Origin: Basidioascus undulatus
Lineage: Eukaryota
DNA length: 46,435 nucleotides
Assembly (NCBI GenBank): GCA_000826855.1
Contig: JTLS01000019.1
Span: 1-46,435 of the forward strand
Direction of reading: 5' to 3'
This document shows positions 1-46,435 of the stretch, piece by piece. Every line of letters begins with the position of its first letter. Position 1 is the stretch's first letter. The translations under genes were made by a program, and so were the position numbers. The notes under the pieces are model-generated. The model was not told the origin of the DNA and searched no databases. It saw only the letters and a list, made by a program, of their open reading frames with translations.

Positions 1-11460: not shown

Positions 11461-13019
11461 TCAAGCACCCATCCCGCAGCCGAGCGCCTTCTCGCCGACG
11501 GTGCAGCACCCCGTTCTCTCCTCAACCTGCAGCGTCGCATGTCCAGTGCCATACGCAGTCAAGCACATCCGCATGGTGAGCGTGCTCGGGACGCGGACGT
11601 GCAGCGTCGCGAGGAGCGTCGTCTGCGAGAGGTGCCAGATGTTGAAGTCGGGTATGGCGAGGACGTTCGGGAGCTGTAGGAGAGGTTGGCGTGAGTCATG
11701 GCAAGGTAGGAAGGGAGGAAGGAGGAGATGGAGGAGATGTACCGAGAGGTCGTGTGCTAGTTTCTCGCCGCTCAGGCGCTGTGGTGTGGCTTCGAGCAGG
11801 ATGCGTCCGGTGCGCATGACTGTATCGGGGGAAGAGCCAGGGTTTAGAAACAGTGGGCAAGATTCACAGCCTGCGCATGAAGGTACCGAGCGGAATTGCA
11901 CCACCAAAGATGATCAGGGAGATGAGCAAGCTCGCTGCGGGGTCGGTGTAGAACCTCGCTGGTCCGGCAGCTCAAGGCCCAGGATTCCGGAGACAATCAC
12001 CTGTGAACTCGATTCTGTAAGATGCGAACTATCTCATACAGTGGGAAATGACCGTGGGGCGCACGGCCAGGTTGTTCAGTGCGTCTGCGTCGCGTCCAAA
12101 CCGGTCAGTTTAGCAGAAGTCGCTTGGGCAGTCTGAGTGGGACGTACCGCCGGTGAGATGGAGCAGAACACCCAGGATTCCGAGGTCGCCGTGGGAGTCG
12201 TGGGACGGCTCATCAAGGTGGTGATGGTGCCTACTGTGCTGTGCGCAGAAGCAAATGTCCAACGCAGCTGGGGTGGGGAAGGGGAGGAGGCCAGAGCCTT
12301 ATCAACAGCGAGGGAGGTGGGTGGAGAGGAGCATCTTCAGGTGCCTGGGCTCCATGCTCATGACCGTGTTCTGAATTTCTGCATCAAATCCTTTTAGCAC
12401 ATACAAAAGCAAAAAGAGCAAGAAGCAGAAGTGCCGTGTCCGACAAGCGCCATGCACAACACGTTCAGGCCCAGCCCGACGCTTCCTGCGACAATCAAAA
12501 GAAGCGGGCTCTCCACTGGCTGTAGGGAGGTGAAGCGCTCGAGACTCTGCAAGAAAATGGATAGCGCCAGGCCGAGCAGGAACACGCCGTTGAAGAACGC
12601 GCCGACGAGCTTAGCGTGCTGCCAGCCGTACGTCGAGCTCGGCGGGTGCTCGTCGCGCGTCGAGAGCTGCCGTTTCCGTAAGGAGAGCTATTGAGAAATT
12701 CCACAGGAACTTCAGAAATGAACGAGCTAGGTGGGTTGCGGAGAATGCTAAGGCGTAGGAGAAGATGTCTGCGAGGTAATGGACTGCGTCTGGGGGTCAG
12801 CCGGGCTGTGTAACGGGCAGATACTGCTCACGCACATGCGTCTACGATGAGAGCCAGGCTCTTTGTCTTGAGTCCAACTAGTGCAAACGCCAAATGTGAG
12901 CGCCGGCAGCGCCGGCCATTGGGGAGTGAGCACTGCCTACCTGTGAGCTCGGCGACGAAGAATGGACAAGAAGTCGCAAGGACGATCGCGAGCTGTCTCT
13001 GTGGCCTCACGATGAGCAA
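11461..13019 (-). pseudogene. Degenerate CDF-family zinc transporter (ZRC1/COT1/ZnT1-like)
   Basis: FFVAELT|VGLKTKSLALIVDA|FHYLAD, TYGWQHAKLVGAFFNGVFLLGLALSIFLQSLERF, His-rich loop, LGVLLHLTG|DALNN, RFYTDPAASL, HATLQVE. Lesions: no in-frame ATG (TTG at 13019), donor reads CT at 12730, frameshift between VIVSGI and RFYTDP (11956-12000), weak donors around the His loop. Confidence 0.75.
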
Positions 13020-14442
13020 ACGTCCCTTCGAGTGGTCCAGTGAGTATTGAAAGAGACATACACGGTATTTGCGGGAGACCAGCCTCCTGCGACCTTCTGG
13101 CTGCGTGGGTAGAAAGATAGAGTGGCTCTCGACGAGAAGCAGGATGAGGCTGCACGCATGCAACTTGATATGCTGAAAATAAACCCTTGTGCGACGATCC
13201 CGTTCCTACTAGGCTGTACAATTGAGTGGCTTGTTGTGCTCCCCTTCAATTCTCTGGAGTTTCACCACGACGAATGCCGTTCGTCTGTCAGATGCTGCGG
13301 TTCTTCGTCGCGATGCAAGTATACTCCCGCGAGTATTTTTCATAAGAGCAGGCCAATCATCCGTATTCAACGAAAAGACCGATTACTTCTAAGGAGGTCC
13401 CAGCAGTCATTTGTTGGCGTTTCAGTCTCTAAGCACTCTCGCATGCCAAGGGTTCAGCTGGTTCTGTGCAATTGGCGCATACGTTACATTTTTAAATGGC
13501 ACAATACTCTTTTTATATACCTTTATAGGGCGTCTGAGCTCCGAGGCAACGAGGATCGCCACCCGTCGGCCTGGTCAGAAGAGTGTTAGAGCTGTTATGG
13601 TTGCAAGGAAGCGGGTCGCAGAGAGGTAGTGAGTAGACTCCATGGCAGTAAATTATGTATTCGTTTCTGTCACTTCTTGTACCCCAATGGATAATGTTGC
13701 ACCGCACATCAGAGCAGAGGGCCGTCGAGTGAGCTCCTGGTGCGGGCAACCTTTCAGTCATTTCCACGGCGTGTCACTTTGGAGCATCGAGGTGCATTTG
13801 GTGTGCAACTTCACTCCCGGGTATAGATTCAGTGTGAAGAACAAAACCCAGCTATAATTTCGGTGGGTTGGTAACTCTGTTGTGCAGGAAAGCAGTCCCT
13901 GGCAAAAGGTCAGCACACTTCGTCGCGTCCCTGCCGTGTCCCATGGCCTTTTGTTTGCCACTTTCTGCACTCTTGAATACAGTTAGAAGTTGAATAAGGT
14001 GATTCAGAGTACGCCGCTTTTCTCTCGGTGCCTAAAAGGCGCTTCGACAAGGAACGCGCTCACGTGCGTGGCAGCTGTCTTCCCTTGCGGTCGGGCCGGC
14101 CCGATGGCTGCGACGGCGACCTGGGCCTCTTGAACTCGACGACCATCTCAACATCCTCGTTCTTTTCCAGTTCAGTAGGCTCACATTCACTCAAAGCGAG
14201 ATTTCGAATAGCGTCACCTGGACTCGATTGACTCGATCTGTCCACGCGAGCAACCTCTCGCCTTAGTCGCGAGCTCGCGGGCCCGGATAGCCTGTTGCGG
14301 AGGCCGTTCTTCTTCGACTCCTCTTCGATCGCATCTTCCAGTGAGTCGAAAGCTGTTCGGCAAAATAAGCCATCTTCTCGATTGCCTACGTTTTGGCGCA
14401 TTAGGCGAGATAGACTTACGCTCCACTCTGCCACAGTCCACC

Positions 14443-16923
14443 ATGTCCTCCTTAACTTCCCCTTCGAAACCCTCGCAGGGCCACGCCCGCCGCATCTCGC
14501 TCACAGTCGATGCTAGCTCGCCGACGGCCTCCTCCCCACGCATGGCCTTTCTCTCTCCTACCCGTCTGATCGGCCCGTCCAACATGTTCAAGCAGCGCGC
14601 CCCGACCGAGCCGTCTTCGCCCCGGCTCAAAGCCGCCGGAATAGACTCAGTGCGTCCCGCTCATTCAGTCGAGACTTTCCCAGCTGACAGAATTTATACA
14701 GCCCTCATCTGAAGTTCCTGTACGGAAGTGGTTGAGACCGATCAGTGGCAACCACCTAGGCCAGAAGAGCACGGGCGGTGCTCTGCACCGCTTGACGAGC
14801 TGGATGTGGGTCACCAGCGACTCAACGTCTCCATCGCGCTACGAGCTCGTCGGCCCATCGACGTCTTCCCCATCCTCCTCTCCCCGCTCATCTCCACCTC
14901 CGATCCCTGCACGAGGTCCGCAACGGGCGCTTTACCTACTCTCGCATCGGACCGGCCTTTCCCCTCTCTTCCTCGGCCTGCTTCTCTTCCTCGCACTCAT
15001 CAACATCGCTTCCGACTTCCTCCCGTCCTCTTCCGCTCCTCATCCGATACGCGTCTCTGGCAGAGAGCCGTACACTGTCTTACGCGAGCTATCGCTGCTC
15101 GACACCGAGCCCCGAACACCACGACCCGGGCACGAGCCGGACGTCACCGCCGTTGTCCTCAACTGGAAGCGCCTCGACAACGTCGTCCTCATCGTCGCGC
15201 AGCTCTGCTCGGCCGGCTTGGCGGACGTCGTCCATACCATTGTCGTGCATAACAACAATCCTAGCTTTTCCCTCACGAGCTCTGTGCGTAGTGCCTCCAG
15301 CTCGTTTCGCCATCCCAAAATAACTGACAGACTCTACACTTGCAGGACTTCGTGACGTCGCACTGTCCTGAAGATCGACTGCGTATCGTCAATGCAAAGA
15401 ATGACTGCTTTCTAGGCCGCTACCTCTCTTGCCGCGAGTCCAAAACGCCGTTCTGCTACGTTCAGGACGACGACTGTCAGTCTCTCAACATTCCTTCCAC
15501 CCTCGGAACCTCACTCAACCAACCGATTTCAGATCTCCTCCCTACACCTGTCATCCGCGCCATGCGTGCTCAGCTCAATCATGACCCCGACAGCACGCCG
15601 GTAGTCGCGACCGACGCCGAGGGCGCCGTGCGCGAAAGCTGGGAATGGTGTTTCAACAATTTCGGTGAGTGTTCTCAGCCCCAAGCCGCTGAATCGCCGT
15701 GAGAGATCTCACATTCCCCCCGATAGACCACACCCCTCCCCTCCACACCTGCATGTCCTGGCTCGGCACGGGCGCGCTCTTCTCTCGCGCGCTCGCGACA
15801 TCCTTCCTTACCTTCTTCACCTCTCCGACCCTCGCCCTCCCATCAGTGAGTTTTTACAGTAGAGATGGAGTTCTGACCGCGCTTCGCTGACTTAGACTGG
15901 GCTCCGTAGACGTCCCTCGACATGGCCGACAACTACTTCACTCTCCTCTCTAATACGCCTCCTCGCGCAGTCCTCTCCGCGCCGGTCCTCGGGCTGCCGC
16001 ATACGGACGCCTTCACAGTCGGCACGACGGGCGACGACAGGAACGACCGCCACATGCTCGACGCGCTCGAGCTGCTGCGGACGTACATCCGGAGCGGCGC
16101 AGAGACGCATTCGTACCCGAGCCTTGCGCAGGACGTCGCGTTGGACAGGACTGTGCGAGCGGTGGGGAGGGGAGGGGAAGTGCTTATCAGCAATGTGGGA
16201 TGGCTGCCGGAGCCGCTGGAGGGGAGGGAGCAGTGGGACGGACAGAGCGTGAGGGCGTGGGTGGAAAGTAGAAGGACGGAGCTGGGGCCGGGACTGCGGG
16301 ATTGGGTCGTTGAGCATGGGTTTGGACGGGCGCTTGAGGAGGATGCGGCAACGGCCTGGAAGAGCGTGGACGGTGCGTTTCATAGACGCTCGGATGTGAG
16401 GCTTCAAGGTCCCGACCGCTGACAAGATGCTGTTCCTCAGTCGCTAAACGCGGCGACTACGTTGGCCTCGACTTACGGGCCCTCCCTCTCCCTGTCCCCG
16501 ACGCAAGCACATCGCCAACTCTCAACATCCTCTTTCCCTCTCCGTCCATGCTCGCTCATTCCACTCTCCAGCATTCTCGTGACGGTATCAACTGGGTATG
16601 TCCCTTGCTCTCCGACCCTTATCCACTTCTCTCTCCACTCACGCGTTGGCTCCTTTCTCTCACGGCGCCAGCTAACGCTGTCTTCCATGAAGCAGGATCA
16701 CCTGTCGTCCGCTGCGCAGTGCACCAGTACCGCCCATCACCTCCACGCGCCCAAGTACGCCTTCCCCGACCCGCGGCGAGGCAAGGCCAAGTGGCGGCGC
16801 CGCCTCAGCCGGTGCAGCTGGGTCATCGGGAGAGGCGCGGACTGGGCTTTCGTGAGGGTGAAGCTTGACAGCGTCGTGCACGACGGGCAGGGATGGGTGG
16901 TGCATCGAATTTGGGTTGAGTGA
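14443..16923 (+). CDS. Type II membrane protein with GT-A/GT2-like (DxD) domain, function unknown
   Basis: Low-complexity N-terminus, TM LSPLFLGLLLFLALINIA, VTAVVLNWKRLDNV, IVVHNNNP, GRYLSC, CYVQDDD|Y, WLGTGA, MADNYF. All junctions splice in frame with GT-AG introns. Confidence 0.65.
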
Positions 16924-17471
16924 GCAGTCCACCAGATGGTGACATTCATATGCGTCGTTTTACGCTTCTGAGACGGAGGGCCTCGAGGCAGAGTCTGACG
17001 GTTCAATTTGCGCTTGTTTCTTGACACCGCTCAAGTTGTTTCATTTCAACGCTCGAGACCCGCGGAGGCGATCGTGCACGAGAAACTGCGAGTCCGTGAA
17101 TTAAAGGAGAGCAAATGTCGACTGGGACGCGTACACGAGCGGGTTATTACCTGGCTGGCCGCACCTCAGCGCTCCCTTCCATATTGTTTCTGGATTCGAT
17201 TTCTTAGTTCCAGCAATGGTACTTCGCGAGGTGCTACTGCGCTCACCTTCCCTCTCGTTTCTACCCACTACTTCATTCGAAAAACAGGAGCAACACGCTC
17301 TGGGAGATACTGGATGTAATCCGTAAGCGCGCACAGCATGTCATAATGTATCAAACGATCATCTTGACAGAATGTATCAAACCATCATGTCATGCTGCAT
17401 TGCAAAGCTTCAAGATACGACAGTCCTTCGTTCAAATATTCTTGTTCTCACTGATGCTCGCGAGCCATACT

Positions 17472-19067
17472 TCAAGCCCCAAGCTCCTTCGGGTCCAGCT
17501 CACCGCGCTGTGGAGCCGCCGCCGGTCGAATGATGAGCCTCTGCGTACACCCTATTCCGACAGACGAAACCAGGACTTACGGCAGCCTGCCAGCACCACT
17601 TGGCGCGCTCCACGAACAACTTCTTTGCGGACTCGACGTCTCCCTCGGCCCACTTCTGCATCGCGACGCCCTGCAGAGCGCGTCCGTAGCTGAACGAAAC
17701 GGGCCAGGGGAAACCCTCGTGCGACTTGGCGTAGCCTGTTCCTCAGGATGTCAAAAAATTACGCCGGCCCAAATATGGGAAACAGGTCGTACGGTTGATA
17801 GCGTCAAGGTTGAAGATCGACTCCGTGTCAGACATGCCGCCCGAAAGGAAGACGACGCCGGCAGTCGCAGGCGGAACGGTTGAACTTAGAACGTCTTTCG
17901 TTACACAACATGGTCAGTTATACACCTCTGGAGTGCAAACGTCGATTTCACACACGGTACGTCGCAGCGGCAACCTCCTCGGGAGTGATCTTGCCCTTGA
18001 ACTCCGTGCCGGCATGCGCCATGGCGGGCTTGAGAAGGAGGCCCGGGAGATAGAGCTTGTGGCGAGCGAGTGCGCGGAAGAGGCTGGAGAGGACCTCGAT
18101 AGAAGCTTCGACGGAACGGGCTGCAGAACAAGTTTCAGTGGCAAGTCCTCGATGCACTCAAGTACGAAAGCGTTCGTGTTGACCAACCAGTGTCGTGAGC
18201 GCCGTCCATGAGAATCTCAGGCTCGACAATCTGCTCACGCTGAGCTGAGAAACCACGACATAATTCATCGTAATTGAAACTCCAACGCACCGGAACGAAT
18301 CCCTTGGACTGGCAAATCGAGGCATAGCGCGCAAGAACCTCCGAGTTGGTCTCGATAGCGCGGTGCGAGGGCGTCGACTCAGTGATCGTAAAAACGCAGC
18401 CTGAAATGCAGACGATTAATTGCTTTATCGGGGTTGAAACGTGTTCCAGACACTTACGGTGCTTCGTGAACCGCGCGCCTTGCTCCCAGTACTTCTCGAG
18501 CCGCGCCCCCAGCCCGTCAAGACCTTCCGACGTCTGCTCGTTGTTGCTGTGCAGGAGGTCCACGAGCCCCTGGAATGTGTCTGAACGTCAGAAAAGACGC
18601 TGAAGTTAATGGGAAAAAGAAAAAGACTGACCTTGTCGGTCTTCACACCGACAACGACGCCGAGCTTCGTAAGGACGTCCGGGAAGGGTTCGCCCTTGTT
18701 CGTCTTGTGCCCGAGCGTCTCCTCAAAGGTGATAATCTGTTGAAAGAATTTCGAAACGGATTCAGAAGTCCAGTTCAGATGACATGATTAAGGATGGACT
18801 GACACCGCCGAGATACTTGCCCAAGTCAGGCGACGCAGTGAAGAGGGTGTCGCGCCACGCCCGCCTGTGCTCCTCGGTGTTCTCCTTCCCAACCTTGTCG
18901 AAACGCCTGGATATCCCTCGTCAACATCCGCTCCAAGCTCATATGAATTAGACAGACTTCTTGATACTGCCGGTCGACTCGTCGGCGGCCAGCAGGCCCT
19001 TCCCATCCGCCACGATGGAATCGGCGATCTTCTTGAGCGAGGCCTCGTCATAAACCGGCTTGGACAT
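17472..19067 (-). CDS. Fructose-bisphosphate aldolase, class I (Schiff-base, metal-independent)
   Basis: GKGLLAADESTGSIKKRF, ENTEEHRR, FEETL, VGVKTDKG, EGLDGL, GARFTKHR, LARYASICQ, VPIVEPE, LLKPAM (Schiff-base Lys), FLSGG, SFSYGRALQ. Nine canonical introns, no stops or frameshifts. Confidence 0.95.
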
Positions 19068-19160
19068 GATTGCGTGTCTGGCGTTGAGTATGATGGAGAT
19101 GAGAGCGTTGGAAGTTGATAGATGGAGTGGAAAAGAAAGACATGAAGGAGAGGGACCGGG

Positions 19161-19228
19161 ACCTTATAAGACGATAGTCGCAAGGTTGCGTCATTTGACC
19201 GGCCGTGTGACCTTCAAAGTCGAAAGGT
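19161..19228. promoter_or_regulatory. Cluster of ACCTT/AAGGT (ZRE-like) half-sites around a TATA-like element upstream of the aldolase
   Basis: ACCTT 19161, CAAGGT 19181-19186, ACCTTCAAAGT 19210-19220 (one mismatch to the Zap1 ZRE ACCTTNAAGGT), AAGGT 19224-19228, TATAAG overlapping 19163-19170. Lies about 95-160 bp above the ATG. Confidence 0.35.
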
Positions 19229-19520
19229 CTGCCGCTGCAGTCAGTCCGGGCAGCGCCGATGTGGAGAATGTGGAGACTTTGATCTTTGACAATAGACTGG
19301 TGATGATCGAAAGAAGTAGAAGGGGAGATAACCCTGATCACGTCCTCAGAGCACGGAGCCCGGCGAGCGCAATCTTGCTGTCTTGGATCACAACGCTGCA
19401 CCTTTCGTTAGGCTCTGAGTGTCCTATCCTGCCTACAAAAATGGGCAAATATTACGGGGCGACGTCTTGTAATACGATATTAAAGGCGTCTACCAAATGC
19501 CACGCCTTACAGCGCGCCCC

Positions 19521-21530
19521 TCACATCGCACACGTCTTGTCGCCTGCGCCCGGGGAAGAGCACCCGCACTGCGCACCCTCCTCCTCGGCCCTGCAGCACT
19601 CGCCGAGCGCGGCGAGCTGCCTCTTGAGGACGTCTACCTCCTTCACCACCTCCTCTCCACCCACGTCGAGCGCCTCCCTGACCATTTCCGAGATCCCCTC
19701 GCGCATCTCCGTTGGCACGAGCGGCAGGAGGTTGCTCGTGCTGCTGAACAGCGCGATTATGAGCAGCGGAGCGAGAGAATCCGAGTCGACTCCGAGTGCG
19801 GAAAGCCGCGTCGGTTGCAGGCGGGCGATAAGGGGAGGAAGGGATGCAGTGGAGGACGCGCGAGCGGTAAGAGCGGGGGTGGGCAGAGTGGCGAGATGTG
19901 CGAAAATACTCGCGAGGACCTCGGAAGCGGGTTTCGATGGGGCGAAGCTGAGCAAGAGTTTGGAGAAGGATGCGTTGAGGGTCGCCCATGACGACTGGGG
20001 GCAGGACGGAGATGAGGCGGGTTAATGTTGGAGGAAGGGGGCGAGGCGTTTACCTTATTGAGCGAGAGAGTCGTCAATGACAGCGGGGCAGCCAAAGAGG
20101 TCGGATCTGAAGGGGGGAGAAGCGAGAGGAGGGAGTAGCCGCTGAGGAAAGGGTAGAATGTAAGCAAACGTCAGCGAAGCCAGACGTGCTGATGTTAATA
20201 TACCGTGGTTGCCCAGTTGCCTTGTCTAGCGGCAAGAGCGAGTTCCACGCATCCGGGACGGATACCCAATACGAGGGATACTGGATCAGGTGGTATTTTT
20301 TAGTGAGCACGCACGTCGCAGAGATGTAGGACGTCAGTCGAGACAGCCCACTTTGAAACGTGCGACGTCCAAGATGAGCACCTGTCAGCCGAGTATGATC
20401 AGTCATTCCAATTCGTCACCAAAGTTCGATTCGAACGTGGATTCGCCAACTCACCATGTCGTCCTTCTCCGCATATCCCGCGATGGGCGAGAAGTGACCG
20501 TCGCCGGTCTGGCCCAATGCAGCTCGGGAATAGCTCAGTGCCATCAACGTTCCGGTCGTCGTGTTCGCGCGCTTGAGGTCCTCGCGGAACTTCCGCAAAG
20601 CCCGCTGGTGGTCGATCGTCTGGAGCGGAGAGACCACCTCGGCGTGAAGGCCGTTGCAGCGAGCGAGACAGGCGAACTCGGAAAGGGTCACGCCGACTTT
20701 CTCGACGGCGGACAGCGGGCGGCAGCAGTCGAGCATCTCCTGTTCATACCATCTGAAAACAAGGACCGTCAGGTTGTCATTGGCCAAAAAGCGAAGAGGC
20801 GCAGGCGCACCGCCAAGGCCCCTTCCTTCAACCATAGCACAGGCGGTCAGAAAATGGTACACCCGTGATGTACATTTCAGACTACGCCCTACCATTCTGA
20901 AAAGTAACTTCGATTAGTTCCACGGTGACAGCGCCCACTCGAATGGCGTGACTCACGTCTTTGCGGGTCCACCTCGAGGGCGTTCAAGATCTAAGGACGT
21001 GCATCGTCGGTCTAGGGCCTTCGATTTAGGCAGGAAAGGGTGCGTACCATGCAAAGAGTGCCCAATCCACAGTACGCGGGCTCCTGTTGCGAATGTAGTG
21101 TTAGCAAGAATCTGGGCAACCTAGCCCAATTGAGAGGTAACTTTCCTGTTGCGTCAAGAACTGAGAGAAGCAGCTCGGTAAGCGTCCGATCCACAGAGTA
21201 CTATCGAGCGCTTGCTGGAAAAGGCCAACTCACCTGACCCGCAAGAGGAACTGACCTCCGAGCCGCGGTCAGCACCGTATTCATCATCGTCCTCACCCGT
21301 TACACGCAGGACTTACAGTAAGCCTCCATGTTCCCCTCCGCCAGCGCCGTCCTAAACAGAGCCTTGCCCTTAGCTGACCCAAACGGTACGCATGAGGCCG
21401 GGAGAGGTCGCTTATAGAACGATGGGGCGGGCGTGAGCGGGTGGGGTCGAAGCGAGAGCGGTATCGCGGCGGCGGCGGCCGCGGCCTTGGTGGCGGCGGC
21501 GGTGGCGCCGTGGGCGGCTGGAATTGCCAT
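19521..21530 (-). CDS. PCS1: Phytochelatin synthase (glutathione gamma-glutamylcysteinyltransferase)
   Basis: SFYKRPLP, ALAEGNMEAY|FPLAGQ|FLTQQ|EPAYCGLGTLCM|ILNALEVDPQR|QW|KGPWR|WYEQEMLDCC, QTGDGHFSPIAGY, LILDVARFK|YPSYWV: Cys-His-Asp triad intact, Cys-rich C-terminus. The model needs micro-exons and one GA-AG intron. Confidence 0.93.
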
Positions 21531-21926
21531 GACTGGGTATGCGCTTTCGATGAGGACAGGACAATGCGACGAGATGTGTACGGTATGATTCGAGGTGGCG
21601 ATGCTGAGTGTGGAACGTCAAGTTCAGAAGAGGCTGACGAGCTTGAGCGAAACTCGCCCGCGAACGGCCGAGATCGCGATAAGGATCTAATCGCCGAGGG
21701 CGAGAATTCGAAGTCGCAGCTCGTGCACTTTCCCGGCATCGTTCTTCAATCCATCTTGAAGAGGGTAATGCAGGCCTACCCTGGGCGGGCACCTATTGCA
21801 CACAAAAAGAAGCATGCAAACGAGAATTGGAGCATAAAGCGCAGTACAGCTTGTGCACTACAATGCCCGTTGTCATGTATGGTCCGATCGCAAGTTCCCT
21901 TACCTCTATCAACTCAGACCGGGAAA

Positions 21927-23742
21927 TCATGCTCTGTCTATGGGAGTAGGATAGTGATAAGGCGGACGAAGTGGGCCACCCTGTATGTCCGATTCTATTC
22001 CAGTCAGCGGCGCGAAAGCACAGCTGTGCACCTTGCAGTACGCACGCGCTTCTCTAGCCGATTCCACGTCATCCACGAAAAGGTGTAAAGCGGAAGGTTG
22101 TAGCTGTTTATTGAGGACAGAGAGTCAATGTGTGTTTCAATCGTGAAGGAAACGAAAAACATACTACTTCCAGCTACTCCACGGGAACCAGCCGGTGTTC
22201 TGCGCTGCGACGGCTTGCCAATCGGCTGTTCGCTCCAGTCAGCGGCGCATAGCGAATGGTTATTGCAGTGTGAGATTCAGCTTACTCTGCATCGTCCTCC
22301 TCAATGCCAAGTACGACGATGGCACGTCGGTGATGACCGCGCGGCAGCCCCACTACCCATCCGTCTTCTCAGCGCACCCACAGCGCGTCAACCGTCCTGA
22401 ATCGCGAAAAACGAACCTTGGCTGCCTCAACCATCTCGTTGCTACCCAAATTCACATATAAGCCGTACTGCGCTTGAGAATCTAAGCCTCAAAGCACGCA
22501 CTGATTGTTCACAGTCCAAACCATCAGCTCCTTCCCCGCCGCTTTCACGTCCTTTCTAAAGAGCTCTCCTTCCGCACCCTGAACCCCAGACAACAGTCAG
22601 CCTTTAATACTGATCGTCCAAATCCGCGATGATTGACCACGAGTGACCCAAAGAAGATAGAAAAGGTCTGGCAGTCCTTCCTGGATGCATGCGACCGCAA
22701 GTCAGCCAGCGGGAGAGCACGCGCAGCAAGTCGAACCACGCACCAGAAAAACTCCCGCGCTATCGCCGTCCCAAATCCGATGTGGGAGAAATGAATGTTG
22801 GGGAGATAACGCTTGGCGGGCTCGATGCAGCGCGGGTGCCACAGGCCGAGGACGATACGCGGCGAGAGCTCGGTCGGGGCCTCCGGAAGTTGGCGTGTAG
22901 ATTAGGAGAGGTACTCTGAAAAGCAAACAAAAGTACATCAAGACGTACCGTAGGGTACTTCGCCAGCTTGTCCCGGATGATGCGGAACATCCGCTCGGGG
23001 TCGTTTTCGGGCTTAACGTCCACCTGAATCACCGGTCCCTCTCGCGTAAGTATTTAGGGATTACCTTAGATATAAGAAAATGATCTTTTCTCTCGTTGAA
23101 CTCCACATGCCGATTCTCCTCCCGCATCAAGAGCTCGAACATCTGGTCGAGCGTCGGCATCGGCTGCTTCGGCTCGGCCTTTGTCCGCACGTGCTCAAGC
23201 ACGCCGTGCCATGGCTGGGAGGCGATCATGCCCGTGCCGTCCGTGCAGCGCTCGATGGAGCTGCATACGTGAGGTAGAGGGCGAAGTAGGGGGCGATTCA
23301 GGGAGCGCCCAGCAAGGAGATGGTTGAGAGACGCAGGGGGCTCACGGATCATGGTGCAGGACGACTACGTTGTCCGTAGTGATATGGAGGTCTGATCAAA
23401 TTCGAAGTTAGCACTGAGATCTTGCCGGAGCGGGACAGCGGATCAGTGTCAGGCTTACCGCTCTCCAGTCCCTCAGCGCCGTCCCTGCATCTCACGGTCC
23501 CATAAGTTTTCCCTCATTCAATCACAGTTGCAGATTCAAGAAAGCACTAACCGAATTGCAGCCTCGAAACTAGCCATTGTGTTCTCCGGCTACCCAGGGC
23601 GCGTCGAAAGCCAGTCTGCAGAGTGAGCGAGCCGGCTAGGATGAGCGAGCTCACGTTCACTCACCCAAGCGGCCGACGCGCCTCGATGGCCATAGCACTT
23701 TGGGAACTTCTGCGGCGTGGGATCCGTATGCTCTACAGCCAT
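21927..23742 (-). CDS. Glycerophosphodiester phosphodiesterase-family protein, Pgc1-like (phosphatidylglycerol phospholipase C)
   Basis: CYGHRGASAAW|PENTMASF, GAEGLES|DLHITTDNVVVLHHDP, HVEFN|VDVKPENDP, PRIVLGLWHP, LMVWTVN, AVITD, hydrophobic C-terminal segment ending GGPLRPPYHYPTPIDRA*. Confidence 0.85.
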
Positions 23743-24073
23743 GACTGGAAGTATTGAGCAAGTTGGCCAAGACAGATGACAACAGGAGGCAAGAAAGGGG
23801 AGGAAGTGGGTTGCCTTCGGCAAGCCGATGACGTGCAACGGCTTAAATTGCCCGCCTGAGCACGTGCAGGGAACGGAAGAGCGAGAAACTGGAGCATTTT
23901 GCGGGGCCGGCCTTAAGATAGACTGAAAGCTGTGAAGGTCCATATGTACGTTGAACGTGCTCGGAAGAAAGCAGAGGCGTCTGGAAGAAACTGCCGTGGT
24001 AAGATCAAGTGTGGGTACGGATTGGGCAGGCTGCCTACTAATGTCATGAAAGGACAGAATCATCTGACTATGC

Positions 24074-25040
24074 TTGGTCAAAATTGATCAACTCGAATAA
24101 ATTGACTGCGAAACGTTCAATTGACCAGCATAGCGAAATATACATACTTAAGTTAATTTTTGTCAAACGCAGCGGTCGGTGGTCTGGTTAACGCAGAGTC
24201 AAATCAGCATTTCTATCAGCCAATGTCTAGTCAACACTTGGTCAAACCACTGACTCAAGCCGGTAGTCAATTAAAAGTTTGTAGTCAATTAAAAACAACA
24301 GAATGAGGTCCAAAAGGAAAGCCTGGATCAGGCTTTCCATTTTGAAAAGGATCAGGGCCACCTCAACCGTCTTTCAGATGTGCTCATTGTGCTCAAGGCC
24401 TTCTTCTATAAACCCTTTATCGCCCATGCATTTGTTGTAATTTGAACAGGCGCTACTTTCATTGACTTTAAATTTAACAGGATTAGACTTACTACCTACT
24501 TACTCAAGGAAACTTGTTGGCCATATGGCAATTAAACAATCTAAGATTCGCTTCAGCACATTCACTTTGAAGGCATTAGAGTAAGCTGCATTTCCATGTA
24601 ACCAGTCTTGCTACAAAGTGAAAACATCAAGCCTCAATAATAATATTGGAATGTATTAATTGCATAAGAGCCAGTTAGTATCCCATTCAATTGATGCAGT
24701 CAGAATATAAGTGGGAGACTGCACACCGTCCTGTTAGCCGTGCCCAGCTTGAAGATGTGTTGGCGGACATGGATCTTTTTGCCTTTTGTAATTCATATTC
24801 ATTCCATGGTTTTGATTAGTTTGACTACTAGATCATCGATATGACTACACATTGGCTGCAATTGGGTCACATTGACTACAGTTGACACTCAAGCTGCAGC
24901 GTTGAATGGACTGACGGGGCGCCCGCCATGTTGACCACATTGAATGTAGGCACATTGAATAGAAATGGATTCTAAGACAGACCCTTTGATTAACATTGAA
25001 TGAGAAACTCACATTAGACTAGGCTGGCACAGTTGACCAA
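24074..25040. mobile_element. Degenerate non-coding foldback/MITE-like relic with long imperfect inverted arms
   Basis: cagccaatgtctagtca (24217-24233) is a 16/17 inverted match to tgactacacattggctg (24842-24858). ttggtcaa (24074) and ttgaccaa (25033-25040) mark the outer ends. GTCAA motifs on the left arm, TTGAC on the right; gtagtcaattaaaa occurs twice. AT-rich, no ORF. Confidence 0.5.
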
Positions 25041-26899
25041 TTCTTGGGCGCTTTCAAGAGACTCAAAGCTAGGCAGACGGACAGCCGCTTTCACTGGAGT
25101 GGTCGCCGCAAGTGCAAGTTGTTACTTAAAACTTATTTGCTTTTCCTTGTGCTACTTCGAGTCAGTGTATCACAGTCTCCAGATCTTCATGTCCGTCCAA
25201 AGTACGACGGTTGGAGGCGAGGGTTTCAGATCCGACCCCTGATCCATGTCCATCCTGTCCTTTGGCTACTTTTTCATGCTATTATTGAAATTAAGGGTAT
25301 GAAGTGATCGTCACTGTATCCCTTCGCGCTGCTCCGTCTCGCCGGCTCATTTCAGCGTTAATTGAGCTGGCCTGTGAGCCATGAACTTAAAAAGCAGTCC
25401 AATGCGGTCATTTCGCCACATCCTCAGTCCCAGATACTCTTTCACCGTGCCCGCTGGTGCATGGCGCCGTGGGCTGCGACTCATCGGAAGTGCGTGAAGC
25501 GAAGTCCAGAAGCGTTCCGACCTGCACACTTGCAAGATTAGCCGTATGGGAACTGATGGTCAACCTCGCAAGAAAACCACCCAAAACAAGTTAAGGTGCT
25601 CCAGCGTGGGACTCGACAAGTTAAGGCGAGCAACATCATCGTCCATTCTTTTCGTCGTCGATGCCTAGAAATGGAGTGTGGGTGCAGCAACAGCAAGAGA
25701 GTGTGGTCTAATGAGATCAAATTCGCCCCTTATGTATGTATTTCTGCATACTAAACCACACTAACCCCATGAAATGAGTAGTCAGGACGATCTGGCGAAG
25801 CACCTTGACCTGCAGCGCCGCCAAATGACAGATATGTAGACGCATTCAACAGCTTAAAAACATTGCAGCGCTCCCTTAAAGCGTATGTCCGCTTTTGAAA
25901 TACCATAAGGAAACTATGCACCAACTTATGGGCAAAAAACCCCAGAGAATTTATCAGTCGACCGCACAATTCTGTGCGTCTCGACCATGAATGCTGTGCT
26001 GTGCCTTTAAGCACGAACCTCTCCATTACACCGGGTTGTGGATCGATCTGTGAGATCAATGCTTATTGCGTTCCAAGCCACATCGCCAACTCACGATTAC
26101 GCAAAGACAGACAGGCATGAGAAGACAAAAGACACGTGACCACTCCAAAGAAACGTGTTTGGAGAAGTCAGAAAACAGGCTTTGTGGTCATACCTGGAGA
26201 CGAAGAAAAAATCAAAAAATCAATTTTCAAATACTAAAATCTTGAAGTTGGATTGAAATCAAGCGCTAATTGACGGAGTCGTTCAGTGTTTGGATGAGGT
26301 TGGGGTTCGAATTGTATCATCTTCCCTTTTCCGGCAGGCTGTGCTTGAGCATTTTGAGCTACCCAACAAATATTGTGCTAGAATAGGATCCGTACAACAG
26401 GCACCCTTCACAATCCATGCGCAAAGCTTATGGCGTCAACAGGATCAACAAATCCTTGCGTGCAAGAAGAGCCTCGCGTGCACCATCTATTCCACTGTGC
26501 GACTTCGCAGACATTACTTCACACTGCGTTCGAATATAACCGCAATAGTTTAAGCAAGTTCACACCCAATGACATTTGCTAGGTTTCCATCGCCCGGGAC
26601 ATTGTTCGGCATTTGCGCGCCCTGCCTTAACACACTTTTTGCACCGTCGCCGCTGACGCGTGCGCCCGCTATCCCAAACTGCCTTGTTCCTCGAAAGAAG
26701 AATTAGCTCAAGCTGCGAAATAAACAGGGAAAAACTCACGTCTGCATGGTTTGGTGGAGGAGGAGGCAGATAGACTTCATCGAAGGCGGAGGCGGGCGGA
26801 TGGGGATGGGCGGAGAGGAAGGGAGCGTTCTACACGGCTGATGTTGATGGGGAGGAAGATGAAAGTGAAAATTGAGGGGGAAAAGCTGAGCGGTCTTGC

Positions 26900-27850
26900 A
26901 TGGTGGAAGTGGTGAGCGAAGGGCGTAAACCACTCTCCGGATTGCGGGGGAACGTCGTCCTGAGGGGCCCAATCCATCTTTGACGCCATGACTCATGAGC
27001 ACTGGGAACAAGAAAAATTGGAATAGCTCATAAAACGCACCTCCTCCCACCCTGTTGCTGCAAACTCATCTGGAGAAGCCGCATACGCACCGCCGCTCCG
27101 CGCGGCGAGGGTCAGAGCTTCGCCTTCGTACTGCCCTCCCTCGCTTTCGTACTGCACTCGCTTGATCGTCAGTGTCAGCAACGGGTAAGAAAATACTAGA
27201 GGACACACCTCTTTCCACCCTCCTACTTCAAAGTTATCTGGAGCTGCAGCGTACGCCGCCGAGCTACTTGATCCCTTGGTCAGAGTGCCCTCGCCTTCTG
27301 CCGCTGAGGAGGGAGCGACGCGGGGCGGAGATCTCGAGGTCCTCTTCGACGGCAGCGTGTGTAGGTGGCGTAGGTATATGGGGGGGGGTGGTTGGGTATG
27401 TTGGGCAGGCCGAGAAGACGGCGTAGGAGGAGCAGGGGTGTCAGCATCGGTGATGGGCACAGCGGAGACGGCAGAGGTAGTGGAGGTCTTGGCTGCATTA
27501 ACCGCGCCTTCAGAAATTGTGTGCTCGGGCAAAAGCAACCTTTGGAGCGAGGCGCATTAAGAAGGGATGTATCTTGCCTTGCTGTCCCGTACCGCGGCGG
27601 GCCAGCGACAACGGTTGTACAGTTGAGGCGCGAGCTGAATATGTGTAAGGCTGAATACTCTCATATCTGGAGGTTCTGATAATGGCTTACTCTAACTTCC
27701 AGTAGTAGCAGAAGAGGAGGACTGGGGTTTCTTCTCCTTGCGAGGGCGACGAGCCCCTGCTCGTGCACAGCCGTGACCGCGGGCGGCTGACTTCTCAGGA
27801 TGCGTGGATGAGGATGCTTCAGAAGCGGTGGATGGAGGCATGGGGCTGAT
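26900..27850 (-). other. Orphan or decayed gene fragment with two similar consecutive exons; boundaries approximate
   Basis: Pro/Ser/Thr-rich frame, then AAYAAAPDNFEVGGWKE|gtgtgt and GAYAASPDEFAATGWEE|gtgcgt. The upstream part is interrupted by a stop. Confidence 0.3.
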
Positions 27851-28928
27851 TTGCATATAGTTATATTCAAGGGAGAAGAAAACACAGTGGATAGTCAGTG
27901 GAAGACGAGCCGAAATGATGGGAGATGACGATAAGAGAGAGATGCAGCAGCGGGACTGGACGTCTGACAACATAGTTTGACAGTAGACAAGGCATTACCT
28001 TGTCACCCCGCACTTCAGCGTCTCCATGCATCGCCACAAAGCCAGAAAACAGAAGAGGGAGTACGTCTGTCAGACGGCTTTGATGGTCCCAAGAGCTGTG
28101 ACGTCTTGTGTACCAATGTGTACATTTGAGGACGCAGCCTTCTCAGGTTGAGCAAATGGAGACGGACTGAGACCTCAAGACTCCTGAGAGTGCCAGGTGA
28201 ATCAACCATGTGCCACAACTCGCTCGTTCGCTCTTCTTCAAAGCCCGACTTCGCACATGACCGAAACTGAGCAGGTGAAAGGCACAGTGCTCTAAAAAGA
28301 CTAAAATGCAATCGGATGGGGCATGCCGCGTGATAACACGGACGAGCTGTTGGTACATCGCCAAGAGGATATCGCCCTGCGAACGCACCCTTGGTTCACT
28401 CTGATTCTGATTCACTTCTATTCCTCGCCCTGATCCAGACTAGAACTTACGCGTCTCGACCTGTGCTTCTTCCGCCGTCTCCGTACCGAATCTCCCTCTT
28501 TCCTCGCGGCATTAGCCATCAGAGTTTGCTGTCCGCCGCTCTGCCGCTCCTCTCCTTGCGCGCCGTCCACACCGAGTCGCCTGTCGCCCTCTCCTCGGGC
28601 AGATTTCCCAATCGCCAAATACTCGGTTTCACGCGCCTCTAATTGCAAATTCTGTGATTTCCGAGCCGTCTGCACGAGGCGAAGGCTAGCTCACCGCGGC
28701 GTGGCAGCCGTCCGCCGTCCGCACAGCCCGCACGTCCAGGACGCCGACACCGAACGCCCTCAGGAAACTCGTGCGTTGCGCCCATAACAGCCTCCTCATT
28801 GCCCACCCTCACCTTATTCTACGCCGGGGGGCTTTCGTTAGCCCGCCGTATACCCTCTCGCTCTTTCCGGGTCTCGTTGGAATCGTTCGGACTCGTTCTC
28901 CTACTCCTCATTTACGCGACATTTCACA

Positions 28929-30093
28929 ATGGTACAGACTGCTGCTGCACTGGTGTGCACGCCTTCACTGACCTCCGATAGCTGCACGCGCTCTCCCAGA
29001 GCCTCTCGCCAGAGAACTGGGCCGGGATCGGTGGCGGCGTGCTCGCAATCCTCATTTTCGTCTCGCTCTGCCTCTTGTCCTTTCGGCGGCGGTACGTCGA
29101 CCACCGAGAGTCCAAGGTGGAACGCAAGCAATGGGCGGACGAGGTCCGTTCCTTTCATTTTGGCCTAGCACCCAGACTTTTCTGGTGTACCAGACTTTCA
29201 TGTTCACGTATCGTCGTTCGATCCGAACAGGAGGAGGCGGGCGTGGACCCTTCTGAGCTTGACTGGGCGAAGGAGCTCGCGAGCTGGCCTGGGGAGACGA
29301 GCGAGGAGAAGCACGAATGGAGGCGCTGTGAGTCCTCGTTCAATTCCAATTTCCATGCCGAAACCGAGGCCGGAGTCTGGAGGGGCCCGGTGTTTGATCA
29401 AGCAATGCGCACGCAGTGCAGCGCTGCATATTGTTTCACTTACGTTGCACGGCGTTTGCTGACTCTCCGATCCCTTTCACTCTTCCCACAGCGGTATCTC
29501 GCCAAACGCTCATCTCCATCCGCTCCTCCCGCTCCCTTTCCATCGGCTCCCTCCCCTCCACACCTCCCGCCTTCCCATCCACAACCCCCAGCATCACGGC
29601 CGTCCCCTCTCCGCGTTCCTTCTCGCGGCTCTCCCTAACCTCACCCCCGCGCAACCCCTCTCCTCCCTCATCCCGGCACACCGTCCTCCCCCCGTCCCCG
29701 CCAGTCGCGTACCACCACCGCCACTCCTCCTCCTCCTTCTCCTCGGGCGGCAGTTTCCGCCTCTCCCTCTCGCCAGAGATGCCGGGGACGGGGACGTACT
29801 ACTTCCCCAATCAGGGCAACTCAATAAATCCGAGCTACATGTCCGTGCCCACATCCAGCGCCGACGACGTTCCGCCCCCGCTCCCACCCAAGGCGCCCCG
29901 CAGGCCGTCGCAGCTCCGCGCGAGCTGGCTGGGACACGATGGACTCGCGGACGAGGGGCCGTACGCGAGCACGGGCGGGAGCGGGAGCGGGAGCAGCAGA
30001 GAGGGTGGGTGGACGTCCAGCTCGGAGGGGCCAGACAAGTCTGGAGATCTTGCGCGCCCGCTCGTGGAGGAGCGGCGGGATGAGACGGAGTGA
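28929..30093 (+). CDS. Hypothetical single-pass membrane protein with Pro/Ser-rich cytoplasmic tail; start uncertain
   Basis: NWAGIGGGVLAILIFVSLCLLSFRRR (TM plus basic stop-transfer), in-frame GT-AG introns after WADE and EWRR, long final exon with PPPLPPK. Confidence 0.6.
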
Positions 30094-30659
30094 GGGGAAG
30101 GCGGGGCGTGGGACGCTGCTTCTTCTTGATTTGCTGTTTGTTTCGTTTTCGCAGTGCAATGTTCATTTAGTTCCGCATCACCATGTATTCACGACACCCA
30201 CAGGACACTGGACTCTCTATCCTCATTACGTATCTTGAAACCCTTCGTTGCAGTCTCGTCGACGCCCATCATTGTCCTCCTGCACACTGTCGAGCTCTTT
30301 GTCGACGCCTGCGCCACTCGTTATTGTCTGTCATCTAGCATAGTACCCTTTTCCTTTATTTCTGTACGCGATGCATAGTACCATGACCAGATTCTTCTGC
30401 GCGCTACTCGTCGCAGGCCTATGTAAAAGGCACGCACTGAGCGAGACCTGCCTCTCGAGCATAAAGCCATTCTGATTCACAAATTCCCAAACCAACCGGA
30501 CATTTATTCGAGTCACTCTGCCACTAAATCAGAGTCAGACCGTTGTAGGTACCCGCAGGACATGTACACTCATGATGCCTTCATCGCCCGAAACAGCGTC
30601 TATACATCGTCGCACAATAGCTCAGTCTTCACATCTCAAACTTTCTAAAGCTCCCGCCT

Positions 30660-33530
30660 TCAAACTCCCATCATCGCGTTGAACCAGTGCGCCCATCCGT
30701 CGGAGAAGATCTCTTTGAGCTTCTCGTCCTTCTGTGCATCTGCCAGGCTGTCGTTGCTCATGCTGAGGCGCCGAGACCACCCGACCGCCAGCATGTGTAC
30801 CTTGTCTATAACAATGAGTACGAAAATATAAACGACTCGCGTCTTCTCCCAAACAGCCCACTCTTCGTCGTTCAGCAATGCTTTGTTAAGCGCAGCCTCG
30901 AGCGCCGCCCGGTTGAGCGCCTTCAGACCGCCGCCGATGAAGACAAAGCTGGAATAAGGGAAAGCGTGGTTGTTGTCAGCGGTCTCATAATCGGAAGACT
31001 TTCATTGGGAATATACTGACCTTCTGGCGACGGTCGCCCCACTCGCCCTTGAACAGGTCTTGCTTGATGAGTTGGACGACGGCCCTGCTAGTGTATGAAA
31101 ACGTTCAGCTGCACATCGGAGACAGGGAGGAATCCAATAGCGAAAGACGCACTTTCCGCTGAAAGATTGTTTGAAGAGTCGAGGCTGTCATGTTAGAAGA
31201 ATATGCGTTTTCAGAGGATAAGTTTACGCACTTCGCCCATTGGCGCTCAGGCTGCGCAGCGAAGAAGAGGTCTACAAGCGACCGTTGGATTAGCTATGGC
31301 GCATAGAGAACAAGGAGAACATCAACCTACCCCGGTTGTGAGCTGTTCAAGCCGTAAGGTTAGCGTGCGTGCCTACTGTAAAGAAAGGGACTTCACTCGA
31401 ACGCACCATGACGCCCACCTGCGACCACTCCCCCAAACATGGCGTTGTGAGTAGCAAGCCAGAAGAAGCCCTTGGAGCGCATGACCGGTACGAACACAGG
31501 GTCGGCGGACTTCGCTATGGCGATGGCGGACGGGTCGGTTTGCTGTGCGAATGGTCACATTGTCAAATCGTCGCCTCGACTGTGTGGGCGTTCTCCAGAG
31601 CCTACGCACCGGGTTCACCTCTTGCACATCTCCGGACTCGTCGACCTTTGCACGCTTTGCCGGAAGGGTCTCATCCAACGCATTGTCGTTCCCGTTGTCG
31701 CCGCTGATTTCGATCGCCTCGGACGCGTTCTGCAGCATGACGAACTTGCCGTTGAGGAGGTCCCACAGGCGGCGGGAATGGAACGGACGGCGACGGCGGT
31801 AGACGAAGTTCTGTGAAATCCCGCGGGGTTTTTGGTTCTCAAAGTGGGAGTTCGAGGCACAGACGTACCGAAATGCTGTACTCCTCTTCCTGCGCAGCTG
31901 TACCCGCGACGATGCCGGGCGTCAGCTCTTGCAGGCTCTTGAGCCAGCCGGCACCCATCACAGCGCTGTGGGTGAGATGAAGGAGGTTGAGTTATAATCC
32001 CTTTGTAAACTCACTACAAGAAACCTACTGCTTGAACAAAAAGCGCCCAGTGTTGATTATTTCGGACAAGTCGACCTTGGCCTTGACAGTTTCGATGACC
32101 TTGGCGTGAAGGTTGAACGCCTTCACGAGCTTGTGCACTACAGTCAAAGAGAGGTCAGTTCATATAACCACCCGAGTCCATACCTCGAAACAAGAGCGTG
32201 CCTTTCTCCACTGTCTCGCGGGAAGCGATCTGCTCCGGCGACGAATGAGCGTCAGTCGGCCGCCGAGTAAGGAAACGGAGAGTTACACACGTCACACTTG
32301 TTGATCAGACTAAAACAATTTGGACGCTGAAAGTCAGTACGTGCTCATACTCTACTCTTTCCCTTTAGTCGAACAGAAAGGCAACGCACATGACGTCCGC
32401 AAACTCGAGCTGGTCAATCATGTAACCTAAAAAAAAACAAGTACACCAAAATCAACTGAAGACTCACCTCCGAGCTTGCCAAGAAAGATACCCACAGTAC
32501 GCTCTTCCTCAGGTTTTCCTCCGCCGCGCCCTTCTCCGCGGGGCGGTCGCTGACGAAGTCGGTCGTCTCGAACTCGCTCAGGACGTTCACGGCGTCGACG
32601 ACGGTGACACAGGTGTCGACGCGAGTCTGTCGGAATCCTTCAGTCAGCAATTTTCCAGAAATCATGAAGGGAGCGTGTTTGAAATGACGGACAGTCGCGG
32701 GCAGGCTGCCCATGCCGAGGACCTCCGCAGCGCGTCCACGCTTCACGTCGCCGGCTTTGCGAGCCGCCTCCATTTCTATCTGTCGCTTCAAAAGAGTTAA
32801 TGAACGTATGTTTCGCCAAACAGCATGACCACATACCTGAGCCGCTCTGTGGACAAACTTTCGCGACAAGGAGAATCAGCAGAGTCGATCGTGAAACTGG
32901 CAGAATCGAACGCTGCGCACCTCCATGCTGAACGTCTCGCACACGTCCTGCGGCTCCGAAATACCGCTGGACTGTGAAAGTACGTGTCGAGTTAGCTAGG
33001 GGAGTGAGGCATTCAATGTGACCGGCGTACCTCGATGAGCAGATAGTCAAAGTTGCCGGAGGCAGCGAGCTCGGCTACTTGGGTGAGGAGGTCGACGCAT
33101 AGCGAGCAGCAGATGCACCTGGAGAACGAATACAGTTCAAGTGAGACAGATGAAACAGTCGATTCGGGGAGATAAGACTACTCACCCATTGCTAACTGGC
33201 AACCTGTACCCTACGCAGTCAGCTAACGCTCGATATCACCTCGACAGCGAACGCACTTACCAGTTTCTCGTCCGCCTCCGTGACCGACCCTTTGATAAGC
33301 GAAGCGTCGATGTTGAGCGCAGCGAGGTCGTTGACGAGGACCGCGCAGCGCAATTTGTGGTCCTTGCTGGTGAGGATGTGCTCGAGCAGCGTCGTCTTGC
33401 CCGAGCCCAAGAAGCCCGAGAGAAGCGTGACAGGAAGAGGGGTGTCGTCGTTTCCGACTTCTTGCCGCGCTCGAGGACGGCGGCAGCGCGGTCGACGGTG
33501 ACGGACTGCGATGGGGTGGGAGGCGCTCAT
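30660..33530 (-). pseudogene. Degenerate COG0523/CobW (ZNG1-like) G3E zinc-metallochaperone GTPase
   Basis: [101 protein letters not shown]. Lesions: 18-nt exon 33186-33203 out of phase with an in-frame TAG, extra G at 31430-31434, extra T at 30945-30947, other out-of-phase junctions, many conserved-residue substitutions. Confidence 0.8.
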
Positions 33531-34017
33531 GTTGCCTGTTGCTGGAAGTTCAGAATAACAATGGTAGTGGACAGAGTATTGAGCAATAAGGCCTTCGAGA
33601 AGCGCAGACTGCAGCGCAGTATGGGCGACAGCGGCTCGCGACTTGAGTGGGGGACGGTCCCGGTCGCCATGCAGTGACTGGTCAGTCGTCGCTGCTTTCT
33701 TTATCAAGAAGTATTCGTTAAGTACTTACAAAGTGCTGCAAATGTGTCATGGGCAGCCAGTTGACTGTCAAAGAGACCCGAAATACTCTCCAGCGTGTTG
33801 TCAGCGAAGATCAGACGCACTGCCTGTTCCGTTCGAGAAACCGCTTGCTAACGCACACGCAGGACCTGAAGCAGAGTAGGGTATTCAAGCGTATGCGGAA
33901 TCAAAAAAACAAAAAGCACAAAAAGAACAGATCACAAAAAGGAAAACGCAAAGAAAGCACGAATAAACCTCTCATACCATATCCCTCTCCCCTCTCAACT
34001 CGTGGACGCTCGCACGC

Positions 34018-35888
34018 TCAGTAGCGGTGGACCTCCTCGCGCTCGCGGCCGCGCATGAAGGGCGGCTCGGTGCCCTTGTAGTAGATGTCGTCCCAGAGGT
34101 GGTCAAGCGAGGGCTCGGGAGACTGCTTCGCCTCCTCCACCGCCTGGTCGACCTCGGTCTTGGCGGCCTTGTCAATCGCCTACGGGGTACACGAATTAGT
34201 GTTAGCAAGCGTGAGACTCTTGAGGAAAGAAGGAGTGATGAAAGAGGGAGCGGAAGGAAGGAGAAGGAGGGTGGGGGAGAAGGAAATGGGGAGCGAGGAA
34301 GAGGGGACAAACCTTCAGGTCCGACTCCTCCGCGACGCCCCACTCGAGGATGCGCGTCTTCAGGCCGTTGATCGCGTCCTGGGTCGAGCGCATGTGCTGG
34401 ATCTCCTCACGGGTACGGTAGGTGGTGCCGGGGTCGGACATACTGGGAGCGCGCCATCACGTCAGCTGGATTGCAGGCGGAGAAGGAAGCGCTGCTAAGA
34501 GGGAGGAGAGGAGACGCACGAGTGACCACCGTAGCGGTAGGTGACGAACTCCACGACGAGCGGGCCCTTGCCGTCGACGGTCCACTGCTTGGCCCACTTG
34601 CACGCCTGGTGCACGGCGAGGATGTCCATGCCGTTGACCTGTTACGAAGTTCCACCGATTAGGCAAGCTCGTTCTTACGAAACGAGCGGGGAAAAGCAGA
34701 ACTCGAGCAGGGCTACGCACCTGGAGACCTGGGATCAAGTCACCGCGCTTGAAATACTCGGTATTGCTGGAGCTGCGCTCCGCGGACGTGCCCATGCCGT
34801 ACTTGTTGTTCTCGCAGACGAAGACGCAGGGGAGGTTCCAGAGCTTGGCCATGTTGTACGCCTCGAAGACCTGGCCCTGGTTGCTCGCGCCGTCGCCGTA
34901 CATCGCGAACGTCACGCTCGGGTTCCCAACGTACTTCTGCGCAAACGCGATGCCGGCGCCGACGGGCACCTGCGCGCCGACGATGCCGTTGCCGCCGAAG
35001 AACGTCGGCGTGAACATGTGCATCGAACCGCCCTTGCCGTTGGAGATGCCGGCCTCGCGACCTGCAGCGGCGGAGCGAAAGCAGGATTAGCGGGAAAGGG
35101 TGGGCTGGGAGGGGCACGGAGAGGGAAGACGAACCGAGAAGCTCAGCAAGGACACTCTTGATCGTACCGCCACGGAGGACAGCGAAGGGGTGGCAGCGGT
35201 AGGCAGTGATGACACGGTCGCGATCCGTGATCGCTGACTCCATGCCGACGGAGATGGCCTCCTGCAGGGCGGGGAATGGGGAAGGGAGGGAGGAAATGGT
35301 CAGCGGACGGTCAATGATATCGATCTTGCAAGTGCATGTATGCCTTCCGGCACTCTGCAGGTGGTTCCCATGGCATTCCAACATCCAAAGAACCCCAAGG
35401 ATGCCTTATCGTGCTACATCTGCCCTCCTCGCTCCCACTCGCGTCTCGTTCTACTGGGCCCAGCGCACTCACCTGACCAATCGCCAAGTGGCAGAACCCG
35501 CGGATAAGCTTAGCCTTGTAGAGGGCGTCGGCGGCCTGCTCCATCCTGCGCATGGTGACCATCTGCTTGTACATGTTGAGCAGGCTATCCTTGGTGACCT
35601 CGACGTCGAGCGGGGGCGCCTCGGTGCGGTAGCCGTGGAACGAGTCCTCGTGCAGCGTCACGGTGAACTTCTCGTCGGCGCCCTGGGGGACATTGGACGG
35701 CGACTGCGAACCGAGAGCGGACTGCTGGAGGAAGCGCGCGGTGGACGGGAGGCGCTGGGGTAGGGGAAGAAGGGGAGGGTAAGCAACACTGCAGGGGGAT
35801 GATTGCATCGTATCGGGTAGAATATGAAATCGCGACGCACAACGGCGGGGCGGACCGCGCTGCGGAGGGAACGCGCGAGGAAGAACAT
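34018..35888 (-). CDS. PDA1: Pyruvate dehydrogenase E1 alpha subunit, mitochondrial
   Basis: [113 protein letters not shown]-terminal REREEVHRY*. Confidence 0.97.
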
Positions 35889-37752
35889 CGCGAGCAATGG
35901 GGAGGAAGGGGAGAGGAACGGCGAGGAGCAAGAGAGCAAACGGCGGCGGTGAGGCAAGAGAAGACGCAGCAGGTGCCGGCCGCCCGCGTGGGGGATCGAT
36001 GGCCACTTGATGGGGCGCGCGACCGGCGGCATCTCGGCGCCGTGTCAGGTCCGCGGAGTTGCCCTGGCACTGGCCCGTGCCCTGCGATAAGGGCCACCTT
36101 TCACCGTTAATATAAACCGGCTTTTATAACGCTTTGGGGTTTTTTTACATGTGGGAAAAGGTCAGAGACATTCAGTCTGAGCACGATCAACAGGCCATAG
36201 GCGCCTCAGAGAAAATGCACTCCCATTCGAGCGGAGCTGACATTTAGCTGTAGCTGTTTCGCTGTCTGGCATTTCTTTCGACTCTATAAATGGTGGTCTG
36301 AACATGAAAACCTATGAAATACTCATGGTCCGACAACGTATGTAGCTTGTAAGGTTTGGTAGGCATGCGGCACCATCACCGCTGCTAGGGAGCATTGCCC
36401 ATCCCACATACCGCAAGCAACAGATACGTTTTCTTCAGCCATTTTCGATGCATGCTCAAGCATGCAATATACCCCTTAAGAAGTATCCACTGGTTTGAGT
36501 CAGCATGGATGCTAATACCACATGGGTCCATGCAGCCCCATTCAACTGCAACGACCCTTTCGAACCTACGGTTGCTTTGCGCTGCTACATTCAACTTCGG
36601 CCATAGACCTCAATGTGCACGGGATAGTCAAATCTTTGTTTAAGCTTTTCACTGGCTGGTATGCCACACAAGGCAGACCGATGCAGCCAAACAGTCCTTT
36701 GTTCAGAATGCAATATCCTTAAGCGTAGTCAGAAGCCCAGGGCTCCTCCTTCAGCTCGTAGTCCACCACCCAGCCGTCCCTCTATGCAGGCACATCGATC
36801 TTCAAAAAGCGCTTCAGCCGCCCGTTGTACTCCCGCCAGATCATGACCGTGGGGTCCGCGGCGACCACCCAGCGCGAGCGCGGCAATCGCGAAAGGAGCG
36901 GACATCGAGAAGATCTGAAGAACGTGCGCTGTGAAGCGTAAGGAGTAGTCAGCACAAATTGGTGTAAGCAAAGGAGAAGGAAGGGATAGTAAGGAAGAGT
37001 GCGAACATCTGCCTGCGATGAGGGGGGGGGGAGAGACAAAGGAGTCCAGCTGCAAACATGATCCAGCTGCCAATTACGCCCAGCTGCCAAGTTCCATTTG
37101 CAAACCCCTCACGCGGCGGCTATCCGTTAGCCTTCAGTTTTTTGTTCATTAGTACTTCTCATTTTCAGTCCCCTCGATTGTGTCCTGCCTTCCTTGGAGC
37201 CACCGATGGAACACCTACGAGGCACCGCCTGATCCCCAGCCCAACGTACAGGCAGACCAACTGTACGATGGAAATCAACGTAAAACGACCGCGTCTTAGT
37301 TAGTGGTTCAGCACCTTGAAAGCTCAATGAAAGTTGAATGATCTACGAAAGACTGCGCAGCTTCCTCGGACTGCAGTTGGACTGCAGTCCACACTGAACT
37401 CCGCACGCCCGGCCAGGAGCGGGTGGACTTAATAGCGATGATTGGGCAATAAACACAGTGCGTTATCTTGTTAATCTTCGCTCTGGAAAGAGTGTGCCTC
37501 CTCCCCCAAACATCTCGACTGGCGAAAGAAAATGCCCTCGCAGATGAGTAATCTCGCTATCGCTCATCGCTCATCTCGGCCGGCCGGCACGGCGTCATCG
37601 CCCGCAGCCTTTCGTTCGTTCCAAATTCACGTTTGGACCATTGCGACCTCCATCTTGACCATCAGTCACTACCATCGCTATCTTTCCTCTTCTCTGACAG
37701 GGATTGTACCGCACAAGCGCGCCACACGATACACTAGACGGCTTTGCAGTAG

Positions 37753-40250
37753 ATGACGGACGCCCGGCGCGACTCGCGGCGCGACTCCCGGTGGAAGACG
37801 TGGGGGCTCGCTGCGGTGGATAAGGGCATCAAGGTGCGCCTTTGAAACTGCAGTTCTGCATTGCTTGTGGCCTTATGCTTAAAGGGAGGGCGAGGATAGG
37901 TCTCGGACTGGTTTGGCGGGTATGCGAATGCGGGAGCAGCGAGTGCGTAGCTGGGTGAAGGGGCAGGGGCATCCTCGGTTCCTGATCTCCTGTGGACTGG
38001 TGGACAACAGAAATCGGCGCAGAGCGCTTCTGGCCTGTGAGCGGGGACATGGTACGTCAGTGATTGTCCTCGATTGCCCCATATGGCCATAGCAGGGAGC
38101 GGTTCTCATCCACTCTCTCACAGGCGCTCGAGATAGACAAATGCACACGCATCCTGCGCGCTTTCACTGGTGAGCACCGCGTGAGCCTGCACATCATCAG
38201 GGGCGCGGGCTGATCGAATGGGGTTCGCAGTGGAGGGTATCGCCGAGGAAAAGGAGGTTAACGAGAAGACTTCGGAAGGGTGGATAACGAAGAAGGTGCG
38301 TTTCTGTCCCTTCCCGCTTCCATCCTCAGCGATCTACCTTCGTGAATCACAAAGACGTCTAACTCGTTCTCCGTACTTATTACTCTCAGCGCAAAGTTTT
38401 GTACGGCTCTCCTCTTCCCAATTCATCCTCCCCGCTCTATCGTCCCAACCTCATCTCCTTCCTGACCCTCCTTGACCCTCCTTCCTCTCCCTCCCTTCCC
38501 TTCGACCGGACTTCAGCAAAAAAATTCCCCCAGACGTGATCAAGTCAGCGAAGGGTATCGCAATCTTCTCGGCCATGCGAAGCGGGATCGCACCGTTTGG
38601 TGGCGCAGGCGGCGGAGGTGTCGTGGTAGGGCGGCTTCCGGATGGGTGTAGGTCTTCCCTTGTGGCGGGATATTTGTTAGATGTCGGCTGATTTCGGGGC
38701 GTGTGGGTGCTGGGACGTACAGCTTGGTCGGCCCCCTCTGCCATTTTGCCAAATAACCTTTCCGCAGGGTTTATGATTGGGTTGGACGTACGTCTTCCCT
38801 CCTCTTTTCGCTCCTTAGCACTCCCAGCTGAAGCTACGCCATCCCGGTTTGCAGTTCTACGACGCGTGAGTCCCGCTTCCTCAGCGTACAATCTCAAATC
38901 CCTGATCCCCCCCCTATGCAGCATCCTGGTCCTCCGCACGCAAAAGGCGCTTGACAGCTTCCGAACTCACAAGCTGACAGTCGGGTCTGAAATTGGCGTC
39001 GCGGCTGTGCGTCCCACGCTCTATCATTTGCTTACTCGCATTCTCCCTTCACTTGAGCCAGGCTTACCCGCCTCGCCGATCAGGGTCCATTCGGCGCCGG
39101 CGCGTCCGGGGAAATGGGGATTGAGCGCGCACCCATCTTCTCGTACCTCCGTTCGCGGGGCCTGTACGCCGGGGCGGAGATTATGGGGCAGGTGTTTGTT
39201 GATCGGTTCGACGAAAACGAGTGCGTCGTCTTTGTGCTTGACCATGAGCGTCCTGACGCTGACGTGGCGCTCGCAACAGGCGATTCTATTACTGTGCGAC
39301 TTCTTTCTCCCCCTAGAATCTTCAAGTTGGGCACTGAAGCAAGTTGCCTCGGCACAGGGCCAGGAATCAAAGCGGGGGACATCCTCTCCGGCAAAGTGCG
39401 CATCCCGCCCGAAGCTGCGATCCTCCATCGCGCGCTGCGCGACGCTGAGTCTGGTTCCGCGCAAGGCGATACTCTAGAGTACGACGACCCGGTCCCAGGC
39501 GATCGGGTCACGCCCGACATGGTTGGCTCGCTGGACCTTGGCGACGGGGAGACGCTTCGCCTCCCCCCGACGCCGGCCGAGCTCGAGCGCGCTGAGCGCG
39601 CGGGGTACAGGGACGAGGAGGACGAGCGTCTGGAGCGCCTGGAGCGCGAGGCGGTGTGGAAGATGCCCAAGCCGCCGAGGCACTGGAGCGTCCTAGCAAA
39701 GGCGAAGGGGTCCAGGCGGGTCGCCCCGGAGTGGAGGTTCTCCGAGCCTGTGCAGCGTAACACGAGTGGCATGGGCGGAGATGAGAAGGGGGAGATTGAC
39801 CCCGCCAAGATCCCCCTTCCGCCATCGCCCGTGGACTCGATGTTCTCGGACAAGTCGGCCTCGCCGTACAGGTCGCTCCTCAATTCCCCGCGCGGCGTCT
39901 CGTCGCCCGAATGCGCTTCGGAGCCGAACACCCCCCTCTACGCCCTCTCTACGCCCTCTCCTCCGCCTGCTCCCGCTCCTGCGCCGCCCCTGCCGCCAAG
40001 GCGATCACTGCCACCCCAGTGCCGGGAGGTAGAGGAAGTGCCACGCTCGGAGCACGAGTATCAGCGCGGTGCGGAGGACAAGGCTGAGAAGGAGGACGAG
40101 AAGGAGACGTTCGATCACGCGTACGATGGGGCTGTGTTGGAGGATGTGGACTTGGGGGATGCTTCGGGTCCGGCTCGGCGGAGCGGGGAGAGGGACGAGC
40201 ACGGCCGGAGCGGGCAGCGCGACTCTGTGGGTGTAGGCGCTGCGCTTTAG
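37753..40250 (+). CDS. SYLF/Ysc84 actin-binding-domain protein (Lsb3/Ysc84-like, no SH3 seen)
   Basis: GAERFWP, EIDKCTRILRAFT, KKIPPDVIKSAKGIAIF, GGAGGGGVVVGRLPDGSWSAPSAI, GFMIGLD|FYDA|ILVL, PIFSYLRSRGLYAG, RFDENE|RFYY|WPGIKAGDIL. Contains 11-14 nt micro-exons with canonical sites. Confidence 0.88.
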
Positions 40251-40546
40251 ACATTTATTCGGTAGACCCTCAGAGACGGGCGCGGCTGTGTGAAGGACTG
40301 CGTCGGGTCTTCCAGTTGGCTGTGTTGGTTGTGCTCGTACGGTACTTGTGACCTCTGAATTCGACGGTTTCGAACACCATCTATCGCAGCCGCACGATGT
40401 ACACAGGCATTCTATCTGCATTGCGTGCTGGCTGATCGCGTTATCGTCGCGCCTCGAGATCGACGGCATTCTTCCACGTGCAAGCAGCTCGCTATCGCCC
40501 ATTCCCCCATCCTCTTCTCTCTACTAGCACCATCCTCACAAGCCCC

Positions 40547-41974
40547 ATGAACTCCCCACCGCCGCGCGCCCGGTCGCCCTCCTCCGACCCACAAGCGCAG
40601 CTGCTCAAACTGCTCTCCCAGCTCGCAGGGCTGCTCGCGCTCACGCTAGAGTCCGTCCTCAGCGCGTCATTCGAGTTCGTCTGCTGGGCACTGCGTGTGC
40701 CTGCGCGGCCTGCTCGGGTGCCGGGTCGGGATATCGCTCTGGTTGTGGGGTGCGCTGGAGGTGAGCCTGTCTTATTTGGCTTACGCAAGGAGACGAGCGT
40801 GACTGAAGGTGGGAGTTGGCGCTGGAACGAACGCACAGAAGATACCCACCCCCTCCCTCTCCGACTCGCCTCGCACGGATACGTCGTCTTCGCCCTCGTC
40901 CTCTCACAGCCTCCTTCCCGTACACCTTTATCTCCGACCCAACCAACCCCTCCTCCTCATCCGACAACCGCCCCGATTGCCCCGACTTCTTCATCCTCCT
41001 CAGCGACCTCCTCGGACCCCGACGAGCTGCCGCTCCTCATCCTCAAGTGGGCCGAGCGAAAGAAGGCCATTCTCGTGTCTCAGCGCGGGCGTGAGCGCGC
41101 ACGCACATCGTCGGCGCAGGAGCGCGGCAGGGGCGGGGGCACGCTGGTCCCTGTGCGTTGCTTCTTCGTCTTCTCCCTGTCCCTGTCCTTCCGCCCTCTT
41201 CCTTGTCACGACTGGCTAACCCACCCGCATACTCAAAACAGCTGCACCTCGACCCACACTCCCCATTCTCCCTCCACCAAACGCGATCCACAGTACAAGC
41301 GTACCTGGAAACGAACAACCTCCTCCTAGCAGGCCTCGTCCTCCCCACCCCCCCGCTTCCCGCATTCCCTTCCACAACGATCACCTCTTCCTCCCTCCTC
41401 GACCCATCCCAGGCCGCTCCTCCACCTCCCTCAGATCTCAGCGTCGTACGCGAGTTCCTTCCGCTGCTCAGCGAGGTGCATGGGCGCGTAGTTCTCCTCG
41501 GGAGGCGAGGCAAGGGGGCAAAAGCAGCCGCCCAAGGTCCGTCCCAGTTTGCCCCGTTTCTCACGAGGCCTTCTCCCGCTGATGAGGGCCTGCGGGCGCA
41601 CCCGACGATTGAGGGGTGTCGTCCGCTCAGTGGTCGACGCCGCTCGCCGCCAGATCTGCTCCCTGCTATCGTCCGAGCTCACCCCGCAGGGGATATCGAC
41701 GTCCTGGGTCGAGTGCGGCGCGCCGTGCCCGATCCCAGCGCCCGACATGACACCCCCGCCGCTCAGGCTCAGGTTCAGGCTGGAGGGATGCGGAGCTGAC
41801 CTCGGACTTGGCTTCGATCCGTCCCTCCTCGCCTCCGTCGTCCGCGCCGCGCTCGAGTCGCCCTACCCGCGCGCGGTGTACGCTGCGGGGCTGGACGCTG
41901 CGTGGCGTGAGGGTGCAAGGGGCTTGTTGGGCGGATGGATGGAAAGCATCTGGAGGATGAGTGCGAGGAGTTGA
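40547..41974 (+). CDS. Hypothetical protein with degenerate SDR/Rossmann-like layout
   Basis: N-terminal hydrophobic segment, IALVVGCAGG, LRLASHGYVVFA, EFLPLL...GRVVLL, ELTPQGI, ALESPYPRAVYAAG resemble membrane SDRs. Exon joins only partly resolved. Confidence 0.5.
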
Positions 41975-42409
41975 GGCAAGAGGATTGCGGGAGGAGCGGA
42001 AGGGCAGGGCGGCAGCACATTGATGCATTGAGCTTGCGCTGCTGACCTGAGCTAGTGAGTGAGGTGATCGGGTGAGGGCACTAAGTGTTAAGACGCGTTC
42101 GAAGAGCTCGGTCAGCAAGCAGGGGACAAGGTCTGGGCGCGGCTAACACGATGCTGCTGTTGCGTGCCATCGGAACTCGGAACGGCGCTAGGAATGTCCA
42201 GTGACGCTCGCTGGGCGGTTGGTTGCAAATGTGCTGATGGATCAGACTACAATGCGCAGAAATCTTGGAGGCCGCGCTGCCCTCCGCCGAGCAGACGTGA
42301 ACACGCAGTCCGCCTCGCTGTGCTGCAGTCGCCCCCGCTCCTTCGCTCAGTTGGCGCGCGTGGACACAACGCACAGGCCGCAACTGTTAAGAGAGCAAAG
42401 CGGGATGGA

Positions 42410-44352
42410 TCACCGCCCCTTCCTCGCCTTCCCAACCTTCCCAGACGTAGCCGCCTTGCCCTCGCCCTTGCTCGAAGGCGCCTCGACGCGAGCGCGCTTC
42501 GCCGGTACAGGCGCAGGCGGGACATCGTCCTCCTCCTCATCCTCCTCCTTGCTCTGGAAGGACCGGAAGATCAGTCCATAAACTTCGGAAGGGCTATGAG
42601 CAACGAAGGAAAGAACGTACCCCCTCATCCTCCCCTTCCTCACCCTCACTGACCTCGCCAAAGTCCATCTCATCGAGGTCCTCCTCTTCCTCTTCATCCT
42701 CACCGGCCTCTTCGCCCTCAGCGCTCCACTCCTCGTCCTCGCCCCACTCGGCCTGCTCCTCTTCGTCCTCCTTCTCCTCGGCGTCGTCCTCGGCAGAAGG
42801 AGCCGCGCCCTTGCGCGCAGCCTTCTCGGCCTGCTTGCGCGCGACGTTGGCCTCCTGCTCCTTCCTGCGCGCGGCCTGCTCGGCCTTCTTGCGTGCGTGC
42901 GCGGCGGCGGTCTCCTTTGCTTCCTTGGGGGTCTTTTTGACTGCACGAAGAAGGAACGGAAAAGTCCGTCAGCTACCAACGACAGCAGGGCTAGACAAGT
43001 TGGGAACGTACCGAACTCGTGGAACAGCACCTCGCCCTCACCGCCGCCACCGCCGCCGCCCTTCTTCGGCTCGCTGCCCGCCAAGCCCGTCGTGATCTTG
43101 ACGAGCCTGAGCTCCATCCTGGGCCCGATCTCCCTGAGCTTGACCGCGCGCTTCTCGTCCTTCCTGTTCCCGCGGCCGACATAGTCCTCCGCGAGCTGGA
43201 CAACTTTGCCCCCCGGGCCCTCCTCCGCCTCGGACTCCGCCTCGGACTCGCTCCCCGTCTCGTATCCGCCGCCCGCCTGGCCGAGCACAAAGTCCGCGAC
43301 GTCCTGCACGCTCGAGAGGTCCGGCACGGCGGCGGTCTTGCGGGATTGGGTCGAGGAGGGCACGATGCGCCGCACGCGCTTTGAGACGCCGTACGGCTTA
43401 ACGGTAATGCTGTAGTGCCGGAGGTCGATCGTGTGCGTGGAGGGGTTGTAGGAGAGGAGGAGCAGCCGGCGCGCGGCGGAGAGGGGGAGGGTAGAGATGT
43501 CGAGCGGGGGGAAGAGGGACTGGAAGAGCGTCGTGAGGAGCTTGTGCGGCCGGGACGCGGTGGGGAAGCCATTCATCACGAGCTGTGGTTTATCCGCTCG
43601 ATGTGTCAGCGTCACCACTACAAGGGAGAGAATGGAAGAGGGAGTTGTGGAGGAAGCAAGACGCACGAGCGGTGGCACCTCGCCCGCCTTGCCGATGCTC
43701 GGGAAGTGTCTGCTCGCGACGCGGAGGTCGGACGCGAGCGAGTAGCGCTCGACGCGGAGGTGGAGCGTGGGCCCGCGCGGCGTGCGCGCGACGCGGAGGT
43801 TGACGTGCTTGTCGGTGCGGGTGAAGATGAGGATGTGCGTGAGCTGGAGCGCCGACGTGAGCGCCAGAAAGTCTGGCAGTCGATTCGAGGAGCGTTCCTG
43901 TGAGGAGAAGAGCCCCTTAGCTCGCCGGGGTGACGGAAGAGGAGCGGGACAGAGAAACGGCGTACACGCAGACGAGTCGCGGTGTTGGGCTCGAGGATGG
44001 TACGCACTTCGCGCACAAGCTGCGCGACGGATTTGCCCACGTCGCCGGAGCGGATGACGAACGACCGGGGTACCTTGCTCTCTGGTGCTCTTTCGACGCC
44101 GGGAGCGTGGCTGGTAGATACTTCCTAAGTCAGTATGCTAATACTCCCAGCGTCCCAACCGTTCTCCCATCCCGACAGCCCAATACTCGAGAAAGCAAGC
44201 CGGCGACAGACCTGAGGGCGCCGCCCTTGAGATGCGTCTTCTTGGCCTTCTTGCGGTGCTTGCCCTGTACCAACAAGTGTCCGGAGCCAAATGTAAGCAC
44301 TCCGCCATGGCTTATACCACCATACATGCTAATCTTGGGAAGAACTGACCAT
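42410..44352 (-). CDS. SSF1: Brix-domain 60S biogenesis factor Ssf1/Peter Pan
   Basis: ATG|intron|GKHRKKAKKTH, VPRSFVIRSG, LEPNTATRLR|ERSSNRLPDF, TPRGPTLHLRVERYSL, LVMNGF, FQSLFPP, IDLRHYSI, KRAVKLREIGPRMELRLVKI, GEVLFHEF, acidic tail. Confidence 0.93.
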
Positions 44353-44587
44353 TTTGAACAAAGACTGTGGTGTAGGACGTGGGGTGTGGCTGCGAGGAAG
44401 GCGACAGTCCGGCGAAAGTCCAACTTTTGGCAGCGTGGGAATTCATTGTCCGTGGAGTCCGTGGAATTTGTGCAATCCGTGGAAGTTAGCCGGATTCCCG
44501 AAGCTCCCTCCCCTAAGCTCCCCCAACGCGAACTGCCGCGAGGTCTGTTACTCTTCCACATCCACATCGCGTTTCCACATCAGAACC

Positions 44588-45298
44588 ATGTCCGCTGCCA
44601 AGTTTGAGAAGGTGCGCTTTGGCTCTCGAATCGGCGGTGCGAAGCGCAGCTGTGGGCGAGCAAGCTGATGGGCCCGGGGTCGTGGTGTGGACACACAGGC
44701 TGTCGCTATCGTTGGTTCTCTGCCGAAGGAGGGCCCCGTCCAGCCGACGCAGGACGAGAAGCTCAAGGTGCGTATTTTTGCTGATATTGCCCTCACGCTC
44801 GGAGTGTTGGCTGACCCATGTCCTGCTCCGATGCGGCAGTTTTACGCGCTCTTCAAGCAGGGTGCGCCTCCTCATCCGCCCTGCATTCGGATTTGCTAGC
44901 TGATACCAGGTCGTCTTTGCTTTGGTGGTGCGCAGCTAAGGAGGGTGACAACACCACCGCGCGCCCGGGCATGCTCGACTTCGTCGGCAAGGCCAAGTGG
45001 TTCGTCTCCCCTTGCCCAGCCCTTGCCCTCTCCCCTACTCCTCTGTTATTTCTTCATCTGATTCACCCGTGACGTGATTCCCATCGGCTTTCAATACATA
45101 GGGACGCCTGGAAGAAGGTTGAGGGCAAGTCGAAGGAGGACGCGCAGAAGGAGTACGTCGACGCGCTGATCGAGGTGCGTCCCCGTCTCCCTCTTCTTTT
45201 TCTCTTCCGGAATTGTACTAACTTCACGGAAACAGATCCTCCGCAAGTCGGACACTGAGGAGAGCAAGGGGTACATCGCCGAGATCGAGGCAGCTTAA
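44588..45298 (+). CDS. ACB1: Acyl-CoA-binding protein
   Basis: MSAAKFEK|AVAIVGSLPKEGPVQPTQDEKLK|FYALFKQ|AKEGDNTTARPGMLDFVGKAKW|DAWKKVEGKSKEDAQKEYVDALIE|ILRKSDTEESKGYIAEIEAA*; five canonical introns. Confidence 0.95.
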
Positions 45299-45390
45299 GC
45301 CGTTGGGGGGCTTAGCGTTGGGTCCTGCTTCACTAGCCAAGTCTGGCCGGTTTAATTTCCTTCGATTCATGAGACGAGATGACCGCGACC

Positions 45391-46212
45391 TCAAATGACA
45401 TTGCATTGGATAAAGCTGTAATATGACGCCCAGGCGCTGCGCAGCCGGTCTTCCGACTCACGCAGATGCAACTGACTAGAGCAAACACTGACACACACAC
45501 ACAGAGGGCATTCAGGTACAGGCCAAGCCCACATTGTGGTGAAGCGCAATTCTATGTCAACCGTGAGGCCGTATGTAACGTCAAAGAGCCCGTCGGACCT
45601 TCTCGAGCAGCTTGAGCATCGCGGGAGCATCGCGGGAGCGAGAGACTTGTGCCGGTGCTCCGGCTTCTGCATATCCTCCTCGAGGATTTCCAGAGTCTTC
45701 TCCCGGTTTCGAGGGTTAACGTCTCGGGCGAGGTCCATCGTGCTCCTCGTCAGAGGCAGGTAGTAGTTCCGCTTGCGCTGCAGCGACGACTCTGCTGTGG
45801 GATGGAGTTGCATGAGGTGCTGTTGAGCCATCGTAGAACATCTGCCGAAAATGCCGTAAGGAGTGAGTACAACATACAAGGCGCTGCGTGACGGGCCAGA
45901 TTCTCATCGTCTCATCAAACAACAGTAGGAGCTTGATCGTGTTGTTGTCGTCCATCCACTTGCAGCATGCGAAGGTGTTTAACGTATCTGTAACCCTCAC
46001 AAGCAGTCAGCTGGCTCGATTCAAGAAAGTCGATTCGACAGTGACAGAAATAATGTACCTTCGAACTCTTCCACCGGTGAAAGGCCGCGCAGGACCCAAC
46101 TGTCCGAAGAGACGGAGAACAACATTTGGTCGCCTATTATTCTGAAAATGAAGTCAGTATGGACATACAGAGAACTCTGGAACGCAAGCAATGACCTACT
46201 GTGACGGTTCAT
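45391..46212 (-). other. Possible divergent or decayed BTB/POZ-like gene
   Basis: TDFIFRI...LFSVSSDSWVLRGLSPV resembles a BTB N-terminus; downstream coding-looking frames do not join cleanly. Confidence 0.25.
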
Positions 46213-46435
46213 GGTGCGAGAGGTGGTCTGGAACGCTGCGAAGCAAACTCTTTGTCTGAGAGTGAGCTCAGCAGGCAGCTAATGGAGGACGGCCGGCAGC
46301 TTGCAGTGAGTCCGAAATCGCTTTCAACGTGCACTGCGTCTCCAAAGCCAAAGATCTGGCTGCTGGGCGAGTCTCCCCTTTTCTTCCCTCTTCCCTCCCC
46401 CCCCGCCCACACCCACTTCAACAATGGCTCCCCCC

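Follow-up and report, generated by a model that had tools for sequence, protein, structure and literature searches.

The GA-AG introns of the human FGFR genes, which are of the U2 type, were reportedly described by Brackenridge et al. in 2003. Introns of this kind are established in human FGFR and ITPR1 (PMC4176328), and in excerpts of the sources the FGFR donor is described as efficient and constitutive in use, and as needing a canonical GT six nucleotides upstream together with downstream intronic elements (PMC7072748, PMC4176328, PMC6280755). Thousands of GA-AG introns are reported from Eurytemora affinis and Oikopleura dioica, the shares quoted being ∼3% and ∼12% (PMC7072748, PMC5714493). 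Fungal examples are few; 35 GA-AG introns, or 0.038%, are tabulated for Ganoderma lingzhi (Table 1 of PMC11590231), and in Fusarium graminearum GA-AG is counted within the 0.31% of 'other' sites (PMC3577648). The window studied here, which is the whole stretch of DNA that was analysed (46,435 bases), adds another case to this already known, rare kind of splice site. Its phytochelatin synthase (PCS) gene requires a GA-AG intron, which the cell takes out.

The gene is complete, occupies positions 19521-21530 of the minus strand and encodes phytochelatin synthase, the enzyme being predicted from its sequence. The gene and the short exons that matter here are listed below.

19521..21530, minus strand: PCS gene, 12 exons and 11 introns, from the exon model and its translation
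21234..21250, minus strand: exon 2, micro-exon of 17 nt, its letters found in the transcript contig
21146..21160, minus strand: exon 3, micro-exon of 15 nt, TTCTTGACGCAACAG, encoding FLTQQ, in the transcript contig
21048..21083, minus strand: exon 4, 36 nt, encoding EPAYCGLGTLCM, with the catalytic Cys codon at 21071-21069, from the model and the alignment
20893..20896, minus strand: exon 6, micro-exon of 4 nt (AATG), in the transcript contig between 20753 and 20957
20811..20825, minus strand: exon 7, micro-exon of 15 nt, with the codons for KGPW and part of R, in the transcript contig

The coding sequence of the model is 1302 nt long and gives 433 amino acids and a stop, and its introns measure 57-73 nt, with GT-AG borders in 10 of the 11 and GA-AG in intron 3. 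In Pfam searches, exon 8 matched PF05023 (E 2e-28, 99.5 bits), exon 1 scored slightly too low against the same family (24.2 bits, cut-off 24.9), and neither the C-terminal exon of PCS nor the first exon of the gene downstream of it matched any family; an Rfam search of the window returned no match. Used as a database query, exon 8 drew 736 candidates, of which 535 proteins had E <= 0.001. Of those with names, the top matches, 60-66% identical, were PCS proteins of Microbotryomycetes yeasts (Meredithblackwellia, Sporobolomyces, Rhodotorula and others); the database matches of this exon included no near-identical protein, and by its PCS the window groups with Microbotryomycetes/Pucciniomycotina, at identities of up to 66%.

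When the spliced model was aligned with 10 homologues, the alignment was gap-free over the catalytic N-terminal region, and TQ, EPAYCG (with the Cys), GDGHFSP (with the His) and LDVARFK (with the Asp) were conserved, TQ being invariant in all 10. We take this Cys, His and Asp to be the catalytic residues, and the Gln that precedes the Cys by six residues to act with them, in the roles given in the Nostoc and Arabidopsis literature. That Gln is encoded by exon 3. The catalytic region is dense in introns, seven of which lie within 66 codons, with the 4-nt exon among them.

Intron 3 separates the exon of the conserved Gln from that of the catalytic Cys, and its features are as follows (a slash marks the exon-intron border).

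21084..21145, minus strand: intron 3, 62 nt, GA-AG, in the DNA contigs and missing from the transcript contig
21140..21148, minus strand: 5' splice site CAG/GAAAGT, equal to CAG/GTAAGT at eight of nine positions and differing only at +2 (21144)
21100..21105, minus strand: branch-site motif GCTAAC, with 21101 as the putative branch A, 18 nt ahead of the 3' junction
21144..21153, minus strand: direct repeat copy 1, CGCAACAGGA, made of the last 8 nt of exon 3 and the GA that opens intron 3
21082..21091, minus strand: direct repeat copy 2, CGCAACAGGA, made of the last 8 nt of intron 3 and the first two letters, GA, of exon 4's opening Glu codon

An earlier, sequence-only reading of this DNA had proposed an FLTQQ exon, then GAAAGT, 62 nt with GCTAAC and CAG, and then EPAYCG, and this is how the minus strand reads at these positions. 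The acceptor is CAG, CTRAY-like motifs occur at comparable spacing in other PCS introns, and in length, branch motif and acceptor intron 3 resembles the 18 GT-AG introns that have transcript support (see below). Outside +1 and +2, its donor scores 4.42 bits and ranks fifth of 19, tied with intron 2, in a comparison in which the shifts for some introns of the upstream gene are possibly off by one or two bases. Folding gave z-scores against shuffles of -0.57 (a stretch of 91 nt) and -0.72 (intron 3 alone), values like those of five out of six further introns that were folded, the sixth, intron 6, being at -1.53. An RNA structure that would join the junctions, or promote a jump of reverse transcriptase, was rejected on these values.

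Because the 10-nt repeat stands at both junctions, 11 cut registers are equivalent and give the same mRNA. An AG acceptor occurs in only one of them, which is GA..AG; GT-AG, GC-AG and AT-AC are not among the 11. We also enumerated the in-frame donor/acceptor pairs, 22 in all, and none of the alternatives among them reproduces the transcript. The assertion that no in-frame GT or GC donor exists was right for GT, with no GT-AG pair among the 22, and slightly too strong for GC, since two GC-AG pairs are present (donor 21152, introns of 32 and 41 nt); both would add foreign residues. Retention of intron 3 shifts the frame, as had been said, with a stop after 14 codons, and skipping of exon 3 is in frame and removes FLTQQ, including the invariant Gln, also as predicted. 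The 15-nt exon 3 contains no GT, and the sole GT nearby is the donor's own +5/+6. PCS intron 3 and the human FGFR introns are thus alike in having a GA donor in an otherwise strong U2-type context, but differ in the helper GT, which in the excerpts on FGFR lies six nucleotides upstream.

Three sequencing runs, none of them recorded as RNA, were compared with positions 17000-23000 of the window. Two are DNA runs from different samples and studies, X1 (2014, depth 18.7) and X2 (2025, depth 48.4), and each gave a single contig across the whole interval, free of other letters, indels and joints. The assembly may have been made from either run, and together they therefore supply at most one independent check of the base at 21144; in the contigs of both, this base is the window's letter, and the donor does not read GT. 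The third run, X3, shares its sample with X2 and is recorded as 'DNA?'. It gave three contigs over the interval, its depth was zero in bins 19010-19411 and 21623-21823, outside the PCS gene, and it showed 25 joints; among the 15 listed, all 13 simple ones read CT..AC, or GT..AG when taken on the minus strand. From these missing introns we infer that X3 is a transcript library.

The X3 contig that covers PCS (record 5) is 1343 nt long, runs from 21609 to 19559 at a depth of 208.4, and has no other letters. It lacks all 11 PCS introns; simple joints stand in place of introns 4 and 8-11, and two compound joints take in introns 1-3 and 5-7. Between the two ends of the joint 21091->21317 stand 24 letters which are, by reading, the reverse complement of exon 2 and the first 7 nt of exon 3, after which the contig continues into the downstream repeat copy, so that exon 3 is joined to exon 4 and the 62 nt are gone. 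The FLTQQ exon runs into the EPAYCG exon in frame in this contig, and the same 62 nt are present in the X2 DNA from the same sample. The X3 depth of 45.6 in bin 21020-21220 equals 44/201 x 208.4, and hence no X3 contig lies over intron 3. The joined form is absent from both DNA runs, which means that no allele or paralogue of >=95% likeness lacks the intron. The transcript evidence consists of one assembled contig from one run, and contigs drop rare variants and carry no measure of efficiency. In the 6-kb stretch as a whole, 19 introns have transcript support, and one of these is GA-AG. As a side observation, the aligner assigned the repeated letters at the 21091->21317 joint to the downstream copy.

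The spliced X3 contig and the X1 and X2 DNA together decide between the three readings that had been offered for the GA donor. Real non-canonical splicing agrees with a transcript contig that, at a depth of 208, lacks exactly the 62 nt while both DNA runs carry GA. A fresh inactivating mutation is contradicted by the in-frame splice in that contig, and a base-call error by two DNA contigs that are letter-identical to the window. We therefore consider it very probable that intron 3 is a genuine U2-type spliceosomal intron with a DNA-encoded GA, removed precisely and productively in vivo. The GA donor may in addition throttle PCS output, as had been suggested.

For this intron, U1 snRNP would find the GA donor because every donor position other than +2 is consensus, positions -3 to +1 and +3 to +6 all fitting CAG/G.AAGT. 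Intron definition would then go ahead with the help of a normal branch motif, a CAG acceptor and a length, 62 nt, that is typical, and it is plausible that an intron of ∼60 nt is recognised across its length with 8 U1 pairs out of 9. For the second splicing step an intron needs its first G (+1) and its last G, and both are intact in intron 3. RNA left unspliced would run into a stop after 14 codons of the intron and would probably be degraded, with the result that only the spliced form would accumulate. NMD would also conceal unproductive PCS forms.

The context AG/GAA given for the GA-AG introns of Eurytemora and Oikopleura (PMC7072748) is that of PCS intron 3 as well, but GA-AG introns are described as frequent there and account for only one of the 19 supported introns here. 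The cases in Ganoderma and Fusarium, as far as the excerpts describe them, are, like this one, rare, isolated and transcript-supported GA-AG introns in fungal genomes that are otherwise GT-AG. They differ from the present one in lineage, and intron 3 stands between the oxyanion-hole Gln and the catalytic Cys with a 10-nt repeat on its flanks. In the literature searched (titles, abstracts and passages), no non-canonical intron in a PCS gene was found. A GA donor with no upstream helper GT offers a clean natural test of how far loss of the U at +2 can be made good by complementarity elsewhere.

A cDNA artefact is a very unlikely alternative to splicing. It would have reverse transcriptase jump between the 10-nt copies while the mRNA keeps the 62 nt, and would make the gene a freshly frameshifted pseudogene with a T>A change in its donor. 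The perfect 10-nt direct repeat at a non-canonical junction speaks for it, as template switching is favoured by such repeats, and the RT 'introns' of that source share with intron 3 their non-canonical dinucleotides and a direct repeat at each of the two junctions (PMC4176328). In the same excerpt, however, that class has no U2-like signals and is GC-rich and structured (PMC4176328), whereas intron 3 has eight of nine donor matches, CTAAC at -18, a CAG acceptor, the usual length and, as its z-scores indicate, an unremarkable fold. Moreover, artefacts are usually a minority product, and the deleted form is the only one assembled; the rest of the PCS gene is intact, and the deletion gives the conserved frame back exactly.

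An error of assembly or base calling, with GT in truth at the donor, is extremely unlikely; the donor is one base off consensus, and the DNA runs may include the assembly's own source, but X1 and X2 both equal the window over 6001 bases. Ire1 sites carry the loop motif CNGNNGN, and U12 introns have the donor (A/G)TATCCTT (ATATCC or GTATCC) and the branch site TCCTTAAC. Removal of intron 3 by splicing of the Ire1/tRNA-ligase type, as a nested 'stwintron' (for the definition see PMC12403724) or as a U12-type intron is extremely unlikely too, for although the 3' junction CAG/GAGC fits the Ire1 motif, the 5' junction does not and twin stem-loops are not predicted, 62 nt is too short for a nested intron and the letters past the first G are not a donor, and, with GAAAGTTA as donor and TTGCTAAC as branch region, ATATCC/GTATCC and TCCTTAAC are absent.

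The 10-nt direct repeat that had been noticed across both junctions was found again, and CGCAACAGGA occurs exactly twice in the window, against an expectation of 0.12 (none of 100 shuffles reached two). Repeats at the junctions of the 18 transcript-supported GT-AG introns measure 0-4 nt, and those at 63 motif-predicted introns across the window 0-5 nt. Exact repeats of at least 10 nt at a spacing of 45-100 nt numbered 10 in the window, compared with 2.44 in simulations (maximum 9 in 200). Intron signals were found at none of the other nine; the repeat at 43715/43787 has a GT..AG register, without a branch motif.

As to the origin of intron 3, we see an even chance that it is an old GT-AG intron in which a recent T>A change at +2 was tolerated as the rest of the donor was perfect, the repeat being coincidental. 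CAG/GTAAGT is one step away, and CAG/G at both junctions is expected from the splice consensus, so that chance is needed for only about 6 of the 10 repeat letters. In favour of an old intron, too, neither a source for a filler nor a second copy was found in the window, and a larger duplication was undetectable. The search for a second copy of the intron 3 sequence, as in an introner-like family, covered the 46-kb window and gave as its best match 13 nt in the branch region (E 0.046). A larger tandem duplication, in which the tail of intron 2 and exon 3 would have been copied into intron 3, was rejected (local alignment score 14, shuffle mean 13.7, with 1018 of 2000 shuffles at least as high). 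Against an old intron stand the length of the junction repeat beside those of the 18 and the 63 introns, the position of the non-canonical A inside the repeat, where it equals base 2 of the Glu codon, as expected of a duplication, and the state of the site in related loci.

That state was read from the best 12 of 80 related metagenome loci, which represent about six lineages, two being near-identical contig sets. None of the 12 has an intron at the site, and the codons of TQ(N/A)EPA are contiguous in all of them; over exon 8 these loci reach an identity of only 50-62%, and five neighbouring introns are likewise missing from them. Counterparts were present only near introns 2, 8, 9 and 10. With these five other introns in the same 66 codons unshared as well, the lack of intron 3 in distant relatives is only a weak sign that it is young. 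Exon 3 ends in a CAG codon (Gln), at which the homologues have Asn (8 of 10), His (1 of 10) or Gln (1 of 10), and this fits either a pre-existing CAG/G protosplice site or a later adaptation.

Tentatively, intron 3 may be a young gain, in which ...CGCAACAGGA... suffered a staggered break of 10 bp that was filled in on either side of a 52-bp filler and the GA came from the Glu codon. The AAGT of the filler would complete a near-perfect donor, and, since only one register has an AG acceptor, the donor would be forced to the GA copied from the conserved Glu codon. The GA would then be a consequence of intron birth at a CAG/GA site and not of mutation, and the spliceosome here would tolerate GA enough to keep the catalytic core of the enzyme intact. 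In Daphnia pulex, neo-introns are described at staggered double-strand breaks, with the terminal 4-12 bp of the exon repeated at the intron's opposite end in 33 cases (PMC4202315), and the repeat at intron 3, of 8 + 2 = 10 bp, matches this pattern. The Daphnia introns, as that excerpt presents them, were dated by presence/absence polymorphism and are nearly all canonical, whereas the donor of intron 3 reads GA; newly gained introns of Oikopleura are mostly GA-AG, as cited in the same source (PMC4202315). Direct repeats near intron borders are treated more generally in PMC11782384. If intron 3 was recently gained, a sister species would be expected to lack it and to carry an uninterrupted ...CAACAGGAG..., and the seven introns within 66 codons, the 4-nt exon included, would represent a local burst of intron gain. 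A 10-nt junction duplication that encloses the non-canonical base would be a trace by which intron gain in a fungal lineage can be tested.

The locus gains a modest further interest from its repeat and from a catalytic region dense in introns and rich in micro-exons, and the GA-AG intron leaves knowledge of phytochelatin synthase itself unchanged. Gene predictors limited to GT or GC donors will break the PCS gene at its catalytic centre, and micro-exons of 4, 15, 15 and 17 nt raise the risk of mis-annotation. Two annotated relatives seem to be mis-modelled in the same stretch of PCS.

The catalytic N-terminus of the phytochelatin synthase gene (PCS) is densely split, with approximately 66 codons interrupted by 7 introns, and most of these introns were without a counterpart in the best 12 of 80 related metagenome PCS loci. 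Four of the exons are 17 nt or shorter, and the letters of each were found in the single PCS contig of X3, a sequencing run taken to be a transcript library. The shortest, AATG, is flanked by introns of 60 and 67 nt.

Micro-exons, intron, neighbouring genes and repeat, with the evidence for each
20893-20896, minus strand, PCS micro-exon, 4 nt (AATG); letters in X3 transcript contig
20811-20825, minus strand, PCS micro-exon, 15 nt; letters in X3 transcript contig
21146-21160, minus strand, PCS micro-exon, 15 nt; letters in X3 transcript contig
21234-21250, minus strand, PCS micro-exon, 17 nt; letters in X3 transcript contig
20826-20892, minus strand, PCS intron 6; boundary backed by X3 transcript contig
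about 17393-19066, minus strand, gene downstream of PCS, spliced in X3; X3 contigs
about 21979-22948, minus strand, gene upstream of PCS, spliced in X3; X3 contigs
43715-43800, plus strand, 14-nt direct repeat CGCGACGCGGAGGT, 72-nt spacing; exact-repeat search of the window

The acceptor of intron 6 is AAG, with a purine at -3 rather than the usual pyrimidine, yet the boundary is transcript-supported.

Annotated PCS proteins of two relatives are also unusual: that of Rhodotorula paludigena (P0011) is missing the segment with the Gln and catalytic Cys, and that of Microbotryomycetes sp. JL201 (P0009) has an additional KSVHFS ahead of this segment. Both look like gene-model errors, located in the same intron-rich stretch.

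The upstream neighbour is spliced in X3 at 8 or more introns, each 59-68 nt long. The downstream neighbour starts with the ATG at 19066 (minus strand), and its opening looks similar to class I aldolase; a Pfam search with its 37-residue first exon returned no match.

Exact direct repeats of at least 10 nt, spaced by 45-100 nt, numbered 10 in the whole window, compared with an expectation of 2.44 under a first-order Markov model (200 simulated runs, maximum 9), and several of the 10 are low-complexity. The segment at the CGCGACGCGGAGGT repeat reads GT..AG in one register; a coding repeat is the probable identity, given that the segment is GC-rich, lacks a branch motif and has a length divisible by three.

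The branch region of PCS intron 3 is matched exactly by CTTGCTAACACTA (13 nt, 34197-34209, minus strand; E 0.046), which is probably the branch site of a different intron.
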